Shown here: positions 1 through 64,000 of the stretch, piece after piece
Position numbering within the stretch: position 1 is the first letter of the stretch
How the letters are laid out: every line of letters begins with the position of its first letter
Assembly (NCBI GenBank): GCA_964589735.1
Contig: CAZPUL010000015.1
Span: 11,165-75,164 of the forward strand
Direction: 5' to 3'
Origin: an uncultured Verrucomicrobiota bacterium
GTDB lineage: Bacteria; Verrucomicrobiota; Verrucomicrobiia; Limisphaerales; JAEYXS01
Length of the DNA: 64,000 nt
Translations under genes and position numbers: made by a program
Notes under the pieces: generated by a model
Database searches by the model: none
Seen by the model: only the letters and a program-made list of their open reading frames with translations
Told to the model about the DNA's origin: nothing

Positions 1-1
1 C

Positions 2-2335
2 GGATACGTCGCACAGAATCATCTCATTGCCTGCCTGAACATGTTGACCACGGATATCTGCATCACCCCGAAAGGCCACGCCATTGTCGCCACGCACAGC
101 GGCAAGCCCGATTGGGGCACCGGTCCCAGCGGCATCGGCAAGCTGTTCCAGATCTCCTACACCGACAAAGCAGCCCCTCAACCGGTAGTGACCTACAGCG
201 CCAGTCCGACAGAGATCCGCATCGCCTTCGACCGTCCGTTGAATCCGGCAAACCTGAAGAATCTCGCGAAAGAAACGAAGATCACCCAAGGCAAATACGT
301 GATGCCCGGCGACCGCTTCGAAGCCATGTGGCCCGGCTATCAAGTCATCAAAGACCAGAAAGCCGTCCCGCGCTACAACGTCCCCGTCCTCGCCGCCAGC
401 GTCACACCCGACAACCGCACCATTGTATTGACCACGCCCCCACGCACCGCCGCCGTGAACTATGCCGTCGAATTGCCCAACATCTCCCGGAGCGCCGAGC
501 TCAGGTCCGGCGCGAATGCCAAAGCCGCCTACGACCAGATCGAAGTGCTGGCGGATTTGAACGGCGTACAGACAGAATGGACTTCAAAAGATGGCAAGGA
601 AAAGTGGAAAGGTTGGCTGCCACATGTGGATTTGAATGTAGCGAAGGCGTTCACGCAAGGAAGTGCGGAACATCAAAAGTTATGGGGCTGGGCCAAGGGG
701 CCTGGGAGTATAAAATATACTGGTCAGCTAGACCTAACCAGAATGCTGCAACCTGAAGTTCAACCTGGGGCAAAGTTAGACTACGAACCTGAACAGGAGC
801 AAATCCGCATCAGTTGGTATTATACAAAAGAATCGGGTCCGATGGATATACCAAGAGGTGCGATTAATGAAGGAACAGTATCATCGGACATGGCGTTTCG
901 TAGCGATTTCAGTTTGGTCCCAAACTCTACTTGGGCACCGCTTTCCATGACAGCTGATTTACCTTTTCAACCATCGCCGCTGCTCGCGACGTGGAAAAGT
1001 AAATCACAGCCTAATGTGGAACGCCCATTTCCTCTCCGCCGCTTCTTCCTCCCCGGCGCGCAACCTACTGTTGAACCCGTCAAGCTCGCCTCCGAGCGCG
1101 TAGTCCCCGAACTCGCTGGTGGCAACTGGTTGCGCGGGCAGAAGCTGTTCTTCAGCGAGCAAGCGGCTTGCTCGAAATGCCATCAAGTCGGTGGCGTCGG
1201 TGGTAAACTCGGCCCTGATCTCTCCAATCTCATTCACCGCGATTACGCCAGTGTCTTGCGCGACATCAGCGAACCCAGCGCGGCCATCAATCCCGATCAC
1301 ACCGCCTTCAACATCGAACTCAAAGATGGCGATGTCCTCACCGGCGTGGTGATTGGCGACACGGCTGACACGCTCACCCTCGGCAATGCCGTGGGGCAGC
1401 CCGTGCGCGTGGCCAAGAGCAACATCAAGAGCATCAAGCCCTCCTCGCTCTCTCTGATGCCCGAAGGCCTAGACAAAGGACTGGGCGAAGCGGCCATGAA
1501 AGATCTCATGACCTACCTCATGACCGTGCCGCTGGAGCCTGCACCCATCGAGATAGGCGGCGCGCCACCTGCACGTTCACGTGCTGAACTGAGCGCGGTG
1601 ATGAGCAGCCGTGAGCCCTTGCCCGCACAAATGAAGCCCATGCACATCGTCCTCTGCGCCGGTCCGAAGGATCATGGCAAAGGCGAGCATGATTATCCCA
1701 TGTGGCAACGTCGCTGGTCCAAGCTGCTGGCGATGAGCGAAGGCGTGACCGTCAGCACCGCAGACAAATGGCCGAGCGCGGAACAATTCGCGAAAGCCGA
1801 CGTCATCTGCTTCTTCAACAACAACCCTGTATGGGATGAAGCCAAGGGTCAGGAGCTGGACAGCTACCTCGCGCGCGGCAAAGGCGCGGTCTATTTCCAT
1901 TGGGCCGTGGAAGCCCGTGGTGATGCTGAGGCTTTCGCCCGCCGCATCGGCCTCGCTTCCAATTCATCTTTGCTGAAATATCGTCACGGGCCACTCGATT
2001 TCCAATTCGCCGAGCATCCGCTGGCCAAAGGATTCAATGCGACGAACTTCACCAAAGCGAAGTTTATCGATGAATCTTACTGGCTCTTCCGCGGTGATGA
2101 GAAGAACGTGAATCTCCTAGCGAGTTCCTTGGAAGATGGTCAGTTGCGGCCGCAACTGTGGACGCGCAATGTCGGTCCCGGCCGTGTCTTTGTGAGCATT
2201 CCGGGTCACTACAACTGGACGTTTGATGACCCGGTCTTCCGTGTGCTCGCGTTGCGCGGCATCTGCTGGGCGGCAGGGCAACCAGTTGACCGTCTCACGG
2301 ACCTGGCCCCGATCGGCGCGCGGATCGCGGAGTAG
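2..2335 (+). CDS. Large PVC-type protein, 5' end cut by the window edge: c-type heme-binding domain followed by a ThuA-like domain
   Basis: The frame is open from base 2, with no stop before the first ATG at 41, so the gene continues upstream. CxxCH motif in FFSEQAACSKCHQVGGVGGKLGPDLSNL. The C-terminal MHIVLCAGPKDHGKGEHDYPMWQ... region resembles ThuA. Confidence 0.8.
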   Translation, partial: GYVAQNHLIACLNMLTTDICITPKGHAIVATHSGKPDWGTGPSGIGKLFQISYTDKAAPQPVVTYSASPTEIRIAFDRPLNPANLKNLAKETKITQGKYVMPGDRFEAMWPGYQVIKDQKAVPRYNVPVLAASVTPDNRTIVLTTPPRTAAVNYAVELPNISRSAELRSGANAKAAYDQIEVLADLNGVQTEWTSKDGKEKWKGWLPHVDLNVAKAFTQGSAEHQKLWGWAKGPGSIKYTGQLDLTRMLQPEVQPGAKLDYEPEQEQIRISWYYTKESGPMDIPRGAINEGTVSSDMAFRSDFSLVPNSTWAPLSMTADLPFQPSPLLATWKSKSQPNVERPFPLRRFFLPGAQPTVEPVKLASERVVPELAGGNWLRGQKLFFSEQAACSKCHQVGGVGGKLGPDLSNLIHRDYASVLRDISEPSAAINPDHTAFNIELKDGDVLTGVVIGDTADTLTLGNAVGQPVRVAKSNIKSIKPSSLSLMPEGLDKGLGEAAMKDLMTYLMTVPLEPAPIEIGGAPPARSRAELSAVMSSREPLPAQMKPMHIVLCAGPKDHGKGEHDYPMWQRRWSKLLAMSEGVTVSTADKWPSAEQFAKADVICFFNNNPVWDEAKGQELDSYLARGKGAVYFHWAVEARGDAEAFARRIGLASNSSLLKYRHGPLDFQFAEHPLAKGFNATNFTKAKFIDESYWLFRGDEKNVNLLASSLEDGQLRPQLWTRNVGPGRVFVSIPGHYNWTFDDPVFRVLALRGICWAAGQPVDRLTDLAPIGARIAE

Positions 2336-2339
2336 CTGC

Positions 2340-3215
2340 TCACTTCAACCAGCCGAGTGAGCGGAGGAACAGCTCGCTTTGCACGAGGGCATCGTGGAAG
2401 AGCGCGCCGTCGAACATCAGGTAGCCGTGCACGCCGCCTTCGTTCACCACAAGTTCCGAGCGGTTGCCCGACTTCTGCATGGCATCATGAAATTTCTGCG
2501 CGCCTTTGAAGGGTGTCGTGGTGTCGCCGGTGCCATGCAGGGTGAGCGTGGGCGGCAGGCCGGGCTTCACCTGGTGCGCCGGTGAGAGTTCCTGCCAGCG
2601 ATTGCCAAGCAGAGCGTTGCCATAGCCTTCCTTCGAGGTGTCGATCACGGGGTAATAGAGGACCATCGCGTTCGGCACACTGGAGATCTTCACGTCATCC
2701 GAGGCTTCATCCAAGCCATCGAACAGGGCGGTGCTGGCGGCGACATGACCGCCGGCGGAACCGCCATTCACGGCGATGCGTTGTGGATCGATGCCCAATT
2801 CTTTCGCATGAGCACGCAGGTAGCGCATCGCCGAGCGGCCATCCTTCACGCAGTCGAAAACGGTATTGGTGCCCTTGGTGGTGACGAGGCGGTATTCCAG
2901 GCTGATGCCGACCATGCCAAGTTCAGCGAAGTGGGCAGCGAAGGGGTACATGCGCCGGGGTTCACCGCCGCGCCAGCCGCCCCCGTGGATCGTGAGGAAG
3001 CAGGGACGTTGATCGCCGGGCTTATGGCCCTTGGGATCGAAGATGTGGAGATGCAGCTCGCGGCCGTCGATCTGTTTGTAAACGACCTTGCGCGTGGGCT
3101 CGACCTTCGCGGCGATCTGAGCGGCGGGATCAAGCGGCTTGGGCGCGGCGGCTTGCAGGGGAGCACTGGTGGACAGGGTCAGGGTGAGCAAGCAGAGCAA
3201 GGCGAGAGGGCGCAT
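2340..3215 (-). CDS. Secreted alpha/beta hydrolase (esterase/lipase, fold-3-like)
   Basis: HGGGW oxyanion motif and GGSAGG (GxSxG) nucleophile elbow. Start chosen at the ATG at 3215, which gives a signal peptide MRPLALLCLLTLTLSTSAPLQA. The ORF runs on to 3338 but that part overlaps the neighbouring gene. Confidence 0.8.
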   Translation of the reverse strand: MRPLALLCLLTLTLSTSAPLQAAAPKPLDPAAQIAAKVEPTRKVVYKQIDGRELHLHIFDPKGHKPGDQRPCFLTIHGGGWRGGEPRRMYPFAAHFAELGMVGISLEYRLVTTKGTNTVFDCVKDGRSAMRYLRAHAKELGIDPQRIAVNGGSAGGHVAASTALFDGLDEASDDVKISSVPNAMVLYYPVIDTSKEGYGNALLGNRWQELSPAHQVKPGLPPTLTLHGTGDTTTPFKGAQKFHDAMQKSGNRSELVVNEGGVHGYLMFDGALFHDALVQSELFLRSLGWLK

Positions 3216-3294
3216 GGGTGGAATAGAACCTGAGCCCGCGCAGGAACGGAAGAAATTTTCTGACAGATGGGCTTTTGTGGTGTCTAATCTCCGC

Positions 3295-3996
3295 ATGGGA
3301 ACACAGGCACCATTGTTGCGGCTGGAAGGATTGTCCAAACAGTATCCTTCTGCGGAAGGGGCGGCGCCGCTCTATATCTTGAAAGAGGTCACGCTGGACA
3401 TCGCGGCAGGCGAGGCGGTGGCGATCATCGGGCCCTCCGGCTCGGGCAAGAGCACGTTGCTCAATGTGCTCGGCACGCTGGACCGGCCAAGCGCGGGCAA
3501 GGTGACCTTCGGCGGGCGCGAGGTGACGCAGCTCGATGAACTGGCGCTGGCAGCGTTGCGCAATCGCGAGATCGGTTTCATTTTCCAATCCCACCATCTG
3601 CTACCGCAATGCACGGTGCTGGAGAATGTGCTGGTGCCGACCTTGGCGGAAGGCAGCCAGCGCGGGCCGGAGAAGGTGGAGCGGGCGAAGAAGTTGCTCG
3701 CACGAGTCGGTTTGGCGGAGCGGTTGAGTCATCAGCCGGGGCAGCTCTCCGGTGGCGAACGTCAGCGCGTGGCGGTGGTGCGCGCCCTGATCAATGCGCC
3801 CAAGCTGGTGCTGGCGGACGAACCTACCGGCGCGCTGGACCGAGTGTCAGCGGATACGCTCGCGCAACTGCTGGTGGAACTGAACCGGGAGGAGGGTGTG
3901 ACGCTTATCGTGGTGACACATGCGCTGGACCTGGCGAAGAAGATGGGGCGGATACTGGAATTGCAGGACGGAAAACTGGTGGAGAAAAAGGGTTAA
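3295..3996 (+). CDS. ABC transporter ATP-binding protein (LolD/MacB-type)
   Basis: Walker A GPSGSGKST, signature LSGGERQR, Walker B LVLADEPT. Start taken at MGTQAPLLRLEGLSKQY (ATG 3295). Confidence 0.9.
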   Translation: MGTQAPLLRLEGLSKQYPSAEGAAPLYILKEVTLDIAAGEAVAIIGPSGSGKSTLLNVLGTLDRPSAGKVTFGGREVTQLDELALAALRNREIGFIFQSHHLLPQCTVLENVLVPTLAEGSQRGPEKVERAKKLLARVGLAERLSHQPGQLSGGERQRVAVVRALINAPKLVLADEPTGALDRVSADTLAQLLVELNREEGVTLIVVTHALDLAKKMGRILELQDGKLVEKKG

Positions 3997-4145
3997 CCAC
4001 AGATGGACACAGATCAACACAGATGGGGAATGGGGGGAGAAGTTGGGGGAACGTCCAACGCCCAACGTTCAACGTCCAACATTCAAAGCGGTGTGCGAAT
4101 GTTTCTGCACGCTATCTGTGTCCATCTGTGTCTATCCGTGGTTAA
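3993..4145. repeat. Composite inverted-repeat element: 34-bp arms of 3 x decamer ACACAGATNN around a core of 5 x heptamer YYCAACG
   Basis: Left arm ttaaccacagatggacacagatcaacacagatgg (3993-4026) matches the reverse complement of the right arm (4112-4145), ttaaccacggatagacacagatggacacagatag, at 28 of 34 positions. Core heptamers lie at 4054-4088. The element sits between the ABC ATPase and permease genes and overlaps the ATPase TAA stop. Confidence 0.85.
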
Positions 4146-4166
4146 AAGAAATCTGGAGGTGGGCGT

Positions 4167-7100
4167 ATGATGGGGTATGGGACATTGGTGCGGCGCAGCT
4201 TGGCCTATCATTGGCGAGCGCATCTGGGCGTGCTGCTTGGGGCCATCGTCGGTAGTGCGGTGTTGATCGGCGCGCTGCTGGTCGGGGATTCCGTGCGGGC
4301 AAGCTTGAAGAAGCTCGCGCTTTTGCGGCTGGGGCAGACGGAGCAGGCGCTGGCCTCAAACGACCGGTTTTTCCGCGCGGCTTTGGCGAAGGAGATTTCC
4401 ACGGAAGTGAAGACGCCGGTGACGCCCGTGGTGCAAGTGCTGGGCACGGCGAGTGCGCGGGGTGGTGAAGGACGCGCGAACAAGGTGCAGGTGCAAGGTG
4501 TGGAGAACGGTTTCTGGGAGCTCGCGCAGCAGAAGCCATCGTTCGCGACGATCCCGGATGGTTCAGTAGTGTTGAATGAGGGGCTCGCGCGGCAGTTGGG
4601 TGTGAAGGAGAAAGAGGACGTGGTGTTCCGGGTGCCGAAACCTTCGGCGCTTTCGCGCGATGCGCCACTCGCTTCGCAGGAAGATGCTTCGGCGGCGTTG
4701 CGCGTGACGGTGCATGCGGTCGTGAGCGATGAGGAATTCGGGCGGTTCGGGCTGCAAGCGAGCCAGGTGCCGCCCTTCAATGCGTTCATGCCGCTCGCGT
4801 GGCTTCAGCAGAAGCTGGACATCGCGGGCAAGGCGAACCTGTTGCTGGTGGGCAAGGGAACCGATGAAGCGGCGCTCACGGCGTCATTGAAAAAGCACTG
4901 GCAGATCGCCGATGCGCAGATCGAGTTGCGTGACCTGAAGGAAGTGAAGGCGATCGAGGTGCGCACGCCACGCGTGTTCCTTGATCCGCCGATGGTGGAG
5001 GCCTCCCAGAAAGCGGGCGCGAATGGGCAGAAGATCCTCACGTACTTCGCGAATGACCTCCGGTTGGGGACGAACACGGTACCGTACTCCATGGTGACGG
5101 CAGCGGGTGAACCGTGGGTGCCTGCGGGTCTCAAGGACGACGAGATCGTGCTGGGCGAATGGGCGGCGGAGGATTTGAGTGCGAAGGCGGGGGATACGGT
5201 GACGATGACGTATTACTTCGTGGGCATCGGGCGCAAGCTGGAGGAACGCACGAACACGTTCCGCGTGCATTCCATCGTGCCACTGAGCGGCATCTACGCG
5301 GACCGCAGTCTGATGCCGGATTTTCCGGGCATGACGGATGCGGAGAACTGCGGTGACTGGGACACAGGCTTTCCGATCAACATGGAGGCCATCACGCCGA
5401 AGGATGAAAAGTATTGGGATGACCACAAGGGCACACCGAAGGCGTTCATCAGCCTCGCGGCGGGACAGAAGCTTTGGGCCAACCGTTTCGGTGATCTGAC
5501 GGCGGTGCGGTATGACAGCGCGAATGTGACGACGAACCAGCTCGCGCAGGCCATCCAGCAACAGATGGACCCGGCGAGCGTGAGTCTGAGCTTCCTGCCC
5601 GTGCGGGAACAGGCGCTCAAGGCGGTGGCGCAATCACAAGATTTCGGCGGGCTCTTCATCGGGTTCAGCTTCTTCCTCATCGTGGCGGCGCTGTTGTTGA
5701 TGGCGTTGCTGTTTCAACTGGGTGTGGAACAACGGGCGCGCGAGGTGGGCACGTTGCTGGCGTTCGGGTTCACGCCCAAGCAGGTACGGAATCTGTTGCT
5801 GGGCGAGGGCAGTGCCTTGGCCTTGATCGGCGGGGTGCTTGGCGCGGTCGGTGGTATCTGGTATGCGCAGGGGATGCTCTACGGGCTGGCGAATCTGTGG
5901 CGCGATGCGGTGGGCACGTCGTCGCTGACGTTCCATGCGGAGCCGAAGACGTTGGTCATCGGCACCATCGCGAGTTTTTTTGTGGCGCTCATCACCATCT
6001 GGCTGGCGGTGCGCAAGCAGGTGCAACGGCCCGCGCGGGAACTGCTGGCAGAAGGCGCGGAGGAACGGCGCAGCGTGCTGGAAGGCGCGGCGAAGAAGGG
6101 CAAGGCGGGGATCATCGCGGCGACATGCATCGTGCTGGGCGTGGCCATGGTGGGCTGGGCGAAGTTCGGCGGGGAAGGCAGTGCGGCGGGCCTGTTCTTC
6201 GGCGCGGGCGGGTTGTTCCTCATCGGCGGACTCGCGGCGAGCGCGGCGTGGTTGAACAAATTGCGCGATGCGGGACTGCGTATGACGGCGGACCAGCTCG
6301 CGGCGCATTTTCATCTGAACGGCCTGGGCATCCGCAACGCAGTGCGGCGGCGCAAGCGCAGCCTGGCGACGATCAGTCTGCTGGCGTGCGGCAGCTTCCT
6401 CGTGGTGGCGGTGGGCGCGAACAAGCTGGATGCGACAGCGAATGCGACGAAGCGTTCGGCGGGCACGGGCGGGTTTGCATTCATCGGTGATACGACGCTG
6501 GCGGTGGTGCAGGACCTGAATTTGAAGGAAGGACGCGAGTTCTTCGGGCTGGATGACAAGAAACTGGCGGGCGTGTCCATCGTGCCATTCCGCGTGAAGG
6601 ATGGCGATGATGCGAGCTGCCTGAATCTGAACCGCGCGCAGACGCCACGCCTGCTGGGCGTGAATCCGCAGCTCTTGCAGGAGCGCGAGGCGTTCACATT
6701 TGCGAAGGTGATGAGCGGGGTGGACAAGACGGCGCCGTGGAATGCTTTGAAGAATGCAGCGGGCAGCGATGAAGTGGCGGCCATCGGTGATTTCAACTCC
6801 ATCATGTGGGCGATGGGCAAGAAGGTGGGGGATACGCTGGATTTCCGCGATGAACAGGGGCGGACGTTCAAGGTGCGCATCGTGGGTGCGGTGGCGAACT
6901 CCATCTTGCAAGGGAACCTGCTCATCGATGAAGCGGCGCTGGTGGCGAAGTATCCTTCGGAGGCCGGTTACCGCATGTTCCTGATCGATGCGCCGGCGGA
7001 ACGCGCCACTGAAGTCGCCGCGACACTGACGAAAGCCTTGCAGAACGAGGGCATGGAACTGACGCCCACGGCTCAGCGATTGAACGCTTATAATGCGGTG

Positions 7101-7487
7101 CAGAACACGTATCTCAGCACGTTTCAGATCTTGGGCGGGCTTGGCCTGTTGCTCGGCAGCCTCGGCTTGGGCGTGGTGGTGCTGCGCAATGTGCTGGAGC
7201 GGCGCGGTGAACTGGCGCTGATGCAGGCGGTCGGGTTCCGCGCGCAGACCTTGAAGTGGCTGGTGGTGAGCGAGCATGGCGTGTTGTTGCTCGTGGGCCT
7301 GACGGTGGGGGTCGTGTCGGCGCTGGTCGCGGTGTTGCCCGCGTTGCTGTCGCCGGGAGCGGAGGTGCCGTATGCGTCGCTGGCGGTGACGCTCGGGGCG
7401 GTGCTCATCAGTGGTGGGGTGTGGACGCTGGTCGCCGCCTCATTTGCGTTGCGGGGTCAGTTGATGGATGGGCTGCGGAGTGAATAA
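4167..7487 (+). CDS. ABC transporter permease with duplicated FtsX domains (MacB/YbbP-like)
   Basis: 1106 aa. There are two blocks of four TM helices, each after a large extracytoplasmic domain, and it follows the ABC ATPase. The 547-aa antisense ORF was rejected. Confidence 0.85.
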   Translation: MMGYGTLVRRSLAYHWRAHLGVLLGAIVGSAVLIGALLVGDSVRASLKKLALLRLGQTEQALASNDRFFRAALAKEISTEVKTPVTPVVQVLGTASARGGEGRANKVQVQGVENGFWELAQQKPSFATIPDGSVVLNEGLARQLGVKEKEDVVFRVPKPSALSRDAPLASQEDASAALRVTVHAVVSDEEFGRFGLQASQVPPFNAFMPLAWLQQKLDIAGKANLLLVGKGTDEAALTASLKKHWQIADAQIELRDLKEVKAIEVRTPRVFLDPPMVEASQKAGANGQKILTYFANDLRLGTNTVPYSMVTAAGEPWVPAGLKDDEIVLGEWAAEDLSAKAGDTVTMTYYFVGIGRKLEERTNTFRVHSIVPLSGIYADRSLMPDFPGMTDAENCGDWDTGFPINMEAITPKDEKYWDDHKGTPKAFISLAAGQKLWANRFGDLTAVRYDSANVTTNQLAQAIQQQMDPASVSLSFLPVREQALKAVAQSQDFGGLFIGFSFFLIVAALLLMALLFQLGVEQRAREVGTLLAFGFTPKQVRNLLLGEGSALALIGGVLGAVGGIWYAQGMLYGLANLWRDAVGTSSLTFHAEPKTLVIGTIASFFVALITIWLAVRKQVQRPARELLAEGAEERRSVLEGAAKKGKAGIIAATCIVLGVAMVGWAKFGGEGSAAGLFFGAGGLFLIGGLAASAAWLNKLRDAGLRMTADQLAAHFHLNGLGIRNAVRRRKRSLATISLLACGSFLVVAVGANKLDATANATKRSAGTGGFAFIGDTTLAVVQDLNLKEGREFFGLDDKKLAGVSIVPFRVKDGDDASCLNLNRAQTPRLLGVNPQLLQEREAFTFAKVMSGVDKTAPWNALKNAAGSDEVAAIGDFNSIMWAMGKKVGDTLDFRDEQGRTFKVRIVGAVANSILQGNLLIDEAALVAKYPSEAGYRMFLIDAPAERATEVAATLTKALQNEGMELTPTAQRLNAYNAVQNTYLSTFQILGGLGLLLGSLGLGVVVLRNVLERRGELALMQAVGFRAQTLKWLVVSEHGVLLLVGLTVGVVSALVAVLPALLSPGAEVPYASLAVTLGAVLISGGVWTLVAASFALRGQLMDGLRSE

Positions 7488-7522
7488 AGGAGAAGATGGC
7501 GGCTACGGATTTGGGCAGGGCA

Positions 7523-7547
7523 GTGCGGATTGAGGAGCAATCCGCAC
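7523..7547 (+). terminator. Hairpin downstream of the permease gene (possible terminator)
   Basis: gtgcggattg-aggag-caatccgcac forms a perfect 10-bp stem 36 nt after the stop. The downstream tract agtttgaatt is only weakly T-rich. Confidence 0.35.
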
Positions 7548-8212
7548 AGTTTGAATTCACACTCCTTGATGAACGGGGCGGACCATCGGCGGGTAGCGCG
7601 CGGTCCACGAAGTTCGGTTTCGCACGGCCAAGGTCACACCGGGTGGTTACGCGGGCATGGCGGGCAGGCAACGATTGGGTGAAAGGGGGATAAACCACAG
7701 CCCCGACAAGTTGTCGGGGTGAAAATACTCAGAATACACAGAAAGCGAGAGGGAAAATGGCCGAAGGAGTCGATCCCTGAAATTTAGTCTCCATATAGCG
7801 CATATAGCTCATATAGGCATCACGCATCTCAGATTTCTAGGGCATTGTGGGCACGTCATGAAGAAGCTCAAAGCTCAAAGGAATCGTTAAAAGGGTTAAA
7901 GAGGTTGAATGGTGAACCGAGACGGGAAAGCCCTTGTGGGCGGGAAAAAACGAAATTTTGTCTCCATGGAGCTCACCGGGCGCACCGAAGCCTCACGGGT
8001 TCGGAGAAATCATGGCAGATTGGCGGTCAGAAACGGGAAGGCCCAGTGCGGTCCTGACCGGCAAATCAGGAAAACATAGTGCGGACCAAGAGCAATGAAG
8101 GTGAAGGGGTATGAAAGGTGAATCGTCTAATAAGGTGGCAGCGGATGCTTGGCCTATCCCTTTGACAGGGATGGGGCGGGGTGGTTTAACAGTTGTATCC
8201 CTCGGTAAACGC

Positions 8213-10864
8213 ATGTTTTCGGTGAAAAACAGTCTGTTTCAATGCGGTGTGACGGCAGCGGCGCTGGTGGTCTCAGCCCAAGCGGGTTGGGCGGCGAGCA
8301 AGAGCGAGCCTGTGTTCGAGCGGGATATCCGGCCCATCCTCAAGACGCATTGTTTTCATTGCCACGGCGAAGAAGAGAAACCGAAGGCAGGATTGGACGT
8401 GCGGTTGCGGCGGTTCATCGCGCAGGGCAGCAAGGACGGTCCGGTGCTGGTGCCGGGCAAGCGCAAGGAGAGCGCGCTGTATCTGGCGGTGCAGTCTGGC
8501 GAGATGCCGGAGGGCGAGAAGAAGTTGACACCGGAACAGGTGGAACTCATCGGCCGCTGGATCGACAAAGGGGCGAAGACCTTGCGGCCGGAACCGGAGA
8601 AGCTGGAGGGTTACTATTTCACGGAAGAGGAGCGGCAGCACTGGGCGTTTCAGCCATTGACGCAGCCTGGCGTACCGAAAGTTCAAAGCTCAAAGTTCAA
8701 GATCAACAATCCGATCGATGCGTTCATCGCGGTGAAGTTGAAGGAGAACAAGCTGACGTTTTCGCCGGAGGCGGACAAGGCGACGTTGATCCGTCGGGCG
8801 ACGTTTGATCTCACGGGCCTGCCACCCACACCGGCGGAAGTGGATGCCTTCCTCGCGGATAGTTCGCCGGATGCGTATGAGAAGCTGATCGACCGGTTGC
8901 TGGCATCGCCGCATTACGGGGAGCGTTGGGGACGGCACTGGCTGGACGTGGCGGGTTATGCGGATTCCGAGGGCATCACCGCTTCGGATGCAGTGCGCAA
9001 GCATGCATGGAAGTATCGGGATTACGTCATCAAGGCGTTCAACGAGGACAAGCCGTTCAACGAATTCATCATCGAACAACTGGCGGGCGATGAACTGGTG
9101 AAGCAGCCGTACAAGAATCTGCCACCCGCGGAGCAGGAGAAGCTGGTCGCGACGGGTTATCTGCGCATGGCGCCGGACCCCACGGGTGCAGGTGCGCCGG
9201 ATCAGAAGCTCGCGCGGAATCAGGTGGTGACGGATACGGTGAAGATCGTCTCCACTTCGCTGCTGGGCATGACGGTCGGGTGCGCGGAGTGTCATGATCA
9301 CCGGCACGACCCGATCCCGCAGGCGGATTTCTACCGGTTGCGTGCGGTGTTCGAGCCCGCGTATGACACGAAGAACTGGAAGGTGCCGAACGCGCGTCTT
9401 ATCTCTCTGCTCACGGATGAACAACGGGCGGCGGGCGATAAAGTGGAAGTGGAAGCGAAGAAGCTGGATGCCGAACGGCTCAAGAAACAGGAAGAGTTCA
9501 TCAGCGAAATCCTGGAGCTGGAACTGGCGAAGCGGGAGGAGGCTTTGCGCGAGCCCTTGCGCACGGCGTATCGGACCGCTGCGGCCAAGCGCACGCCGGA
9601 GCAGGTGAAACTGCTGAAGGGACATCCCACGGTGATGAACCTCTCGCCGGGTTCGCTCTATCTCTACAAGCAGAAGATGGCGGATGACCTGCAAAAGATC
9701 GCGGATGAAGCCGCGAAGGTGCGCGCGCAGAAGCCGAAGGAAGAATTTGTGAGCGCCTTGACCGAGCCCGGCGGCAAGGTGCCGGTGACGCAGATCTTTC
9801 ATCGCGGCGATCCGGATCAACCGAAGGCCGCGGTGAAACCGGGTGACCTGACGATCCTGGCCTCGTTGCGCAAAGTGGATCTGGCGGAAGATGACGAGGC
9901 GCTACCGACCTCAGGCCGTCGGCTGGCGCTCGCGAAAGAATTGACGGATGGAAAGCATCCACTGACGACGCGCGTGCTGGTGAACCGCATCTGGTTGCAT
10001 CACTTCGGGCGTGGGCTGGTGAATACGCCGGGTGATTTCGGCACGCATGGCGACAAGCCTAGTCATCCAGAATTGCTGGATTGGTTGTCATCGGAGTTCG
10101 TGGCGCAAGGCTGGAGTGCGAAGAAGCTGCACAAGCTCATCATGACCTCCACAGCGTATCGGCAGGAGTCAACGCGCGATCCGAAGAAGGAGCGCATCGA
10201 TGTGGAGAACCGCCTGCTTTGGCGCATGAACGTGCGGCGGCTGGAGGCGGAGGTCATCCGTGATTCATTGCTGGCGGTGAGCGGCAAATTGAATGCGAAG
10301 CTCTTCGGTGAACCGGTGCCGATCATGGAGGATGAAGCGGGTCAAGTGGTCGTCGGCATCGATACGAATGACACGGCGGGGCGGCCTTCGGGCAAGTTCA
10401 TCCCGCTGAATGGCGAGGAGTTTCGTCGCAGCCTGTATATCCAGATGCGGCGCTCGAAGCCGGTGGGTTTGCTGGAGACGTTCGACATCCCGGCGATGGA
10501 ACCGAACTGCACGATCCGCAATGCGTCCACGGTCGCGCCGCAATCACTGGCGCTGATGAACGGGGAGTTCGCGCTGGAGCAGACGAAGTATTTCGCCGAG
10601 CGCGTGGAGAAGGCGGCGGACAAGGACGCGCAAGTGGAGCTGGCGTGGAAGATCGCCTTTGGCGCGCCGCCGAGCATGGCGGAGGTGATGCAGGCGAAGG
10701 CGTTCCTGGAAAAACAGACGAAACATTTTGCGGCGAATCCGCCCGCACAACCCGCCCCGGCCAAAGGCAAGACGGCACCGCCTGCCCCCACGGCGGAACA
10801 TCTGGCGCTGGAGAGCCTCTGCCAGGTGTTGATCAGTGCGAACCGGTTTTTGTATGTGGATTGA
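8213..10864 (+). CDS. PSCyt1/PSCyt2/PSD1 protein (planctomycete cytochrome c + DUF1549 + DUF1553)
   Basis: CFHCHGEEEKPKAGLDVR heme-like motif, NPIDAFI (DUF1549), and a C-terminal ...CQVLISANRFLYVD typical of DUF1553. Start at ATG 8213 gives a signal peptide. Confidence 0.85.
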   Translation: MFSVKNSLFQCGVTAAALVVSAQAGWAASKSEPVFERDIRPILKTHCFHCHGEEEKPKAGLDVRLRRFIAQGSKDGPVLVPGKRKESALYLAVQSGEMPEGEKKLTPEQVELIGRWIDKGAKTLRPEPEKLEGYYFTEEERQHWAFQPLTQPGVPKVQSSKFKINNPIDAFIAVKLKENKLTFSPEADKATLIRRATFDLTGLPPTPAEVDAFLADSSPDAYEKLIDRLLASPHYGERWGRHWLDVAGYADSEGITASDAVRKHAWKYRDYVIKAFNEDKPFNEFIIEQLAGDELVKQPYKNLPPAEQEKLVATGYLRMAPDPTGAGAPDQKLARNQVVTDTVKIVSTSLLGMTVGCAECHDHRHDPIPQADFYRLRAVFEPAYDTKNWKVPNARLISLLTDEQRAAGDKVEVEAKKLDAERLKKQEEFISEILELELAKREEALREPLRTAYRTAAAKRTPEQVKLLKGHPTVMNLSPGSLYLYKQKMADDLQKIADEAAKVRAQKPKEEFVSALTEPGGKVPVTQIFHRGDPDQPKAAVKPGDLTILASLRKVDLAEDDEALPTSGRRLALAKELTDGKHPLTTRVLVNRIWLHHFGRGLVNTPGDFGTHGDKPSHPELLDWLSSEFVAQGWSAKKLHKLIMTSTAYRQESTRDPKKERIDVENRLLWRMNVRRLEAEVIRDSLLAVSGKLNAKLFGEPVPIMEDEAGQVVVGIDTNDTAGRPSGKFIPLNGEEFRRSLYIQMRRSKPVGLLETFDIPAMEPNCTIRNASTVAPQSLALMNGEFALEQTKYFAERVEKAADKDAQVELAWKIAFGAPPSMAEVMQAKAFLEKQTKHFAANPPAQPAPAKGKTAPPAPTAEHLALESLCQVLISANRFLYVD

Positions 10865-10871
10865 TTGAGCT

Positions 10872-12305
10872 ATGAACCCCTGCTTCACACGACGTCATTT
10901 TCTGGCTCGCGCGGGTTTCGGCCTGGGAGCGGTGGCGCTACCGTGGCTCTTGCAGCAAGACGCACGGGCGACGTCTAAGCCGATCCTGGATCCGAAGTCC
11001 TTCGACCTTCTGCCGAAGCAGCCGCACCATGCGCCGCGCGCGAAGGCGATGATCTCGATGTTCATGCAGGGCGGGCCGAGCCAGATCGACCTCTTCGATC
11101 CCAAGCCCGAGCTGGACAAACTGGACGGCCAGAAATTCCCGGGTGAAGTGAAGTATGACAATGCCGCGCAGGCGAGCCCGAAGGTGATGGCGTGTCCGTG
11201 GAAGTTCAAAAAGCACGGCCAATGCGGCATGGATGTGAGCGAGTTGCTGCCGCATTTCGCGGAGATCGTGGATGACGTGACGCTCATCCGCTCCATGCAT
11301 ACGGGCGTGAACAATCACGGGCAATCCATCTTCGCACTGCAGACTGGGCTCATCACGGGTGGTCGCCCGGTGCTGGGCAGTTGGCTCGGTTACGCGTTGG
11401 GTTCGGAGAGCCAGAATCTCCCGGCGTTCGTCGCGCTCACCGATCCGCGCGGATTGCCGGTGGAAGGTGTGCAGAACTGGACGAATGGTTTTCTGCCATC
11501 CATCTACCAAGGCACTGCGGTACGCCCGCGCGAGCCACGCATACTGAATCTCGATGCGCCCGCGCACTTGAAAGGTGTGGCGCAGGAGAACTACCTCGAT
11601 TTCCTCAGCACATTGAATCAGGACCACTTGCGGCAGCGGCCGGGTGAGACAGATCTGGAGGCACGCATCGCGAGTTATGAACTGGCGGCGCGCATGCAGC
11701 TCGCGGCAAAAGAGGCGCTGGACATCAGCGACGAGAGCGAAGCCACGAAACGCATGTATGGCGTGGACAATCCGGCGACGAAAGATTTTGGCACGCGTTG
11801 TCTCATCGCGCGGCGATTGGTGGAGCGCGGGGTGCGTTTCGTGCAGTTATACACCGGCAACCAGACGTGGGATCATCACGGCGGCATCATCAAGGCGTTG
11901 CCCGCCGCATGCCAATACATCGATCAGCCCTCGGCCGCGCTGGTGAAGGACTTGAAGATGCGCGGCTTGCTGGACAGCACGGTGGTGCATTGGGGCGGCG
12001 AGATGGGGCGGCTCCCGGTCATCCAGAATGACACGGGCCGCGATAAGATTGGTCGCGATCACAACACGTACGGTTTCAGCATGTGGGTGGCGGGCGGTGG
12101 TTTTAAGCACGGACTTACGTATGGCGAGACGGATGAGTTCGGCCACAAGGCGGTGAAGGACGTGGTGAACCATTTCGATTACCACGCCACGTTGCTGCAC
12201 CTGTTCGGCATCGAGGGAGCGAAGCTGATGTACAAGCGGAACGGGCGCGAGGAATCGTTGCTCGCGGGCCAGCCGGGCAAGGTGGTCAACGGCTTGCTGG
12301 CGTAA
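10872..12305 (+). CDS. DUF1501 protein (sulfatase-like, Tat signal)
   Basis: N-terminal RRHFLARAGFGLGAVALPWL twin-arginine signal. It lies 7 nt after the PSD protein, which is the canonical PVC gene pair. Confidence 0.85.
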   Translation: MNPCFTRRHFLARAGFGLGAVALPWLLQQDARATSKPILDPKSFDLLPKQPHHAPRAKAMISMFMQGGPSQIDLFDPKPELDKLDGQKFPGEVKYDNAAQASPKVMACPWKFKKHGQCGMDVSELLPHFAEIVDDVTLIRSMHTGVNNHGQSIFALQTGLITGGRPVLGSWLGYALGSESQNLPAFVALTDPRGLPVEGVQNWTNGFLPSIYQGTAVRPREPRILNLDAPAHLKGVAQENYLDFLSTLNQDHLRQRPGETDLEARIASYELAARMQLAAKEALDISDESEATKRMYGVDNPATKDFGTRCLIARRLVERGVRFVQLYTGNQTWDHHGGIIKALPAACQYIDQPSAALVKDLKMRGLLDSTVVHWGGEMGRLPVIQNDTGRDKIGRDHNTYGFSMWVAGGGFKHGLTYGETDEFGHKAVKDVVNHFDYHATLLHLFGIEGAKLMYKRNGREESLLAGQPGKVVNGLLA

Positions 12306-12311
12306 GGTGCC

Positions 12312-12887
12312 TTACTGCACCACGAGGGCGCAGTCACCGTGGGGTTCACGGGTGAGGCATTCGCGGAGGTAGTCCACGATCTGGTCGTTCAAGGCCTGGC
12401 AACGGCCGCTCCAGCGGCGCGCACCGACCAATTGCTTCACGCAACTGCGGAGGCCGGTGAAACAGATCACGTTCGGGGCTTTCACCAACTGTTGCTCCAT
12501 CTCCTTGCGCAGGCAGGGGAAGAAGTTGAGTTCGAAACCCTTGCCGGAATCGAAGGCGAGCTTCCGCAGATCGCTGCGCACGATGTTGCCTTGCTTGCCA
12601 TTATTGTTGGTGGCGGCGGCCTTTATGGGCTCGTGATTCACTTCCAGGCCGAAGCTCTGCAGCACGTGCTCCAGCGCCTCGGAGAATTCGTTCAGCGAGA
12701 CGTATTCGCGCCCCTGCTCGTGCTTGAAATAATGCAGCACGGCAGCAGCGGCGTGGCGGATGAGGTCGGGATCGAGGTTGTCGGCGGCATCGCCGATGAG
12801 TTCCACCGTCACCTGCTCCACGGAGCAGGGGATGGAGTCCCCGTTGGCGAGCTTAAAGACCAGGCAGTCGGAACGTAGCTGTATCAT
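12312..12887 (-). CDS. Hypothetical protein co-transcribed with nrdR
   Basis: ATG at 12887 is preceded by GGAGGT (ctggaggtgcgacATG). It overlaps the nrdR 3' end by 35 nt. No family recognised. Confidence 0.6.
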   Translation of the reverse strand: MIQLRSDCLVFKLANGDSIPCSVEQVTVELIGDAADNLDPDLIRHAAAAVLHYFKHEQGREYVSLNEFSEALEHVLQSFGLEVNHEPIKAAATNNNGKQGNIVRSDLRKLAFDSGKGFELNFFPCLRKEMEQQLVKAPNVICFTGLRSCVKQLVGARRWSGRCQALNDQIVDYLRECLTREPHGDCALVVQ

Positions 12888-13338
12888 GTCGCACCTCCAG
12901 TTTTTTAACGGCCTGCACAAAATCAGTGGCTTCTTGGAAGCCACGATAAACGCTGGCGAAGCGCACGTAGGCGACGTGGTCGAGCTCGCGTAATCCTTCC
13001 ATCACGCGTTCGCCCACGGCCATGGACGGCACCTCATGTTCATACTTGTCGGTGATATCCTCGGCGATCTTATCCACCAAGGCCTGAATCTTCTCCGACG
13101 GGACAGACAGTTTCCGGCAAGCCATCTGGATGCCGGAGAAGAGTTTATCCCGGGAGAACTCTTCCCGGCGGCCATCGTGTTTGATGACCATGAGCCGGGC
13201 GCGTTCGATCTCCTCGTAGGTGGTGAAACGATGTCCGCAGCCGAGGCATTCGCGCCGCCGGCGGATGGTGGAGCCTTCGCGGGAGGACCGCGAATCAATC
13301 ACCTTATCTTCCTGTTCGGCGCACTTCGGACAGCGCAT
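12853..13338 (-). CDS. nrdR: Transcriptional repressor NrdR
   Basis: MRCPKCAEQEDKVIDSRSSREGSTIRRRRECLGCGHRFTTYE zinc ribbon followed by an ATP-cone. Confidence 0.95.
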   Translation of the reverse strand: MRCPKCAEQEDKVIDSRSSREGSTIRRRRECLGCGHRFTTYEEIERARLMVIKHDGRREEFSRDKLFSGIQMACRKLSVPSEKIQALVDKIAEDITDKYEHEVPSMAVGERVMEGLRELDHVAYVRFASVYRGFQEATDFVQAVKKLEVRHDTATFRLPGL

Positions 13339-13500
13339 AATCGTTCACTGCAACTTCCACCACATCGAAGACTACCTCTTAATGTGGTGAAGCAGAGGTA
13401 GCACACCAAATGTTGTGGCGTCAACGGCCAAGTCCATGAATTGGACAAATTGTAACACTTTTTCCTATCACTTGACCCGCCGCTTACGTCTAACAATCAT

Positions 13501-14724
13501 ATGCCCATGTTCCAACGTCTCTTTTGCACGACCGCCATCGCCACTTTGGCTGTGGCCACCAGCGCTTCTGCGGCTGATGCCAAATCCTCCTTCCAACGCA
13601 TCCAAGTGACCGATGTCTTCTGGTCGGAGGGTGCCCACGCTGGCGACTTCAACAAAGACGGCCAGATGGATGTCTGCGCCGGCCCATACTGGTATGCCGG
13701 TCCGGACTTCAAGCAACGCCACGAATACACCAAGCCGCCCGCGCAGAACTACGACGGTGCCAAGAGCTACTCGGATTACTTCCTCAGCTACGCCTACGAT
13801 TTCGATAACGACGGCTGGACGGACATCATGGTCTATTCCTGGCCGGGCAAGGACACCTCCTGGTATCGCAACCCACAGAACAAGGGCGGCGAGTGGCAGA
13901 AGCACACCATCTTCGACGTGACCGATGGCGAATCCCCGGACTTCATCGACGTCACCGGCGATGGCAAGCCCGAGATCCTCGCCTACACCGGCGGCCAGCT
14001 CGGCTTCGCGGAGATCGATTGGAAGAATCCCACCGCCAAGGCCAAGTTCTGGCCCATCTCCATCACCGATGCGAAGAAATACTTCCGCTACTATCACGGC
14101 TACGGCGCCGGTGACCTCAATGGCGACGGCAAGGCCGACATCCTGGACAAGGAAGGCTGGTTCGAGCAGCCCAAGGACTTCCGCCAGGGCGCGCAATGGA
14201 CCCAGCACAAGTTTAACTTCGTGCCCGAAGGCATGCGCGGCGGCGCCCAGATGCTTTGCTACGACGTCAATGGGGACAAGCTGAACGACGTCATCACCAG
14301 CTGGGACGGCCACGGCTACGGCCTCGCCTGGTATGAGCAAGTGCGTGAGGGCGGCAAGATCACGTTCAAGGAACACATCCTCGTGAACACGAAGGAAACT
14401 GATAATCCGCAAGGTGTGAAGTTCACCCAGATTCACGCGCTCGTCGCCGCTGATATGAATGGCGATGGTCTGCAGGATTTCGTCACCGGCAAACGCTTCT
14501 GGGCGCATGGTCCGCTGAAGGATGCCGAGCCCGATGCGCCGGCTGTCCTTTACTGGTTCGAGCTCAAGCGCAGCGGCAAGACCGCCACCTTCATCCCGCA
14601 CCTCATCGATGACAACTCCGGCGTCGGCACCCAGATCACCGCTGCCGACCTGAACGGCGACAAGAAAACCGACGTCATCTCCAGCAACAAGAAGGGCGTG
14701 CACGTCTTCTTGCAGAAGAAGTAA
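13501..14724 (+). CDS. Secreted FG-GAP/VCBS repeat protein (beta-propeller)
   Basis: Signal peptide, then repeated DxDxDG-type motifs: GDFNKDGQMDV, DFDNDGWTDI, DVTGDGKPEI, GDLNGDGKADI, DVNGDKLNDV, DMNGDGLQDF, DLNGDKKTDV. Confidence 0.85.
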   Translation: MPMFQRLFCTTAIATLAVATSASAADAKSSFQRIQVTDVFWSEGAHAGDFNKDGQMDVCAGPYWYAGPDFKQRHEYTKPPAQNYDGAKSYSDYFLSYAYDFDNDGWTDIMVYSWPGKDTSWYRNPQNKGGEWQKHTIFDVTDGESPDFIDVTGDGKPEILAYTGGQLGFAEIDWKNPTAKAKFWPISITDAKKYFRYYHGYGAGDLNGDGKADILDKEGWFEQPKDFRQGAQWTQHKFNFVPEGMRGGAQMLCYDVNGDKLNDVITSWDGHGYGLAWYEQVREGGKITFKEHILVNTKETDNPQGVKFTQIHALVAADMNGDGLQDFVTGKRFWAHGPLKDAEPDAPAVLYWFELKRSGKTATFIPHLIDDNSGVGTQITAADLNGDKKTDVISSNKKGVHVFLQKK

Positions 14725-14744
14725 CACCCGCAGTTTCCTTGCCA

Positions 14745-14790
14745 CCGGCGCAGGCCAGCGTTGACCGCAGCCTGCGCCGGTTTCCTTTTC
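14745..14790 (+). terminator. Rho-independent terminator of the FG-GAP gene
   Basis: ccggcgcaggc (14745-55) pairs perfectly with gcctgcgccgg (14770-80), an 11-bp stem, followed by tttccttttc. Confidence 0.8.
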
Positions 14791-15352
14791 CTCACTTCTT
14801 TACACCGCCAAATCGTTAAAAAGTCTGAACCGCTTCACGATTCAAGCCTTTTAACGAATCCCCTTCCTCTATTAACGTTGAGCGTTGGAAGTTGTGGCCA
14901 CTGGTGCAACCAGCGTTTCCCGCCATTCTTACATCCCCCTTCTTAATAGGCTTATAGGCCCGTGATGCCATCACCATCCCCCAAAAAAGTGGCTTTCCAT
15001 CCGATCCGCGGCACCGTGAAACAGCCAAACAGTGTCCAAAACACCCATAGCATCCTTGAAAAACGCTTTGGTAACGGCCCTTAGCAAAACTTGCCCCGGC
15101 TTTGTCGGCACTGAGCATGAACTCACAGATTTACCATCTTGATCCATCCTCCCAAAGACACCTTGATAACGATCACCCGCTTCCGCCGATTCACTATGTC
15201 TATTCCAGCGAGAGCTGGAAGAATGTTCCCTTGCGCCATCCTCATTAGTCACCAGTCCTCCAACCTGCAAGGGCCGGGGCGGGAGGTGAAACCCGCCAAT
15301 CGCCACAACGTTCCCATTGCCTTTTCCCGCTTCCATTCCTTACCCTTTCCTC

Positions 15353-16246
15353 ATGTCCACACGCCCACTCCTCAGCCTGCTCTTTTTGCTGCTGACCCTT
15401 GCCACCACGAGTCTCCCAGCCGCCGACCTCCTCACTCTGAAACTCTGGCCCGAAGGCGTACCCACCCCCATGACGCCCGTCTCGGACGCCACCAAGAAAC
15501 TCATCGCCTCCTACGGTCCGCTCAGCACCAACCGCTTCTCCGACGTCACCGATCCCGACATCGTCATCTATCGCCCCGAGAAACCGAACGGCACCTCCGT
15601 CATCGTCGCGCCCGGAGGCGGCTTCATGTTCCTTTCCTATTCCTCCGAAGGCCGCCAGGTCTGCGAATGGCTCAATACCCTCGGTGTCACCGGCGTCCTC
15701 CTGAAATACCGCACGCCCACCCGCGATGACGCGCGTCACTACGAGAAACCCGTGGAAGATGCTCAGCGCGCTATGGGCCTCGTCCGCCAGCATGCCAAGG
15801 AATGGGGCCTTGATCCCAAACGCGTCGGCCTCCTCGGCTTCTCCGCCGGTGGCAATCTTCTCGGCCACGCCGCCTGGGATCGCACCCCGCGCACCTATCC
15901 GCAGAAGCCCGATCTCGATGACCCGCGCGGCCCCGATTTCGGCATCATGATCTATGGCGGCGGCTTCCTCGACCGCACCGACAAGACCAAGTTCATGCCC
16001 GGCTTCAGCGTGCCGAAGGATGCCCCGCCCATGTTCTTCCTTGTCGCCCACGACGACAAAAACAACCCGGTCGAAGCCGCGATGCTCTATCTGGAATACC
16101 AGAAGCTGAATCTTCCCGCCGAACTGCACATCTACACGAAAGGCGGCCACGGCTTCGGCATGCGCAATAACAAACAACCCATCAACGACTGGCCCGCCCG
16201 CTGTGGCGAATGGCTGAAGAGCATGGGCTATCTGGGTGGAAAATAA
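15353..16246 (+). CDS. Secreted alpha/beta hydrolase (acetyl-esterase-like)
   Basis: Signal peptide MSTRPLLSLLFLLLTLATTSLPA, GFSAGGN nucleophile elbow, and a C-terminal GGHGFG. Confidence 0.8.
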   Translation: MSTRPLLSLLFLLLTLATTSLPAADLLTLKLWPEGVPTPMTPVSDATKKLIASYGPLSTNRFSDVTDPDIVIYRPEKPNGTSVIVAPGGGFMFLSYSSEGRQVCEWLNTLGVTGVLLKYRTPTRDDARHYEKPVEDAQRAMGLVRQHAKEWGLDPKRVGLLGFSAGGNLLGHAAWDRTPRTYPQKPDLDDPRGPDFGIMIYGGGFLDRTDKTKFMPGFSVPKDAPPMFFLVAHDDKNNPVEAAMLYLEYQKLNLPAELHIYTKGGHGFGMRNNKQPINDWPARCGEWLKSMGYLGGK

Positions 16247-16330
16247 CGGACGTTATTTTGTCCCGAATATGGGCGGCCGATTACAAACTGCCCCTTTGCC
16301 CGTTCGTTCCGCATCTGGCACCTTTCCTCC

Positions 16331-16651
16331 ATGACTGCTGAAATACGAAGCGACCGCTATCGTAAGGTGGCGGAAAAGGAACTGGTCCAAGGCAATCCGC
16401 GCGATCCCGTGCTGAACGAATCCATCGAGGCCGCCGCCGAAAAAGGCTCAGACATCACGGAAGAATACACCCAGCGCCGCACCGAGCAGATGCTATCCGA
16501 TGAGGATGAGCGCGAGACCGTCCAGTTGCGCCGCATGAAATTGCATCGCGAACTGGATGAGCCCCGGCACAGCCTGCTCGTCCGCACCCTGACGCTCATC
16601 ACCATCATCGTTGCCGTCGCCGCCATCGGCTACTGGGTAATGAAAGGCTAA
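16331..16651 (+). CDS. Small hypothetical protein with a C-terminal TM anchor
   Basis: 106 aa: an acidic/basic N-terminal region, then LLVRTLTLITIIVAVAAIGYWVM. It is followed by a good terminator. Confidence 0.5.
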   Translation: MTAEIRSDRYRKVAEKELVQGNPRDPVLNESIEAAAEKGSDITEEYTQRRTEQMLSDEDERETVQLRRMKLHRELDEPRHSLLVRTLTLITIIVAVAAIGYWVMKG

Positions 16652-16689
16652 AGCACCGTTCCAGTCCAAACTCTCAACCAAAAACAAGA

Positions 16690-16725
16690 AGCCGGAGAGT
16701 TTTTCACTCCCCGGCTTTTGTATTT
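16690..16725. terminator. Bidirectional rho-independent terminator
   Basis: agccggagag-tttttca-ctccccggct stem-loop flanked by an A-run on the left and a T-run on the right. It lies between convergent genes. Confidence 0.75.
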
Positions 16726-16742
16726 CCGTTGTTCAGCGTCGC

Positions 16743-17066
16743 TTAGTGATGAGCGTGGGCAGACGTGTCTTTCGCCGGCGCGGAGTCACCACCATGGCAA
16801 CTCGCCGCGGCCGGCTTGGCTTCCGCGTGCATCGGACAACCCGCCGGTTCCACCGCTGGCTTTTCGCAGCAGTCCATCGGCTTGCTTTCGGCTTTCGCCG
16901 CGTGCATCGGGCAGTTTTCCGTATCTGCCTTGGCCGTCATGCCACAGGCCATTGCCGCCGTCTGATGACAACTCCCGCTGTCGGTGTCACGAGTTGCACC
17001 CGCTATCGCGACCCCAGCCACCAGGGCCACACCCGCGAACGCCACGATCCATTTTGAAGTATTCAT
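16743..17066 (-). CDS. Membrane-anchored or secreted Cys/His/Met-rich protein (putative metal binding)
   Basis: 107 aa with an N-terminal hydrophobic anchor, motifs SCHQ, ACGM, NCPMHA, DCCEKP, GCPMHA and SCHGG, and an HAHH C-terminus. It lies downstream of the cus cluster. The plus-strand ORFs here translate to Pro/Arg/Ser junk. Confidence 0.55.
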   Translation of the reverse strand: MNTSKWIVAFAGVALVAGVAIAGATRDTDSGSCHQTAAMACGMTAKADTENCPMHAAKAESKPMDCCEKPAVEPAGCPMHAEAKPAAASCHGGDSAPAKDTSAHAHH

Positions 17067-17196
17067 AAGTTTCTATTTCGTTTTTTGTTGTACCGGCTCC
17101 GCTTAACGAGGCTGTGGGCGTACCGGCAGAACCTTAGACCTCGCACTGCTTGAAAAACCTGGGCAGTGAAACAGGGTTGGGAATGATGCCGTAGCA

Positions 17197-17604
17197 TCAG
17201 GCAACCGGTGGAGCGTGGGCCGCATGGGCAGGCCCCATGACCAGCAGAGGAACGAAAATAGGCGGCGGATCAGACGCCTTTAGAAGCGGATGGGAAAGTG
17301 AAGACAGATCGGTGCCGGCGCAGGGCACCGACGTCATGCCCGGCACTTGCAAGAGTGAACGGACAGGTGTGGAATTCCCGGCGGGAACCACGAAGACACC
17401 CAGCTCCGGCAGCGCAGGGGCTTCTTCACAATTATCAGCAGGCAGACAACCGGATCTGCCGCAGGTCATTTCCTGATCCGCTGCTGAAGTAGCTGACACC
17501 AATGGTGAGACTGCCGTGAATACGAACAGGAAGAGCAGCCACAGCAGCACCAGACGGTGCTCGCCCCGCACATCACGTTGGATGCTGTGTAAGCTCTTGT
17601 TCAT
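17197..17604 (-). CDS. Hypothetical protein with one TM helix
   Basis: 135-aa ORF with HRLVLLWLLFLFVFTAVSPLV and a few Cys. No recognisable family. Confidence 0.35.
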   Translation of the reverse strand: MNKSLHSIQRDVRGEHRLVLLWLLFLFVFTAVSPLVSATSAADQEMTCGRSGCLPADNCEEAPALPELGVFVVPAGNSTPVRSLLQVPGMTSVPCAGTDLSSLSHPLLKASDPPPIFVPLLVMGPAHAAHAPPVA

Positions 17605-17659
17605 ACAATCTGCTCTACCTCAACCTCGACCACTTCGGCCCGAGCGCTTTGCAAATCTT

Positions 17660-17695
17660 GGCGAAAAGTGGCCGTGCCCTGTCCGACACGGCCAC
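17660..17695 (-). terminator. Rho-independent terminator ending the cusCBA-YHS transcription unit
   Basis: gtggccgtg (17668-76) pairs with cacggccac (17687-95), a 9-bp stem. On the minus strand it is followed by ttttcgcc. Confidence 0.7.
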
Positions 17696-17717
17696 GTTAA
17701 TTTCATCAACGAAAGCC

Positions 17718-17963
17718 TTACTTGGCCGGCGCCGTCTTCTTCAGATACTTGTCCGGATCCTTCTTGAAGTCTTTGAGGCAGGATTTGCAGCAAAGCTTCA
17801 CTTCTTTGCCTTCATGCGTGAAGACATACGGCTTGCCCATGCTGCCCAGCTTCTCGCCGGAGACCGGGCAGACTTCCGCCTGCTTGTCCGTTTTCTTGTC
17901 TTCGGCATTCACCGCGCCGATGGTCAGCAAGGCGATGGCCAGTGTTGTCAGTAGTGTTTTCAT
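17718..17963 (-). CDS. Secreted YHS/TRASH-like metal-binding protein
   Basis: Signal peptide, then CPVSGEKL...KEVKLCCKSCLKDFKKDPDKYL, a pattern typical of YHS-domain copper-associated proteins. It starts 37 nt downstream of cusA. Confidence 0.7.
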   Translation of the reverse strand: MKTLLTTLAIALLTIGAVNAEDKKTDKQAEVCPVSGEKLGSMGKPYVFTHEGKEVKLCCKSCLKDFKKDPDKYLKKTAPAK

Positions 17964-18000
17964 GGTTTGTTCTTTTTGGGTTTATGGTCTTTCTCTTAAT

Positions 18001-21000
18001 TTAGACCAGATTGTTGTTTTTCGCTTTCGCGGCTTGCTCGCGCTTCAATTCCCGCTCGCGCAACCACGCGAAGATCACAGGCGTCACGATCAAGATGTGG
18101 ATCAGGCTGCTGATGGAGCCGCCGATCACCGGTGCCGCGATAGGCTGCATGACTTCAGCACCCGGACGCGTGCTCCACATGATGGGCAGCAAACTCGCGA
18201 TGGTGGTCGCAACTGTCATCACCTTCGGGCGCAAGCGCAGCTTCGCCCCTTCCTTCACCGCCTCGATCAGATCGGCTTGATTGAATTCGTCACCGCGCGC
18301 CGCCTTCTTTTTCGCCAGGTATTCCTCCAGATACACGACCATCACCACACCCGTCTGGATGGCGATGCCGAACAGCGCGATGTAGCCGACCCACACCGCC
18401 ACGCTGAAGTTGTAGCCTAGCCAGTATTGCAAGAAGACCCCGCCGCTGAGCGCGAATGGGATCGCGAGGATTACGTGCGCCGCCTCCATCGCCGAGTGAT
18501 AGACGATGTAGAGCAGCATGAAGATGATGAGGGTGACCACCGGCAGGATTACCTTCAACGTCTGCTCTGCGTGGAGCTGGTTCTCATACTGGCCACTGTA
18601 TTCGATCGTCACGCCCGCAGGCAACGTCGGCACAATATCCCGTGCGATGCGTTCCTTGATGTCATCCACGAAACCGCCCAGATCGCGGTCCTGCACATTC
18701 GCCTGCACGAAGAGCCGCAAGCGGCCGTTTTCGCTGGCGATCTCGCTCGGCCCGATGATACGGCTGATCTTCGCCAACTGCCCCAGCGGAATGAACGCAC
18801 CTGAGGGTGTCGGTACCAGGATCTCGCCCAGCCGCTCGATATCATTGCGTTCACTGCGTTCCAGTCGCACTTGAATGGGGTAACGCTCTCGCTTCTCGAT
18901 GGTCGTGGTGAGGTTCATGCCACCGATGCCCGTCTCCACCATCTCCATGATATCGCGCACCTTCAGCCCATAGCGCGCGATGGCCACGCGATCCGGCTCG
19001 ACCTCGATATACGGCTTCGACTGCACGCGCGATGGCGCCACCCCCACCGCACCCGGCACCTGCTGCACCACACGCTCCACATCATACGCAAGCTGCTGCA
19101 ACACATTGATGTCATCGCCCAGAATCTTCACGCCCACTTGCGCACGGATGCCTGTGCTGATCATCAGGATGCGGTTCTCGATCGGTTGCAGGAAGCCCGG
19201 CACATAGCCCGGCACCGCACTGAGCTTCTCCGTGAGTTCCGCGATAAGCTTCTGCTTCGTCATGCCTGCGCGCCACTCGGATTCCGGCTTCAGCATGATG
19301 GTCGTCTCGATCATTTCCACGGGCGCTGGGTCCGTCGCTGTCTCAGCACGCCCCAGCTTGCCGCCCACGCTCAAGACCTCCGGTGTCTGGCTGATGACCG
19401 TGTCCTGCCACGCCATGATGCGCTTCACCTCGGTGAGTGACGTGGAAGGCAGCAGCACCGGCATGAACAAAAGCGAACCTTCATTCAACGCCGGCATGAA
19501 CTCACGCCCGAAACCCGCCGTGAGCTTCGCGAGTTGCGGATGCTTCTTCGCATCGATCTTCTGATGCCACTCACGTGGCAGTCCCCAGGCCACGATCTGT
19601 GAGATGACCAGAATGACCAGCGCTCCCGACATCACCGTCTTTCGCCAGCGCAAAGCCAGATCGAGGAACGGCTCATAGATCCACATGAGGAAACGCATGA
19701 TCCAGTTGCGATCCTCCGCGTGGAATGGTCCGCGGATGAGCAACGAGCACATCACCGGCACAAACGTCACCGCAAGGATGGTCGCACCGACAACCGCAAA
19801 AGTTTTCGTCCACGCCAGCGGATGGAACAGCTTGCCCTCCTGCCCGCTCAGCACGAACACCGGCAGGAACGCGAGGATGACTATGGTCATAGCAAAGAAA
19901 ATGGGCCGGCCCACCAGTTGAGCAGCTTCGAGAGTGGCTTGCCAGGTCTCTTGCGCAGTGAGGCGCCTGCCTTTGTCTTCTTCGGCCCGTTCACAATGCC
20001 GGATGACATTCTCTGTCATCACAATGCCCGCATCCACCAGCACACCAATGGCGATGGCGATGCCCGCCAATGACATGATGTTCGAGCTGATGCCGAAGTA
20101 ATTCATCAGGATGAACGAGATCAGGATGGAAGCCGGCAACGGCAACGTGACGATGAGAATGCTCCGGAAATGAAACAGGAACAGGATGTGCGCCAGCGTC
20201 ACCAGCAGCATCTCCTCGATCAACGCGTGCTTGAGCGTCTCGATGGTGCGGTCGATGAGTTCACTCCGGTCATAGAAGGACTTGATCGTGATGCCCTGTT
20301 TGTCGAGACCGGGCTGGATCTGCGCGATCTTCTCTTTCACGCGCTGGATGACCTCCATAGCGTTCTCACCAGTGCGCATGACGACGATACCGCCCACGAC
20401 TTCCTGGCCGTTCACATCCAGTGTCCCGCGCCGGAAATCGCCCCCGATCTGCACGGTGGCGATGTCCTTCAGATACACGGGCACGCCATTCGTGGACTTG
20501 AGCACGATATTTTCCAGGTCCGCCGGCTTGTTCACCAAACCCACTCCGCGCACCACAAACTCCATCCCGTTCTCCTCGATGACCTTGCCGCCCACGTTCA
20601 GGTTGCTGTCTTTCACCGCCGCCATCACGTCGCTGAGCATGACGTCGGAGGCGCGCATCTTCGTAGGCGAGACTTCGATCTGATACTGCTTCACAAACCC
20701 GCCGATGCTCGCGACTTCTGCCACACCTTGCACGGCGTTGAGCTGATATCGCACGAACCAATCCTGCACCGCGCGCAACTGGCCGAGATCCATCCCGCCG
20801 TCCTTCGCTTTCTTCGGATCGACCTCGAAGTAATATTGATAGATCCAGCCAAGGCCGGTGGCATCGGGGCCCAATTGCGGCGTCACCCCTTGCGGCATCA
20901 GTGTGATGAGATAGTTCAACCGCTCCAGCACGCGCGAGCGTGCGAAGTAATTGTCCACCTTGTCATCAAAGATGACGGTGATGAGCGAGAAGCCGAACAT

Positions 21001-21258
21001 GGATTGCGCCCGCACCGTCTTCACGCCGGAGAGCCCTTGCAGATTCACCGAGAGCGGATACGTCACCTGGTCCTCGACCTCTTCCGGCGAACGCCCGGCC
21101 CAATCGGCAAAGACGATGACCTGGTTCTCGCTCAGATCCGGGATGGCATCCACCGGCGTGCGATAGAGCGACCGCACGCCCCATGCTGTGAGGATGAGAA
21201 ACCCGCAGATGATCAGGAAGCGGTTCCTCAACGACCATTCTATAAGGCGATTTATCAT
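18001..21258 (-). CDS. cusA: CusA/CzcA-family heavy-metal efflux RND permease
   Basis: Collinear with E. coli CusA as recalled: AIPDLSENQVIVFADWAGRSPEEVEDQVTYPL. The Cu(I)/Ag(I) Met triad appears conserved (LLFMPV, APVEMIETT, RILMISTGI). Start taken at MINRLIEWSL (21258). Confidence 0.9.
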   Translation of the reverse strand: MINRLIEWSLRNRFLIICGFLILTAWGVRSLYRTPVDAIPDLSENQVIVFADWAGRSPEEVEDQVTYPLSVNLQGLSGVKTVRAQSMFGFSLITVIFDDKVDNYFARSRVLERLNYLITLMPQGVTPQLGPDATGLGWIYQYYFEVDPKKAKDGGMDLGQLRAVQDWFVRYQLNAVQGVAEVASIGGFVKQYQIEVSPTKMRASDVMLSDVMAAVKDSNLNVGGKVIEENGMEFVVRGVGLVNKPADLENIVLKSTNGVPVYLKDIATVQIGGDFRRGTLDVNGQEVVGGIVVMRTGENAMEVIQRVKEKIAQIQPGLDKQGITIKSFYDRSELIDRTIETLKHALIEEMLLVTLAHILFLFHFRSILIVTLPLPASILISFILMNYFGISSNIMSLAGIAIAIGVLVDAGIVMTENVIRHCERAEEDKGRRLTAQETWQATLEAAQLVGRPIFFAMTIVILAFLPVFVLSGQEGKLFHPLAWTKTFAVVGATILAVTFVPVMCSLLIRGPFHAEDRNWIMRFLMWIYEPFLDLALRWRKTVMSGALVILVISQIVAWGLPREWHQKIDAKKHPQLAKLTAGFGREFMPALNEGSLLFMPVLLPSTSLTEVKRIMAWQDTVISQTPEVLSVGGKLGRAETATDPAPVEMIETTIMLKPESEWRAGMTKQKLIAELTEKLSAVPGYVPGFLQPIENRILMISTGIRAQVGVKILGDDINVLQQLAYDVERVVQQVPGAVGVAPSRVQSKPYIEVEPDRVAIARYGLKVRDIMEMVETGIGGMNLTTTIEKRERYPIQVRLERSERNDIERLGEILVPTPSGAFIPLGQLAKISRIIGPSEIASENGRLRLFVQANVQDRDLGGFVDDIKERIARDIVPTLPAGVTIEYSGQYENQLHAEQTLKVILPVVTLIIFMLLYIVYHSAMEAAHVILAIPFALSGGVFLQYWLGYNFSVAVWVGYIALFGIAIQTGVVMVVYLEEYLAKKKAARGDEFNQADLIEAVKEGAKLRLRPKVMTVATTIASLLPIMWSTRPGAEVMQPIAAPVIGGSISSLIHILIVTPVIFAWLRERELKREQAAKAKNNNLV

Positions 21259-21541
21259 GACAGGAAATGGGTGATGGATTGGCCGCAAGAAAGCGAAAAA
21301 GGAGAAAATGGCCACATGAAATCCGAGGCGATGAACCTTCTATTCGCTGACGCGAGCATTTCCCGTGGAGCGCGGCATTTATGCCGCTTCAAGGTAGGCT
21401 TGCCGAGCGACTCGGTTACTTCATGGGCCTCGAAATTGTGGACGCTGAAGCGGCTTAAAAGCCGCGCTCCATATCCGCGTGCTACGGCGCGCACGTTTAT
21501 TCCATTCTTTTGCGCCTCTTGCGCTTGATTGCGGCCAGCGT

Positions 21542-23302
21542 TCACGGCTTCACCTCCACCCCGCATTCGAGCATCTCGGCACCGAAATAGGGATTACGCA
21601 AAGTTGGGTTGAGCTGGATCCAGTCCGCCGTGCGCGGCGCACCTTCAAAAGCATCCTTTGTCATCGGACACCGGAAAACTTTCAGCGTCTTGAAAGCACC
21701 CTCCTGTCGGCGCAAAGCCTGCGTCAACTCCACCACGGCCACGCTGAAGGGATGGAACACTTTCCGCGCGCCCGTCAGATTGGCTGCATTCGTGAGATGA
21801 CCGCTCTTCTCGATCGGATCGATGAGCTTGCGCCACGGACTGTCCGCCGCGAAGGCCTTGCCCAAGGCCGGGGTCGCCGTGTGAGTCAGGCCCGCTTGCG
21901 TATTGAATTCCGCCAAATTATCCGCTGCCAACGCCGCCGTGATGGCATCCGCCAGCTTGAGATACTCGGTGACCGCCGCCGATTGCTCCGTTGTTAATGC
22001 CGGTAACACCACTGCTGCCACGGCGGGCTTCGCACTGGCTGTGCCATGATCGTGACCCGCCGCCGGACTTGCGCTCGCATTCAATTGCGCCTGGGCATCG
22101 ATGAGCAAGTTGCCCTGCGTGACCACCGCCTCACCTTCCTTGACCCCCTCGAGGATTTCCCAGACGCCATCCGCCGCGCGGCCCAGCTTCACCGTACGTT
22201 GCTCGTAAGCACTGCCGCCCTTGTCCACATAGAGCAACGCCTTGCTGCTCTCCGCCATGAGGATGGCGGAGCGCGGCACGACCAGGGCGGGAGCCGAATC
22301 CACCTTCACGCGCGCCTCCGCGTAGAGCCGGTGCGACAGCTCGCGACGACGCACGCCATCCACCTCGATAACCGGGTTCGGGATCTCCACGCGCACCTTC
22401 GTGCTGCGGGTCATCATGTTGATATTGGGATCTATGAACGTGATGGCCGCCTTGAAGAGCTTGTTTGGTACGGAAGGCGTGGTGATCTCCACTTCCTGGC
22501 CGATCTTCAACCAGGCAAGGTCCTGTTCATACGCATCGAAGAGCAGCCACATCTTCGAGAAATCCGCGATCTCAAACAGCATCTCCCCATCCATCACATA
22601 CTGGCCCGCATATACTTTCCGCGCGACGACCGTGCCGCTCACCGGCGCAAGAATCTCCGTGTGGATCTTGTCCGCCGATTTCTCGGATAGGGCTGCGATC
22701 TGTTTCTCATTCAGCCCATATTGCGTCAGCCGCAACTTGGCCGCACTGAGCAGACGCTGGGCATCCTCACTGGATTTCGCCGTGCGCGCGAGATTCACAT
22801 ACTCCCGCTCGGCCGCCAGCAGCATGGGACTGTACATCGTCGCCAGCGGCTGGCCTTCGGTGACTTCTGCACCGATGTAGTTCACGAACAGTTCATCGAT
22901 GCGCCCCTTCACATACGCGGAGAGCACGCGGTGCTTGGAATCATCATCATCAACCGTGCCCGCGAAACGGAACGCGCGCGTCAGCGGCTGTTTGCGGGCG
23001 GGCGTGGTCTGCACATGGATGATCTGGATGGAGTTCGAGCCGAGCACCACCGTGCCCGCGACCGACTCGATGCCTTTCTCGCCCTCATACACCGGCGTGA
23101 GTTCCATGCCGCAGATGGTGCATTTGCCGGGCTTGTCGGACTTGATCCACGGATGCATGGCACTTTGGTAGAATAGCACCTTGCGCTCGGAGGTTTCGCC
23201 TGCGGCGGCATGGCCGCCATACTTCTGCGTGGCGTAGTAGTAGCCGCCGAACGCCGCTCCGGCGATAGCGAGGACAACCAGGATGAAGGGAATGGGTTTC
23301 AT
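21542..23302 (-). CDS. cusB: RND efflux periplasmic adaptor (CusB-like) with an N-terminal heavy-metal-binding domain and a C-terminal extra domain
   Basis: YQSAMHPWIKSDKPGKCTICGMELTPV motif, an HlyD/CusB-like core, and a C-terminal ~150 aa ending FRCPMTKDAFEG...GAEMLECGVEV. Confidence 0.85.
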   Translation of the reverse strand: MKPIPFILVVLAIAGAAFGGYYYATQKYGGHAAAGETSERKVLFYQSAMHPWIKSDKPGKCTICGMELTPVYEGEKGIESVAGTVVLGSNSIQIIHVQTTPARKQPLTRAFRFAGTVDDDDSKHRVLSAYVKGRIDELFVNYIGAEVTEGQPLATMYSPMLLAAEREYVNLARTAKSSEDAQRLLSAAKLRLTQYGLNEKQIAALSEKSADKIHTEILAPVSGTVVARKVYAGQYVMDGEMLFEIADFSKMWLLFDAYEQDLAWLKIGQEVEITTPSVPNKLFKAAITFIDPNINMMTRSTKVRVEIPNPVIEVDGVRRRELSHRLYAEARVKVDSAPALVVPRSAILMAESSKALLYVDKGGSAYEQRTVKLGRAADGVWEILEGVKEGEAVVTQGNLLIDAQAQLNASASPAAGHDHGTASAKPAVAAVVLPALTTEQSAAVTEYLKLADAITAALAADNLAEFNTQAGLTHTATPALGKAFAADSPWRKLIDPIEKSGHLTNAANLTGARKVFHPFSVAVVELTQALRRQEGAFKTLKVFRCPMTKDAFEGAPRTADWIQLNPTLRNPYFGAEMLECGVEVKP

Positions 23303-23310
23303 GAGTAAAT

Positions 23311-24672
23311 TCAGTTTCTAGGTTTCGCTTCTGACTCCTCTGCAGGCATGGCTCCGATCATCTCGAGAGCTTCAAAATCACCGAGCCCGCAGCACAAGAC
23401 GAGTTCCGCCATGGCTTGATATTGCCTGGTGATGGACTTGGCACGGCTGAGTTCGGCTTCCAACAGCATACGGCGAGCATCAAGCACATCACGCAACGGA
23501 CCGGAGTTCGCCTGCCAGGCGGCATGCATGCTCTCCAGCATCTGTCGCGTGCGCGGGATGATGTTGTCCTGATAAAGCAAAGCCTCGCGCCGGGCCGCAT
23601 CGATCTGCACGGTGAGGTCGTGCACCTCATGCCGCACCTCCAGCTCGGCATCGCTCACGTCCTTCTCCATCGCCTGCTTCTTGGTCTCCTCGCGCACGAC
23701 GTCCTGTTTGTAACGGTCGCGATTGAACCACGGCAGCGAAAGTGAAAGCATGATCTCGCCCGAGCGAAACTCACCGGTGCCGGTATAGTTGCGGCCTTGC
23801 AATCCCAACCCCAGATCGGGACGGCGCCGCACCTTGGCAAGCGCGATATCCTCGTCCGCCACCTGCAACTGCTGCCGCAGCACCCGGAGTCGAGGTTCAT
23901 GTTTCACGGCAAGATTCGCGAGCCGTTCGCTATACTGGATGGGGCCGGCCAGCTCAGACAGCCGCAGCTCCGGCCAGGTATTGGTCAGCGGGAGATTCAG
24001 AAAGCGGTTCAGGGTGAACCATGCGTGATGCAGCATCCGCTCCTCGGTCCGCACTTCCTCGCGCCGCTTCGCGAGCTCATTTTGCACGCGTAACACATCG
24101 CTCTGCATGGCATTACCGAAGCGATACTGCGCCTCGACCGCCTGCTCCAACGATTTCAACCACTCGATATCCTCATGCGCAACATGCACGGCCTTGCTGA
24201 CGTAGGCCGTGTCAAAAAGGGCCTTGGCCAAGTCACGCCGCAGGATCTGGAACCGGGCTTCACGCTCGGCTTCACCTACGGCCACACTTGCGTTCGCTGT
24301 TTGGCGTTCCTGCTTTTCTTTGCCGAAGACGGGCAGCTTCTGCTCCACGCCGTAGAAAAAATCCCCATCATCCGCGCGCATGGCTTTGCTCGCCGCCATA
24401 CCGCCCGCCGTGAACGTCGGGTCGGACCACGAGCGCACCGCCGCGGCGTTCGCCTGCGTGGACTCGATGCGTTTGCCCGCCGCCTGAAGCGCCGGATGAT
24501 TCGTGCGCATCTGTTCCGCCAAGGCAGCCAGATAGGCGGGGGTGAGCGCGACGGTATTGGTGGAGATATGGGGGACAAGGTTGGTGGTTTCAGTCGCTTT
24601 CCCAATGGTGCCCAGTGCGGTCATCACCGCCAGCACCAGATAGCTTGCCAAAATATATTTCGAACGTTGCAT
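23311..24672 (-). CDS. cusC: TolC-family outer membrane efflux protein (CusC-like)
   Basis: 453 aa with a signal peptide and duplicated OEP-type coiled-coil repeats. It is the first gene of the C-B-A order. Confidence 0.8.
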   Translation of the reverse strand: MQRSKYILASYLVLAVMTALGTIGKATETTNLVPHISTNTVALTPAYLAALAEQMRTNHPALQAAGKRIESTQANAAAVRSWSDPTFTAGGMAASKAMRADDGDFFYGVEQKLPVFGKEKQERQTANASVAVGEAEREARFQILRRDLAKALFDTAYVSKAVHVAHEDIEWLKSLEQAVEAQYRFGNAMQSDVLRVQNELAKRREEVRTEERMLHHAWFTLNRFLNLPLTNTWPELRLSELAGPIQYSERLANLAVKHEPRLRVLRQQLQVADEDIALAKVRRRPDLGLGLQGRNYTGTGEFRSGEIMLSLSLPWFNRDRYKQDVVREETKKQAMEKDVSDAELEVRHEVHDLTVQIDAARREALLYQDNIIPRTRQMLESMHAAWQANSGPLRDVLDARRMLLEAELSRAKSITRQYQAMAELVLCCGLGDFEALEMIGAMPAEESEAKPRN

Positions 24673-24826
24673 GAGATTCCTCCTGACACTTCACCCGGTC
24701 AGGTCGGGTCGGTTTGGGATCGTGGACCGGCGGATGCAGACCACCGGACCTATGGCCACGGATAACGCACCGTGGTGTGGGAAAAGCGCGGTACGTGAAG
24801 ACACTTCACGTGCGCTGGTAGGAATC

Positions 24827-25174
24827 TCAAATCAGGAAGGTGCAGTTCCAACAGTAGAGCGGAACAGCGGAAACGGAAAAATCAGCGGTATGGACCGGTT
24901 GGGATGCCAGCGGCATCGGCACCGGCGAAGCCAGCAACGTGACCGCCGTTTCCAGCGCAGCGACCAGTTGCTGCTCAGTCACCCGGGTCGAAGGAGCGGG
25001 CACCGTGGGTTGCGTGGGGGCTGGCGTGGAAGCCGGAGCCACACAGCAACTTACCATCTTGCAGGAACAATCGTCACAGGCATCCGCCAGCCGCTGGGAA
25101 GCGGACGGCATAGCACTTGCCCACTGGCCCAGGACCAGCAGGAGGCTAAACATGATGGCAAATGCACGACGCAT
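24827..25174 (-). CDS. Small secreted Cys-rich protein upstream of cusC
   Basis: MRRAFAIMFSLLLVLGQWASA signal, then ADACDDCSCKMVSCCVAP, a Pro/Thr linker and a C-terminal YCWNC. Start is uncertain (25174 or 25153). Confidence 0.45.
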   Translation of the reverse strand: MRRAFAIMFSLLLVLGQWASAMPSASQRLADACDDCSCKMVSCCVAPASTPAPTQPTVPAPSTRVTEQQLVAALETAVTLLASPVPMPLASQPVHTADFSVSAVPLYCWNCTFLI

Positions 25175-25372
25175 ATCTCTATCTACTTTATACTTATACA
25201 CCCAAAGACCGGGTTTCGCTCAAACTTATTTTTTGGACCGTGTTATTACGACTTCCACCCTATCAGACGCAGCAGCGGCTTTGGCATTACACCCATTGCG
25301 GTAATTTCACCCGGGATTGCCGCGCGGCTGGCCCAGCCTTTACTCCCGGGCCGCATCCACTATCCTCCCGTC

Positions 25373-26464
25373 ATGCGTACGGTTCACGTTGCCTTGGGCA
25401 ACCGAAGTTATGACATCCTGATAGGCCGCAATCTCCTCGCCCGCCTGGGCCGTGAGTGCCGCAAGCTGGCGCTCGGCAAACGGTGCGCGGTGATCGCGGA
25501 TACGAATACGGCGCCGCTCTTCGCGGACACCGCCCTGAAATCTCTGACCGCCGCCGGTTTCGAGCCCGTGCTCATCACGATGCCCGCGGGCGAGCAGTCC
25601 AAGAATCTCAAGGTCGTCGAGCAATGCTACAACCAGCTCGCCGCGCACCGGCTGGAGCGGAAATCCTTCATCGTCGCGCTCGGTGGCGGCGTAGTGGGTG
25701 ATCTGGCGGGTTTCGTGGCGGCCACTTACTTGCGCGGCATGGCCTTCGTGCAGGTGCCTACGACCTTGCTCGCGCAGGTTGATAGTTCCGTTGGTGGCAA
25801 GACGGGAGTGAACCTGAAATCTGGCAAGAATCTGGTCGGTGCCTTCCATCAGCCGAAGCTGGTGCTGTGCGATCAGGACACCTTGAAGACGCTGCCCGAG
25901 CGGGAGCTCAAAGCCGGCCTCGCCGAGGTCATCAAGTACGGCATCATCTATGACGCCAAGTTCTTCGCACGATTGGAAAAGGATCTGCCCAAGCTCTTGC
26001 AACGCGACAGTGCCGCACTGACCCATGCCGTCGCGCGCTCTTGTGAAGTAAAAGCCGAGGTGGTGAGCCAGGACGAGACGGAGACGGGCTTGCGCGCCAT
26101 CTTGAATTTCGGCCACACGATTGGCCACGGTCTGGAAGCGATCTCCTCCTACGGCAAGTATCTGCATGGCGAAGCCATCTCCATCGGCCAGGTCGCGGCC
26201 GCACATCTCTCGGCGCACCTGAGCGGCTTGAGCATCGCGGAGGTGGAGCGCATCGCCACGCTGTTCTCGCGTGCGGGTCTGCCCATCGCGGTGAAACTCT
26301 CCGCCAGCCAGCGCAAGGCGCTTTTCGCCGCGATGCGGCTGGACAAGAAGGTCAGCGGTGGTGAGATCAAATTCGTCCTGGCGAAGAAGCTGGGCACAAT
26401 CGTCTGGGGACAGCAAGTGCTTGACGCCGTCATCAACGAAGTGCTGGACGAGATCGCCGACTGA
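25373..26464 (+). CDS. aroB: 3-dehydroquinate synthase
   Basis: MRTVHVALGNRSYDILIG..., GGGVVGDLAGF, and HTIGHGLE metal ligands. The upstream 234 codons of the 597-aa ORF are not AroB-like and were discarded. Confidence 0.9.
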   Translation: MRTVHVALGNRSYDILIGRNLLARLGRECRKLALGKRCAVIADTNTAPLFADTALKSLTAAGFEPVLITMPAGEQSKNLKVVEQCYNQLAAHRLERKSFIVALGGGVVGDLAGFVAATYLRGMAFVQVPTTLLAQVDSSVGGKTGVNLKSGKNLVGAFHQPKLVLCDQDTLKTLPERELKAGLAEVIKYGIIYDAKFFARLEKDLPKLLQRDSAALTHAVARSCEVKAEVVSQDETETGLRAILNFGHTIGHGLEAISSYGKYLHGEAISIGQVAAAHLSAHLSGLSIAEVERIATLFSRAGLPIAVKLSASQRKALFAAMRLDKKVSGGEIKFVLAKKLGTIVWGQQVLDAVINEVLDEIAD

Positions 26465-26469
26465 TTAGA

Positions 26470-26499
26470 TTTGAACTTTGAGCTTTAAACTTTGAACTT
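26470..26499. repeat. Tandem heptamer array TTTGAAC TTTGAGC TTTAAAC TTTGAAC
   Basis: Four consecutive 7-mers begin 6 nt after the aroB stop. The reverse complement, GTTCAAA/GCTCAAA, matches the arrays at 7866-7880 and 8681-8701. Confidence 0.8.
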
Positions 26500-26505
26500 A
26501 CGCTT

Positions 26506-27099
26506 ATGTCTGCTGTCAGCGAAACGATCGTCCGCGAGTATTTCGAGCTCCACGGTTTCTTCGTCCGCCAGCAGCGCAAGTATGTGGCACCCTCCAAGCG
26601 CGAGGATGACGACATCGATTTCTTTGTCCTGAATCCGCGCTACGAACTCTCCTCGGTGCCGCTTCCGTTCGTGCTGGGCTCACGGGATCTGCCCAGCATC
26701 GCGCGGGCCGTGGTGGTGGTGAAGGGCTGGCATACGGAGACCTTCAGCCCGGCGGTACTGGCGCATGCGCCGGAGATCTTCCGCTTCGTGCAACCCGAAG
26801 TGTTCAAGCAGGCGGAGAAAGCCATCGGCGAAGGCGGCCCCGTGACTAAGATCCTCGTGGTGCCCGCTTTGCCTCATAGCGCCGAAGCCCGCGACCAAAG
26901 CATCGAGCTGCTGCGCGTGAAAGGCATCGATGCCGTCATCCCCTTCCAGAGCATGCTCAGCGACCTGGTGGAGCATACGGAGACGAACCGCAACTACCAG
27001 AAGTCCGACCTGCTCCAGATGATCCGCATCCTGAAAAACTACGATTTCTTCAAGGAACCGCAGTTGGAACTGTTCAAAACGAAACGCAAGAAGAGGTGA
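26506..27099 (+). CDS. Hypothetical protein
   Basis: 197-aa ORF with coding-like composition. A weak nuclease-fold-like pattern (DDDIDFFV ... AVVVVKGW) is not convincing. Confidence 0.55.
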   Translation: MSAVSETIVREYFELHGFFVRQQRKYVAPSKREDDDIDFFVLNPRYELSSVPLPFVLGSRDLPSIARAVVVVKGWHTETFSPAVLAHAPEIFRFVQPEVFKQAEKAIGEGGPVTKILVVPALPHSAEARDQSIELLRVKGIDAVIPFQSMLSDLVEHTETNRNYQKSDLLQMIRILKNYDFFKEPQLELFKTKRKKR

Positions 27100-27107
27100 C
27101 GCACCGG

Positions 27108-27812
27108 TCACACACGGGGCTTTAGCCTGAGCCATGGCGGGGCTTCACCCCGACCTTCGTCCAAGAGGCCCACGAGCCTGTCCTGCAGACCCATACCAGC
27201 CATTGCCCGCAGCACTTTTGGCAGATGTGTCCGAGTTCGTGGCGCGACGGCGATTTCCTCCACCTGATGGGTCGCCTCAAAACGGCGTCGCATTTCCGGC
27301 AAGGTCGAACCGCTGGCGAGGTCATGATTTTCCAGCAGGACGAAAGTCTTGCTCAAGGCGGGGCACTTCTGAAAGTCCAGCAGTTCCAGCTCCGTGCCCT
27401 CAACATCCAATATGACGGCGGGACGAACCGCCTGGGTAAGACGCTCTTGCAGGATGGTCGTGGTCAATTCCCCGGCGTGTTGCAACTTGTCTCCAATCCC
27501 GTTCTTCACCGCCAGCAAGTTCACCATTTTTCTTCCCTCGGCGGACATCTCGTAAGCGGCGATCACAGCTTCAGGACAGCGCAGCGCCAGGCCCACCGCG
27601 TAGTAACCCTCCGCGGCCCCGGCGTTGATGATGATGTCCGGCTGCCAACGGATCAGCTCCTCTACCGCCGGCCTGAGCTCCTGCTCATAGGTGCCCAATA
27701 GCTTGGGCCACAGGGCGCTGCCCACACAGGCACGGATATAACGCATGCCTTGGAACGGCCCCTGCGGCACCCGGTTGCCCAAGAGCCATTGATATAACCT
27801 TATATAACTCAT
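27108..27812 (-). CDS. FkbM-family SAM-dependent methyltransferase
   Basis: [19 protein letters not shown]-binding motif and [12 protein letters not shown], typical of FkbM. Start at MSYIRLYQ (27812). The rest of the 444-aa ORF is antisense to trpG. Confidence 0.7.
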
Positions 27813-27938
27813 CCGTACCGGCGCCAGTCTGGCCGAGTGGGCCGATTTGCCAACCGTTATCCGCGGGCACATTTGTCCGGAACCTTCACCTTTCCAGTTT
27901 CCAAAACCCCCAACCCGCGCTACGTTCCCGCCACTGAT

Positions 27939-28505
27939 ATGGTGCTGGTCATAGATAACTACGATTCGTTCACGTTCAATCTCGTGCAATACCTGGGCGA
28001 GATGAACGTGGATCTCCAGGTCCATCGCAACGACCAGATCACGCTCGACCAGATCCGCGCGCTGAAGCCGGAACGCATTCTCATCTCGCCCGGACCCTGC
28101 TCGCCCCGGGAAGCCGGTCTCTCGAATGAGATCATCAAGACGTTCGCTGGTGAAGTGCCTTTGTTCGGCGTCTGCCTCGGCCATCAATGCATCGGCCACA
28201 CCTTCGGCGGTGAAGTGGTGGTGAACAACCGCATGATGCACGGCAAGGTCTCGCCGATTAAGCACAATGGCAAAGACCTCTTCGAAGGTATGCCGAATCC
28301 CTTCAACGCCACGCGCTACCACTCCCTCGTCATCAAGCGCGATACCATCCCCGACTGCCTCGAGATCACGGCGGAGACGGAGGAGGGCGAGATCATGGGG
28401 GTGAAGCACAAGACGCTGCCCGTCTGGGGCGTGCAGTTCCATCCCGAGAGCATCCTCACGGAGAGCGGGCGGACGATCCTTAAGAATTTTCTGAAGCTGA
28501 AATAA
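27939..28505 (+). CDS. trpG: Anthranilate/aminodeoxychorismate synthase component II (glutamine amidotransferase)
   Basis: [21 protein letters not shown], catalytic GVCLGHQ, and GVQFHPES. Confidence 0.9.
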
Positions 28506-28565
28506 TTGTAGGTTCCTTCAACCTGCATTTGCCTTCTTCTCACCAGTCATTAGTCTGGTGCGCAT

Positions 28566-31500
28566 ATGTTCCCAGTCCGTATGCGCCTGACCGCTTTGTC
28601 ATGCATGCTCCTGCTTGCCCTGTCGCTTTCGGCGGCGGAAGACCCTTTTGCCGCCGGTGTCCGTACCACCGAGCCCCTCACACCTGAGCAGCAGCTCAAG
28701 ACCTTTCATCTGCCGCCCGGCTTTGAGATGCAACTTGTGACCACGGAGCCGCACATCAACAAGCCCATGAACATGGCGTTTGATGCCGCCGGGCGGCTCT
28801 GGGTCACCACGAGCATCGAATATCCCTTCGCCTCGACCAATGCCCTCGCGCGCGATCGCATCATGATCTTCGAGGACTTCGCCCCGGATGGCAAAGCCCG
28901 CAAGATCACGCAGTTCGCCACCGGGCTGAACATCCCCATCGGCATCTATCCGTTTCAGTCGCCCTCCTCGGTGAAGCCCTCGAAGCTGACATGGAAATGC
29001 ATTGCCTGGTCCATCCCACACATCTGGCTGTTCGAAGACACCGATGGCGACGGTCAGGCGGACAAGCAAGAAAAGCTTTTTGGCCCATTTGATTTCTCGA
29101 AAGACACGCACGGCAATCAGGCCAGCTTCCGGCGTGGGTTCGATGGCTGGCTGTATGCCACGCATGGTTTCAACAACAACTCCAAGGTGCAAGGCCGCGA
29201 CGGTCATGAAGTCGTGATGTCCTCGGGCAACACCTATCGCATGCGCCTTGATGGCTCGCGCCTCGAACATCACACCTGGGGACAGGTGAATCCCTTCGGT
29301 CTGTGTTTCGATCCGTCGGGAAATCTGTACTCGGCGGATTGCCACAGCTCGCCCATCTACCAGTTGTTGCGCGGTGCGTATTATCCCAGCTTCGGCAAGC
29401 CGCATGACGGCCTCGGCTTTGCCCCGCTGACCATCCAGCACAGCCACGGCAGCACGGCCATCTGCGCCATCCAGATGATCACGGACCCGTCCTGGCCCAA
29501 GGAACTTCAGGGCAATCTCATCATCGGCAACGTGATGACCAGCCGTATCAACCAGGACCGCGTGGAATGGCTCGGCTCCACCAGCAAAGGCCATGAAGTG
29601 CCTGACTTCCTTCGCACCGATGATCCGTGGTTCCGCCCGGTGGACCTGCAATTCGGCCCCGATGGCGCGCTGTATGTCGCGGACTTTTACAACCGCATCA
29701 TCGGCCATTACGAAGTGCCCTTGCTGCATCCGGGCCGTGACCGTGAGCGCGGTCGCATCTGGCGCATCGTGTATCGCGGCGAGGATGGGAAAGCCGTTTT
29801 GCCTAGCACTAGGCTGCCGGAAGATCTGAAAGGTCTGGTGAGCGAACTTGGTTCACCGAACATGACCCGTCGCATGCTCGCGATGAACACCATCGCGGAT
29901 GTACACGGGAAGGCATTTGCCCGGCAGACACTGAAAACGCCGTGGCTGGAGAGCAAGGGCAAGCAAGCGCTGATGCAGGATGCCGCAGCGTATGAGCGCT
30001 CAGCGGAAGTGTTGCGCTATGTCCATTCACTGTGGCTGCGCGAGCGCTTGGGCGTGCTGAAAGACCAGGAGCTGGAGCAGGCCATCCAGGCCCCAGTGAC
30101 GATCGTGCGTGTGCATGGACTGCGGATCGTGGCCGATCGCGGTCTGACGTCGCAGCACATGGCGACCGCGCCCAGACTGGGCCACGCCTTGCAGAAGCTT
30201 ATGGTGCAGGCATTGAACGATACTGCACCGCTAGTCCAGCGCACCGCCGCCGAAGCGTTGTCGCAACAGACCAAACTGGAAGCGGTGAAACCCTTGCTCG
30301 CGCTGATCGCCAAGGTGCCGGCCGAAGACACCCACTTGAAGCACATGGCCCGGCTGGCGTTGCGCAACCAGTTGAACGATGTCGGCGCGTGGGCCTTTCA
30401 ATCACCACAGTTCTTCTCGAAGGCAGAGCTGACCACGCTTGTGGATATCGCGCTGGGCTTGAAGACCGAAGCTTCGGCGGTGTTTCTCCTGAAACAACAG
30501 GACAGCGTGCGTGCCAATAAAGATTTGCACACCCGCACGCTGCAACACGTAGCCCGCTATGCCCCGGTGGACGCGTTGGATGTGCTCGCCGAGACTGTGC
30601 AAAAGGAACGTCGCGATGATCTGGATTTCCAGCTCACCCTGTTCCAGTCGGTGCAACAGGGCTTCACACAACGCGGACAGCCGCTCACTGCCAAACTGCA
30701 AGCCTGGGGCATTGCCTTGGCACCCCGATTACTGGTGGCGGCCAAGGAGCAGGGCAGTTGGGGGAATACGCCCGTGGATGGCATCCGCGAGGCGAAGAAT
30801 CCCTGGACCTTGCAGGAACGCAGCCTGGCGGACGGCACGAAAGTCCAGTTGATCTCCAGCCATCCGCTCGGTGAAAAACTGACGGGCACACTGCGCTCGG
30901 CCGCCTTCGATCTGCCGGACAAGCTGAGCTTCAATCTGTGCGGGCACGATGGTTTTCCGACCGCCGCCCTGTTGAAGAAAAACTTTGTCCGGCTGCGTGA
31001 AGCGGGCAGCGGAGCGATCCTCTTTGAAGCCGCACCGCCGCGCAATGACACGGCGCGCAAGATCACCTGGAATCTGGCCGCCCACCAAGGCAAGCGTGGG
31101 TATGTCGAGGTCGTGGATGCGAATACGGACACAGCGTATGCGTGGCTGGCGTTCGGCCGTTTTGAACCGGCCTTGCCGCAGCTCGCCACGGTGGACCCGA
31201 ACCAGACGGCGAAATTCCAGAAAGCCGCCGCCGAGCTGGTGCAAAGCCTGTCGTTGAAAGACCTGCAACCGCAGTTGCTCGCAGCTTTGCGAGAGACTGG
31301 AACCGATTCAGCGGCCCGGGCCGCAGCGGCTTCCGCCGTGGCCGCCCTCAAAGGCGATGGTCTGCTCACGGCACTGACCGGTGCGTTGACCGATGCTTCC
31401 GTGCCCGAGGAGATCAAGCAATCGCTCGTCAGCGCTTTTGCCGCGGACAAGGCGGGCATCCGCAAAGCCATCGAGGCCAATCTGCAGATCGCTCCGACGC

Positions 31501-32156
31501 GCATCCAGCAAAAGCTCGTGCTGATGCTGGCCGGCCAGCCGGATGGCGCGGAGCTCTCACTCGCCCTGGCAGAAGCGGGCAAGATCGCGCCGAGTGTCAT
31601 CGCGGAGCGCGGGGTGAAAGACAAACTGGCCGCAGTGAAACCGGCACAATGGGAAACGCGTTTGAACAAACTCACGGCGAACCTGCCACCGGAAGATGCC
31701 GCGCGGGAGAAACTGCTCACCGACCGGCGCATGGGTTTTGTCGGCGCGAAGACCGACATCCAAAAGGGTGCGGAACTGTTCACCACCGTTTGCGCCGCGT
31801 GCCATCAGGTGAAAGGCAAAGGCGGCTTGGTCGGTCCGCAACTGGATGGCATCGGCAGCCGGGGCGCTGAGCGTGTCATCGAAGACATCCTGGACCCGAA
31901 CCGCAACGTGGACCACGCCTTCCACACACACACCATTGTGCTGAAGGACGGTGAAGTGACCAGCGGCCTGCCGCGCCGCGAGGAAGGCGAAACGCTCGTC
32001 ATTGCCAATGCGGCGGGCCAAGAAGTGAGCATCCCCAAGAAAGATATCAAGGAGCGGAAAGAGTCTGCGAATTCACTGATGCCGGATAATTTTGGCGAGG
32101 CGCTGACGCCGGAGCAGTTGTATGATCTGCTGGCGTTTTTGCTGAATCAGAAGTGA
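28566..32156 (+). CDS. PVC-type heme-binding CxxCH protein (membrane-bound dehydrogenase domain + HEAT repeats + C-terminal cytochrome c domain)
   Basis: N-terminal PPGFEMQLVTTEPHINKPMNMAFDAAGRLWVT beta-propeller region, a long helical-repeat middle, and a C-terminal CAACHQVKGKGGLVGPQLDGIGSRG. Confidence 0.85.
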   Translation: MFPVRMRLTALSCMLLLALSLSAAEDPFAAGVRTTEPLTPEQQLKTFHLPPGFEMQLVTTEPHINKPMNMAFDAAGRLWVTTSIEYPFASTNALARDRIMIFEDFAPDGKARKITQFATGLNIPIGIYPFQSPSSVKPSKLTWKCIAWSIPHIWLFEDTDGDGQADKQEKLFGPFDFSKDTHGNQASFRRGFDGWLYATHGFNNNSKVQGRDGHEVVMSSGNTYRMRLDGSRLEHHTWGQVNPFGLCFDPSGNLYSADCHSSPIYQLLRGAYYPSFGKPHDGLGFAPLTIQHSHGSTAICAIQMITDPSWPKELQGNLIIGNVMTSRINQDRVEWLGSTSKGHEVPDFLRTDDPWFRPVDLQFGPDGALYVADFYNRIIGHYEVPLLHPGRDRERGRIWRIVYRGEDGKAVLPSTRLPEDLKGLVSELGSPNMTRRMLAMNTIADVHGKAFARQTLKTPWLESKGKQALMQDAAAYERSAEVLRYVHSLWLRERLGVLKDQELEQAIQAPVTIVRVHGLRIVADRGLTSQHMATAPRLGHALQKLMVQALNDTAPLVQRTAAEALSQQTKLEAVKPLLALIAKVPAEDTHLKHMARLALRNQLNDVGAWAFQSPQFFSKAELTTLVDIALGLKTEASAVFLLKQQDSVRANKDLHTRTLQHVARYAPVDALDVLAETVQKERRDDLDFQLTLFQSVQQGFTQRGQPLTAKLQAWGIALAPRLLVAAKEQGSWGNTPVDGIREAKNPWTLQERSLADGTKVQLISSHPLGEKLTGTLRSAAFDLPDKLSFNLCGHDGFPTAALLKKNFVRLREAGSGAILFEAAPPRNDTARKITWNLAAHQGKRGYVEVVDANTDTAYAWLAFGRFEPALPQLATVDPNQTAKFQKAAAELVQSLSLKDLQPQLLAALRETGTDSAARAAAASAVAALKGDGLLTALTGALTDASVPEEIKQSLVSAFAADKAGIRKAIEANLQIAPTRIQQKLVLMLAGQPDGAELSLALAEAGKIAPSVIAERGVKDKLAAVKPAQWETRLNKLTANLPPEDAAREKLLTDRRMGFVGAKTDIQKGAELFTTVCAACHQVKGKGGLVGPQLDGIGSRGAERVIEDILDPNRNVDHAFHTHTIVLKDGEVTSGLPRREEGETLVIANAAGQEVSIPKKDIKERKESANSLMPDNFGEALTPEQLYDLLAFLLNQK

Positions 32157-32174
32157 TACTATTCAGTTTGAGAT

Positions 32175-32335
32175 GGTAGGGCCCGTCTGTCCTCAGCGGG
32201 CCGTGGTGCGGATCGAAAGGCATGTCTTGAATTTCAAAACCAGCCTTTTAAACCGCTCTCGTCGTTGGAATGTTCTCAAACTTTCGATGGATTCAGGCTT
32301 CGACAGCGGCCCGCTGAGGACAGACGGGCCCTACC
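32175..32335. repeat. 161-bp element with perfect 29-bp terminal inverted repeats (GGTAGGGCCCGTCTGTCCTCAGCGGGCCG)
   Basis: 32175-32203 is the exact reverse complement of 32307-32335. It lies between two convergent genes. Related copies are at 49003-49163 and 53861-54008. Confidence 0.9.
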
Positions 32336-32351
32336 AACGCACTGCTTTCAA

Positions 32352-33413
32352 TCATGCGAGAATCTTCGCCTGACCGCCTGGTAAATCCAATACCGTCCCC
32401 GCTTCTTTGTGTTCTTTGCGGACGTAGCCGAGGGCGACAACTTGCTGGCTCATGGGTAATCGCACGGCGGAAGTGAGATAGCCCACATCTTTGCCTGCAA
32501 TTTGCAGCTTCGTGCCTTTGGCGGGCAGCTCCGAGATGCCAGTGAGTTCAAGACGGCGCAGGGACTTGGCGACTTGCCCGTAAGTACGGATGCGGGCGTT
32601 CACTTCCTGGCCGATGTAGCAGCCCTTCGTGTAGCTGATGGCGCGCTTCTCGATGCCCGCTTCAGGCGCGAGATTGGTTTCATCCATGTCCACGCCGTAG
32701 CGCGGGATGCCCGCTTCGATGCGCGCGGCCTCGAAGGTTTCCCAACCACAGGCGCGGCCGCCTTGGGCTTTCACCGCAGCAAGAATTTTATCGGCGATCA
32801 TGCCAAGACCGGCGCTGGGGATGAAGATATCAAAGCCCGTGGTGCCGAGGCGCGGCTGGTTCATCACGTAGATGTCGCCGACGTCGGGGATGTTGTCCTT
32901 TACCCATTGTAGTGGTGCGGTGGGCAATGTTGGGACTAGTCCAAGCGCGGTCACAGCGGCAGCGGCGTTGGGACCTTGCACGCTGACGAGGCCGTAGTGT
33001 GGAGCGACGTCTACGATCTGCACGTCATCGGCGATGATGTATTTGTCGAGGCGCGTGGTGACCTTCTCGGTGAGACCAGGTTCGAAATCGAGGAGAAGTT
33101 CATCGGCGAGACGATAGATGTAGAGATCGCTCTCCATCTTGGCCTTGGCGTTGACGAGCGCGGCATAGCACCCGCCATCTGCCTTGAGGCCCTGCACGTC
33201 ATTGGTGACCTGGCCGTGGAGGAACTTGATGCGGTCGGCACCGAGGAGACAGATGCGACCGCGATTGCTGAGGTCGATGAACCCGGCGGATTCTTTCAGC
33301 GCGCGATACTCGGCCGCCACGTCACCATAGGTCGCGACGAACTCGAGACCGTTCACCTCGGTGAATTGGGCGTCTTGCAGTTCGTGGAACTCGTGTAACG
33401 GGAGCAGGCTCAT
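32352..33413 (-). CDS. YgfZ/GcvT-family folate-binding protein
   Basis: Aminomethyltransferase-like fold with the KGCYIGQE motif characteristic of YgfZ/CAF17. Confidence 0.8.
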   Translation of the reverse strand: MSLLPLHEFHELQDAQFTEVNGLEFVATYGDVAAEYRALKESAGFIDLSNRGRICLLGADRIKFLHGQVTNDVQGLKADGGCYAALVNAKAKMESDLYIYRLADELLLDFEPGLTEKVTTRLDKYIIADDVQIVDVAPHYGLVSVQGPNAAAAVTALGLVPTLPTAPLQWVKDNIPDVGDIYVMNQPRLGTTGFDIFIPSAGLGMIADKILAAVKAQGGRACGWETFEAARIEAGIPRYGVDMDETNLAPEAGIEKRAISYTKGCYIGQEVNARIRTYGQVAKSLRRLELTGISELPAKGTKLQIAGKDVGYLTSAVRLPMSQQVVALGYVRKEHKEAGTVLDLPGGQAKILA

Positions 33414-33566
33414 GTTCAGATTCTATAAAGAGAGCGGCTCTGTGACAGCATCCAGTGCCATCGCCAGAGCCGCTTCAAACCATTTCAAACTGTTCGTCGT
33501 GATGGAAGCTGCTGCGGGTCACCCCGACAAACAAATGCCGGGGCAAGCAGCCCGCGCTCCACCGGA

Positions 33567-34991
33567 TTACTCCGTCGGAGCAGCCTTCTTCACGAACGTG
33601 TGCGTGGCGTGGCCGAAGAAGACTTCGGCGCTTTCCATCAACGTCTCGGAAAGTGTCGGATGCGGATGCACTGTTTCCGCGAGGTCCGTCACCGTGGCGC
33701 CCATCTCGATGGCGAGCGTGCCTTCCGCGATGAGTTCGCCCGCGCCGTGACCCACAATGCCCACGCCGAGGATGCGCTCGGTCTCGGGATCGATGATAAG
33801 CTTCGTCAGACCATCCGGGCGATCAAAGCTCAGCGCGCGACCGGAAGCGCCCCAAGGGAACTTGGCGACCTTCACTTCGCGACCCTGCTTCTTCGCTTCC
33901 GCTTCCGTCAGACCGGCCCACGCCACTTCCGGATCGGTGAACACGACGGCGGGGATGACGATCTTCTCGAACGCGCTGTTGTGGCCCGTGATGACATCCA
34001 CCGCGATGCGTGCTTCCTTCGAGGCCTTGTGTGCCAGCATGATGCCGCCCGCGACGTCGCCGATGGCGTAAATGTTCGGGTCTTCCGTCTGCTGCTGCGC
34101 GTTGATCTTGATGAAACCTTTTTCATCGCGCGTGACCTTGGTGTTTTCCAGACCGAGGTCTTCGGCGTTCGGTCCGCGACCGACGGCGACGAGCACACGG
34201 TCATACAACTCTTCGAGCTTCTGGCCGTTCACTTCGCTCACCACTTTGATCTGCTTGCCGACGGTGGCCATGGAGAGAACCTTGGCCTTCAGACGTACTT
34301 CCTTGAACGCCTTCTTCGCGTAAGCGACCACCGGACGGGCGAGGTCGGCATCCGCACCGGCGAGGAGTGTGTCCATCGCTTCGATGACGACGACCTTGCT
34401 GCCGAGACCGGCATACACGGTGCCGAGCTCCATGCCGATGTATCCGCCGCCGACCACGAGCAAGTTCTCCGGGATGTCTTCCACTTCGAGCGCACCACGG
34501 GAGGTCATCACGCGCGGATTGCCGAGGTCGAATGCCTTGGGCAGCGTAGCACGGGAACCGACGGCGATGATCGCCTTGTCGTAGCTGATGAATTTCTGGC
34601 CCTGCTCGGTCTCCACGCGGAGCAGTTGCGAGCCCTCGAAATAACCGCGGGCGTGCATGACTTCCACACCACGCATCTTCGCGAGGGAGGCGACACCGCC
34701 GCTGAGCTTCGTGATCACGGAGTTCTTCCACTCGCGCAGCTTGTTCAGGTCGATGGTCGGCTCCGCAAACGTGATGCCGCGATGTGCGGATTCACGGGCT
34801 TCCTTGATCGCCTTCGTCGCATTGAGCAACGCCTTGGACGGGATGCAACCACGGTTCAAGCAGACGCCACCGAGCTTCGGGTCTTTCTCGATGAGGATGA
34901 CTTTCTTGCCCTGGTCCGCAGCGTAGAACGCGGCGGCATAGCCACCGGGGCCAGCGCCTACTACTACGATATCGGTCTTGATCGTTTCCAT
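33567..34991 (-). CDS. lpdA: Dihydrolipoyl dehydrogenase (E3)
   Basis: GAGPGGY FAD motif, redox-active GGVCLNRGCIPSK, and a C-terminal HPHPTLSE. Confidence 0.95.
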   Translation of the reverse strand: METIKTDIVVVGAGPGGYAAAFYAADQGKKVILIEKDPKLGGVCLNRGCIPSKALLNATKAIKEARESAHRGITFAEPTIDLNKLREWKNSVITKLSGGVASLAKMRGVEVMHARGYFEGSQLLRVETEQGQKFISYDKAIIAVGSRATLPKAFDLGNPRVMTSRGALEVEDIPENLLVVGGGYIGMELGTVYAGLGSKVVVIEAMDTLLAGADADLARPVVAYAKKAFKEVRLKAKVLSMATVGKQIKVVSEVNGQKLEELYDRVLVAVGRGPNAEDLGLENTKVTRDEKGFIKINAQQQTEDPNIYAIGDVAGGIMLAHKASKEARIAVDVITGHNSAFEKIVIPAVVFTDPEVAWAGLTEAEAKKQGREVKVAKFPWGASGRALSFDRPDGLTKLIIDPETERILGVGIVGHGAGELIAEGTLAIEMGATVTDLAETVHPHPTLSETLMESAEVFFGHATHTFVKKAAPTE

Positions 34992-35026
34992 ATGTCTTAA
35001 ATCTTAATCGTTGTGTTAGGTCGCTG

Positions 35027-36343
35027 TTAGAGTTTCGCGTCCGCTTCGGTGATCGCCGCGAATGCCGCAGCGAGATCCACCGTGAAGCGTGCCGCCGTGC
35101 CACCATCGATCAAGCGATGGTCGTAAGAGATGGCGATCGGCATCATCAAGCGTACTTGCACTTCTTTGCCGACGACGACCGGCTTCAATGCACCACGGCC
35201 CATGCCGAAGATGCCGACTTCCGGCTTGTTCACGATCGGCGTGAAGTGTGCCCCACCAATACCACCTTGATTGGAGATGGTGAACGTGCCGCCCTTCATG
35301 TCATCCGGCGAGAGCTTGCGATCACGCGCTTTCTTGGCGATGTCTTCGAGGTCCTTGGATATCTGGAGCAGGCTCTTCTTGTCCGCGTCGCGGATGACGG
35401 GGACCATCAGGCCGGCGTCGGTATCCACGGCGATGCCGATGTGGTAGTAATCCTTGAACACGATCTCTTCCGTGGCCTCGTCGAGGCTGGAGTTCATGAT
35501 CGGGTGCTTCTTCAACACGGCGACGAGCGCCTTGATGGCGAACGGTGTAAGCGTAAGACGTGCACCGGCCTTCTCGTAATCGGCGGCGAACTTCTTGCGC
35601 AGATCATTGAGCGCGGTGATGTCCACGTCCTCGAACTGCGTGACCTGCGGGATCGTGGTGACGCTCTCCACCATGCGGCGGCTGATGACCTTGCGGAGGC
35701 CGGACATCGGCTTCTTGGTCACGGCGCCCCATTGCGCGAAGTCGATGGATTCGACCACGGGCTTGGCCGGCGCAGCGGATGCAGCAGCGGCAGCAGCCGG
35801 AGCGGCTTTGCCCTTGGCGGCGAGCTTGATGAGTTTCTGGATGTAAGCGCGGACATCGGCCATGACCACACGGCCACCGGCTTCGCTGCCCCTCACACGG
35901 CGCAGGTCGAGACCGATCTCGCGGGCGACCTTGCGCACGGAGGGCGGCGCGGCGACTTCGGCGTCATCAATCGCTTCTTCTTCCGCGACTTCGCCGGAGT
36001 CATCGTCTTCCGCTTCGGTTTCTTCGACGACCGGGGCGGCTTTCTTCTTGGCCTTCGGTGCGGCAGCGGCTTTCGCAGCCGGAGCTTCACTGACGGCGGG
36101 AGCGGCACCCGCAGCACCTTCCAGCGTGACGATGAGCGCGCCGATGGAGATCTTGGCGCCTTCCTTCACGTGGATCTTGCTGATCACGCCATCCGCCGTG
36201 GAGGGGATGGGCGCGACGGCCTTCTCGTTCTCGAGTTCAATCAGGGTCTGGCCCTTGGTGACCTTGTCACCTTCTTTGACCAGGATCCCGACCACCACGC
36301 CGGAATCGGCACCTTCACCGAGCTTCGGTAATTTGACGTCCAT
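35027..36343 (-). CDS. aceF: Dihydrolipoamide acetyltransferase (E2)
   Basis: Lipoyl domain (LIELENEKAV...), Ala/Pro linkers, E3-binding domain, and the catalytic DHRLIDG motif. Start at MDVKLPKLGEG (36343). Confidence 0.9.
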   Translation of the reverse strand: MDVKLPKLGEGADSGVVVGILVKEGDKVTKGQTLIELENEKAVAPIPSTADGVISKIHVKEGAKISIGALIVTLEGAAGAAPAVSEAPAAKAAAAPKAKKKAAPVVEETEAEDDDSGEVAEEEAIDDAEVAAPPSVRKVAREIGLDLRRVRGSEAGGRVVMADVRAYIQKLIKLAAKGKAAPAAAAAASAAPAKPVVESIDFAQWGAVTKKPMSGLRKVISRRMVESVTTIPQVTQFEDVDITALNDLRKKFAADYEKAGARLTLTPFAIKALVAVLKKHPIMNSSLDEATEEIVFKDYYHIGIAVDTDAGLMVPVIRDADKKSLLQISKDLEDIAKKARDRKLSPDDMKGGTFTISNQGGIGGAHFTPIVNKPEVGIFGMGRGALKPVVVGKEVQVRLMMPIAISYDHRLIDGGTAARFTVDLAAAFAAITEADAKL

Positions 36344-36402
36344 AAAATTTTCGGTCTCGCTGCTAAATTGCAGCCGTATCTGTATTCTCACCCCTCACCC
36401 TG

Positions 36403-36610
36403 GCCCTCTCCCCGTTGAGGGAGAGGGAGGAGAGGCGTTAAAGCGTTCTCAACCGGCAAGGCCTTCTTAGGGCCTCACGTTCAAGCGTCGCATACGCGAC
36501 GCTAAATCTTTTTAACGCGGAAACCGTGGGTTGAAACCCACGGCTACCATCGTCTGGTGGCTACGCCACCCAAAAAACCAGCCATGTCCGACTCGCTGTG
36601 AAGCCGGACA
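36403..36610. repeat. Cluster of at least 6 hairpins (REP-like) in the aceE-aceF spacer
   Basis: Stems at 36403-26 (ccctctccc/gggagaggg), 36458-74, 36484-503 (agcgtcgc-atac-gcgacgct), 36524-43 (ccgtgggt-tgaa-acccacgg), 36556-70 (ggtggc-tac-gccacc) and 36585-610. Confidence 0.85.
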
Positions 36611-36623
36611 GGCTAACTTAAAA

Positions 36624-39386
36624 TCACAGCAGGTACGGGAACACCTTCTCCGGGTCCACGCCCATGTCTTTGATGGCCTGCGCCACTACCTTGCGCTCGA
36701 TGTCGCCGCGCTTGGCGAGGGCATACAGCGTGGCGATCACCGTGCTCTCGGCGTCCACTTCGAAGAAGCGGCGCAGGCGTTCGCGCGTGTCGCTGCGACC
36801 GAAGCCGTCCGTGCCCAAGGTGGTCAGGCCGCCCGGCACCCACGGGGCGATCTGGTCCGGCACGATCTTCATGAAATCGGACACGGCGATGAACGGGCCT
36901 TTTTCCTTCTCGAGTTCCACCTGAAACCACGGCTTCTTCGGCGTCTCTGTGGGATGCAGCATGTTCCAGCGTTCGCAACGCAGGGCTTCATTCCGCATCA
37001 GCTTGTAATTCGTGGCGCTCCAGACATCCACCGAGACGTCATACTTCTCGGCGAGGATCTTCTGGGCCTTCAGCGCAGACTGCATGATGGTGCCGCTGCC
37101 GATGATCTGCGCCTTGTGCTTCAGACCGGTCGCGCCCGTGTTAAATTTATAGAGGCCCTTGAGGATGCCTTGCTCCACGCCGGCCGGCATCGGCGGCATC
37201 GGGATGTTCTCGTTATACAGCGTCAGGTAATAGAAGATCTCTTCGCCTTCCTGATACATGCGGCGCATGCCGTCCTGCACGATGACCGCGAGCTCGTAAG
37301 CGAACGCCGGGTCATACGTCATCAGGGTCGGGATGGTGCTGGCGAGCAGGAGGCTGTGACCATCTTCGTGCTGCAGACCTTCACCGTTCAACGTCGTGCG
37401 GCCAGCGGTGGCGCCGAGCAGGAAGCCCTTGGCCTTGATGTCACCAGCGAGCCAGATCTGGTCGCCGATGCGCTGGAAGCCGAACATCGAGTAGTACGTG
37501 AAGAACGGGATCATGTTCACCCCGTGCGAGGAATACGCCGTGCCCGCCGAGATGAAGGACGAGATCGCCCCGGCCTCGGTGATGCCTTCTTCGAGGATCT
37601 GCCCGTCTTTCGCTTCCTTGTAGTAGAGGAGCGATTTGCTATCCACCGGCTCATAGAGCTGGCCCTTCGGCGAATAGATGCCGACCTCGCGGAACAGGGC
37701 ATCCATACCGAACGTGCGCGCTTCATCAGGGATGATCGGGACGACGTAGCGGCCGATCTCCTTGTTGCGCAGCAGATGCGTGAGCAGACGCACGAAGGCC
37801 ATCGTGGTGGACACTTCGCTCTCGCCGGAGCCCTTCAGGAAGTCCTTGAAGTTCTCAAGCGCGGGCGTGTTCAGCTTCGGCGCGGTGACCGTGCGCTTGG
37901 GCACGTAACCACCGAGTTCCTGGCGGCGCTTCTGGAGATACCTGATCTCCGGGCTGTCCGGCGCGGGCTTGTAGAACGGCGTTTCCGCGATCTCTTCATC
38001 GCTGATGGGGATGTTGAAACGCTTGCGGAAAATGCGGAGCTCTTTTTCGTTCAGCTTCTTCTGGCCGTGCGAGACGTTGCGGCCTTCGCCGGCTTCACCG
38101 AGACCATAGCCCTTGACCGTTTTCGCGAGCACGACCGTGGGCTGGCCCTTGTGCTCGGTGGCCGCCTTGAAAGCCGCGAACACCTTGCGCATGTCGTGAC
38201 CGCCGCGCATGAGCTTGTGCAACTGCTCGTCCGTGAGGTGATGCACCATGGCGAGCAGTTCCGGATCTTTGCCGAAGAAATTCTTGCGGATGTAGGAGCC
38301 CGGTTCGACGACGTACTTCTGATACTCGCCATCGACCACTTCTTCCATGCGCTTGCGCAGGATACCCTTCGTGTCCTTCGCGAGCAGATCATCCCAGTCC
38401 GAACCCCAGATGACCTTGATGACATTCCAGCCCGCACCGCGGAAGGCGGCTTCGAGTTCCTGGATGATCTTGCCGTTGCCGCGCACCGGGCCGTCGAGGC
38501 GCTGGAGGTTGCAATTCACGACCCAGACGAGGTTGTCCAGATGCTCGCGCGAAGCGAGCGTGAGCGCACCGAGCGTTTCCGGTTCATCGGATTCACCGTC
38601 ACCGACGAAGGCCCAGATCTTCGGCTCATGCTCCCAGTTCACGAAACCGCGCGCTTTCAGATAGCGGTTAAAACGGGCCTGGTAGATGGACATGATGGGA
38701 CCGAGCCCCATCGAGACGGTCGGAAACTGCCAGAAATCCGGCATCAGATACGGATGCGGATAAGAAGACAGACCGCCGCCTTCAGCCAGTTCCTGGCGGA
38801 AGTTATGCAGGTGCTGCTCCGTCAGGCGGCCTTCGAGATAGGCGCGGGCGTAATTGCCGGGCGTGGCGTGGCCTTGGAAATAGATCATGTCCGCCGGGCG
38901 ATCACCATCGCCTCCGCGGAAGAAATGGTTGTAGGCCACCTCGTAAAGCGTGGCCGAGGAAGCGAACGTGGAGATGTGACCGCCGAGACCGTTGTGCTTG
39001 CGGTTCGCATTCACCACCATGGCCATGGCGTTCCAGCGCAGGAGGCTCTTGATGCGGACCTCCATCTGCCAGTCACCGGGATACGGCGGCTGGTCCTCCA
39101 CCGGGATGCTGTTCACGTAGGGCGTGCTGACCGGACGGGGGGCTTTCACCCCCGCTTCTTCGAGACGTTCGAGCAGGCGCGCCAGAAAGGCATGGGCCTG
39201 TTCCGGGTTCTGTTGCGCCAGGGTGGCATCGACAAAATGCTCCAGCGCCACCAGCCATTTCTGCGCGAGGGCGTTGTTGCCGGATTTGTCTGCCGTGCCC
39301 GGGCTGGGCGCTGATTTCAAAATCTTTGTGCTCACTGCTTGTCCCGTCGTCCAAGGTTGACCAACATAGGCCCGGCGGCTGTCCAC
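36624..39386 (-). CDS. aceE: Pyruvate dehydrogenase E1 component, homodimeric type
   Basis: ~900 aa and collinear with AceE-type E1, with a TPP-binding region GDGESDEPE...NCNLQRLDG. The exact start is uncertain: ATG 39386, or GTG 39332. Confidence 0.9.
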   Translation of the reverse strand: MDSRRAYVGQPWTTGQAVSTKILKSAPSPGTADKSGNNALAQKWLVALEHFVDATLAQQNPEQAHAFLARLLERLEEAGVKAPRPVSTPYVNSIPVEDQPPYPGDWQMEVRIKSLLRWNAMAMVVNANRKHNGLGGHISTFASSATLYEVAYNHFFRGGDGDRPADMIYFQGHATPGNYARAYLEGRLTEQHLHNFRQELAEGGGLSSYPHPYLMPDFWQFPTVSMGLGPIMSIYQARFNRYLKARGFVNWEHEPKIWAFVGDGESDEPETLGALTLASREHLDNLVWVVNCNLQRLDGPVRGNGKIIQELEAAFRGAGWNVIKVIWGSDWDDLLAKDTKGILRKRMEEVVDGEYQKYVVEPGSYIRKNFFGKDPELLAMVHHLTDEQLHKLMRGGHDMRKVFAAFKAATEHKGQPTVVLAKTVKGYGLGEAGEGRNVSHGQKKLNEKELRIFRKRFNIPISDEEIAETPFYKPAPDSPEIRYLQKRRQELGGYVPKRTVTAPKLNTPALENFKDFLKGSGESEVSTTMAFVRLLTHLLRNKEIGRYVVPIIPDEARTFGMDALFREVGIYSPKGQLYEPVDSKSLLYYKEAKDGQILEEGITEAGAISSFISAGTAYSSHGVNMIPFFTYYSMFGFQRIGDQIWLAGDIKAKGFLLGATAGRTTLNGEGLQHEDGHSLLLASTIPTLMTYDPAFAYELAVIVQDGMRRMYQEGEEIFYYLTLYNENIPMPPMPAGVEQGILKGLYKFNTGATGLKHKAQIIGSGTIMQSALKAQKILAEKYDVSVDVWSATNYKLMRNEALRCERWNMLHPTETPKKPWFQVELEKEKGPFIAVSDFMKIVPDQIAPWVPGGLTTLGTDGFGRSDTRERLRRFFEVDAESTVIATLYALAKRGDIERKVVAQAIKDMGVDPEKVFPYLL

Positions 39387-39496
39387 CGAAGCCGCAACAT
39401 GTAACGGCAGGGCGGCTAATCAGCCAAACTAAATCGGTGGCTGTTTTCTCAGCCCGCGACCGCAAGAATGGCTTATTTTTGGCCTAAATCAAACTG

Positions 39497-40213
39497 ATGC
39501 AGGTATTAGACCTTAGCTTCGTCGAGCCGGCCCACAATCTAGCGTGTGATGAGGCTTTGCTCAACTGGTGCGATGCCCACCAGCAGCCAGTGCTGCGCTT
39601 TTGGGAGTCGCCGACGCCCTTTGTGGTGCTGGGGTATGCCAACCGGCTGGGCAAAGAGGCAAACCGGGAGGCTTGCGCCCGGCTGAAGGTGCCCATTTTG
39701 AGGCGTTGCAGCGGTGGTGGCACGGTGTTGCAAGGTCCTGGCTGCGTGAGCTATGCGTTGGTTTTGCCGCTCGAACTGACGGCGGAATTGAAGACCATCG
39801 CCGGGGCCAATTCCTACATCATGGAACAGAACCGCCGGGCGGTGGAACTGCTGCTCAAGGGGAGTGTTTCCATCGCCGGACATACGGACTTGGTCTGGAA
39901 CGGCAAGAAATTCTCGGGCAATTCCCAGCGGCGGACCCGAAATGCCCTCCTGTTCCACGGCACCTTTCTTCTGAAATTCGATCTTTCACTGGTCGAAAAG
40001 ACCCTGCAGATGCCCTTGTTACAGCCGGATTACCGCCTGCAACGGCCCCATGGCGAGTTCGTCACGAATATCCCGGTGACACCGCTGGCGCTGAAAAGCG
40101 CCTTGCGGCAGGCTTGGAAGGTGAACGGGAAGTTCACGGAGAATCTGGATGCGGATATGGAGGCCTTGCTCGCGGAAAAATACGGCAACCCGCAGTGGCT
40201 TGAGAAGTTTTGA
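39497..40213 (+). CDS. Lipoate-protein ligase / octanoyltransferase family protein (BPL_LplA_LipB domain)
   Basis: RRCSGGGTVLQGPG and GKKFSGNSQRR motifs. It is divergent from aceE. Confidence 0.8.
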   Translation: MQVLDLSFVEPAHNLACDEALLNWCDAHQQPVLRFWESPTPFVVLGYANRLGKEANREACARLKVPILRRCSGGGTVLQGPGCVSYALVLPLELTAELKTIAGANSYIMEQNRRAVELLLKGSVSIAGHTDLVWNGKKFSGNSQRRTRNALLFHGTFLLKFDLSLVEKTLQMPLLQPDYRLQRPHGEFVTNIPVTPLALKSALRQAWKVNGKFTENLDADMEALLAEKYGNPQWLEKF

Positions 40214-40234
40214 GCGGAATATTTTAGGCATCCG

Positions 40235-41152
40235 CTAGCGGCGCAAACTGCGGCGGGCCGAGAGCCAGCCCCAGAGGAGGCCGATCAGGAGGCCGACCGT
40301 GTGGGCCATGTTCGCGATGGGGAGGATGCCGGTAAAACAGATGAAGTACCAGACCATGATCATGGCCACGGTGTTCGGATGGACGAAAATGCCGGAGGCG
40401 AAATCGAACTTGGATTTCATCCACGCGAAACCGAACAGGGCAAACACCACGCCGGACATGCCGCCGAAATTCGGAGCCGGGCGGCTGAGGGGGGGCAGAT
40501 TGATGCCATATTCGGCCAAGTTCGAGAGCACGGCTGTGACCAAGACGAACAGGAGCACGAAGCGGAAGCCCATGGCGCGCTCGATCATGCCGCCGAGCGT
40601 CATCAGGTTGAGCATGTTGAAAACCAGGTGCATGACGCCGAAGTGCAGGAAGATCGGGGTGATGAGCCGCCAGACCTGGCCCTGGCTGATCTCCGGCAAT
40701 CCGGGCTGCCACTGGATCATGTTGCCCACCACTTCAAACTGGGTGATGACCCAGGGCTGGATGCGCTCCGTTTCCTCGCCCAGACCGGTCAGCACGGCCA
40801 CGAGGACGCTGGCGAGGAGCAGGAGGAACGTAAAGTAAGGCTGGGAGTGACGGTCCCGCTGGAGCACTTCACGGCTGGTAAAAGAACGCTCTGCCGCGGC
40901 CTCCGCCTCCGCCTCCAATTGGGCCTCCTTCTCCCGCGCGAGCTTGGACACTTTGGCGTATTCCGGCGCGCCGGGATTGGTGATGAACTGGTTGAGCAAC
41001 GTGGCCGCCTCCTCCATCTGCTCATCCGCCAGCACCCAGACCTCAAAGCGGGCGCCTTCCTGTTCCACCTGGTTTTCAATACCACGTACGAACAGATAGT
41101 CGCTGAACAGGGTGGCTTTTTGCTCGCCCTCGATGGATCCAATCAAACGCAT
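40235..41152 (-). CDS. Rhomboid-family intramembrane serine protease (GlpG-like)
   Basis: GlpG-like cytoplasmic N-domain, six TM helices, catalytic GMSGVVFALFG, and a downstream His in MAHTVGLLIG. Confidence 0.85.
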   Translation of the reverse strand: MRLIGSIEGEQKATLFSDYLFVRGIENQVEQEGARFEVWVLADEQMEEAATLLNQFITNPGAPEYAKVSKLAREKEAQLEAEAEAAAERSFTSREVLQRDRHSQPYFTFLLLLASVLVAVLTGLGEETERIQPWVITQFEVVGNMIQWQPGLPEISQGQVWRLITPIFLHFGVMHLVFNMLNLMTLGGMIERAMGFRFVLLFVLVTAVLSNLAEYGINLPPLSRPAPNFGGMSGVVFALFGFAWMKSKFDFASGIFVHPNTVAMIMVWYFICFTGILPIANMAHTVGLLIGLLWGWLSARRSLRR

Positions 41153-41187
41153 TGCGGGAGCAACCTTTCCTCAAAACAGCGCGGGCG

Positions 41188-42645
41188 TCAAAGCCCGTTC
41201 ACCGCCGGCACGACGAACGGATGCCGATAATCACGGGTGAGCAAGGTGTTGGCGCGAGTGTGCTGGAGGAATTGTTCGCGCCCGGCATCGAACTTCAACC
41301 AAGGCCCGACCACGGCGGGCTGGCGCGCGGGATTCACTTCATTGGCAGCGAGATGTTCCACCATCCGCGCGAAGGCCTCACGGGTCTCGGGTTCATCCGA
41401 GAGCTTCTCCTGGATCTCGCCGCGCTCCTCGGAGTGACCGAGGCGGTAGGAGATATTGCCCAGATGACAGAGCGCACTGGAGAGATGCCCTTCCAGGATG
41501 TCGGCCTTCAAGGTGTCCGCTTTACGGTCGCGCACGCACTGAATGAAATTGGCGAAGTGACTTGGTGCGGGATCGTTCGTGGCGGCAAAGTGACGGAGCA
41601 AGGTGCCCTGGTTGTCATGCGCGAATGCTTCGTTGCCAAGCAAGCGCAAGAGACCGCCTTCGCAATGGATGACCACACCGATGTCTGTGCCCGCATACTT
41701 GGGCATCACTGCTGCATCACGCTTCTCGGGCAGGCCGCGCACCTCGAAGCAGATGGGGGCAGGCTCATAATAATACATGGCCAGTTGCGTGTTCGGTGTC
41801 TGGCCGTCATCGGCATAACCGAAACGGCCACCGAGACTGGCGAGACGCGGGGGCAAGGCATCATAGCCCAGCGCCCAGCGCGCAAGGTCCATCTGATGGA
41901 CGCCCTGATTGCCGAGATCGCCGCTGCCGGTTTCCCAGAACCAATGCCAGTCGTAATGCAGACGATAACGCTTGAGCGGTGACTTCGGCGCGGGACCGCA
42001 CCAGAGATCGTAATCCACGGAGTAGGGGACTGGCTGCGAACCATTCACACGACCCAGAGTCTGGCGGCGTTTGTAGCACAAGCCGCGCGCGAGGACGATG
42101 CTACCGAGCTTGCCAGAGCGGAGGAACGCAATCGCCTGCGCAAGCGCTTCGCTGGAACGGCTCTGCGTGCCGGTCTGCACGATGCGGGAATGTTTACGCG
42201 CGGCATTCACCATCTGGCGGCCCTCCCACACGTTGTGCGAGACGGGCTTCTCCACATACACATCCTTGCCCGCCTGACAGGCCCAGATGGTGATGAGCGC
42301 GTGCCAATGATTCGGGGTGGCGATGGTGAGGGCGTCGATATCCGGATTCGCCAACAACTCGCGCACGTCCAGGTAGGACTTCACGGATTCGCCGAGCTTA
42401 GTCGCTGCCGCAGTTTCACGCTGCAAGATGTAACGGTCCGCATCGCACAAGGCCACGACGCGCACGCCAGGAATATGGCGGAGCAGTGCGAGGTGATCGC
42501 GGCCGCGGCCATTCAAGCCGATGACACCGACCCGGACGGCGTTATTGGCCCCGGCCACCTGGGACCAGGATTGCGCGGACCAGCCGGTGACGGCGGCAGC
42601 AGCCAGTGAACCTTTCAGGAAACGGCGACGCGAGGTGCGGAGCAT
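41188..42645 (-). CDS. Gfo/Idh/MocA-family oxidoreductase with Tat signal
   Basis: MLRTSRRRFLKGSLAAAAVTGWS twin-arginine signal and a Rossmann VGVIGLNGRGRDH. Confidence 0.85.
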   Translation of the reverse strand: MLRTSRRRFLKGSLAAAAVTGWSAQSWSQVAGANNAVRVGVIGLNGRGRDHLALLRHIPGVRVVALCDADRYILQRETAAATKLGESVKSYLDVRELLANPDIDALTIATPNHWHALITIWACQAGKDVYVEKPVSHNVWEGRQMVNAARKHSRIVQTGTQSRSSEALAQAIAFLRSGKLGSIVLARGLCYKRRQTLGRVNGSQPVPYSVDYDLWCGPAPKSPLKRYRLHYDWHWFWETGSGDLGNQGVHQMDLARWALGYDALPPRLASLGGRFGYADDGQTPNTQLAMYYYEPAPICFEVRGLPEKRDAAVMPKYAGTDIGVVIHCEGGLLRLLGNEAFAHDNQGTLLRHFAATNDPAPSHFANFIQCVRDRKADTLKADILEGHLSSALCHLGNISYRLGHSEERGEIQEKLSDEPETREAFARMVEHLAANEVNPARQPAVVGPWLKFDAGREQFLQHTRANTLLTRDYRHPFVVPAVNGL

Positions 42646-42649
42646 AAAA

Positions 42650-43390
42650 TTATTTGGCCCCCTGTTCGATCCACTTTTTCACAAGTTCCGCATCTTTGGC
42701 GGGCAGCTTGTGTTTCTCCGGTTCAGCGATGTCACCGTCCTGACCGGAGACGATGATGACGAGCGGGCTGCGGGCGGCGGCATCCAGCTTCACGGCGGCA
42801 CCATAGACTTCGCCACCTTTCAACACACCTTCGCGCGTGTCCGCCTTGAAGCCGCCCTCGGCTTTCGCGGGGCCGTGGCAACTGACGCAGGATTTGTCGA
42901 AGAGTGGTTTGACGTCCGCGGTGAACGTGAGCGCTTTGGCCGTCACTTTGATCTCACCTTCAGGCCAGACGGCGCCTTGATCGATCCACGCGCGGAGGAG
43001 GCTGATCTGTTCTTTCGTCAGCGGGACGCTTTCACCGGGCTTGTCGCTCGGGGGCGGCATGAGGCCTTCCTCGATGAGGCCGGCGACGATGTGGACCATG
43101 GGGCTTTTCTCGCTGTTGCCGGGGATGAAGAACGGGCCGTCCGAGCCGGGCTTCAGCGCATGCTCTTTCGTGTCCATGCGGTACTTGCCCTTCTGTTTCT
43201 CCGGGCCGTGGCAACTGATGCATTTCTCCACGAAGATGGGATAAATCTCCTTGGCGAAATCCACTTTGCGCGGGGTGGGCAGCGGCAGCTTGCTGGTGTC
43301 CACGGCAAATACGCTGACGCCCGCCAGAGCAAGGACCGCTCCGGCAGCCAAGGCAGGGAGAAATGGCTTGTTCATAATCATACCCGTCAA
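42650..43390 (-). CDS. Secreted dihaem c-type cytochrome (two PSCyt1-like domains)
   Basis: Signal peptide plus CISCHGPEKQKGKYRMD and CVSCHGPAKAEGGFKAD. Its stop lies 4 nt before the oxidoreductase start. Confidence 0.8.
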   Translation of the reverse strand: MTGMIMNKPFLPALAAGAVLALAGVSVFAVDTSKLPLPTPRKVDFAKEIYPIFVEKCISCHGPEKQKGKYRMDTKEHALKPGSDGPFFIPGNSEKSPMVHIVAGLIEEGLMPPPSDKPGESVPLTKEQISLLRAWIDQGAVWPEGEIKVTAKALTFTADVKPLFDKSCVSCHGPAKAEGGFKADTREGVLKGGEVYGAAVKLDAAARSPLVIIVSGQDGDIAEPEKHKLPAKDAELVKKWIEQGAK

Positions 43391-43501
43391 TTGGACGCGC
43401 CAAGGCTAGGTGGTGTTCGGGAAAAGGCCAAGTCTGGAGAGGAGGTATTTCGACGCGAAATTTCCCCTTTGCAGCTTGCGGAGAGGCTTTATCTTGGCGG
43501 C

Positions 43502-44542
43502 GTGCTTTCGTCACTTACCGAACAATTGAAATCCCGCCAGGCCCTGAGCGCGGAGCAGGTGTCCGCCGCCATCCAAGGGCTCACGGCGGAGAGCGTCGCC
43601 CCTGAAGCCAAGGCCGAGTTCCTGACCGCGCTCGCGCAGAAAGGCGAGACCGTGGAGGAGATCGCGGTGTTCGCGCGGGAGTTGCGCGAGCTTTCCCTGT
43701 CCCCGACATTGGACCCGGCTTTGCGCGCGGGGGAGATCCTCGATGTGTGCGGCACGGGTGGTGACAAGTTGAACACGTTCAACATCTCCACGAGCGTGGC
43801 CATTCTCGTGGCGGCGGCGGGTGTGCCGATGGCCAAGCACGGCAACCGCGCCATCACGTCCAAGTCCGGCAGTGCCGATGTGCTCGAAGCCCTGGGCATC
43901 CCGGTGGACAACACGCCGGAGCAGGCGGCGGCCTTGCTGAAGGAGCATAATTTCGCGTTCTTTCTGGCGACGCGGTTTCATCCGGCCTTCAAACACATCG
44001 GTCCGGCGCGCAAGCTCTGTGCGACCGCCGGACAGCGGACCATCTTCAATTTTCTCGGGCCGCTCATGAATCCCGCCCGGCCCACGGCCCAGCTCATCGG
44101 CGTGCCGAACCCCGCGCTCACCGAACCGATGGCGCGGGTGCTGCAAAGCCTCGGCATCCGGCGCGGCATGGTGGTGAGCGGTCATGCGGAAGGCGCGCAT
44201 CTCGATGAGCTTTCCACCATCGGCGACAATCAGGTGGCTGAATTTTATCAGGATCGCGGTTTCCATGCGTCCACCTGGAAGGCGGATTTTCTGCCGTTGC
44301 AACCGGCCACCTTGGCGGACCTCGCGGGCGGTGATGCCAAGGTGAATGCAGTCATCGTACGCCAGGTGCTTTCCGGTCAGGAACGCGGGCCCAAGCGGGA
44401 TGCTGTGCTGCTGAACGCCGCCGCCGCCCTGCATGTGGCGAACAAGGTGAAGTCGCTGATCGAAGGCTGGGAACTCGCCGCCGCCGTGATCGACAGCGGC
44501 AAGGCCGCCGCGAAGATCAAAGACCTGGCCTCCACCCGTTAA
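43502..44542 (+). CDS. trpD: Anthranilate phosphoribosyltransferase
   Basis: GTGGDKLNTFNISTS motif and collinear with TrpD. There is no in-frame ATG near the N-terminus, so GTG 43502 is proposed (VLSSLTEQLK...). Confidence 0.85.
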   Translation: MLSSLTEQLKSRQALSAEQVSAAIQGLTAESVAPEAKAEFLTALAQKGETVEEIAVFARELRELSLSPTLDPALRAGEILDVCGTGGDKLNTFNISTSVAILVAAAGVPMAKHGNRAITSKSGSADVLEALGIPVDNTPEQAAALLKEHNFAFFLATRFHPAFKHIGPARKLCATAGQRTIFNFLGPLMNPARPTAQLIGVPNPALTEPMARVLQSLGIRRGMVVSGHAEGAHLDELSTIGDNQVAEFYQDRGFHASTWKADFLPLQPATLADLAGGDAKVNAVIVRQVLSGQERGPKRDAVLLNAAAALHVANKVKSLIEGWELAAAVIDSGKAAAKIKDLASTR

Positions 44543-44548
44543 GCTGCC

Positions 44549-45058
44549 ATGCCTGACCAACCTGTGCAGTACCAGCTCATCGGCAGTGACGGCATCGAAT
44601 ACGGTCCCGCCTCGGCGGAAGATGTGCGGGCGTGGATCCGCGAAGGCCGCGCGAGCGCCAAGACCATGATCCGCGCCAGCGACAACCCGGCGTGGCGCAA
44701 GCTGGGTGAGCTGACGGAATTCGCCGATGCCATCGCCCTGCGGGCCGCCAATGCGGGCAGCGGGAGTGCAGCTCCGGCGACGCCCGCACCCGAACAGAAC
44801 AAAACGGCGCGCATGGGGTTTATCCTGAGTCTGGTCTCGTTGCTGTGTTGCTGCGTGCCACTCGCACCGGCGGGGCTGATCGTTTCGGTCATCGCCCTGG
44901 TGCGCATCAATGCCGGGCGGGATCTGAAGGAAGGTTATGGCTTCGCGCTGGCGGGCACGGTGATCAGCGTGATCGTCATCATCATCCATCTGCTGGCGTT
45001 CAACTACCTGCCGAAGTTCATGGCGGGCACGGGCACCCAACCGATCTTTGGTCCATGA
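44549..45058 (+). CDS. GYF_2 (DUF4339) + DUF4190 membrane protein
   Basis: YQLIGSDGIEYGPASAEDVRAWIREGRASAKTMIR...WRKLGEL GYF-like domain, then two TM helices with a CCC motif. Confidence 0.7.
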   Translation: MPDQPVQYQLIGSDGIEYGPASAEDVRAWIREGRASAKTMIRASDNPAWRKLGELTEFADAIALRAANAGSGSAAPATPAPEQNKTARMGFILSLVSLLCCCVPLAPAGLIVSVIALVRINAGRDLKEGYGFALAGTVISVIVIIIHLLAFNYLPKFMAGTGTQPIFGP

Positions 45059-45480
45059 GCAATAGCACACCACCGCCACTGCCCCAGCCGTCCAACCGGC
45101 GGTCGCAGATCGTGTGGGCGTTGCTCTTCGCGGCGGGCCTCGCGGCGATGCTGGTGTTGCATTTCTTTCCACCCGGGCAATACCCCATTTACCCGGTCTG
45201 TCCATTGCACCAGAGTACAGGTCTGGATTGCCCCGGTTGCGGCGGTTTGCGGGCGGTGCACCAGCTCACGAACGGCAACTTCGCCGCGGCGTGGCGGCTC
45301 AACCCCATCGTGTTCGTGCTGTTTCCGTTGGTGGCTTATGAAGTGTTTGTCCGGCTGTTCCTGAAAAAAGCGCGGCTCAGTGTACTGGAACGGCCACTGT
45401 TGCTGATCTCGCTGGGAGCCGTGCTGCTCGCCTTCTCGCTGGTGCGGAACCTGCCCAAGCTGGCGCAGTGGTTCGCGTGA
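45055..45480 (+). CDS. DUF2752 membrane protein
   Basis: CPLHQSTGLDCPGCGGLRA motif. The ATG overlaps the upstream stop (ATGA). Confidence 0.7.
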   Translation: MSNSTPPPLPQPSNRRSQIVWALLFAAGLAAMLVLHFFPPGQYPIYPVCPLHQSTGLDCPGCGGLRAVHQLTNGNFAAAWRLNPIVFVLFPLVAYEVFVRLFLKKARLSVLERPLLLISLGAVLLAFSLVRNLPKLAQWFA

Positions 45481-45507
45481 TGAATAAGTGAATGAAAGCG
45501 CCTGCCC

Positions 45508-45885
45508 ATGATTGAACTGCTCCGCCGCTGGCTGAAGGTCACACAGCCGATCGACCGCACCAGCGCGCGTACCTGTCTGTTGCTCAATCTGGGCGCGTGG
45601 CCGGGCCTGGGCTCGGTGCTGGCCGGCCGGTTCAGCGGGTGGTTGCAGATGTTGCTCTCGCTCGGCGGACTGCTGGTGGTCGTGGCCGCGCTGTTCCGCT
45701 TCATGGGCATGTTGATGGATGAGACACGCTACCCTACCTGGAAAGATTCCTTTGTGTGGATGGCCATCGGCGGATTCGCCTCCTTCGTCGCGGCGTGGAT
45801 CTGGTCGCTGTTCACCAGCCTTTCCATCCGGGCCGGAGCGGTGACCACCGTGAAGCCGGACCCGAACCGGCCGCCGCCGCTTTGA
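45508..45885 (+). CDS. Hypothetical small membrane protein
   Basis: 125 aa with three predicted hydrophobic helices. Same strand as, and tightly spaced with, its neighbours. Confidence 0.5.
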   Translation: MIELLRRWLKVTQPIDRTSARTCLLLNLGAWPGLGSVLAGRFSGWLQMLLSLGGLLVVVAALFRFMGMLMDETRYPTWKDSFVWMAIGGFASFVAAWIWSLFTSLSIRAGAVTTVKPDPNRPPPL

Positions 45886-45925
45886 GTTGGCATTGCCCGC
45901 ACGGCCCTTTATTTTCGACGTCTTG

Positions 45926-46387
45926 ATGAAGCCGTTCAAAGCCATCGCCGCCATGTCCGAAAACCGGGTGATCGGGCAGGGCAACACCATCCCGTGGCAT
46001 CTGCCGGAAGATTTCAAATGGTTCAAGCAGACCACCACCGGCCACATCATCGTGATGGGGCGCAAGACGTATGAATCCATCGGCCGATTGCTGCCGAACC
46101 GCACCACCATCATCCTGAGCCGCAGCGACTTCGTGGTGCCCGGGGCCATCATGTTAAAGGACCTCGCCGCCTTGCAACCGGCGACGGACGGACGCGAGAC
46201 CTTCATCTGCGGAGGGGCGGAGATCTATCGCCAGGCATTGCCGCTTTGCTCCGATCTCTATCTCACCCTCGTCAAGCGGACGGTGGAAGGGGATGCGTTC
46301 TTCCCGCCGTTTGAAGCGGAGTTTGAACTGGCAGAGACGCTACGGGATACGCCGGAATTCACCATCCGCCATTACCGCCGGAAATGA
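45926..46387 (+). CDS. folA: Dihydrofolate reductase
   Basis: IGQGNTIPWHLPEDFKWFKQTTTGHIIVMGRKTYESIG. Start at MKPFKAIAAMS. Confidence 0.9.
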   Translation: MKPFKAIAAMSENRVIGQGNTIPWHLPEDFKWFKQTTTGHIIVMGRKTYESIGRLLPNRTTIILSRSDFVVPGAIMLKDLAALQPATDGRETFICGGAEIYRQALPLCSDLYLTLVKRTVEGDAFFPPFEAEFELAETLRDTPEFTIRHYRRK

Positions 46388-46455
46388 GGGGGTTATCGCC
46401 AAGCTTGCCTTGGCGGGCAAAATAAGCCTAGCTAGGGGCCGTTCGTCAGTCATGG

Positions 46456-47238
46456 ATGAGTCCCTTTGAACTAACTTGCTTCGGTACAGGAGACGGCTGG
46501 CCTTGCGCTGACCGTAATCATTCCTCCTTCCATTTCCGTTTCGGCAGGACCTCGTTCATCGTCGATTGTGGCGAATCCGTCAGCCGCGCCTACAAGGCTT
46601 CCGGGCTGGATTATGATGCCTTCGATGCCTTGCTGCTCTCGCACCTGCACTGCGATCATATCGGCGGGTTTTTCATGTTCATGCAGGGGCTGTGGCTGGA
46701 GCAGCGGCAGAAGGATCTGCCCATCTATCTGCCGGAGGATGGCATCAAACCCATCCGCGAGCTGTTGAACGCCGGGATGATCTTCGAGGAGCTGCTGGCC
46801 TTCACGCCGAAGTACACGCCACTGCATGCGGGCCGGAGCTTTAAGATCAAGGGCGTGACGGTGACGCCGTATCCCACGACCCATCTGGAAAGCCTGCGTC
46901 AATCTTTTCAACGCAAGTACACGCTGGATTTCGCCGCCTACAGTTTCCTCTTCGAGACGGCCAAGCTGCGCATCGCCCACAGCGCGGACCTCGGTGCGCC
47001 GCAAGACCTCGCGCCGCTGCTGAAACAACCGCTCGATCTCCTCGTGTGCGAGCTCGCGCACTTCGAGCCGAAGGATCTGTTCCGCTACCTGAAAGGGCGG
47101 GACATCGGGCGCATCGTCTTCATGCATGTGGCGCGGCAATATCGCGAAGAGCCGGAGGCCATCAACAAACTGGCGCAGCGCTATCTGGGAGAGATTCCGT
47201 TCACGTTTGCGACGGACGGGATGAAGGTGACGCTATAG
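46456..47238 (+). CDS. MBL-fold metallo-hydrolase (RNase Z-like)
   Basis: HLHCDHIGG (HxHxDH) motif with downstream His/Asp ligands. Confidence 0.8.
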   Translation: MSPFELTCFGTGDGWPCADRNHSSFHFRFGRTSFIVDCGESVSRAYKASGLDYDAFDALLLSHLHCDHIGGFFMFMQGLWLEQRQKDLPIYLPEDGIKPIRELLNAGMIFEELLAFTPKYTPLHAGRSFKIKGVTVTPYPTTHLESLRQSFQRKYTLDFAAYSFLFETAKLRIAHSADLGAPQDLAPLLKQPLDLLVCELAHFEPKDLFRYLKGRDIGRIVFMHVARQYREEPEAINKLAQRYLGEIPFTFATDGMKVTL

Positions 47239-47262
47239 AGCGCGTCCGCCCTCCGGTGGCAT

Positions 47263-47976
47263 TTATTTCGCCGCCGCATTTCCGATCAGCCACGTGAATG
47301 CCGGGGCCAGTTCCGCGCGCCATGGGGTGGTGGAATGGACGCCCGGATGGATGCTGTGTTTCACCGTGCCGCCGAGTGATTGCAGGAGCTTCACGACATA
47401 TTCGACGCCTTCGATCTGTGAGAGCTCCTGACGCAAGCCGCTCGGGGCGTGGGTGAGGCCGGTGGCGGTTTCTTTGTCGCCGACGCTGAGCCAAAATTTT
47501 GCGTTCGTCTTCGGCCAGTTGGGTTCCTTGTCTTTCAACCACCAGAAGGAGGCGGATTGGCAGAGCGCGTAGGAGAATGTTGCGGGGTGTTTTAAGGCGA
47601 GGTAGGCAGCGGCCAAGCCGCTAAGGCTGAGTCCGCAGATGAGGTTGCTTTGTGCCTGGATGTTTTCATTTCGCGCGCGGGCCCACGACACAACATCTTC
47701 GGCGATGAATTTGCTGTAGCGATCGTTGCAAAGATAATCCGCATGGCGCGCTTCGGCGTTCACATGCGAGACGAAGACACAGGTCATTTGCGGTATCGCA
47801 CCACTCGCCATCAACTCGGTGAGGACGGGCAGGGCGTTCATGCTGCCGAGATAGAGTTCGGCATCAAGGAAGATGCAGAGCGGGTGCGCGTGGTCTTGCG
47901 GTCCCGGCACGAGGGAGAGGGTGCGGGTGTATTCGCCGGAGGTGCTGGTGAGGATGTGTGGTTCGGGCGGGGTCAT
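47263..47976 (-). CDS. Esterase-family alpha/beta hydrolase (enterochelin-esterase-like)
   Basis: GLSLSGLAAAYLALKHP nucleophile elbow. The ATG overlaps the upstream stop. Confidence 0.75.
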   Translation of the reverse strand: MTPPEPHILTSTSGEYTRTLSLVPGPQDHAHPLCIFLDAELYLGSMNALPVLTELMASGAIPQMTCVFVSHVNAEARHADYLCNDRYSKFIAEDVVSWARARNENIQAQSNLICGLSLSGLAAAYLALKHPATFSYALCQSASFWWLKDKEPNWPKTNAKFWLSVGDKETATGLTHAPSGLRQELSQIEGVEYVVKLLQSLGGTVKHSIHPGVHSTTPWRAELAPAFTWLIGNAAAK

Positions 47977-48650
47977 GATGGTGTCGATACGATGGGCGTT
48001 CTAACAGCGGCAGGTTTCTTAAACACCCTCCATGCCGCAAACACAACGAGAACGATCCAGATTTTCAACCACGCATACACCGTCCAACCAATGCCTGGGC
48101 CAAGATGAAAATGCATTATTCTCACGCGCACAGGTTCGGTGAAAGCGTGACCGTGATGATTCGGTCCCGGCAGTTTACCTTCACCCGCGGCACGGATGTA
48201 ACTCATGATGGCCTCCATCTGCTGCATACCATTCGTAGTGCGCTCACCCTGTCTCAGCAATAGCGTGGCGAGCAGATCCGGTGAGAGAGTCGCGTTTGTT
48301 TCAGCCGAGCGAAAATATAAGGATGGGAGTTCAACGGTGGCTCGCGATTCCCTCATCTTGGCTTGGTCATCGAAAGAGTGAAGCTGTAGATTCAGGTGCG
48401 TGTACACGAAGTTGGTCGGTTGGCGTGAATACCATCGGGACTCGGATTTCCCGTCAAACCGCAGCCAGTACAGACTGTCTCTATCCTCGCTAAAATCGGC
48501 CCGAACACTTCCGTGATAGTAACCTGTTTCCGGCCGCGAGTAGCGATGATGAAGCGTGATCCAAAGCGCTTGCGCAGCGGCATAGCCTGCGAACAGCAGC
48601 AACAGGGCCGTCACACCGAACAAGGATAATTTTGCCGCCGTACTCACCAA
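47973..48650 (-). CDS. Hypothetical membrane protein (N- and C-terminal TM helices)
   Basis: 225-aa ORF that overlaps the esterase gene by 4 nt, with lower GC than its surroundings. Confidence 0.5.
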   Translation of the reverse strand: MVSTAAKLSLFGVTALLLLFAGYAAAQALWITLHHRYSRPETGYYHGSVRADFSEDRDSLYWLRFDGKSESRWYSRQPTNFVYTHLNLQLHSFDDQAKMRESRATVELPSLYFRSAETNATLSPDLLATLLLRQGERTTNGMQQMEAIMSYIRAAGEGKLPGPNHHGHAFTEPVRVRIMHFHLGPGIGWTVYAWLKIWIVLVVFAAWRVFKKPAAVRTPIVSTPS

Positions 48651-48744
48651 GTCCCTTCTTTGAATTTACCCTCCACCCGGATCAAAAGAAAAGCAAGCTG
48701 CCGAATGGGTGATAGATACCGGAATCTGCTTTTCTGAACGCCAA

Positions 48745-48990
48745 GGGCGTTCCGTCGCAAAGCCCAACGTTGCCGCGCGGCAGCGAGGCTACGTTGGGTC
48801 ATCGCGTTGTTTTGTCACAACCCCGAAGTGGGTTGCGTCGGTTGGCTCGCAAGTGTAATGCGGGTTTGCCAATCATGGCCGGGGACGCAACCACGTTGTG
48901 GTTGGGTGATTCTTTTTTCACGTTACCCAACGTAGGCCCGCAAGCAAGCGGGCCGACGTTGGGCTTTGTTACGCAGCCCCGTTGGGGCTG
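48745..48990. repeat. Dense hairpin cluster (CCCAACGT...ACGTTGGG family)
   Basis: Stems at 48763-98 (with the inner palindrome tgccgcgcggca), 48818-35, 48888-904, 48926-63 (nested cccaacgt/ggcccgc) and 48974-90. Confidence 0.8.
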
Positions 48991-49002
48991 ACCACCTAGC
49001 CA

Positions 49003-49163
49003 GGTAGGGACGCGTTGCCGCGCGTTCCCTTGCCAGACCTGAGCGCACGTGCTTGCAGATACTTGGGCAACATTCGAGAGATTCTTATTTTTCCATGTTC
49101 CTGCTTGCGTCATTCGAAGATCAAACGGAGCAGTCAGGGAGCGCGGAGCACCGCGTCCCTACC
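49003..49163. repeat. 161-bp element with GGTAGGGACGCG / CGCGTCCCTACC termini
   Basis: 12-bp perfect terminal inverted repeat. It has the same length and the same GGTAGGG...CCCTACC ends as 32175-32335, but the interior differs. Confidence 0.7.
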
Positions 49164-49166
49164 AAG

Positions 49167-49667
49167 CTAAGGGCACGTCCGTTTGCATTCCCGCACGTAA
49201 TAAATATCCCACGCATCCTCGCGCACCGGCACAAAACCATGGCGCTGATAAAAGCGATTTGAGGCGCTCTCGCGCAAGGCGCCGACGTGGATGGGCATTT
49301 GTTTTTCTTCCGCCTGCGCGATGAGGTGCTGCATCACGAAGGAACCCACGCCGCGCGATTGGCTCTGCGGATGGATGTACAGATGGTCCAGATGAAACCC
49401 ATCCGCCAACGGACGAAACGTGTAGAACCCGATGCGCTCACCCTCCAGCACAATGAATTGTGTGTGCTCCGGATAGAACGTACTGCGCAGTCGCTCCCGC
49501 GCCCGCTCCGGGTCAAATCTGCCGACACGCTCCAAACTCTCCCGCATCGCGGCGATGCGGAGAGCGACGAGGGAGTCGAAGTCATCCGTGGCTACGAACT
49601 GAAAAGTAATCACGGCCAACACAAGACAGTTTTCTCCAGAATTGCATCGCGTAAGTCCCACTCTCAC
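49167..49667 (-). CDS. GNAT-family N-acetyltransferase
   Basis: Acetyl-CoA motif QSQSRGVGSFVMQHL and a C-terminal RFYQRHGF. GTG 49667 overlaps the upstream stop (GTGA). An alternative GTG at 49613 gives a more typical N-terminus. Confidence 0.8.
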   Translation of the reverse strand: MRVGLTRCNSGENCLVLAVITFQFVATDDFDSLVALRIAAMRESLERVGRFDPERARERLRSTFYPEHTQFIVLEGERIGFYTFRPLADGFHLDHLYIHPQSQSRGVGSFVMQHLIAQAEEKQMPIHVGALRESASNRFYQRHGFVPVREDAWDIYYVRECKRTCP

Positions 49668-50113
49668 TTGACGAGTTTTCTGAAATCTTCCTCAATTTTC
49701 TTTTTGTCGAGCTTCCCATAAGACAGCATGAAACTCGCCGTTGAAATAGGCTCATAAATCATAGGAGACATAAGCGGCGTGTCACCCAACATGATGAGCG
49801 TCTTCTTGCCGATGTTCTTTTCCGTCAAAGCCTCAAACCTTTTGGCGTCCACCAAATACATCTTGATCATCAATGCCTTGTTGTCATGCGATGGCTCAAC
49901 AGACTCCAAACTGGTGATCACCATTGCAGGTTTTGCCGGTATATAGCCGGCTTTTGGACATTCCGGGGTATCGATGTATTTGCCTCCATCGATTTTCGTG
50001 TCACTCAAAATGTAGATGGTTAGTCTCGGAGCCTTCGAATCCTCTGCTGCCACTTGTTTGCTTCCAGCTAGAAGAGCCAGCGCGAGAATCAAATTGAAGA
50101 TGTGTTTGGGCAT
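49664..50113 (-). CDS. Secreted hypothetical protein encoded by a markedly AT-richer gene
   Basis: Signal peptide MPKHIFNLILALALLAGSKQVAA, with codon usage dominated by A/T-ending codons, unlike its neighbours. Confidence 0.6.
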   Translation of the reverse strand: MPKHIFNLILALALLAGSKQVAAEDSKAPRLTIYILSDTKIDGGKYIDTPECPKAGYIPAKPAMVITSLESVEPSHDNKALMIKMYLVDAKRFEALTEKNIGKKTLIMLGDTPLMSPMIYEPISTASFMLSYGKLDKKKIEEDFRKLVK

Positions 50114-50201
50114 GTAGCTATTCCTTTGCTGATTTGATTATTAAATCCTACGATTCTAAAGGTAGCTGGCAATCTGAGTGAAGTAACGCAATTTTCGCAA
50201 C

Positions 50202-50987
50202 TCACAGATCTTCACGCTTCGGAAGCATTGCTTCGCGATAGCGCAAGTATTCTCGATCCAGTTGAGGATCCTTGGTATCGAAGAAGTTCAAACGCCAGGT
50301 GCAACTGGCCGCACCTGCGGCGATGAGCTGGCCATCCCGGCTCACCACAGAGAAGCTGGTGAATCCACCACCTCCCGTTCGGTGCTTTTTGTCATAGCGG
50401 AGAATAGTGTAACGGCCAAATGCATCACTCTCAGTCGGCGGATGCACGCGGGCCAGTTCAGCAGCGGAATCTCCGAGCGAGAATTGGCGGCAGGCGAAAG
50501 CGCGCCAGACCGGATGACATTCCGCAGCCATGCCACGATAAGCATCCACATCGGCTACGCTCGTGATCCGCAAGAGGACGCCCAGAAATAATAACAGCGC
50601 GAGACAGGTGCCGCCTGCATAGGTAGAGAAACGGAATTTGCGGAAGGCCCATAAACGTCGCGGAGTGAGCAATTTTCCCAGTGTGATGCCCGGACCATGG
50701 CGTCGCACCAAACGTGGATACACCCAACGTGCATACATTAGTACGCCGATGCCTTGCAGTAGCCAGCCAAGGAAAGAAGTCAGTCCGAACAGCGCCAACG
50801 CGATCGGGAGCACTACGCGTATGCCTTCGTGTAAGCTCCCTTGTTCAGCAGGATCAAAGAAGTCTTCGGCGAAGGCATAGAAATCAAAGGGCGGTAACCA
50901 GAGCAAGGCGAACAGCACCAGCGTAAGCATAACCCAAGCGGTTTTGTTTACTGGCCACAGAGAAAACAGGTGAAGCAGTTTGCGCAT
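50202..50987 (-). CDS. Hypothetical membrane protein with a C-terminal soluble domain
   Basis: Start taken at MRKLLHLFSLWPV (50987). The upstream 40 codons of the ORF translate the repeat element (MASRGFQPTV...). Confidence 0.5.
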   Translation of the reverse strand: MRKLLHLFSLWPVNKTAWVMLTLVLFALLWLPPFDFYAFAEDFFDPAEQGSLHEGIRVVLPIALALFGLTSFLGWLLQGIGVLMYARWVYPRLVRRHGPGITLGKLLTPRRLWAFRKFRFSTYAGGTCLALLLFLGVLLRITSVADVDAYRGMAAECHPVWRAFACRQFSLGDSAAELARVHPPTESDAFGRYTILRYDKKHRTGGGGFTSFSVVSRDGQLIAAGAASCTWRLNFFDTKDPQLDREYLRYREAMLPKREDL

Positions 50988-51043
50988 GGGATTGCAAAAG
51001 ATTAGACCGCTGCTAGCCAAGAACCGCACGTTGAATGATTCAG

Positions 51044-51132
51044 CCGTCACTACGTGACGGAGTGTTTTGTATCGCGTGACCGTGGGTTGAAACCCACGGC
51101 TAGCCATCGGTGTTCGCTACGCGAACTTTTTT
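51044..51132. repeat. Three-hairpin repeat element (second copy)
   Basis: ccgtcac-tac-gtgacgg (51044-60), ccgtgggt-tgaa-acccacgg (51080-99) and gttcgc-tac-gcgaac (51112-26), then a T6 run. It matches the architecture at 36484-36577. Confidence 0.85.
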
Positions 51133-51156
51133 GGTTCGTGCCAATCTGGGAAATTC

Positions 51157-51510
51157 GTGGCTTCCCATTCCGGCCTCTTCCTAGTTTCCCTCGGCTGGCC
51201 TCCTGTGATAGCGTGGGGCTCGCTCGAATGGGCGGCGGGGTGGGTGACTATAAAAATCATCATCGTCGGGCTATTGGTTCTGCTCGGTGTGGGCATGATC
51301 GCGCTCGCGCCGATGGTGGATAGGTACGTGGGCGAATCCACCTTTGGAATCAAGTTGCCGCAGCGGACCGGTTCCACGCAGCCCGCGCAGGAGCATCAAG
51401 TGACAGCAACGCTTGCTCGGATTATGCGAGTGGTGGGCTGGTTGTTGATTTTATCCGGTTTAGGAATCGGTTTGCTATGGCGTGTCAAAGCGCCGATTGA
51501 TTCGTTGTAA
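51157..51510 (+). CDS. Hypothetical small membrane protein
   Basis: 117-aa ORF with two hydrophobic helices (IKIIIVGLLVLLGVGMIALAP and VVGWLLILSGLGIGLLW). Start is uncertain. Confidence 0.4.
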   Translation: MASHSGLFLVSLGWPPVIAWGSLEWAAGWVTIKIIIVGLLVLLGVGMIALAPMVDRYVGESTFGIKLPQRTGSTQPAQEHQVTATLARIMRVVGWLLILSGLGIGLLWRVKAPIDSL

Positions 51511-51544
51511 CGATTTACTATTTAACGAGTTACGAGTTTTAAAC

Positions 51545-53587
51545 ATGTTCGTTTATCCGCGTCAGTTTGAGGTGATTGTGGTGGGGTCCGGTCATGCGGG
51601 CGTTGAGGCTGCTTTGGCGGCGGCGCGCATGGGGGCCAGCACGCTCATGCTCACGATCAATGCCGATACCATCGGCCAGATGTCTTGCAACCCGGCCATC
51701 GGCGGCTTGGCCAAGGGACATCTCACGCGCGAGATCGATGCCCTCGGCGGCGAGATGGGCAAGTGCACGGACATGACGGGCCTGCAGTTCCGCATGCTCA
51801 ATACCAAGAAGGGCCCGTCCGTGTGGGCGCCCCGGGCGCAGTGCGATAAGAAGGCCTACCAGTTCCGCATGAAGTGGATCTGCGAACGCCAGGAGAATCT
51901 GGACATCAAGCAAGGCCAGGCCGCGAAGCTCCTTTTCCGCGACGGCGAGGTGTATGGCGTGGAGACCACCCTCGGTGTGCAGTATCTCGGCAAGACGGTG
52001 GTGATCACCACGGGCACGTTCCTCCGCGGCCTCATGCACATCGGCAGCACCCAGCAGCAGGGCGGTCGCGCCGGTGAAGCCGCCGCCATGGGCCTGTCCG
52101 GTTCGCTCAAGGAACTCGGGGTGGAACTCGGTCGGCTGAAGACCGGCACTCCTCCGCGGCTTCTGAGTCGCACGATAGATTTCAGCAAGACCGAGAAGCA
52201 GGACGGTGATGAGCCGGTGCCGTACTTCACCTATTGGAAAGACGATTTGTTCCACGTGGAACATTCCGGCATCAACCCGCGCGACATCGGCCACTCGAAT
52301 GGCAAGTATCCGCCCGGCTCCATCCTCGACCGCATCAACGGTCAGATGAACTGTTTCATCACCTACACCTCGGACAAAACCGCCGAGCTGATCCGCGCGA
52401 ATCTCCACAAGTCCCCGATGTATTCCGGCGTGATCGAGGGCGTCGGCCCGCGCTATTGCCCGTCCATCGAGGATAAGATTGTGCGGTTCGCGGAGAAGGA
52501 GCGGCACCAGATTTTCCTCGAGCCCGAGGGCATTTCCACGGACGAAATCTACGTGAACGGCTTCTCCACCTGCCTGCCTTTCGAGGTGCAAGTGGAGATG
52601 GTGAAGTCCATCATCGGCTGCGAAAACGCCGAGATCCTCCGCCCCGCCTACGCGGTGGAATACGACTTTTCCTTCCCCACGCAACTGCATCCTTCGCTCG
52701 AAACGAAAGTCTGCCGCAACCTGTTCCTCGCGGGCCAGATCAATGGCACGTCCGGTTACGAAGAGGCTGGGGCGCAAGGACTTATGGCGGGTATCAATGC
52801 CGCGCGACGGGTCCAGAATAAGGAACCCATCGTGCTCCGCCGGGACCAGGCTTACATCGGTGTGTTGATCGATGATCTCGTCACGAAGGGCACCACGGAG
52901 CCGTATCGGATGTTCACCTCGCGCGCGGAGTATCGACTGCTCCTGCGCCAGGATAACTGCGATGCGCGCCTGTCCCAGCTCGGCTACGACATCGGCCTCC
53001 TGCCGAAGCGCAACTACGATAAGTTCGTGGCCAAGCAGCAGACCATCGACGAGGAGATGGCGCGCTTGAAGTCCGTGCGCGTCGGCACGCTCACGCTTTC
53101 CCAGATGCTCCTGCGGCCGGAGGTGACCTATAAGGATTTGCCGACCGAGAATCAGAACGGGACCTTGAGCGGAGAGATCATCGAGCAGATCGATATCCTC
53201 CATAAGTACTCCGGCTACATCGAGCGCCAGGAGGAAGAGGTCGCCAAGTTCCGCACCATGGAGGATAAGCAGATTCCGCCTTGGCTGGACTACGCGAAGA
53301 TTCCCAGCCTCCGCACTGAGGCGCGTCAGAAGCTGACGAAAATCCAGCCGGCCACCCTCGGCCAAGCACTCCGCATCTCGGGCATCTCGCCGGCGGATGT
53401 CACCCTCATCATGGTCGCCATGAAGCGTGGGAACTCGGGCGGCGAAACTGGGAATCCTGTCCCCCTCCCACCAACTGCACCCGTTAAGGTCCCGACCGCT
53501 GCCTGTGGGGATGACGCGGATGTGTGCGGGGCGGCCGAGCACTTCGAGGGGCCGAGCGGTCACAACTCCTGTTGTGGGGATCTGTGA
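51545..53587 (+). CDS. mnmG: tRNA uridine 5-carboxymethylaminomethyl modification enzyme MnmG (GidA)
   Basis: VIVVGSGHAGVEAALAAARMG FAD motif, GVIEGVGPRYCPSIEDK and MFTSRAEYRLLLRQDN. Start at MFVYPRQFE. It carries an internal insertion and a 51-aa C-terminal extension. Confidence 0.95.
   Translation: MFVYPRQFEVIVVGSGHAGVEAALAAARMGASTLMLTINADTIGQMSCNPAIGGLAKGHLTREIDALGGEMGKCTDMTGLQFRMLNTKKGPSVWAPRAQCDKKAYQFRMKWICERQENLDIKQGQAAKLLFRDGEVYGVETTLGVQYLGKTVVITTGTFLRGLMHIGSTQQQGGRAGEAAAMGLSGSLKELGVELGRLKTGTPPRLLSRTIDFSKTEKQDGDEPVPYFTYWKDDLFHVEHSGINPRDIGHSNGKYPPGSILDRINGQMNCFITYTSDKTAELIRANLHKSPMYSGVIEGVGPRYCPSIEDKIVRFAEKERHQIFLEPEGISTDEIYVNGFSTCLPFEVQVEMVKSIIGCENAEILRPAYAVEYDFSFPTQLHPSLETKVCRNLFLAGQINGTSGYEEAGAQGLMAGINAARRVQNKEPIVLRRDQAYIGVLIDDLVTKGTTEPYRMFTSRAEYRLLLRQDNCDARLSQLGYDIGLLPKRNYDKFVAKQQTIDEEMARLKSVRVGTLTLSQMLLRPEVTYKDLPTENQNGTLSGEIIEQIDILHKYSGYIERQEEEVAKFRTMEDKQIPPWLDYAKIPSLRTEARQKLTKIQPATLGQALRISGISPADVTLIMVAMKRGNSGGETGNPVPLPPTAPVKVPTAACGDDADVCGAAEHFEGPSGHNSCCGDL
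52248..52263. promoter_or_regulatory. parS-type site (perfect palindrome TGTTCCACGTGGAACA) inside mnmG
   Basis: Exact 16-bp palindrome. The half-site TGTTCCAC equals the left half of the B. subtilis parS TGTTCCACGTGAAACA. Confidence 0.7.
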
Positions 53588-53588
53588 T

Positions 53589-53604
53589 TGTTCCACGTGG
53601 AACT
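53589..53604. promoter_or_regulatory. parS-type site (TGTTCCACGTGGAACT, 15/16)
   Basis: The core GTTCCACGTGGAAC is perfect. It starts 2 nt after the mnmG stop. Confidence 0.65.
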
Positions 53605-53645
53605 TTTTTGATTTACCACGGAGGCATGGGGATAGGGGAGTTCTA

Positions 53646-53675
53646 GCCACGGATTAAACACGGATCACACGGATT
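53646..53675. repeat. ACACGGAT decamer-type array (3 units)
   Basis: gccacggattaaacacggatcacacggatt. This is the same family as the arms of the 3993-4145 element. Confidence 0.7.
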
Positions 53676-53690
53676 GGGGAAGTGAGGGTT

Positions 53691-53770
53691 GGCCCGCTAA
53701 AGACACGAAAACGGGGATAAAGGAAAACGGAGGCCCGTGTGGTTCAGGACATGGGTAACACTCGGAAGAG
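53691..53770. repeat. Left copy of an ~80-bp inverted duplication flanking the parS region
   Basis: ggcccgctaaagacacgaaaacggggataaaggaaaacggaggcccgtgtggttcaggacatgggtaacact... matches the reverse complement of 54550-54629 at roughly 9 of 10 positions with one indel. Confidence 0.85.
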
Positions 53771-53805
53771 GGACCGTTTCATAGTATAGTTAGCACCCGC
53801 TAGAT

Positions 53806-53821
53806 TGTTCCACGTGGAACA
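53806..53821. promoter_or_regulatory. parS-type site (perfect palindrome)
   Basis: TGTTCCACGTGGAACA, extended to the 18-bp palindrome ttgttccacgtggaacaa. Confidence 0.7.
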
Positions 53822-53860
53822 ACGCAGATCATGAGGACGGTCGTTTAGCCCACGGATGCT

Positions 53861-54008
53861 GGGGACCGTCTGTCCTCAGCGGGCCGGGGTCCGGTAACGT
53901 AGCGCATACCCGAGGAACCGAGTCGTAAGCGCCAGACTTCACCTTGCTTTGATTCCCTTGTTCACCCTTGGCTTCGACGCGGCGCGCTGAGGACAGCGCC
54001 GCCCTACC
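53861..54008. repeat. Degenerate copy of the GGTAGGG...CCCTACC inverted-repeat element
   Basis: Left arm ggggaccgtctgtcctcagcgggccg and right arm ggcgcgctgaggacagcgccgccctacc. The right-arm context ggcttcgac...gctgaggacag...ccctacc matches 32298-32335. Confidence 0.7.
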
Positions 54009-54137
54009 ACCCTCGGCCATTGCCCCCTGATTGATTAATCCGTCTCCAACCAAGGGATTATGAGTCCCCTACTCAATCCCTTGTCTATCCACTACTCACT
54101 TGATAGACCAGAGGATTGAAAATTCTCATACTGTCAA

Positions 54138-54506
54138 ATGTTCCACATGGAACATTCCAGACTTTCCGTGACATATCCCCTGCACCCCGGTCTAAGGGTT
54201 ATAGCAATTGAAAGGCTCTCAATGCGCGAACTCGCTTTACTGGACACGCTGGGCGTTTGCCTCCTTTTGCTCCTCAGCTTGGTCTTGCCCCTGATGCTGA
54301 GCTTACGCCCGCCGCAGGATGCGCAGCACAAGAAAGCGTGCTTGAAGGTAGTTTGGATTGGGCAACTTTTGGGTGCATTAGCGGGAATCGGCATTTACGC
54401 CTCGGCCACCGTGACCCCTTACGCGATGGTGTTGGGGACCCTAGGCTGCCTCATCTGCGCCCGGATACTCTCCAAAAAACTCCGCTCCGGCGAGATTAAC
54501 GGGTAA
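54138..54506 (+). CDS. Doubtful small membrane ORF between parS sites
   Basis: 122-aa ORF whose ATG lies within the parS variant. It has hydrophobic stretches, and an internal start at 54222 (MRELALL) is possible. No family recognised. Confidence 0.3.
   Translation: MFHMEHSRLSVTYPLHPGLRVIAIERLSMRELALLDTLGVCLLLLLSLVLPLMLSLRPPQDAQHKKACLKVVWIGQLLGALAGIGIYASATVTPYAMVLGTLGCLICARILSKKLRSGEING
54139..54154. promoter_or_regulatory. parS-type site variant (TGTTCCACATGGAACA)
   Basis: One central substitution (CA for CG) relative to the palindrome. Confidence 0.55.
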
Positions 54507-54519
54507 ATTGGGCCAGAAA

Positions 54520-54535
54520 TGTTCCACGTGGAACA
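54520..54535. promoter_or_regulatory. parS-type site (perfect palindrome)
   Basis: TGTTCCACGTGGAACA, 14 nt inside the right copy of the inverted duplication. Confidence 0.7.
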
Positions 54536-54549
54536 ATGGGATTATTCAA

Positions 54550-54629
54550 CCTTGGAAGTGTTACCCTTGTCCTGAACCACACGGGCCTCCGTTTCCCTTT
54601 AACCCCGCTTTTCGTGCCTTTAGCGGGCC
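54550..54629. repeat. Right (inverted) copy of the ~80-bp duplication
   Basis: The reverse complement reads ggcccgctaaaggcacgaaaagcggggttaaagggaaacggaggcccgtgtggttcaggacaagggtaacact... Confidence 0.85.
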
Positions 54630-54646
54630 AAATCCCCTTCCTCAAA

Positions 54647-55099
54647 CTACTTCACTGTCTCAAATACCCGCCGAATCGTCTCCACGCGACGACGATTGGT
54701 GCCGAGATCGGAGTAGCCCAAACGTGAGGCGGAACGTATGTGAATTACCTTCTTATTCTCATCAATCAGGAACTCCACGTCATCCACAAAGCCGAACACC
54801 AGCGTCTTGAACTCCACGTGCATGTAGACGCGGTCGTCCTTGGCTATCTTGGTGCCAGGCAGGGCATCCATCGTTAGTTTCAGACGCAGCATCGCTTCCT
54901 CCGTGGGGCAGGTGAACTTTAGGGGCTCCACCTTTTGATTCGCCCGCTCCGCCTGGCTGCAGACGCAATTCGGCGTCTCCGGGCATTCGGGCAGCTTGCC
55001 GTCCATGGGGCGAATCTTGATGGCTTTCGGTGAAACCACCACAATCACCACCCGCAAGGCGATGAACGCCAGCACAATCAACAAGAAAGTTTGCGCCAT
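54647..55099 (-). CDS. DUF1499-domain protein
   Basis: CPETPNCVCSQ and SASRLGYSDLGTNRRRVETIR motifs typical of DUF1499. Start at MAQTFLLIVLAF. Confidence 0.75.
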   Translation of the reverse strand: MAQTFLLIVLAFIALRVVIVVVSPKAIKIRPMDGKLPECPETPNCVCSQAERANQKVEPLKFTCPTEEAMLRLKLTMDALPGTKIAKDDRVYMHVEFKTLVFGFVDDVEFLIDENKKVIHIRSASRLGYSDLGTNRRRVETIRRVFETVK

Positions 55100-55264
55100 A
55101 CGTTTGTTCCCTCTCACACGGTCCAGCATACGCTGACCAACCTAGGCTTGAGATAGAGCGAGTCAAATGCCAGTTTAAGGAATAAGGAAAAATAAGTTAA
55201 GTCCTAGTTTGGGACAAACGCTCGATACACTCATAACAACCTTATAATTAATGAGTTGCGTCAA

Positions 55265-55303
55265 ACAAATAAAAACGCCGCCAACTTTATAGTCGGCGGC
55301 GTT
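55265..55303 (-). terminator. Rho-independent terminator of the dienelactone hydrolase gene
   Basis: aacgccgcc (55274-82) pairs with ggcggcgtt (55295-303). On the minus strand it is followed by tttttatttgttt. Confidence 0.75.
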
Positions 55304-55325
55304 ATCGTTAATTCCATTCTCAGAG

Positions 55326-56105
55326 CTACTTTGCAAAAATCTCAGAAAAGAAGACTTTCATGGCTTCCCAAGAGCGTTTGTCGGCTTTCTCGTTATAGGC
55401 GGCACCTTTGGAGTTATCGTTACCGGCATCCCAATGCGTGAAACTGTGAACGGCATTGCCGTAGGCAACCAATTGCCAATCCACCTTGGCGTCGCGCATC
55501 TCCTTCTCGAAGCCAGCGACCTCGGCGGGCGGCACATTCGGGTCATCCGCACCGTGGAGGACGAGGACCTTGCCCTTGATATTGTTCGCGTCAGCCGGCG
55601 TCGGCGAACTGAGACCGCCATGGAAACTGACGACGCCATTCACCTTCGCGCCGCTCCGGCTGAGCTCCAGCACGGTCGTGCCGCCGAAGCAATAACCGAT
55701 GGCCGCCACTTTGCCCGTGTCGGTGAGGTCATTCTTGGCCAGCACGGCAAGACCGGCATTGACGCGTTTGCGGAGCAAGGCGCGGTCGCTCTTGTATTTG
55801 CCGGCCATCGCGCCCGCATCCTTCGGTGCGCTCGGGCGGATGCCTTTGCCGTAGATGTCCACGCAGAAAACATTGTAGCCGAGTTGCGCGAGCATCTCCG
55901 CGCGCTTCTTCTCGTAATCACCGAGGCCTTTCCACTGATGCACCACCAGCACGGCGGGACGTTTGCCTTTCACGGAGTCGTCATAAGCATGCCAGCCTTC
56001 CAGCACGGTGTCGCCTTCCTTGTATTCCACGGCCTTGGCCTGGACGGCGGCGGAGGCGCTCCAGCCGGCGCAAAACAGTGAGAGAGCTACGAGAAGTGAT
56101 TTCAT
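55326..56105 (-). CDS. Secreted dienelactone hydrolase family protein
   Basis: Signal peptide MKSLLVALSLFCAGWSASA, a DLH-type nucleophile IGYCFGG, and a C-terminal HSF. Confidence 0.8.
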   Translation of the reverse strand: MKSLLVALSLFCAGWSASAAVQAKAVEYKEGDTVLEGWHAYDDSVKGKRPAVLVVHQWKGLGDYEKKRAEMLAQLGYNVFCVDIYGKGIRPSAPKDAGAMAGKYKSDRALLRKRVNAGLAVLAKNDLTDTGKVAAIGYCFGGTTVLELSRSGAKVNGVVSFHGGLSSPTPADANNIKGKVLVLHGADDPNVPPAEVAGFEKEMRDAKVDWQLVAYGNAVHSFTHWDAGNDNSKGAAYNEKADKRSWEAMKVFFSEIFAK

Positions 56106-56309
56106 GGGAACAAGAATAGCCGAAGAAACGCACTGGTGCAATACGCACACGTAACATTGCGGAGAAGCAAGGGAGTGAATGCGAAATTGGCGAATGAACG
56201 CGATTTCAGAAGGGGTAATGAATCCGAGATGAGAGCAAAACCACGGAGAGCGGCGCTGCGTCACAATGAATGCGGCATCCCTCCTGACCGGACAGGGAAT
56301 TGGTAGAAT

Positions 56310-56339
56310 ACCTCGGCACTTATGTACAAGTGCCGAGGT
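56310..56339. terminator. Perfect 12-bp-stem hairpin downstream of the alpha-E gene
   Basis: acctcggcactt-atgtac-aagtgccgaggt. There is no strong T-run on either side, so the terminator assignment is tentative. Confidence 0.4.
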
Positions 56340-56422
56340 GGTTTCAAAGGGGTGAGAACAGGGCGGGTGTCGGTTACAACGGATGTCACGGGGCTCGTCA
56401 AAGCCCGCAGGATCACACCCTA

Positions 56423-57421
56423 CTACTGCTGCTGTTGCACCGGCTCGGGCTGGATGACGATCTCCGGCTCGGTGTGGTTGATGTAGGTGGAATAAAATTC
56501 CGCGCTGATCTGGTTGAAGCGGATCTGCAAATCGTCCATCGCCTTGTGCAGGCCCTTGCTGTAGATCTCGCCGATGCTGCTGAAGGTCAGCTCCGCGAGG
56601 AAGCGGCCGCTCAATTGTTCCGCGCGATTGGAAAATCTTCCGGGGGCGACACCCGAGATGCGGCGCAGCGATTCATCCGAGTGATGCAGGCAGAAGAGCA
56701 CGGAGCGCGGCACATCGGCATTCAGCAACAGCAGCTCGGCCACTTTCGCCGGTTGCACACCGGCACCGTAGATGCGCTGATACGTCTGCCGCGCGCTGCA
56801 CATGCGCAGTACGGCGAACCATTGCAGGAGACTGTCACCGGAAGTTTTGTTAAACGGCTTCATCAGGTGGAACTCGCTGTCCAGGATGCGCGTCGTCTTG
56901 TCCGCGCGCTCGAGATGCTTGCCCATCTGGATGAAGTCCCACGCCTCGCCGTGCAGCATCGTGGTGTTCGTGATGCCGCCGAACAATTGCAGCGACTGGA
57001 TGACGCGCTGGAAGAAATCGTACTGGTTGCGCTCGAAGGCCTGGCGCGCGCCCTTGCTCGTGAGCCAGAGATAAGTGCGGTTCAACTCCTCCCACATCTC
57101 GGACGTGATCTGCTCGCGGATGGTGCGGGCGTTCTCCCGCGCGGCGCAAAGACTGCCGACCACGGAATTCGTGTGATCGCGATCGAACACGATGAACTCA
57201 ATGACATCGAGCACCTCGGCTTTGCTGTGGCGCTTGCGGAACTCTTCCTCATCACCAAAACAGGCGACGATGGGGAGCCAGTTCTTCGCCATGAGCGCGG
57301 CCTGTTGCGCCGGCACATCCAGCATCAATTGCAAGTTGATGTCCACGAGGCGCGCCACGTTCTCCGCACGTTCCACGTAGCGACCCATCCAGTAAAGACC
57401 ATCGGCAACTCGGCTTAACAT
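56423..57421 (-). CDS. Alpha-E domain protein (DUF403)
   Basis: MLSRVADGLYWMGRYVERAENVARL is the hallmark N-terminus of the alpha-E superfamily. Confidence 0.85.
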   Translation of the reverse strand: MLSRVADGLYWMGRYVERAENVARLVDINLQLMLDVPAQQAALMAKNWLPIVACFGDEEEFRKRHSKAEVLDVIEFIVFDRDHTNSVVGSLCAARENARTIREQITSEMWEELNRTYLWLTSKGARQAFERNQYDFFQRVIQSLQLFGGITNTTMLHGEAWDFIQMGKHLERADKTTRILDSEFHLMKPFNKTSGDSLLQWFAVLRMCSARQTYQRIYGAGVQPAKVAELLLLNADVPRSVLFCLHHSDESLRRISGVAPGRFSNRAEQLSGRFLAELTFSSIGEIYSKGLHKAMDDLQIRFNQISAEFYSTYINHTEPEIVIQPEPVQQQQ

Positions 57422-57436
57422 ACGTGAAAAAATTTA

Positions 57437-58882
57437 TTACTCGTCTCCGTCCAACACCCACGTGTCTTTGCTTCCGCCGCCCTGCGAAGAGTTCACGACG
57501 AGCGAACCTTTCTTCAGCGCCACGCGCGTCAATCCGCCGGGGATAATGCTCACCTTCTCGCCGTAGAGCACATACGGGCGCAGATCGATGTGGCGGCCCT
57601 CGAAGTTTCCATCCACCCAGCACGGGCTGCGTGAGAGGCCGAGCGTGGGTTGCGCGATGTAGTTGCGCGGATCGGCCTTGATGAGCTTGCGGAATTTCTC
57701 GATCGTCTTCGTGTCGGAGTGCGGGCCCACCATCATGCCGTAACCACCCGCTTCATTCGCGGCCTTCACCACGAGCTTCGGCAGGTTGTCCATGATGTAC
57801 TTCATGTCCTCCGGCTCGCTCGCGAGATACGTCGGCACATTCGGCAGGATCGGATCTTGATCGAGGTAATACTTGATCATGCGCGGCACGAAATAATACA
57901 TCACCTTGTCATCCGCCACGCCGGTGCCGATGGCGTTCGCGAGTGAGACATTCCCCGCGCGATACGCCCCTACAATGCCGGGCACACCCAGCATGGAATC
58001 ACGCCGGAACACTTGCGGATCGAGAAAGTCGTCATCGATCCGGCGATAGATCACGTCCACCGCTTGCAGGCCTTTCGTCGTGCGCATGAAGACGTGATTG
58101 TCGCGCACGACCAAGTCGCGGCCTTCCACGATCTCCACACCCATCTGCCGTGCGAGGAAGGAATGCTCAAAATACGCGCTGTTATAGATACCGGGCGTGA
58201 GTACTGCCACGGTGGGATTCGGTTTGCCGTGTGGTGCGATGTATTGCAACAGCTTCAGCAACTCCTCCGTGTAATGCTCCACCGGTCGCACGCTGTACGT
58301 CTCGAAAAGATTCGGGAAAACGCGCTTGAGCGTCTGGCGATTTTCCAGCACGTAGGAGACACCGCTCGGACAACGGCCATTGTCCTCCAGCACGAGGTAT
58401 TGGCCGGAATCATCACGTACGAGATCGGTGCCGCAGATGTGGATATAGATGTTGCGCGGCACATCGAAGCCCATCAGCTCCGGACGGAAGTGCTTGGCCT
58501 CTTCCACGAAGTGACGCGGGATGATGCCGTCCTTCAAGATCATCTGGCCGTGGTAGATGTCGTGCAGGAAAAGATTCAGCGCGGTGATGCGCTGCACAAG
58601 ACCGAGCTCGATGCGTTCCCATTCCTTCCCCGGGATGATGCGCGGGACGAGGTCGAAGGGAAAGATGCGTTCAGTGCCCTGGTTGTCGCTATAGACGGTG
58701 AAGGTAATGCCCTGGTTCAGGAACGAGAGGTCGGCCATCTGGCGACGCTGCTCCATGTCCTCATGGGTGAGTTTCTGGAAGCGCTCCTGGAGGCGACGGT
58801 AATGGGCCCGCGTCTTCTGCGGCGCGGAGAACATTTCATCAAAAAAACCGTCGAGCTGATACTGGCTGAAGGAAAGCTTCAT
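57437..58882 (-). CDS. Circularly permuted type-2 ATP-grasp protein (DUF404/DUF407)
   Basis: 481 aa and collinear with the CP_ATPgrasp_2 family (…GVSYVLENR…, …[22 protein letters not shown]…, …[10 protein letters not shown]). It is followed 15 nt later by the alpha-E gene. Confidence 0.85.
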
Positions 58883-59320
58883 GGCGCGTTGCGACTCAAG
58901 CTGCTGGATTGGGCGATGCCAAACACGGCGCTACCCTAACGCTTTGGGCCAGAACGTCAAAAGCCGTTTCTAGGTTTTGAGCCATGAATCGTATTCATCA
59001 ATCAAAGGCAGGGCATGAAGGAAAGCTGGAGGAGCGACATGGACCATCATGGCCAGTGTCATCGACCATCAATCACGGCACTGTTAAGAGCCGTTGAGAG
59101 AAAGTGGAGTCTGGGGGTGCCTGAGCGGGCAAGTCTTTTGGGGTGCAAAAAAGGGTGGTTTATCCCCTTCCTTGGAGCTGCCTCCACACCAATCTATCCA
59201 AAATCCACCTCCTCAGGGTTAATCCTGATTCACTGGAAAATGCCCAAAGGGACTTGCAAACCGGCCCGGCTGCGCTAACGTCCCGCCCCTGTTTGTCCTG
59301 AATAAAGGACGAACCATAAC

Positions 59321-60877
59321 ATGAAACGCTGCATTTTGGTGTGGCTTTTGCTCGGTTTCTGCATCGCGCAGACCGCGGCGGGTGCTGAATCCGCCCAGGT
59401 AACGCTCGATTACGTGGCTAAAAAGGCCCAGGAACGTGCGCTGAAGCCATTCCGCTCGCCGAAGGCCGATTTACCCGAGGTCCTCCGTAATCTCAATTAC
59501 GATACCTATCGGGAGATCCATTTCCGCCCCGAACGCGCCCTGTGGGGGGCGGACAAGCTGCCTTTTCGCGTCGAATTCTTCCATCCCGGCTATCTTTACC
59601 AGGAACCGGTGCACGTGAACGAGTTCTCGGCCACCCATGTGCAGAACATCCGGTTCGTGCAGGATTTCTTCAACTATCGCAGTTTGCGCATCCAGAACCA
59701 GATCCCGACCCGGACGGGGTATGCGGGGTTCAAGGTGCTCTATCCGCTGAATTCGCCGGACAAGATGGATGAACTGGGATCCTTCCTCGGTGCCAGTTAC
59801 TTCCGGTTGCTGGGCGCAGGGCAGCGTTATGGCTTGTCCGCACGCGGGCTGGCCATCGATTCCGGTGAGACGGATCGCCCGGAGGAGTTCCCCATCTTCA
59901 CAGATTGGTGGCTCGGCAAACCCTTGCCCGGGAGCAAAGAACTGATCCTCTACGCCATCTTGGACAGCGTGAGCTGCACGGGCGCGTATGAGTTCCGCAT
60001 CAAGCCGGGTGAGACTACCATCGCGGACATCGAGGCGGTGCTGTATCTCCGCAAGACCGAACAGATCAAGGCGGTGAATCCGCAGCAGAAACCGCTCAAG
60101 ACCATCGGCATAGCCCCGCTCACGAGCATGTTCTGGTTCGGCAAGAACTCGGAGCGAAAGTTTGATGATTACCGGCCGGAAGTGCATGACTCGGACGGAT
60201 TGCTCATCAAGTCGAGCAATGGCGAGACGTTGTGGCGGCCCTTGAACAATGCGTCCGTGATGCGGCATCAGGTGTTCTCGTTGCCCGGTGTGAAAGGCTT
60301 CGGGCTCTTGCAGCGCGAGCGCAATCACCAGAATTACCAGGACATCTTCAACTTCTACCATCAGGTGCCGAGCGTGTGGATCCAGCCGCACAGTGATTGG
60401 GGCGAGGGTGAGGTGCATCTGCTGGAACTGAGCACGCATTACGAGGGCCTGGACAACATCGTGGCGTTCTGGAATCCGAAGAAGCAGCCGAAGCCGATGG
60501 AGGCGTTCAAATTCGGCTATCGCATGAAGTGGACCCGGGAAACGGACATGAAACTCTCGGAGAACATCGTGCTGAACACGCGCATCGGTGCGGATGGGCC
60601 GAATCCGAAATGGCGGCAGATCGCGATCGACTTCGGCGGGCCGAAGCTGAAGGACATTCCCGAAAGCAATCCGCCGCAGGCCATCGCCAGTTGCAGCAGC
60701 AACGGGGCAATCGTGGAAAACCAGATCTTCAAGAATCCGTTTGATAACACGTGGCGCGTCATCCTGAAGCTGGAGCCGAAGGAAGGGAACAAGACGCCCG
60801 TGGACATCCGTTGCACGCTGAAGCACAACGACAAGGTGGTCAGCGAGACATGGACGTATCATTGGAGCCCGCCGTGA
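59321..60877 (+). CDS. opgG: Periplasmic glucan biosynthesis protein OpgG/MdoG
   Basis: Signal peptide plus MdoG-like sequence throughout (FRVEFFHPGYLY, GASYFR, ...WSPP end). Confidence 0.85.
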   Translation: MKRCILVWLLLGFCIAQTAAGAESAQVTLDYVAKKAQERALKPFRSPKADLPEVLRNLNYDTYREIHFRPERALWGADKLPFRVEFFHPGYLYQEPVHVNEFSATHVQNIRFVQDFFNYRSLRIQNQIPTRTGYAGFKVLYPLNSPDKMDELGSFLGASYFRLLGAGQRYGLSARGLAIDSGETDRPEEFPIFTDWWLGKPLPGSKELILYAILDSVSCTGAYEFRIKPGETTIADIEAVLYLRKTEQIKAVNPQQKPLKTIGIAPLTSMFWFGKNSERKFDDYRPEVHDSDGLLIKSSNGETLWRPLNNASVMRHQVFSLPGVKGFGLLQRERNHQNYQDIFNFYHQVPSVWIQPHSDWGEGEVHLLELSTHYEGLDNIVAFWNPKKQPKPMEAFKFGYRMKWTRETDMKLSENIVLNTRIGADGPNPKWRQIAIDFGGPKLKDIPESNPPQAIASCSSNGAIVENQIFKNPFDNTWRVILKLEPKEGNKTPVDIRCTLKHNDKVVSETWTYHWSPP

Positions 60878-61452
60878 TGGATCTCACCCAGTTCGCGCAT
60901 CCGCCCGGCCAGCTGGCTGGCCGGACGCTGGAGGAATGGAACTCTGCCTACGCCAAGGTGGAGAGCTATTTCCATGCGTTGCGCATCCAGAACAAGGTGC
61001 TGCTCGGCCAGCTCGTCATCCATGTGATCGAGCGGGCGATGCGCCGCGCACCGAATGAACCGCAACGCAGCGCCACGGAGATCGCCGCCGAGGAGATGGA
61101 CAAGCTGGTGACAGACTGGTTCTCGCAGGTCTTGCAGGAGCAACCCACAAACGTGGACCAGCAACTCTCCACGCGCGGACGACTGGCCTTGCTCCTCGCG
61201 GACATGCCGGGCAAATGGCAGGACCAGTTCCTGCGTCCGGGACCGTGGCCGGAAGAATTTGTGTCGGCGATGCGCGAGACGTATCTGCGCGCGGGTCCGG
61301 ACTTCCAATTGTCGAAGATGACGCCGCGGCCGCTGGATCTCGGGCCGATCGCGACCTTGGACAGTTTCAGCCGGTTGCCGTATTTCAAGATGATCTCGGT
61401 CTGGGTGCTCTTCTGGATCGCCCTGGTCGTCATCTTCGTGCTCACCCACTAA
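60877..61452 (+). CDS. Hypothetical protein with a C-terminal TM anchor, inserted between opgG and opgH
   Basis: ATG 60877 overlaps the opgG TGA (gTGATGg), and its stop lies 3 nt before the opgH ATG. 191 aa, no family recognised. Confidence 0.6.
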   Translation: MDLTQFAHPPGQLAGRTLEEWNSAYAKVESYFHALRIQNKVLLGQLVIHVIERAMRRAPNEPQRSATEIAAEEMDKLVTDWFSQVLQEQPTNVDQQLSTRGRLALLLADMPGKWQDQFLRPGPWPEEFVSAMRETYLRAGPDFQLSKMTPRPLDLGPIATLDSFSRLPYFKMISVWVLFWIALVVIFVLTH

Positions 61453-61455
61453 GCC

Positions 61456-63618
61456 ATGGCTCCAGCCGAATCCAATACGGGTCGCAATCCCGAACCCACG
61501 ATCATCGCCCAACCGAAGGTGCGGCGTGGGCATCGCGTGTTCTTCTTTTATTCCTCGGCGGTGCTGCTCACGGGCTTTGTCTCCTGGCTGTTCGCGGACC
61601 TGATGTGGCGCACGGGCTGGTCCATCAGCAAGACCATCTTGCTGCTGCTGTTCACTATCCTGTTCCTGCTGTGCAGCATCGGGTGCATGAACGCCATCTT
61701 CGGTTTCTTCATCCGCGTCATCGGTGACCGGAACCGGCTGACGCAACTGCGCGATTATCGCTCGCACGACATCAAAGGCATCAGCACAGCGATCGTTTTT
61801 CCGATCTACAATGAAGACGTGGCGCGCGTGTATGAACGTCTCCGCGCTGCGTACCGGTCACTGCAAAAGGCCGGTGAGATCGAACATTTTGACTTCTACA
61901 TCCTGAGCGATTCCACGAATCCGGACAAATGGGTGGAGGAAGAGAAGCGCTGGCTGGACCTCGCGCGCGATCTCGATGCCATCGGTAAGATCTATTACCG
62001 CCGCCGCGTGAACAACGAGGCCAAGAAGAGCGGGAACATCCATGACTTCCTCACGAACTGGGGCCGCCGCTACCGCTACTTCATCGTGTTCGATGCGGAC
62101 AGCATCATGCGCGGCGCGACGATCCTGGACATGGTGCGCCTGATGGAAGTGAACCCGGAAGTGGGCCTCATCCAGACGGTGCCGGCGCTGGTGAATGCAG
62201 AATCACTCTTCGGTCGCATCCAGCAATTTGCGAACCGTGTTTACGCGCCCATCTTCATCTCGGGCCTGAATTACTGGTCGCAGAACTTCGGCAATTACTG
62301 GGGGCATAATGCGATCATCCGCACGGAGCCGTTCATCCAGTATTGCGATCTGCCGCATCTGCCGGGCCGCAAACCGTTCGGCGGGCAAATCCTGAGCCAT
62401 GACTTCGTGGAGGCGGCGCTGATGCTCAAGGAGAACTGGCAGATCTGGTTCGCCTATGATCTTGAGGGCAGCTACGAGGAAGCGCCGCAGGACATGATCG
62501 AGAACGCGCAGCGCGACCGCCGCTGGTGCCAGGGCAACATGCAACACGCGATGGTGGTCTTTGCCAAGGGCTTGCGCGGGGTGAGCCGCATCCATCTGCT
62601 CATGGGCATCTTCGGCTATCTCTCCAGCCCGCTGTGGCTGCTCTTTCTGCTGACGTTCAATTTCATCCTGTGGGCGCGCGAAACCTCCGGGCTTTCGGAT
62701 ATCACGGTGCATGCGTTCACGCCGTTCCTGAAGGTGGATGGCACGCAGCACGCGTTCCTCATCTTCGGCATCTGCATGACGGTGATCTTCCTGCCGAAGG
62801 TGCTCGCCCTGATCGACCTCGCCCGGGACAAGCAGCGGGCACTGGCCTTCGGCGGCTTGCGGCATGCGGTGGCGAGCGCCATCGTGGAAACGATCTTCTC
62901 CTCGCTGCAAGCGCCCTTGCAGATGCTCTGGCACTCGAAGTTCGTGGCCACGATCCTGTTCGGCATCGGGGTGAACTGGGGCACGCAGAATCGCGGCTCC
63001 GACGGTATCTCGTGGTTGCACGCGGTGCGGAATCACTGGGGGCACACGGCCATCGGTCTGGTATGGGGTTTTGCGGTGTGGCAGCTGGACCGCGCGACGT
63101 TCCTGTGGTTCGCACCGGTGTGTGCGGGCATGGTGCTCTCCATCCCCATGAGTGTGCTGACCAGCCGCGCGACGTGGGGTGATCGCGCGCGCAAGTCCGG
63201 TCTCTTCCTGACGCCGGAAGAGATCCTGCCGCCGCCGGAGATCAAGCGCTTGCGCGAACGCATGAAGGTCCTGGATGAATCCGGCTCGGGTGAGCCGCTC
63301 GCGCCAGGCTCGGGCATCGCCATCGCGGTGCTGGATCCGTACGTAAATGCCATCCACGTCTCGCTGCAACGGGAGAAGTGGTTGAACCCACAGTATGCCG
63401 AGATGCTGGCGCAGATCGGCGTGGCGCGGCCCGAAGTGCGCGAGTACGGCGAGAAGCTTTTGACGGAAGGGCCCGATGCCCTGAAGCCGGCGGAGCGCAT
63501 GCTGGTGCTGGCGGATTCGCGCGTGATGTCCTGGCTGCATCATCAGGTGTGGCAGCGACCAAGCGAATCGCTGGCGCCCTGGTGGCAGAAGGCGATCCGG
63601 AAGTACGCGCGGAACTGA
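61456..63618 (+). CDS. opgH: Glucans biosynthesis glucosyltransferase H (GT2)
   Basis: FPIYNED, FDADS and QRDRRWCQGN motifs with multiple TM helices. Confidence 0.9.
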   Translation: MAPAESNTGRNPEPTIIAQPKVRRGHRVFFFYSSAVLLTGFVSWLFADLMWRTGWSISKTILLLLFTILFLLCSIGCMNAIFGFFIRVIGDRNRLTQLRDYRSHDIKGISTAIVFPIYNEDVARVYERLRAAYRSLQKAGEIEHFDFYILSDSTNPDKWVEEEKRWLDLARDLDAIGKIYYRRRVNNEAKKSGNIHDFLTNWGRRYRYFIVFDADSIMRGATILDMVRLMEVNPEVGLIQTVPALVNAESLFGRIQQFANRVYAPIFISGLNYWSQNFGNYWGHNAIIRTEPFIQYCDLPHLPGRKPFGGQILSHDFVEAALMLKENWQIWFAYDLEGSYEEAPQDMIENAQRDRRWCQGNMQHAMVVFAKGLRGVSRIHLLMGIFGYLSSPLWLLFLLTFNFILWARETSGLSDITVHAFTPFLKVDGTQHAFLIFGICMTVIFLPKVLALIDLARDKQRALAFGGLRHAVASAIVETIFSSLQAPLQMLWHSKFVATILFGIGVNWGTQNRGSDGISWLHAVRNHWGHTAIGLVWGFAVWQLDRATFLWFAPVCAGMVLSIPMSVLTSRATWGDRARKSGLFLTPEEILPPPEIKRLRERMKVLDESGSGEPLAPGSGIAIAVLDPYVNAIHVSLQREKWLNPQYAEMLAQIGVARPEVREYGEKLLTEGPDALKPAERMLVLADSRVMSWLHHQVWQRPSESLAPWWQKAIRKYARN

Positions 63619-63625
63619 GGGGGAG

Positions 63626-63663
63626 TTAAACCGCGGAATACACAGAATACGCGGACACGGAGA
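63626..63663. repeat. TAAACC(R)C(R)G...ACACAGAAT repeat-family member
   Basis: ttaaaccgcggaatacacagaatacgcggacacggag, 8 nt after the opgH stop. It resembles 7691-7746 and the arms at 3993-4026. Confidence 0.65.
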
Positions 63664-63791
63664 GAGGACGCTTGGTAACCGCAGGCATCTTAATGCCAGT
63701 TGCTTTGCGGAAGTTGCTGCGGGTTGAGACAACCCGCGCCCCGAGCGCTTTCCCGCTTCTCAGGCGTGGGGCGGCTTGCTAGCGTCGCGGC

Positions 63792-64000
63792 ATGATTCTC
63801 AAAAAGGGCGAAAAAATTCATGTGATCCACCGGCGCAATTTCGAGAGCGAGGCGCGGCGGCATTTCGTGGGTGTGGTGGAGGGGTATGAGAATGGCGTGG
63901 CGCGGGTGACGGGCAACGTCTTCGCGGTGGACCGCTCCAAGTATGTCTTCGTGCGCCGGCCAGAGACGCGCACGCGCATCATCTCGCTGAGCAGCGGGGA
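63792..64000 (+). CDS. Hypothetical protein, 3' end cut by the window edge
   Basis: ATG 63792 opens a frame that runs to the window end (MILKKGEKIHVIHRRNFESEARRHFVGVVEGYENGVARVTGNVF...) with coding-like composition. It is absent from the ORF track because there is no stop. Confidence 0.5.
   Translation, partial: MILKKGEKIHVIHRRNFESEARRHFVGVVEGYENGVARVTGNVFAVDRSKYVFVRRPETRTRIISLSSG

Follow-up and report, generated by a model that had tools for sequence, protein, structure and literature searches.

Genomic context of the two copies

The window considered here (the whole stretch of DNA analysed, 64,000 nucleotides) encodes on its minus strand the pyruvate dehydrogenase (PDH) operon aceE-aceF-lpd and contains two copies of a three-hairpin element, one located between aceE and aceF (copy 1) and the other upstream of mnmG (copy 2) (Table 1). 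The assignment of the aceF start to 36343 is supported by homologues of 433-439 aa, which cover 96% of the longer ORF, and by a conserved ATGGACGTCAAATTACC start motif; the aceE-aceF spacer therefore spans 36344-36623 (280 nt). These gene coordinates confirm an earlier note on this DNA, which had placed the element inside the aceE-aceF spacer of an operon encoded on the minus strand. The element is written on the plus strand and would therefore appear in the operon mRNA as its reverse complement, the form in which the co-transcription with the PDH operon that had also been claimed is expected from the position of the copy.

Table 1. Coordinates of the two repeat units, their parts and the neighbouring features in the window.
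Feature	Position	Strand	Basis or remark
lpd (E3), third gene of the operon	33567-34991	-	NCBIfam TIGR01350, 501 bits
aceF (E2)	35027-36343	-	NCBIfam; start ATG 36343, not GTG 36391
Extra spacer DNA, from the unit to the aceF start	36344-36475		Spacer comparison with relatives
Copy 1, repeat unit	36480-36570	+	Sequence, covariance model R1, sub-threshold RF01687 score, fold
Copy 1, TTCA	36480-36483		
Copy 1, hairpin 1	36484-36503		
Copy 1, 20-nt spacer	36504-36523		
Copy 1, core hairpin 2	36524-36543		
Copy 1, CTA linker	36544-36555		
Copy 1, hairpin 3	36556-36570		
Short hairpin-bearing insertion directly after the aceE stop codon	36577-36620		Outside the repeat unit
aceE (pyruvate dehydrogenase E1)	36624-39386	-	NCBIfam TIGR00759, 1360 bits; stop codon 36624-36626
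Membrane-protein gene, reading away from copy 2	50202-50987	-	Translation
Copy 2, repeat unit	51039-51126	+	Sequence, R1 score; no Rfam match
Copy 2, TTCA	51039-51042		
Copy 2, hairpin 1	51044-51060		
Copy 2, 19-nt spacer			
Copy 2, core hairpin 2	51080-51099		
Copy 2, CTAG linker			
Copy 2, hairpin 3	51112-51126		
Small conserved membrane ORF, upstream of mnmG	51244-51510	+	Alignment with L136 and L137

Two further pieces of the spacer lie outside the repeat unit. The stretch that separates the unit from the aceF start is a later insertion, missing in the relatives L121, L122, L123, L133, L127 and L134 and present in L132, and holds a palindrome unrelated to the unit (CCTCTCCC-N6-GGGAGAGG, 36405-36426). 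The insertion next to the aceE stop codon contains an inverted repeat (36585-36593/36602-36610) and is missing from most orthologous spacers.

Copy 2 sits between divergent genes, with no operon at this site, and ends ~118 nt upstream of the small membrane ORF that precedes mnmG (start at 51545). On its other side, the listed ORF of the membrane protein (to 51107) extends 40 codons into the repeat and the start of the protein is likely Met41 at 50987; the ORF 50202-51107 is thus an example of how these units lengthen ORFs and can corrupt gene calls. Copy 2 is missing upstream of mnmG in a relative with a 93% identical MnmG, and a clean empty site was sought in this unit-less relative, where synteny upstream of the small ORF differs and provided no boundary. 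No usable information on the replication strand came from the GC skew of the window.

Both sequences are organized as described in the earlier note, which had claimed the three-hairpin layout for 36484-36577 and 51044-51132. Hairpin 1 is AGCGTCGC-ATAC-GCGACGCT in copy 1 and CCGTCAC-TAC-GTGACGG in copy 2, hairpin 2 (CCGTGGGTTGAAACCCACGG) is identical in the two copies, as had been stated, the linker that follows it reads CTA(G)CCATCG and hairpin 3 is GGTGGC-TAC-GCCACC in copy 1 vs GTTCGC-TAC-GCGAAC in copy 2. For CCGTGGGTTGAAACCCACGG the chance expectation is ~0.01 matches, and four matches were reached in 0 of 100 shuffles. Compared with shuffled sequence, copy 1 folds with z = -5.9 on the minus strand and z = -5.6 on the plus strand; the fold of copy 2 is weaker (z ~ -3). 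A covariance model (R1) built from 91 copies, the two in the window plus 89 from other genomes, matched copy 1 with 91.1 bits (36473-36583) and copy 2 with 81.6 bits (51032-51139), both on the plus strand, and these were its only matches in the window; both copies are intergenic and singletons.

Both copies also carry a conserved TTCA next to hairpin 1 on its 5' side, a motif overlooked in the earlier note. A faint R1 match at 48876-49002 (15 bits, E 0.085) was taken as noise.

A multi-phylum repeat family and its associated transposase

At least 120 loci contain the exact 20-nt core; they are spread over Acidobacteriota, Verrucomicrobiota, Planctomycetota and a few more phyla, and 152 copies could be read with their flanks, nearly all of them with the three-hairpin layout. 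The unit, of roughly 95 nt, belongs to a large, high-copy and mostly intergenic palindromic DNA repeat family, in which TTCA is followed by hairpin 1 and then by a spacer (15-24 nt), the core CCGTGGGT-TGAA-ACCCACGG, a CTA linker and hairpin 3. The compensatory changes in stems 1 and 3 that had been noticed between the two window copies were borne out in the 91-copy set, where changes on both sides occurred at 13 base pairs (184 cells), a result equalled in 0 of 500 shuffles and to be compared with 13-53 cells in slid controls; at the scale of the family, covariation is strong. The core stem also varies in a compensatory manner among profile-detected copies (CCGTGGGC/GCCCACGG and CCGTGGCG/CGCCACGG). 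Stem mispairs evidenced no strand asymmetry, with 28 G-T vs 31 A-C.

The geometry of the family was examined in 203 units contained in ~0.8 Mb of loci, with up to six units per 8-kb locus. Head-to-head pairs account for 62 of 71 close pairs (gaps <60 nt), against five tail-to-tail pairs and three with the same orientation; in seven head-to-head pairs the units are 449-481 nt apart, a distance that matches the size of tnpA. The singletons (n = 66) show no orientation preference, as those between co-directional genes comprise 14 in sense and 16 in antisense, with 13 located between convergent genes, five between divergent genes and three inside ORFs, according to a crude gene call. Filled and empty site pairs were sought among the loci compared and no clean pair was recovered.

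The only specifically recurrent ORF in the neighbourhood of the units encodes a 150-aa Y1 transposase; the other recurrent ORFs correspond to generic paralogue families. This protein scores 98-100 bits with Pfam PF01797 and 72-80 bits with the NCBIfam IS200 model NF033573 (cutoff 55), and does not pass the NCBIfam model REP_Tyr_transpos (NF047646; 24 bits vs a cutoff of 80). By tblastn the transposase, intact or degraded, was detected in 16 loci; the same search found no transposase gene in the window, and the organism from which the window derives is assumed to encode a cognate enzyme elsewhere. An inverted doublet encloses the gene in at least 13 loci. In L003, L005, L050, L054 (twice), L077 and L105 the gene is bordered on each side by an inverted unit whose hairpin 1 is 0-19 nt away, and variant arrangements occur in L027, L033, L064, L085 and L095. 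The gene was found in either orientation between the flanking units, and in L054 two divergent paralogues are adjacent. The recovered transposases are 51-68% identical to each other, and 11 aligned 150-aa proteins share invariant H55, H57, W95-Q-D-G-Y99, Y115-I116, Q119 and H122-H123, together with a C-terminal tail in which F128, E131, H139 and Y147 are conserved. The tyrosine motif is YIxNQxxHH, i.e., Y---Q--HH and not Y---NP. The nearest structures in the PDB are the IS200/IS605 transposases 2FYX, 2A6M and 2XM3 (IS608, ISDra2), TnpA-REP being absent among the matches.

Altogether, this evidence makes it probable that the three-hairpin element is the unit of a REP/REPIN-like palindromic DNA repeat family, some doublets of which enclose a gene for a 150-aa Y1 HUH (IS200-like) transposase. 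By analogy with IS608, ISDra2 and the E. coli TnpA-REP, the hairpins would be extruded on single-stranded DNA and bound by the Y1 transposase, which would cut and rejoin the DNA at short motifs beside the stems, with TTCA and CTA as candidates, thereby copying or moving units. Compensatory covariation would be expected under such a mechanism because a copy would remain recognisable only as long as its stems are kept, and a transposase that reads hairpins as single-stranded DNA would leave the same covariation signature as RNA structure. Hence, hairpin covariation alone does not prove an RNA gene. The two copies in the window are non-autonomous singletons of this family.

This bears on the interpretation of the covariation as the mark of an RNA element dedicated to the PDH operon, which is not supported in view of the presence of the same unit in unrelated intergenic settings of several phyla, the lack of orientation preference, the inverted doublets, the absence of G-T/A-C asymmetry and the inverted units that flank the Y1 HUH gene.

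The aceE-aceF copy in relatives

Seven relatives whose AceF proteins share 85-93% identity have the unit at this site in the same orientation, antisense to the operon, and it is missing from the 59-nt spacer of a relative with 81% AceF identity. In six of the seven it makes up almost the entire spacer of 114-135 nt; the spacer of L132 is 316 nt long and carries extra insertions. A metagenome scan with the aceF start motif added two relevant contigs, both of the L127 species, the other two being chance matches. Copy 1 is an old insertion between aceE and aceF that has been inherited vertically within a Verrucomicrobiae lineage.

Identity of the whole element to the window copy is 0.64-0.77, similar to that of four-fold-degenerate sites (0.69-0.78), and every orthologue folds into three hairpins (z = -4.9 to -5.9). 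Hairpins 1 and 3 of the orthologues have drifted from the family consensus with their pairing kept (e.g., GCATCGC/GCGATGC and GGCGGC/GCCGCC) and the R1 scores decrease to 31.7-54 bits; simple re-insertion or conversion from other copies is therefore disfavoured. The persistence of the hairpins in spite of synonymous-rate divergence fits selection on structure at the aceE-aceF locus, and needs more than mobilisation, namely local selection or templated correction of the palindromes. In this respect the selection on structure proposed in the earlier note is sustained by the orthologous hairpins of the seven relatives; as proof of a PDH-specific RNA element, covariation is insufficient.

REP/BIME elements act as intercistronic mRNA structures in some E. 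coli operons, and by analogy it can be hypothesized, tentatively, that copy 1 now works as an intercistronic RNA in the aceE-aceF-lpd transcript, its three hairpins, in their minus-strand form, blocking 3'-5' exonucleases, directing processing or tuning E1 relative to E2. This proposal concerns the reasons why copy 1 persists and is therefore compatible with its origin in a repeat family, within which a secondary role may have been gained. Besides the constant antisense orientation of a unit that fills most of the spacer in six of the relatives, the divergence of the whole element at about the synonymous-site rate with all three hairpins retained, and the drift of hairpins 1 and 3 from the family consensus, it is favoured by T.G wobble intermediates on the mRNA-sense strand (L122, L123/L133, L121 and L127) and by a sense strand that folds 5-10 kcal/mol better in the orthologues, with an extended core helix. 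The strand asymmetry is nevertheless weak evidence, as z is alike on both strands, the family as a whole shows a bias of 2.4 kcal/mol in the same direction and the eight PDH orthologues are not independent. In addition, the family displays no orientation preference relative to genes, and the relative at 81% AceF identity manages with its short, unit-less spacer. Template-switch (quasi-palindrome) correction can keep DNA palindromes perfect without selection, which also weighs against a role in the transcript. A more specific version, in which the copy was recruited as a structured element between the two cistrons that governs E1:E2 expression and was kept by compensatory evolution over ~25-30% synonymous divergence, is likewise possible and somewhat doubtful. 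The PDH copy provides a testable example of a putatively mobile palindrome retained over the long term in an operon of central metabolism.

Relation to known transposase/repeat systems and to Acido-Lenti-1

The association between unit and transposase has the architecture of the REP/REPIN type and not that of an RNA gene. Like REP, BIME and REPIN sequences, the units are short extragenic palindromes present in many copies with head-to-head doublets as the predominant arrangement (PMC3733652, PMC3116915, PMC8266576), and as in the REPtrons, which were described along with the TIRtrons (PMC3733652), a Y1 HUH gene is found between inverted repeat copies and the repeats far outnumber the genes. 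REPs also persist at orthologous sites, as copy 1 does, and can act on operon mRNAs. A possible counterpart of the GT[AG]G tetranucleotide at the 5' foot of REP hairpins is the GTAG that precedes the core hairpin on the reverse strand in about half of the copies: those with a CTAC linker, including copy 1, read GTAG-CCGTGGG 5' of the core, whereas the CTAA type reads TTAG and copy 2 reads CTAG. GTAG is likewise the reverse-strand reading of the loops in hairpins 1 and 3, and any of these tetranucleotides might act as a guide. The differences are also clear. A REP is a single hairpin of 20-40 nt and the unit described here is a composite of three hairpins; REPs tend to be lineage-specific, whereas the 20-nt core is identical across phyla, which is unusual; and the canonical REP-associated transposase is of class 2 with Y---NP, a motif that the present protein lacks, and the protein does not pass the REP_Tyr_transpos model. 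If the proposed interpretation is true, REPIN-like systems reach Acidobacteriota, Verrucomicrobiota and Planctomycetota in the form of an unusually complex cross-phylum unit.

Within the classification of Y1 transposases (PMC6006769), the protein carries what appears to be the signature of TnpA-Y1 subclass 1.2, an assignment made by motif comparison with Table 1 of that work: ~148-150 aa, an HuH motif [DN]H[VI]H, WQ, YIxNQxxHH (YIKNQKEHH in the paper) and a conserved C-terminal tail of ~30 residues. Members of this subclass are close to the IS200 transposases, lack IS properties and occur at low copy number (Quentin et al., 2018, PMC6006769); they were annotated as "REP: no" and found mainly in Cyanobacteria and Bacteroidetes. 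In contrast, the genes described here come from Acidobacteriota, Verrucomicrobiota and Planctomycetota and have inverted units closely bordering them, which, if the proposed interpretation is true, would provide a substrate for small Y1 HUH proteins that had been described as repeat-less. The TIRtrons and the class 3 Y1 systems are similar in having tyrosine transposase genes between long inverted repeats with self-complementary tracts (PMC3733652; PMC6006769), their repeats occurring as singles, dimers and groups in Acidobacteria and Planctomycetes, with about 600 copies of the class 3 type in Solibacter usitatus. Identity with class 3 was rejected as W[TA], YV..EQ and the CnGA foot are all missing here, and so was identity with the helix-turn-helix TIRYT proteins, most of which carry helix-turn-helix tails that the present proteins lack.

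The resemblance to IS608 and ISDra2 extends to the Y1 HUH fold family, the short conserved motifs beside hairpins and the presumed reading of hairpins on single-stranded DNA, and raises the alternative that the transposase gene and its two flanking units constitute an IS200/IS605 insertion sequence that moves as a whole, doublets and singletons being MITE-like deletion derivatives. The passing score in the IS200/IS605 model of NCBIfam, the closest solved structures, the appearance of the doublets as gene-bearing elements minus the gene and the cross-phylum sharing, which suggests horizontal transfer, are in line with this alternative. Elements of the IS200/IS605 type have two different ends on the same strand, without inverted repeats, and the gene moves together with them. 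Here, by contrast, one and the same unit stands on both sides in inverted orientation with the gene in either orientation between the two copies, most units are gene-less and much more numerous than the genes, the transposases show no near-identical copies (51-68% identity), two divergent paralogues lie side by side in L054 and the conserved TTCA is on the gene-proximal side of the hairpins. Movement as a complete insertion sequence is consequently improbable, and a REP/REPIN-like family remains the preferred reading.

At gathering thresholds, Rfam gave no match in the window. A search by E-value brought up Acido-Lenti-1 (RF01687, gathering score 37 bits), positions 1-46 of which align over their full length with the part of copy 1 that runs from hairpin 2 through the CUA linker to hairpin 3, with all pairs formed (36524-36570; 23.5 bits, E about 1e-3, below the cutoff); copy 2 had no match to RF01687. 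The Rfam comparison suggested in the earlier note thus produced an alignment for hairpins 2 and 3 that is sub-threshold in one copy and absent in the other. In other genomes, four copies whose core is identical reached 37.2-40.3 bits, above the gathering score. Both the Rfam motif and the unit show an 8-bp hairpin with a 4-nt loop, CUA, a linker of ~9 nt and a 5-6-bp hairpin with a 3-nt loop, and both are multi-copy in Acidobacteria and the PVC group without a known function; hairpin 1, TTCA and the spacer are found in the unit and not in the RF01687 motif, which is typed as "Gene; sRNA" and for which neither a transposase association nor inverted doublets have been reported. The seeds in the supplement of Weinberg et al. 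(2010, PMC2864571) are organized in this way too, with stems of different sequence. The Rfam entry Acido-Lenti-1 corresponds to hairpins 2 and 3 of the unit, and the repeat family overlaps RF01687, the window copies being sub-threshold. A group II intron neighbourhood was noted for Acido-Lenti-1 in Lentisphaerae (PMC2864571); such an association was not seen here, and no reverse transcriptase was detected among the recurrent neighbours of the units.

Acido-Lenti-1 was rated as a likely RNA from its covariation (Weinberg et al., 2010, PMC2864571, supplementary table). Together with the Rfam type and the strong covariation found here, this rating would be consistent with units that are genes for a trans-acting small RNA, in which covariation reflects RNA structure. 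Such a gene is, on the other hand, not expected to lie in either orientation relative to its neighbours, to occur mainly as inverted doublets, to flank a transposase gene closely, to lack wobble asymmetry between its stem strands or to reach six copies in some 8-kb loci, which is atypical of sRNA genes; a promoter-like site was also looked for beside both window copies and none was found. A small RNA is therefore very unlikely, and we consider it somewhat more probable than the contrary that Acido-Lenti-1 is not an sRNA but part of a cross-phylum three-hairpin REPIN-like repeat serviced by subclass 1.2 Y1 transposases. If true, this would provide an origin and a likely mechanism for an Rfam family that has been without a function since 2010.

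Intrinsic transcription terminators repeated by chance, suggested by T-rich plus-strand tails after hairpin 1 of either copy and after hairpin 3 of copy 2, are still harder to accept and were rejected on the T-run strand and frequency, since a run of at least four T after hairpin 1 occurs in only 15 of the 91 family members, the terminator-like strand of copy 1 is antisense to the operon with no plus-strand gene upstream, and the invariant core, the inverted doublets and the transposase link are left unexplained. Terminator-like sites with a hairpin and a T-run were detected on the plus strand only and none on the minus strand of the PDH operon, so that the orientation of copy 1 would keep such a signal off the sense strand of the operon.

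Two copies of a three-hairpin unit and their setting

Each part of the two three-hairpin copies described in the earlier note was recovered in its place. A TTCA that had been overlooked directly precedes hairpin 1 in each of them (36480-36483 and 51039-51042). About 0.01 matches to the core are expected by chance, and four matches were reached in 0 of 100 shuffles. Compared with dinucleotide shuffles, copy 1 folded far better on both strands (z = -5.9 and -5.6), and the fold of copy 2 was weaker (z about -3). A census of the window with the family covariance model returned only these two copies, each in + orientation (91.1 and 81.6 bits).

Features of the two copies and neighbouring elements in the window
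Feature	Position	Strand	Sequence or remark
Hairpin 1, copy 1	36484-36503	+	AGCGTCGC-ATAC-GCGACGCT
Spacer, copy 1			20 nt
Core hairpin 2, copy 1	36524-36543	+	CCGTGGGTTGAAACCCACGG
Linker, copy 1			CTACCATCG
Hairpin 3, copy 1	36556-36570	+	GGTGGC-TAC-GCCACC
Hairpin 1, copy 2	51044-51060	+	CCGTCAC-TAC-GTGACGG
Spacer, copy 2			19 nt
Core hairpin 2, copy 2	51080-51099	+	CCGTGGGTTGAAACCCACGG, identical to copy 1
Linker, copy 2			CTAGCCATCG
Hairpin 3, copy 2	51112-51126	+	GTTCGC-TAC-GCGAAC
lpd (PDH operon)	33567-34991	-	
aceF	start ATG at 36343	-	start set by homologues
Extra DNA between unit and aceF start	36344-36475		~110 nt
Palindrome in extra DNA	36405-36426		
Insertion after aceE stop codon	36577-36620		9-bp inverted repeat 36585-36593 / 36602-36610
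aceE (neighbour of copy 1)	36624-39386	-	
Membrane-protein gene beside copy 2	start probably 50987		
Small ORF, other side of copy 2	51244		
mnmG	51545		
Second repeat family	32183-32202	+	CCGTCTGTCCTCAGCGGGCC, exact
Second repeat family	32308-32327	-	exact
Second repeat family	53866-53885	+	exact

As the earlier note had placed it, copy 1 lies in the aceE-aceF spacer of a minus-strand operon; with the aceF start set by homologues this spacer spans 280 nt (36344-36623). The copy being written on the + strand, its reverse complement is what would appear in the operon mRNA. Copy 2 is located between divergent genes. A mechanical ORF (50202-51107, - strand) runs through it with 40 extra codons (50988-51107), GFQPTV being the translated core hairpin, and repeats of this kind can inflate or corrupt gene calls. 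In a relative whose MnmG is 93% identical the small upstream ORF is present and the unit absent; as the synteny farther upstream of that ORF differs, this evidences lineage-specific presence of copy 2 and not a clean empty site.

Repeat family, stem covariation and relation to Acido-Lenti-1

A search for the exact 20-nt core, with one genome per species, detected at least 120 loci; the hosts among those listed belong to Acidobacteriota (Blastocatellia, Pyrinomonadaceae, Chloracidobacterium), Verrucomicrobiota, Planctomycetota and a few other phyla. Nearly all of the 152 copies readable with their flanks have a common layout, consisting of (T)TCA, hairpin 1 (consensus cGTCGC-TAC/TGAC/TCC-GCGACg), a variable spacer of 15-24 nt, the core hairpin, CTA with a short linker, and hairpin 3 (GTCGC-TAC-GCGAC). 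The alignment of 91 copies, from which the covariance model was built, displayed two-sided changes in 13 of the 15 pairs of hairpins 1 and 3 (184 cells), a value reached in 0 of 500 shuffles, and slid controls gave 13-53 cells. The compensatory changes proposed for these stems were upheld at family scale. The claimed invariance of hairpin 2 holds between the window copies but not throughout the family: its constancy in the 91-copy set stems only from its use as the search seed, and in profile-found copies its stem changes in a compensatory manner too (CCGTGGGC/GCCCACGG and CCGTGGCG/CGCCACGG). The core with CTA was also seen in three IMG/VR contigs classed as viral (L138-L143; L handles denote loci from other genomes), several copies each and inverted doublets included, with six core copies in one 47-kb contig; such contigs may derive from prophages or be host DNA that was classified wrongly.

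The comparison with Rfam, likewise proposed, gave a partial correspondence. At gathering scores no family passed in the window; in an E-value search RF01687 (Acido-Lenti-1) matched hairpin 2, the CUA linker and hairpin 3 of copy 1 end to end, but with 23.5 bits, below its cutoff of 37, and did not match copy 2. Four other-genome copies with an identical core passed this cutoff (37.2-40.3 bits), one of them abutted by a transposase gene. Acido-Lenti-1 was reported from Acidobacteria and Lentisphaerae (89 representatives) and rated as a likely RNA from covariation, without known function and sometimes with group II introns nearby (Weinberg et al., 2010, PMC2864571 and supplement). By this match, the window element is a sub-threshold relative of the catalogued orphan motif, which spans just two of its three hairpins.

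The associated Y1 transposase and a probable role of the hairpins as DNA

When the ORFs of 90 aa or more at the 120 loci listed were clustered, the sole specifically recurrent neighbour was a protein of ~150 aa, found at 13 loci and, by tblastn, at 16 (intact or degraded); the remaining recurrent clusters were generic paralogue families and included no group II intron reverse transcriptase. The protein is a Y1 HUH transposase, with matches to Pfam PF01797 (98-100 bits) and NCBIfam IS200/IS605 (72-80 bits, cutoff 55); it stays below the NCBIfam cutoff for REP-associated tyrosine transposases (24 against 80 bits), and among solved structures it is closest to IS608, ISDra2 and related transposases. 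Eleven aligned sequences have in common [DN]H[VI]H, WQDGY, YIxNQxxHH and a conserved C-terminal tail, the signature given for TnpA-Y1 subclass 1.2, a group with a median of 148 aa and low copy number, mainly from Cyanobacteria and Bacteroidetes and annotated "REP: no" (Quentin et al., 2018, PMC6006769). No repeats for this subclass were reported in the literature searched. The window itself holds no Y1 transposase gene by tblastn.

A profile search of the 120 loci listed recovered 203 units, 66 of them singletons. With gaps below 60 nt, 62 pairs were head-to-head (hairpin 1 facing hairpin 1), five tail-to-tail and three in the same orientation; seven further head-to-head pairs were 449-481 nt apart, a gap that matches the transposase gene in size. 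In L003, L005, L050, L054, L077 and L105 this gene, in either orientation, is flanked on both sides by inverted units, whose hairpins 1 are 0-19 nt away from it, and in L064, L085 and L095 it is placed between two doublets. IS200/IS605 elements have two different ends, both on one strand, unlike the arrangement found here, which is that of REP elements with their transposases (REPtron/REPIN; PMC3733652, PMC3116915, PMC6006769) and is similar to the TIRtrons of Acidobacteria (PMC3733652). Two divergent Y1 paralogues occur within 2 kb in L054 (3800-5810), each with its own inverted flanking units, whose cores have stems in common and differ in their loops. Same-orientation arrays with ~93-200-nt spacing (L081 1700-2870, L042 6480-6830, L005 3690-3900) are not accounted for by the doublet model and recall Lentisphaera Acido-Lenti-1 seed copies ~200 nt apart (PMC2864571 supplement).

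Singletons between co-directional genes were split into 14 sense and 16 antisense, others lying between convergent (13) or divergent (5) genes or inside ORFs (3; crude gene call). Stem mispairs were 28 G-T vs 31 A-C, favouring neither strand. A T-run follows hairpin 1 in only 15 of 91 units, and in the window terminator-like hairpin plus T sites are on the + strand only. These data count against terminators and against an RNA function on the sense strand throughout the family; they are consistent with hairpins whose importance lies in the DNA. What is known of IS608, ISDra2 and E. coli TnpA-REP (PMC8266576) suggests by analogy a likely mechanism, in which the hairpins would be extruded on single-stranded DNA and recognised by the Y1 enzyme, which would cut and rejoin at short motifs flanking the stems; a copy would remain a substrate only while its stems are intact, producing the covariation. 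The covariation is genuine, and the earlier note's reading of it is supported in part: at the family level, a REP/REPIN-like mobile DNA repeat coupled to a Y1 transposase accounts for it best. New with respect to known systems are the three-hairpin composite unit with a core conserved across phyla, its overlap with an orphan Rfam motif and its apparent pairing with a Y1 subclass reported without repeats in the literature searched.

The aceE-aceF unit in relatives

AceF homologues placed the window in the Verrucomicrobiae. Relatives at AceF 85-93% (L121, L122, L123/L124, L133, L132, L134, L127) have the unit at the same site, always antisense to the operon, in spacers of 114-135 nt that it almost fills (316 nt in L132). 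The spacer of L125 (AceF 81%) has 59 nt and no unit, and that of L126 (AceF 68%) has 202 nt and a doublet of a different hairpin. The latter (1299-1500) is an inverted doublet of GCAGGTTGGAAACCTGC with a similar GGTTgAAACC centre, then ATA and a second hairpin, and may represent a sister family in the same spacer. Between aceF and lpd, L125 (2282-2713) and L126 (2847-3293) have an inserted small gene encoding a Pfam 23S_rRNA_IVP domain; neither the window nor its closer relatives have this gene.

Identity of the whole unit between copy 1 and its orthologues was 0.64-0.77 (central part slightly higher, 0.79-0.88) vs 0.69-0.78 at four-fold-degenerate sites of aceE, aceF and lpd in three relatives, so that the unit has diverged about as fast as these sites. 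Nevertheless, the three hairpins fold in every orthologue (z -4.9 to -5.9), the core varies in its loop but at none of its 16 stem positions, and compensatory changes have led hairpins 1 and 3 away from the family consensus (GTGGC/GCCAC vs GCGGC/GCCGC; GCGTCGC/GCGACGC vs GCATCGC/GCGATGC or GGCGGC/GCCGCC), family model scores falling to 31.7-54 bits in most of these relatives. Such drift speaks against a copy re-inserted several times or converted by other units and, with pairing kept, is the best evidence for the selection on structure that the earlier note proposed for this locus. DNA hairpins can also be kept perfect in the absence of selection, by template switching that corrects quasi-palindromes. 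Wobble intermediates are on the mRNA-sense strand, which folds 5-10 kcal/mol better; this was given little weight, as z is alike on both strands, the family at large is biased the same way by 2.4 kcal/mol and orthologues are not independent. The persistence of this copy leaves room for a possible secondary operon role of the aceE-aceF unit.

Further unrelated palindromic insertions were gained in this spacer in the window and L132. The extra DNA before aceF looks like a separate inserted palindromic element; it contains a palindrome (CCTCTCCC-N6-GGGAGAGG then GGGCCAGGGTGAGGGG, operon strand), occurs once in the window and has a counterpart, among the orthologous spacers, only in that of L132. 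The short insertion directly after the aceE stop codon is missing from most orthologous spacers, and L132 and L127/L134 differ there in sequence. The first two copies of the second repeat family form an inverted doublet between convergent genes, and GATGGTAG precedes the copy at 32183-32202, its GTAG tag resembling that of classical REPs.

Follow-up and report, generated by a model that had tools for sequence, protein, structure and literature searches.

A putative parS centromere cluster embedded in mnmG of a Limisphaerales bacterium and its relatives

The mnmG gene and its palindromes

We analyzed a 64-kb stretch of DNA (hereafter "the window") from a MAG of Limisphaerales (Verrucomicrobiota). 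The region of interest includes the mnmG gene, five copies of a 16-bp palindrome and a spacer of 1.06 kb that separates mnmG from the next gene. Its features are given below in window coordinates; the palindromes have no strand.

51545..53587, plus strand: mnmG (gidA), 680 aa, with Pfam matches GIDA (1.4e-159), GIDA_C_1st and SAM_GIDA_C
52244..52342, plus strand: lineage-specific surface-loop insertion of MnmG (codons ~234-266), which hosts site 1
52248..52263: putative parS site 1, a perfect copy within the first 35% of mnmG (codons L-F-H-V-E-H)
53589..53604: putative parS site 2 (TGTTCCACGTGGAACT), followed by TTTTTTG
53589..53800, plus strand: local repeat module found by blastn (parS, three CACGGAT motifs and a 75-nt segment)
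53806..53821: putative parS site 3, perfect
54139..54154: putative parS site 4, core CACATG, 68 nt 5' of the small ORF
54222..54506, plus strand: small ORF of 94 aa, hydrophobic, between sites 4 and 5, with a 67% identical ORF in locus L002
54520..54535: putative parS site 5, perfect, 14 nt 3' of the small-ORF stop
54557..54645, minus strand: inverted partial copy of the module (arms 53689-53762 and 54557-54631, 85-93% complementary)
54647..55129, minus strand: DUF1499 gene, the next after mnmG

A PDB search with the MnmG of the window matched MnmG structures (down to 2e-204). The loop that hosts site 1 is gapped or unaligned against the E. coli and Aquifex structures; it is 37 aa long in the window, compared with a median of 9 aa in 150 distant MnmG representatives. 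The protein also has a Cys-rich C-terminal extension that starts after about residue 630.

Exact copies of TGTTCCACGTGGAACA are found at 52248, 53806 and 54520, and copies with one mismatch at 53589 (terminal T) and 54139 (central CA). All five had been listed in a preliminary description of this DNA and were recovered here. Its view that they are not a matter of chance is borne out: 0.01 copies with at most one mismatch are expected in 64 kb, and none of 100 shuffles reached five. The search with up to two mismatches that it had proposed was run on the 64-kb window and returned only the cluster, with no further copy elsewhere. Five sites thus fall within 2.3 kb (52248-54535), against none in the remaining 61.7 kb. 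The half-site GTTCCAC occurs 16 times outside the full sites, compared with about 8 expected, which is a mild enrichment.

The same description placed the palindromes at the 3' end of mnmG. This has to be corrected, as site 1 is at nt 704 of a gene of 2043 nt, and site 2 starts 2 nt past the stop codon. It also called the following 1 kb mostly non-coding, which is imprecise: the 1.06-kb spacer is present, but it contains the conserved 94-aa ORF.

Identity of the palindromes and conservation of the intragenic copy

The sequence TGTTCCACGTGGAACA is identical to the perfect sites parS2 and parS3 of P. aeruginosa and to the parS of P. putida (PMC4368675, PMC7022226), and the three perfect and two one-mismatch palindromes fit the parS consensus tGTTNCACGTGAAACa. 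An unbiased scan of metagenomes for tightly spaced pairs of the exact 16-mer found parA adjoining the pair in 53 of 120 contigs and parB in 32 of 120. Some metagenome loci, e.g., L107, L112, L149 and L156, have the classic mnmG-rsmG-parA-parB layout with parS. ParABS homologues were also reported for Akkermansia, another member of Verrucomicrobiota (PMC10197239). The commonest variant overall is a G-to-A change at the central CpG. The resulting CACATG core is seen in site 4 and in the intragenic site of about 20 relatives; it is also one of the two positions at which parS5 of P. aeruginosa (TGTTCTACATGGAACA), the weakest binder among the ten sites of that species, departs from the perfect site. 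The palindrome TGTTCCACGTGGAACA is the high-GC variant of parS; the variant of M. xanthus has ...AACG.

The window was compared with 80 relatives, giving 81 mnmG loci. At the codon position of site 1, a parS is present in 77 of them. All 135 sites found in these loci are within mnmG or at most 1.06 kb away from it, and none was found in the other 1.03 Mb. Codon identity at codons 235-239 is 0.92-1.00, compared with a mean of 0.50 over 300 other amino-acid-conserved columns, and these codons account for four of the only five columns with codon identity of at least 0.9. The synonymous positions of the intragenic site are frozen across 68-98% protein identity. In the 54 extragenic copies conservation ends at the edges of the 16-mer, which is all that is common across lineages. 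As judged from the aligned codons, the intragenic copy is demonstrably kept by DNA-level and not protein-level selection. On the same comparative grounds the whole arrangement is anchored by this conserved copy, a role that the preliminary description overlooked. Its term "parS-type" agrees with the identity to Pseudomonas parS, the tight clustering and the selection on DNA.

The palindrome might instead be incidental to a requirement of MnmG for the peptide LFHVEH, in which L, F, H and E are 96-100% conserved among the 81 sequences. Against this, the synonymous positions are frozen as well. In L039 and L044, which lack the intragenic site, the peptide is replaced by LVDPEF and LFDPEL, respectively, and three copies lie just downstream in each. 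Moreover, the E. coli and Aquifex proteins do not have this stretch at all, and extragenic copies exist.

The decisive observation comes from outside Limisphaerales, where arrays of 2-5 parS are found in frame in the same MnmG loop. Across lineages the palindrome is translated in all three frames, giving FHVE, CSTWN or VPRGT. We found 40 instances of these peptide motifs in 17 of the 150 MnmG representatives and confirmed the underlying parS DNA in loci L082-L089. Loops with such arrays reach 407 residues, compared with the usual 9. Since the same DNA is read in three frames, the protein-motif explanation is effectively refuted, and we leave it next to no probability; judged by its DNA, the loop peptide is a by-product of the palindrome.

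The labelled lineages with arrays beyond the order are Verrucomicrobiales, Puniceicoccaceae and Kiritimatiellia-like. The submitter label of L082, Bacteroidales, is considered doubtful because its synteny agrees with that of the Kiritimatiellia-like loci. The alignments demonstrate that a predicted parS housed in mnmG is kept across Limisphaerales and, in the form of in-frame arrays, in other Verrucomicrobiota and Kiritimatiellia-like lineages. No mention of a parS arrangement embedded in mnmG was found in the literature searched.

Sites close to the end of mnmG also recur. A site at most 6 nt from the mnmG stop is present in seven loci including the window; L003, L004, L069 and L081 are among those listed. 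The metagenome loci L101, L110, L123 and L145 have the leading member of their site pair 3-5 nt past the point where the tblastn match to mnmG ends; in L093/L113 one site is 11 nt past the stop of the extended ORF. Site 2 was itself the sole terminator-like match, and together with TTTTTTG it possibly forms a weak terminator hairpin.

The spacer, neighboring genes and replication origin

The spacer is rearranged between close relatives. Alignment of the window with L003 revealed that a 714-bp segment (53822-54535) containing the small ORF is missing from the latter. The L003 site at 12548 shares its left flank with site 3 and its right flank with site 5. In L002, site 5 is kept (12785), and the ortholog of site 4 (12412) is perfect. 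According to blastn, copies of the repeat module are restricted to this locus in the window and L003; L003 has two direct copies and one inverted copy. Analogous interspersed modules were observed in L010, and a tandem-repeat finder run on the L010 array reported nothing. The alignments demonstrate an origin of the four downstream copies by local duplication, inversion and parS-to-parS recombination of modules that carry the putative parS. By this comparison, these four copies represent a recent expansion that is specific to the lineage.

If the palindromes were termini or leftovers of a small MITE-like repeat, mobile or selfish and with no cellular function, this would likewise explain why modules of about 175 nt are duplicated and inverted, why L010 has analogous ones and why an indel of 714 bp lies between two copies. 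We regard such an origin as extremely unlikely. The module is confined to one locus in the window and L003, only the 16-mer is common across lineages, synonymous sites of the intragenic copy stay frozen in proteins that share 68-98% identity, and the 1.03 Mb away from mnmG holds no site. A dispersed repeat, for which many copies at unrelated loci would be expected, was therefore rejected.

The 94-aa ORF has no Pfam or NCBIfam match. Sigma-70 promoters were searched for, and none was found. A structured or known RNA in the spacer was considered and rejected: there is no Rfam match at the gathering score, the fold z is -0.83, and there is no tRNA.

The preliminary description had noted that the window lacks rsmG, parA and parB, and our searches agree. 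About 45 ORFs, all but a few short ones, were scanned with Pfam/NCBIfam; these scans, motif regexes and tblastn with B. subtilis Soj/Spo0J detected no parA or parB in the window, and Pfam scans and a motif regex detected no rsmG. The matches listed in a large protein search with Spo0J were all from Bacillus. No dnaA was detected by Pfam/NCBIfam scans and tblastn with the DnaA of L038, and no dnaN by Pfam/NCBIfam scans alone. Among the 80 relatives, tblastn and motif regexes found neither parA nor parB within 10 kb of mnmG; the rsmG motif is absent from the window and the relatives by regex alone.

With no local ParB seen, the palindromes could be operators through which another dimeric DNA-binding regulator acts on mnmG, the small ORF or both. 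The position of site 2 against the mnmG stop and of sites 4 and 5 on the two sides of the small ORF would suit such a role. However, the palindrome exactly matches proven parS, parA adjoins pairs of the same 16-mer in the 53 metagenome contigs, L003 retains sites while lacking the small ORF, and up to five copies in the middle of an ORF make no sense as operators. This makes control by such a regulator very unlikely, and we consider the five palindromes very probably to be chromosomal parS sites, at which ParB dimers would load and form a partition complex. By its sequence features the locus is a genuine parS centromere cluster of a known kind, in a conserved variant that is embedded in mnmG and detached from parAB.

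In enterobacteria mnmG adjoins oriC (gidA-oriC in E. coli). The 1-kb intergenic region could accordingly be a replication origin with the palindromes as its elements, and in L088 dnaA does start 113 nt after the mnmG stop. We rate this reading as very improbable for the window. Eleven TTATCCACA-type boxes (at most one mismatch) are scattered over the 64 kb, compared with 6.7 expected; they form no DnaA-box cluster, and none lies in 53588-54646. The lowest G+C content of 100-nt windows in this interval is 42%, compared with 38% just upstream of mnmG. GC skew is flat in the window, with no switch, and the region is rearranged between close relatives. An oriC in the spacer was rejected for want of a DnaA-box cluster, an AT-rich element and a skew switch.

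As to a wider linkage, in L082, L083 and L088, which have in-frame arrays, 0.1-2.5 kb separates mnmG from dnaA-dnaN. In L038 dnaA is 4.7 kb from mnmG, and in L205 and L162 the distance is 1.2-5.6 kb. The window itself offers neither dnaA-dnaN nor a DnaA-box cluster, and GC skew is uninformative on origin proximity, being flat in the window and of no consistent sign in the flanks of 39 loci. The distances in relatives lend indirect support to a tentatively inferred position of the predicted parS cluster in an origin-proximal domain of the source genome. A ParB encoded elsewhere in this genome would bind the sites. The link with mnmG would date back to an ancestral mnmG-rsmG-parA-parB origin cluster from which parAB later departed, leaving it as a relic.

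Proposed partition at mnmG and its significance

In the established ParABS mechanism, ParB clamps with CTP and slides on DNA, ParA moves the complex, and SMC is recruited. By analogy, ParB would load at the parS sites of the window, shut as a CTP-dependent clamp and slide onto the flanking DNA. A single partition complex would then cover roughly 52-55 kb of the window; ParA would move it, and SMC would be recruited to it.

Several known systems resemble this arrangement in part. Pseudomonas has the same 16-bp palindrome in several copies within a few kb, some of them inside coding sequences; nine of the ten P. aeruginosa sites are intragenic (PMC4368675). Here, in contrast, the anchor copy, a predicted site, is in a lineage-specific loop of one housekeeping gene, and parAB is not within 10 kb. 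The B. subtilis parS in spo0J (TGTTCCACGTGAAACA) is likewise part of an ORF, where coding constraints coincide with those of DNA binding. Its host gene, however, is parB itself and holds a single copy, whereas here the host is mnmG, and relatives have up to five in-frame copies in loops of up to 407 aa. In the classic mnmG(gidA)-rsmG(gidB)-parA-parB cluster, with parS at the parA promoter, mnmG and parS are neighbors as well; the window and the 80 relatives differ in having no nearby parA or parB, the sites having moved into or against mnmG. Arrays in M. xanthus and C. glutamicum similarly bring many near-identical sites of one partition complex into a short stretch. According to the literature, they adjoin parAB and are not tied to one ORF, unlike the mnmG sites.

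Taken only as a group of parS sites, the locus is unremarkable, and it shows where an uncultured Limisphaerales chromosome probably has its centromere. The novelty lies in the context: the same mnmG codon position is used in four or more labelled lineages (Limisphaerales, Verrucomicrobiales, Puniceicoccaceae and Kiritimatiellia-like), and in-frame multiplication to up to five copies has lengthened a loop of the enzyme, otherwise of 9 residues, to a maximum of 407. Possibly, although we hold this tentatively and somewhat doubt it, Verrucomicrobiota and Kiritimatiellia-like bacteria deliberately house their main centromere in the mnmG frame, where a 9-residue surface loop has become a stop-free carrier, up to about 400 residues long, of 1-5 parS. 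If so, a conserved ORF would fix and protect the position of the centromere, which would be independent of parAB and, in Limisphaerales, of dnaA. Chromosome segregation would then shape the protein sequence of a tRNA-modification enzyme, and mnmG transcription or translation may interact with ParB loading.

The locus would cleanly exemplify naturally overlapping codes, in which a protein-coding sequence also spells out a centromere. It may also provide a simple marker of the segregation locus, and probably of the origin region too, in PVC metagenome bins, and a testable system for ParB clamps that coexist with transcription of the gene on which they load.

Palindromes and genes in the window

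A search of the entire 64-kb window for TGTTCCACGTGGAACA, allowing up to two mismatches, gave exactly five matches where 0.01 would be expected by chance. These are the same five positions at which the preliminary description had reported parS-type palindromes beyond chance. The assignment to parS, the ParB-binding centromere site, agrees with the sequence of the 16-mer, which is identical to parS2/3 of P. aeruginosa and to the P. putida site, all perfect parS (PMC4368675, PMC7022226); parS of M. xanthus is nearly identical to it. The five palindromes are real, and reading them as parS is very likely right.

Sites and genes of the mnmG region (window positions)
51545-53587, plus strand: mnmG (gidA)
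52248: site 1, perfect, at nucleotide 704 of mnmG, codons L-F-H-V-E-H
53589: site 2, last base T, starting 2 bases 3' of the mnmG stop
53806: site 3, perfect, mnmG-DUF1499 spacer
54139: site 4, core CACATG, mnmG-DUF1499 spacer
54222-54506: 94-aa hydrophobic ORF in the same spacer, 67% identical in the relative L002
54520: site 5, perfect, mnmG-DUF1499 spacer

The placing of the cluster at the 3' end of mnmG was imprecise: site 1 lies in the first 35% of the gene, and sites 2-5 are downstream of the stop codon. Sites 3-5 lie within the 1.06-kb spacer that separates mnmG from the next gene, a minus-strand gene for a DUF1499 protein. About 1 kb of mostly non-coding DNA had been described here; the length stands, but the spacer contains the conserved 94-aa ORF. 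Apart from the five full sites, the window has 16 occurrences of the half-site GTTCCAC, where about eight would be expected for all occurrences; two of the 16 (51371 and 52121) are just upstream.

About 45 ORFs were scanned with Pfam and NCBIfam, which revealed ordinary chromosomal genes (among them 2-oxoacid dehydrogenase components, glycine-cleavage T protein, dehydroquinate synthase, an RND efflux pump and MdoG) and no ParA, ParB, RsmG, DnaA or DnaN. The earlier statement that the window lacks rsmG, parA and parB is also supported by motif regular expressions and, for parA and parB, by tblastn searches using the B. subtilis proteins Soj and Spo0J (the Spo0J query was 100% identical to the real protein).

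Neither dnaA, dnaN nor a DnaA-box cluster was found in the window. Its GC skew is dominated by gene orientation. The skew is strongly positive (about +0.2) at 3000-9000, over an FtsX/MacB-like permease gene and its neighbours, and reverses at about 13 kb together with gene orientation; this pattern is no origin signal. Flank skew in 39 relatives has no consistent sign.

Conservation of the intragenic site

Scanning the MnmG protein against one genome per species yielded 80 related loci (68-98% identity), nearly all labelled Limisphaerales, Verrucomicrobiia or Verrucomicrobiota. With the window included, parS with at most one mismatch occupies the same mnmG codon position in 77 of 81 loci. In the codon alignment, identity to the commonest codon averages 0.50 over 300 amino-acid-conserved, degenerate columns and reaches 0.9 in only five, four of which are codons 235-239. 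The alignment thus shows that selection acts on the DNA, and the intragenic site is the conserved anchor.

The 81 loci contain 135 parS copies: 85 inside mnmG, 16 up to 1.03 kb upstream and 34 up to 1.06 kb downstream, with none in the remaining 1.03 Mb. In the 54 extragenic copies conservation stops exactly at the edges of the 16-mer, apart from a weak bias towards A/T in the adjoining base, and transitions at the central CpG are the most frequent type of change.

Site 1 opens a surface loop that is missing from MnmG structures of E. coli and Aquifex; in eight relatives a longer loop holds a second in-frame copy. Two relatives (L039 and L044) have lost the intragenic site, the peptide now being LVDPEF or LFDPEL, and in its place each has three parS copies immediately downstream. 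Intragenic parS is well known: B. subtilis has one in spo0J, and of the ten sites in P. aeruginosa nine are intragenic (PMC4368675).

The variant TGTTCCACATGGAACA (Val to Met) is fixed as the intragenic site in one whole group of relatives (L024, L033, L036, L045, L048, L051, L052, L054, L060, L063, L064, L066, L070, L075, L077 and L078), with no other parS copy within 10 kb. Either the variant is still functional or the main parS is elsewhere.

A Cys-rich C-terminal tail of MnmG (...ACGDDADVCGAAEHFEGPSGHNSCCGDL; 53434-53584, residues ~630-680), which neither the E. coli nor the Aquifex enzyme has, shows only a weak Pfam match, to ChpA-C. Judging by tblastn matches that reach query residue 680, it is apparently common to a subset of relatives; in this subset at least L003, L004, L069 and L081 have, like the window, parS directly 3' of the stop. 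Between L002 and the window, MnmG is 98% identical, the DUF1499 protein only 52% and the small ORF 67%; mnmG is either unusually constrained or exchanged between lineages.

Modules of the downstream copies

The copies downstream of mnmG are young. A local module of some 175 nt, in which parS is followed by three CACGGAT motifs and then a 75-nt segment, carries sites 2-5. One forward and one partly inverted copy of the module are present in the window, two direct and one inverted in L003, its closest relative, and none anywhere else. The triple motif (CCACGGATTAAACACGGATCACACGGATT, 53640-53675) recurs in the modules of L003; elsewhere in the window CACGGAT is found as scattered single heptamers. 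L003 lacks 53822-54535 (site 4 and the small ORF), and the one site it has at that place joins a left flank like that of site 3 to a right flank like that of site 5. Such hybrid flanks suggest that DNA between two parS copies was deleted or inserted. In the relative L010, an upstream array of nine sites (seven within one mismatch) is built from different modules.

A 38-nt island (…GCGCGCTGAGGACAGCGCCGCCCTAC…, 53971-54007) is 95% conserved with L002 amid unalignable spacer. Its region has inverted arms (53870-53886 / 53980-53996); the island is neither a dispersed repeat nor a significant fold.

parS and mnmG in other lineages

A full phmmer search covered 1.84 billion cluster representatives. 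Among the best 150 MnmG (mostly 44-60% identity), 17 contain peptides translated from the palindrome (FH[VM]E, STWN, VPRGT; three frames), 40 instances in all. The loop has a median of nine residues in these 150; in 14 it spans 30-407, and most of the 14 bear the motif. DNA of seven motif-bearing representatives has 2-5 parS within stop-free mnmG ORFs and none in the rest of these loci. In P0131 and P0112, repeated VSTWK or CATWH peptides in long loops, read from protein alone, suggest possible variant palindromes (…TTTCCACGTGGAAA…, TGTGCCACGTGGCACA) at the same place.

By names of close homologues, the lineages with loop parS are, alongside Limisphaerales, Verrucomicrobiales, Puniceicoccaceae / Coraliomargaritaceae and a Kiritimatiellia-like group (a label based on only three taxon-labelled homologues at 63-64% identity, two of them Kiritimatiellia). 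In two of these lineages, every one of the 240 close homologues has one or two motifs, and the feature occurs in at least 11 MnmG lineages with mutual identity below 62%.

Two perfect parS copies 14-44 nt apart were found on 120 metagenome contigs. The classic layout, with parA beside the pair, accounts for 53 of them, and 37 carry mnmG. The pair lies within mnmG in 15-16 contigs, always at residues ~235-261, and abuts its 3' end or start in about a dozen more, in most of which (contigs up to 13.6 kb) parA was not detected. Six contigs (L093, L101, L110, L113, L123 and L145) have a perfect pair immediately 3' of the mnmG stop and no detected parA over up to 13 kb. In all of these except L145, MnmG ends in ...LLVYFGR, ...LLMYLGR or ...LLVLLGR, an ending that looks Bacteroidota-like.

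Sites in mnmG and distance from parS-bearing mnmG to dnaA (L082-L088, distant MnmG loci; L162 and L205, pair-scan contigs)
L082: five perfect sites; dnaA at 1.2 kb
L083: four sites, MnmG of 1041 aa; dnaA at 2.5 kb
L087: 3-4 sites, 36 bp apart
L088: five sites in two frames; dnaA begins 113 nt downstream of mnmG, then dnaN
L205: dnaA at 1.2 kb
L038 (Limisphaerales relative): dnaA at 4.7 kb
L162: dnaA at 5.6 kb

L082 (GCA_017454205.1, JAFTDK010000013.1) was submitted as Bacteroidales. It groups with the Kiritimatiellia-like L083 and L088 by mnmG-dnaA-dnaN-rlmL-HTH synteny and MnmG similarity, and the label may be wrong.

ParABS homologues have been reported in Akkermansia (PMC10197239). Neither parS inside mnmG nor any parS from these phyla was found described in a literature that is incompletely searchable and hence gives weak evidence. 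The dnaA proximity in other lineages fits a scenario in which an ancestral origin-proximal mnmG-rsmG-parS-parAB cluster would later have had parAB, and in Limisphaerales usually dnaA too, separated from mnmG-parS. The element is of a known kind; its setting, in which parS is anchored within the mnmG ORF and separate from parAB, is previously undescribed and deeply conserved.

Follow-up and report, generated by a model that had tools for sequence, protein, structure and literature searches.

Clusters of parS sites close to the origin have been described for ParABS systems (PMC7333895). Among transposable elements, those that come nearest to the locus analysed here are complete insertion sequences (IS) of the IS481 family (IS3/IS481-type DDE), solo IS ends and MITE-like derivatives, and IS elements that target repetitive extragenic sequences, such as IS1397 and ISPpu9 (Tobes & Pareja 2006; PMC1525189). 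Our literature search on parS in Verrucomicrobia and on IS481 MITEs found nothing specific.

The window, by which we mean the whole stretch of 64 kb that was analysed, comes from the chromosome of an uncultured Verrucomicrobiota bacterium and resembles the origin-proximal parS clusters in having five 16-bp palindromes in 2.3 kb near mnmG/gidA. It departs from the described parS architectures in a pair of mirrored blocks, which belong to none of these and are missing from related parS clusters. In common with IS481-family IS, the cores of the blocks match a terminal repeat unit and take the mutual orientation of IS ends, but, unlike a complete IS, the window has no transposase, only one repeat per end, no target-site duplication and a native interior. 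Like solo IS ends and MITE-like derivatives, the blocks are short and non-coding and keep only end sequences, and derivatives of 150–900 bp of the same IS occur in metagenomes; unlike these, the blocks are not dispersed, all copies lying in one spacer and sharing a non-IS flank, and they have therefore spread by segmental duplication or gene conversion, not by transposition. The likeness to IS1397 and ISPpu9 is that one end of the IS481-type element almost always lies beside a short periodic array, the difference being that the targets would be purine-rich arrays with a period of ~7 nt and not REP hairpins. The IS used for comparison, with two 22-bp repeats per end at a period of 25 nt, was characterised here from metagenome loci.

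We argue that the blocks probably go back to a fossil IS481-family end and its flank, of which local duplication and gene conversion have made several copies, some of them inverted, and that they do no work for ParB. The original prediction, which was made from the window alone and knew of no described equivalent, is not borne out on that point, solo or derivative IS ends being the described equivalent.

The mirrored blocks and the mnmG–DUF1499 spacer

The prediction had described an ~80-bp block in mirrored duplicate, each copy followed on its inner side by a perfect parS. Self-comparison of the 64-kb window recovered the pair with slightly shifted limits (Table 1), block L being identical to the reverse complement of block R at 69 of 74 aligned positions (93%) with one 1-nt indel, and the block core occurs only twice in the window and not at all in dinucleotide-preserving shuffles. 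Both blocks recur at 100% identity in L001 and L002, Logan assemblies of the same strain that are independent of each other, which rules out an assembly artefact, and the mirrored 75-base blocks are thus confirmed as a genuine feature. Beyond the blocks the inverted repeat carries on weakly in the flanks, where no direct repeats are formed. Block L starts 101 nt downstream of the mnmG stop codon and is composed of a purine-rich, array-like outer 52 nt and a 22-nt IS-end repeat; block R ends 16 nt from the DUF1499 stop codon.

Table 1. Features of the mnmG–DUF1499 region, in window positions
Feature	Position	Strand	Remarks
mnmG (gidA), left neighbour	51545–53587	+	Pfam GIDA, 1.6e-159; 680-aa gene call in L001
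Perfect parS inside mnmG (gene nt 704–719)	52248–52263	.	Member of the same parS cluster
parS, 15/16 (1 mismatch)	53589–53604	.	2 nt past mnmG stop; first part of direct module 53589–53805
CACGGAT-type short array, three units	53649–53680	+	Upstream of block L within the module
Block L	53689–53762	+	Inverted repeat with 54557–54631 at 93%; orthologues in L143 (b1, b2) and L139
22-nt putative IS481-type terminal-repeat unit, block L (AGTGTTACCCATGTCCTGAACC on the - strand)	53741–53762	-	0 mismatches to AGTGTTACCYATGTYYTGAACC
Perfect parS, inner side of block L	53806–53821	.	43 nt from block L
MITE-like inverted-repeat element (GGTAGGG...CCCTACC type)	53855–54009	.	Unrelated to the blocks; second copy 32169–32341
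parS variant TGTTCCACATGGAACA	54139–54154	.	Between the blocks
94-aa small membrane-protein gene	54222–54506	+	Conserved; homologues of same length
Perfect parS, inner side of block R	54520–54535	.	21 nt from block R
22-nt putative IS481-type terminal-repeat unit, block R (AGTGTTACCCTTGTCCTGAACC)	54557–54578	+	1 mismatch to consensus AGTGTTACCYATGTYYTGAACC
Block R	54557–54631	-	Inverted copy of block L; orthologues in L143 (full), L140 (outer half diverged) and L013 (mainly 22-mer)
DUF1499 gene, right neighbour, convergent with mnmG	54647–55129	-	Pfam DUF1499, 2e-37

The blocks lie in a spacer of 1,059 bp that holds four parS sites, a fifth being inside mnmG. A perfect parS (TGTTCCACGTGGAACA, a 16-bp palindrome) does stand on the inner side of each block, the shorter distances of 36 and 14 nt given earlier being due to looser block limits. 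The third parS variant between the blocks was found as predicted, as was the decayed inverted-repeat element, a MITE-like copy of 32169–32341 that is found also in the relatives L139 and L140. The only open reading frame between the blocks, which had been called doubtful, turned out to be a real gene for a membrane protein with 50 representative homologues of equal length (best E = 2.5e-34); a Pfam search assigned the protein to no family, and the gene is syntenic downstream of mnmG in L139 and L140. It is native cargo of the spacer and not derived from an IS.

At its specified positions the parS consensus TGTTNCACGTGAAACA is matched by TGTTCCACGTGGAACA in 15 of 15 cases, save for the palindromic partner of the N. 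Five sites in 2.3 kb next to or inside mnmG, against 0.22 expected by chance, and their conservation in relatives mark a chromosomal parS cluster near an origin-proximal gene, at which ParB is predicted to bind; no parB gene was found in the annotated part of the window. The site within mnmG is identical (16/16) at the same position of the gene in 12 of 12 relatives examined, that at 53806 is orthologous, together with its spacer, in L139 and L143, and that at 53589 is followed by a terminator-like T-run. The sites at 53589–53604 and 52248–52263 had been overlooked in the earlier account. The CACGGAT array is conserved in L143 (26/26 and 30/32) and was also found in L014. With four parS in 1,059 bp, it is no great surprise to meet one within ~45 nt of a given block end, for which we estimate a chance of roughly 0.17 per end.

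The core of the block as a putative IS481-type terminal repeat

The inner 22 nt of each block, GGTTCAGGACAWGGGTAACACT, match the repeat unit of IS481-family terminal inverted repeats. In particular, the unit of block L agrees at every position with the consensus of the inner repeat at that IS end which lies farther from the transposase start, and its IS-interior side points right, towards parS 53806, while the IS-interior side of the unit in block R points left, towards parS 54520. The two 22-mers, with no mismatch and one mismatch, respectively, stand in the orientation - then +, the same as that of the two ends of complete IS copies and of 53 IS pairs.

In metagenomes the 22-mer was found at at least 120 loci, as 2 + 2 inverted copies around a gene for a ~390-aa HTH/rve transposase, and none of the 120 loci listed has a parS. 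Among the matches listed, 41 of 53 adjacent '-...+' pairs enclose at least 300 aa of transposase homologue, and the remaining pairs are internal-deletion derivatives with interiors of 103–835 bp. The transposase has transpos_IS481 as its best NCBIfam match (208 bits, over the whole profile), with rve, rve_3, HTH_32, HTH_28 and LZ_Tnp_IS481 above threshold in Pfam, and its homologues number thousands, mostly on contigs of 1.3–2 kb; a scan of viral contigs with the 22-mer gave no match. We conclude that the core of the block is the 22-base repeat unit found at the termini of a widespread IS481-type element, at which the transposase is predicted to bind. The caveat raised at the outset, that a block occurring at many unrelated sites without parS would be just another dispersed repeat, holds for this 22-nt core and does not hold for the 75-nt block as a whole. 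Other identities considered for the 22-mer (DnaA boxes/oriC, a sigma-54 promoter, an ECF promoter, Tn7- or Mu-type ends, iterons) were dropped on its transposase-flanking arrangement.

Complete IS ends normally carry two copies of the 22-mer, 25 nt apart, compared with a single recognisable repeat in each block, where the expected position of the second scores in the top 2–9% of random 30-mers (position weight matrices from 52–70 IS ends), too little to be convincing. This lack of a second repeat counts against a fossil IS end. Additionally, one IS end adjoins short periodic arrays in 38–49 distinct flanks, with a lag-7 self-match of 0.52–0.56 versus ~0.26, and the array beside the IS end in the metagenome loci matches the array-plus-repeat layout of the block. 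As regards an array-hairpin-loop placement of the IS, strong periodicity was seen in one flank only. Judging by these flanks the IS may prefer arrays as targets, or the array may instead be a hypervariable part of the IS; since short arrays flank parS in the clade, an IS end that adjoins arrays would explain the build-up of IS ends in the parS cluster. In the relative L011 (mnmG 87% identical at the nucleotide level), a canonical IS end with both repeats stands at a contig break, 3 kb away from the mnmG spacer. This suggests that an IS with 22-bp end repeats lives in this lineage, and the source genome of the window may accordingly have intact copies.

A native interior and no complete element

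Searches of the window with two family transposases (tblastn) gave nothing better than E = 0.8 and nothing in 53.6–54.7 kb, and five IS copies (tblastn and blastn) revealed no other IS-interior homology in the window. No direct repeat that would represent a target-site duplication is present at 53689/54631 or at 53738/54581, so the locus shows neither the transposase gene nor the target-site duplication of a complete IS. The sole gene between the blocks is that for the 94-aa membrane protein, and the inter-block DNA is orthologous to DNA of relatives with one block or none; as far as sequence comparison can tell, the DNA between the blocks, that is the parS sites, the MITE and the conserved 94-aa gene, is native.

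In structure, the pair could nevertheless pass for a MITE or other non-autonomous element, since it spans 838–943 bp with IS-type 22-mers at both ends and no transposase. The whole of 53689–54631 (or 53738–54581) would then be an IS481-type derivative whose two ends face inwards, which intact copies could mobilise in trans through their transposase, and which carries parS and the small gene, a reading with which the orientation of the two 22-mers, as at complete IS ends, agrees, as does the existence in metagenomes of transposase-less derivatives among whose interiors (103–835 bp) the 794 bp of the window would fit. We consider this very unlikely, given that the interior is not only native but syntenic, being kept with the left block alone in L139 and with the right block alone in L140. 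Moreover, the flanks weakly continue the inverted repeat and show no target-site duplication, each end has one repeat and not two, the two ends belong to one end type and have 52 nt of non-IS flank in common, and neither the 64-kb window nor ~100 kb of related loci yielded another copy that might have moved as a unit.

Proposed RNA, promoter or terminator functions of the block

A further proposal of the original prediction was a promoter or small RNA tied to parS. Each block has the same orientation to its neighbouring gene, lying 101 nt past the mnmG stop and 16 nt past the DUF1499 stop, which makes a 3'-UTR element conceivable, and both L139 and L143 have kept a stretch with TATAGT in the interval from block L to parS 53806. 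In our view it is nonetheless extremely improbable that the block encodes a small RNA or a promoter/terminator element functionally coupled to parS. Rfam gave nothing at the gathering threshold or at E <= 1, and single-sequence folds of both strands of both blocks did not differ from shuffles (z = -0.65 to +0.41). The alifold consensus of seven copies reached -1.36 kcal/mol with a compensatory change in one of eight predicted pairs and no covariation-supported helix, and in the seven-copy alignment, read by eye, the GGCCCGC/GCGGGG stem predicted from single sequences is disrupted, with no compensating changes. The block thus shows neither a conserved structure with covariation nor membership of a known RNA family. 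Further, no sigma-70-like site was found, the sole terminator-like site is parS 53589 with its T-run, and a tRNA/tmRNA search found none.

Distribution among relatives and the repeated module

Block presence was compared among relatives with 87–93% mnmG identity. The full block was found nowhere in close relatives but in the spacer downstream of mnmG, the number of copies ranging from 0 to 3. L143 carries three, L139 a single one on the left and L140 a single one on the right, the latter two keeping the same MITE, parS sites and small gene, and L013 retains the right side only, mainly as the 22-mer. L142, L011 and L135 have neither block nor 22-mer, yet their parS clusters of 4–5 sites are intact. 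Since the blocks are absent or one-sided in relatives that have parS clusters, the block is no constant accessory of the cluster and the mirror arrangement is dispensable and variable; the organised centromere architecture that had been proposed finds no support here.

What stands of the proposed tie to parS is physical and limited to a genus-level clade, in which all seven full or partial block copies, from four genomes, lie within the mnmG-downstream parS cluster; the functional readings of that tie are not supported. The solo 22-mers of the clade are likewise all inside the parS cluster, in five genomes of the genus and, independently, in the more distant L014, which has five 22-mers, all in its own parS cluster and in the opposite orientation. 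This clustering exceeds what chance alone would lead one to expect, with a rough combined probability across loci of ~0.01 that rests on assumed non-coding fractions, and it weighs against a plain relic. The distance from 22-mer or block to parS varies from 18 to 43 nt; on the block R side the order parS, ~20 nt, 22-mer is common to the window, L143, L140 and L013. A search of 185,579 GTDB species genomes with the 19-nt junction GGCCCGTGTGGTTCAGGAC gave eight matches, all of them by chance (24–33% identity outside the seed).

The direct block copies sit in a repeated module made up of parS, CACGGAT array, block and spacer. The module of the window (53589–53805) aligns over its full length with two tandem modules of L143; the module is mirrored in both the window and L143 and is duplicated in tandem in L143, and L014 has an analogous tandem module of 288 nt. 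The identity between blocks L and R within the window (93%) exceeds that to the L143 orthologues (89% and 86%), as would be expected if one arm had recently been copied from, or converted by, the other.

Conservation of the 22-mer and its possible co-option

Across the seven copies the mean pairwise identity of the 22-mer is 88.7%, free of indels, compared with 69.5% for the 52 nt outside it, or 55.5% if gaps are counted. The outer half can hardly be recognised in L140, whose 22-mer still matches the other six copies at 18–20 of 22 positions. This tells against a purely neutral relic, in which decay would be even, unless mutation is simply faster in the low-complexity outer part.

It is worth considering that the solo 22-bp repeats have been kept as useful, bound by the HTH domain of the IS transposase, by a domesticated relative or by another host factor. 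Such bound sites might flank the parS cluster and block or insulate it against the sliding and spreading of ParB, might serve as decoys or confer immunity, so that no further IS copies enter the centromere region, or might help to regulate the small gene between them. According to a review (PMC7333895), proteins that bind tightly can weaken the spreading of ParB. That the 22-mer is the best-conserved part of the block and that all solo 22-mers of the clade are in the parS cluster speak for this reading, which we regard as rather unlikely: three relatives keep 4–5 parS without any 22-mer and others have one on one side only, the orientation of the 22-mer relative to parS differs between the clade of the window and L014, its distance is not fixed, the same 22-mer is plainly an IS end at the parS-free metagenome loci, and a low-complexity, slippage-prone outer half could account for its faster decay. 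A more specific form appears a shade less likely again. In it, selection would maintain 22-bp IS481-type sites next to parS in a new role, either as boundaries occupied by a protein or as immunity/decoy sites, and the parS cluster would grow by module duplication. If true, a bacterial centromere would count an IS relic among its working parts; should selection be the cause of the 22-mer's better conservation, a transposase-binding site would have been recruited to the centromere region.

Probable origin by IS decay and local duplication

Under the fossil-end explanation that we prefer, each block would combine a single 22-bp transposase-binding repeat with ~50 nt of array-like DNA, rich in purines, of the sort beside which this IS family is typically found. 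An IS presumably inserted into the long non-coding parS cluster downstream of mnmG in an ancestor of the genus and later lost its transposase gene and most of the element. The leftover end would have become part of a repeat unit of ~220–300 nt (parS, CACGGAT array, block, spacer) that, as the comparison of relatives shows, was duplicated in tandem and inverted, recombined, homogenised and deleted differently in different lineages, the mirror pair of the window being one of the outcomes. Block L resembles a product of recombination between the two tandem modules found in L143, and the 93% identity of the arms is consistent with their recent copying or conversion. The presence of a parS beside each block would follow from its membership of the duplicated unit and from the density of parS sites in the spacer.

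On this explanation an apparently novel centromere architecture would be accounted for by a known process, namely IS decay and local segmental duplication in a permissive intergenic region. The locus would also provide a worked example of how parS copy number shifts between close relatives through tandem or inverted duplication and unequal recombination of modules of ~200–300 nt. Finally, the metagenome loci draw attention to an abundant and apparently uncharacterised IS481-type element, one end of which lies beside arrays with a 7-nt period.

The inverted block pair and its surroundings

The spacer 3' of mnmG carries two inverted copies of one block, L and R, each made of an outer 52 nt and an inner 22-mer. 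The repeat search reported two pairs of inverted arms, 53708-53762/54557-54611 (55 nt, 93%) and 53689-53721/54599-54631 (33 nt, 85%), which are a single repeat divided by a 1-nt indel; in the pairwise alignment, 69 of 74 positions of L and R are identical (TTGGCCCGC to GTAACACT). Two Logan assemblies of this strain, made independently, have both copies unchanged, and the inverted duplicate of the original prediction is thereby borne out. The block core, whether taken as 25 or as 22 nt, has exactly two occurrences in the window and none in shuffled sequence, and the copies described here have no further full-length counterpart in the window or in the relatives' loci compared. Elsewhere, the annotated part of the window holds ordinary chromosomal genes, among them those for pyruvate dehydrogenase, lipoate ligase, rhomboid, trpD-like and MdoG. 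Judged by its MnmG homologues, the organism belongs to Verrucomicrobiota and is Pedosphaera-like.

Features of the mnmG-DUF1499 region
Feature	Position	Remarks
mnmG/gidA	51545-53587	left neighbour
parS	52248-52263	within mnmG; perfect
Spacer	53588-54646	1,059 bp; between convergent mnmG/gidA and DUF1499 gene
parS	53589	1 mismatch; 2 nt after mnmG stop
Block L	53689-53762 (+)	
parS	53806	inner side of block L
MITE-like element	53855-54009	between blocks; second copy 32169-32341
Short conserved hairpin	54054-54083	between blocks
parS	54139	1 mismatch
ORF	54222-54506	conserved membrane protein, ~94 aa
parS	54520	inner side of block R
Block R	54557-54631 (-)	
DUF1499 gene	54647-55129	right neighbour; convergent with mnmG

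The 16-bp palindrome TGTTCCACGTGGAACA was found at five sites between 52248 and 54535 (0.22 expected, up to 3 mismatches allowed), and these are ordinary chromosomal parS sites. One does lie on the inner side of each block, as first described, at distances that the corrected block limits change to 43 and 21 nt. The ORF between the blocks, earlier called doubtful, is real: a search gave 50 representative homologues of ~94 aa (best E = 2.5e-34), and the gene is syntenic 3' of mnmG in the relatives L139 and L140. The suggestion that the block is a promoter or small RNA tied to parS found no backing: Rfam, folding of single sequences, alifold and a scan for promoters were all negative, and we consider an RNA or promoter role highly improbable.

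The block core is an IS481-type end repeat

The 22-mer AGTGTTACCYATGTYYTGAACC recurs in relatives' spacers 3' of mnmG, and when metagenomes were scanned with a slightly relaxed version of it, at least 120 loci (L015-L134) matched. Among the loci listed, two 22-mers 25 nt apart (-) are typically followed, ~1.2-1.5 kb on, by two more (+), with a ~390-aa protein encoded between them. In NCBIfam this protein is best matched by an IS481-family transposase profile, along all 284 positions and with 208 bits, slightly below the curated cut-off of 224, and Pfam rve, rve_3, HTH_32, HTH_28 and LZ_Tnp_IS481 are above threshold. At least 300 aa of transposase is enclosed by 41 of the 53 adjacent '-...+' pairs in these loci, the other 12 being mostly internal-deletion derivatives with interiors of 103-835 bp. 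Thousands of proteins belong to the transposase family, most of them on contigs of 1.3-2 kb, as a multicopy IS that breaks assemblies would be expected to give. The end consensus is GGTgCA-GGTTCAGgACATaGGTAACACA-tTA-GGTTCAgGACATAGGTAACACT on the transposase-start side and GGCG-CaGTCAGGACATcGGTAACACT-TTT-GGTTCAGGACATgGGTAACACT at the opposite, far-side end; the left 22-mer of the window is identical to the inner repeat of the far-side end, and the two window 22-mers are mutually oriented as IS ends, their interior side toward the parS-containing segment. The block core is thus an IS481-type end repeat. In L011, whose mnmG is 87% identical, a contig breaks off precisely at a canonical double-repeat IS end, 3 kb away from the spacer, which suggests that this lineage carries the IS in repeated copies.

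Among the metagenome loci listed, 38-49 distinct flanks of the far-side end begin with a 30-40-nt array that repeats every 7 nt (lag-7 self-match 0.52-0.56; 0.32 for flanks of the opposite end and ~0.26 elsewhere), so that an array followed by the 22-mer is the normal context of this end. Such arrays either reflect a target preference or are a hypervariable part of the IS. Examples are L017 ~725-770, L032 ~390-435 and L056 ~1565-1610, and the array sequence differs even among copies of the same IS subfamily. Transposase-less, MITE-like deletion derivatives of the same IS, with interiors of 103-386 bp, were seen in soil and freshwater metagenomes (L024 1053-1225, L072 1311-1530, L104 1947-2118, L133 3402-3638, L036 975-1454). 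L102, from a low-GC host, holds a fragmented transposase; the conservation of the 22-bp end repeat thus extends to genomes of very different kinds.

The outer 52 nt, TTGGCCCGCTAAAGRCACGAAAA(G)CGGGGWTAAAGGRAAACGGAGGCCCG, is purine-rich and array-like, and resembles short arrays (CACGGAT, CGCAGAG and CGCAAAG types) that lie 3' of relatives' parS sites and also elsewhere in the window. It is absent from all metagenome IS loci listed, and in 185,579 species genomes the 19-nt junction of outer and inner part was matched by chance hits alone. A decayed second 22-nt repeat was looked for in the block and not demonstrated; GGCGTG, which resembles the IS terminus GGCG-[CT][AG]GTCAGG, precedes the 22-mer in L139 and in the second direct block copy of L143.

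Module-wise variation among relatives

Blocks and 22-mers at relatives' mnmG loci, ordered by how closely the mnmG nucleotide sequence matches that of the window
Locus	Identity	State of the spacer
L140	92.6%	right copy only; outer half almost unrecognisable
L143	92.2%	3 full blocks: direct 7177-7247 and 7433-7494; inverted 7585-7650, beside DUF1499
L139	90.5%	left copy only, with same 14-nt deletion as second direct copy of L143; DUF1499 absent
L142	89.0%	block and 22-mer absent; 3-5 parS sites
L013	87.4%	essentially right 22-mer only
L011	86.7%	block and 22-mer absent from spacer; 3-5 parS sites
L135	77.5%	block and 22-mer absent; 3-5 parS sites
L014	75.9%	five 22-mers within own parS cluster

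The block is confined to the mnmG-downstream spacer, where its copy number and orientation vary among close relatives, and it is part of a module, parS included, that has been duplicated locally. Around the direct copies this module consists of parS, TTTTTGA..CACGGAGG, a TTAGCCACGGATTAAACACGGATCACACGGATTGGGGAAGGAGAGGGT array, the block and a spacer, and in L143 it is in tandem duplicate. The single module of the window (53589-53805) matches L143 module 1 as far as the block body extends and module 2 downstream of it, as expected of unequal recombination between tandem copies. Blocks L and R are 93% identical, against 89% and 86% to their L143 orthologues and 82% between the first direct and the inverted copy within L143; these sequence comparisons suggest a recent exchange between the two window arms, by copying or gene conversion. 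Independently, parS, array and 22-mer form a tandemly repeated module of 288 nt in L014.

Origin of the blocks

We suggest that the blocks are probably a fossil IS end multiplied by local duplication. An ancestral IS would have inserted beside an array of the parS cluster, which is non-coding and permissive, most of the element would then have been lost, and the residual end may have hitch-hiked as segments were duplicated, inverted and gene-converted; parS would stand beside each block because the two were duplicated together and parS is dense here, and not for a functional reason. The feature works like IS481-family ends and derives from them, but differs from a complete IS in having neither transposase nor target-site duplication. 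No transposase is present at the locus, no transposase homologue or other IS homology was found in the window, and the DNA between the blocks is native; parS, in turn, was found in none of the 120 metagenome IS loci listed. That the pair is a trans-mobilisable MITE is very unlikely: a target-site duplication was not found, the interior is syntenic in relatives with one end only, and the copies are local only, unlike those of a dispersed MITE, with no others in the window or related loci.

Two observations fit the fossil reading less neatly, and retention of the 22-mers as protein-binding sites would suit them. Across seven copies the 22-mer has 88.7% mean pairwise identity and no indels, versus 69.5% (55.5% with gaps counted) for the outer 52 nt, and every solo 22-mer of the clade lies within a parS cluster, as do those of the distant L014, in opposite orientation there. 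ParB spreading is known to be limited by tightly bound proteins (PMC7333895). However, faster slippage in the low-complexity outer half, together with an IS preference for parS-adjacent arrays, can explain both observations, and we regard such binding sites as unlikely. IS elements homing to repetitive extragenic sequences have been described (PMC1525189), and the array association would be a variant of such homing. The remaining interest lies in the conserved 22-mer and the module-wise evolution of the parS cluster.

Other elements of the region

The MITE-like family (~170 nt, termini GGTAGGGCCCGTCTGTCCTCAGCGGGCCG...CGGCCCGCTGAGGACAGACGGGCCCTACC) may have a third window copy at 48997-49169, and the spacer copy is also found in L139 and L140. 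The hairpin motif GGGATTATGAGTCCCC(T) of the spacer recurs in L011 (5749-5783), L013 (4773-4802) and, in two orientations, L142 (~7325-7395 and ~7545-7580). A REP-like hairpin, ACCGTGGGTTGAAACCCACGGCTA, occurs twice in the window (36523-36566 and 51079-51122), 3' of unrelated genes. Intergenic array hairpins, for which we know of no described function, comprise a short array (e.g. TTAACCACAGATGGACACAGATCAACACAGATGGGGA), a loop of ~80 nt that in some cases contains a heptad array itself (e.g. AACGTCC x4), and the inverted array; they lie at 3996-4145, 4050-4080, 7724-7880, 8678-8700 and 26470-26499 in the window and at 7160-7290 and 7690-7850 in L142, and similar elements adjoin parS sites in relatives.

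The mnmG-internal parS (gene nt 704-719) is matched at 16/16 positions, at the same place, in 12 of 12 relatives (L011-L014, L135-L143), down to 76% mnmG nucleotide identity and even in L136 and L137, genomes without other nearby parS; synonymous sites are thus frozen there, which suggests that selection acts on this parS itself. Directly 3' of the parS at 53589 lies TTTTTTGATT (region 53589-53613), and since the two form the sole terminator-like match in 53400-54800, the palindrome may also serve mnmG as its terminator hairpin. The 94-aa protein gene is flanked by 21-nt direct repeats containing parS (54136-54156 and 54517-54537; AAATGTTCCAC[A/G]TGGAACA[T/A]T), and in L139 and L140 it likewise lies between parS-containing direct repeats.
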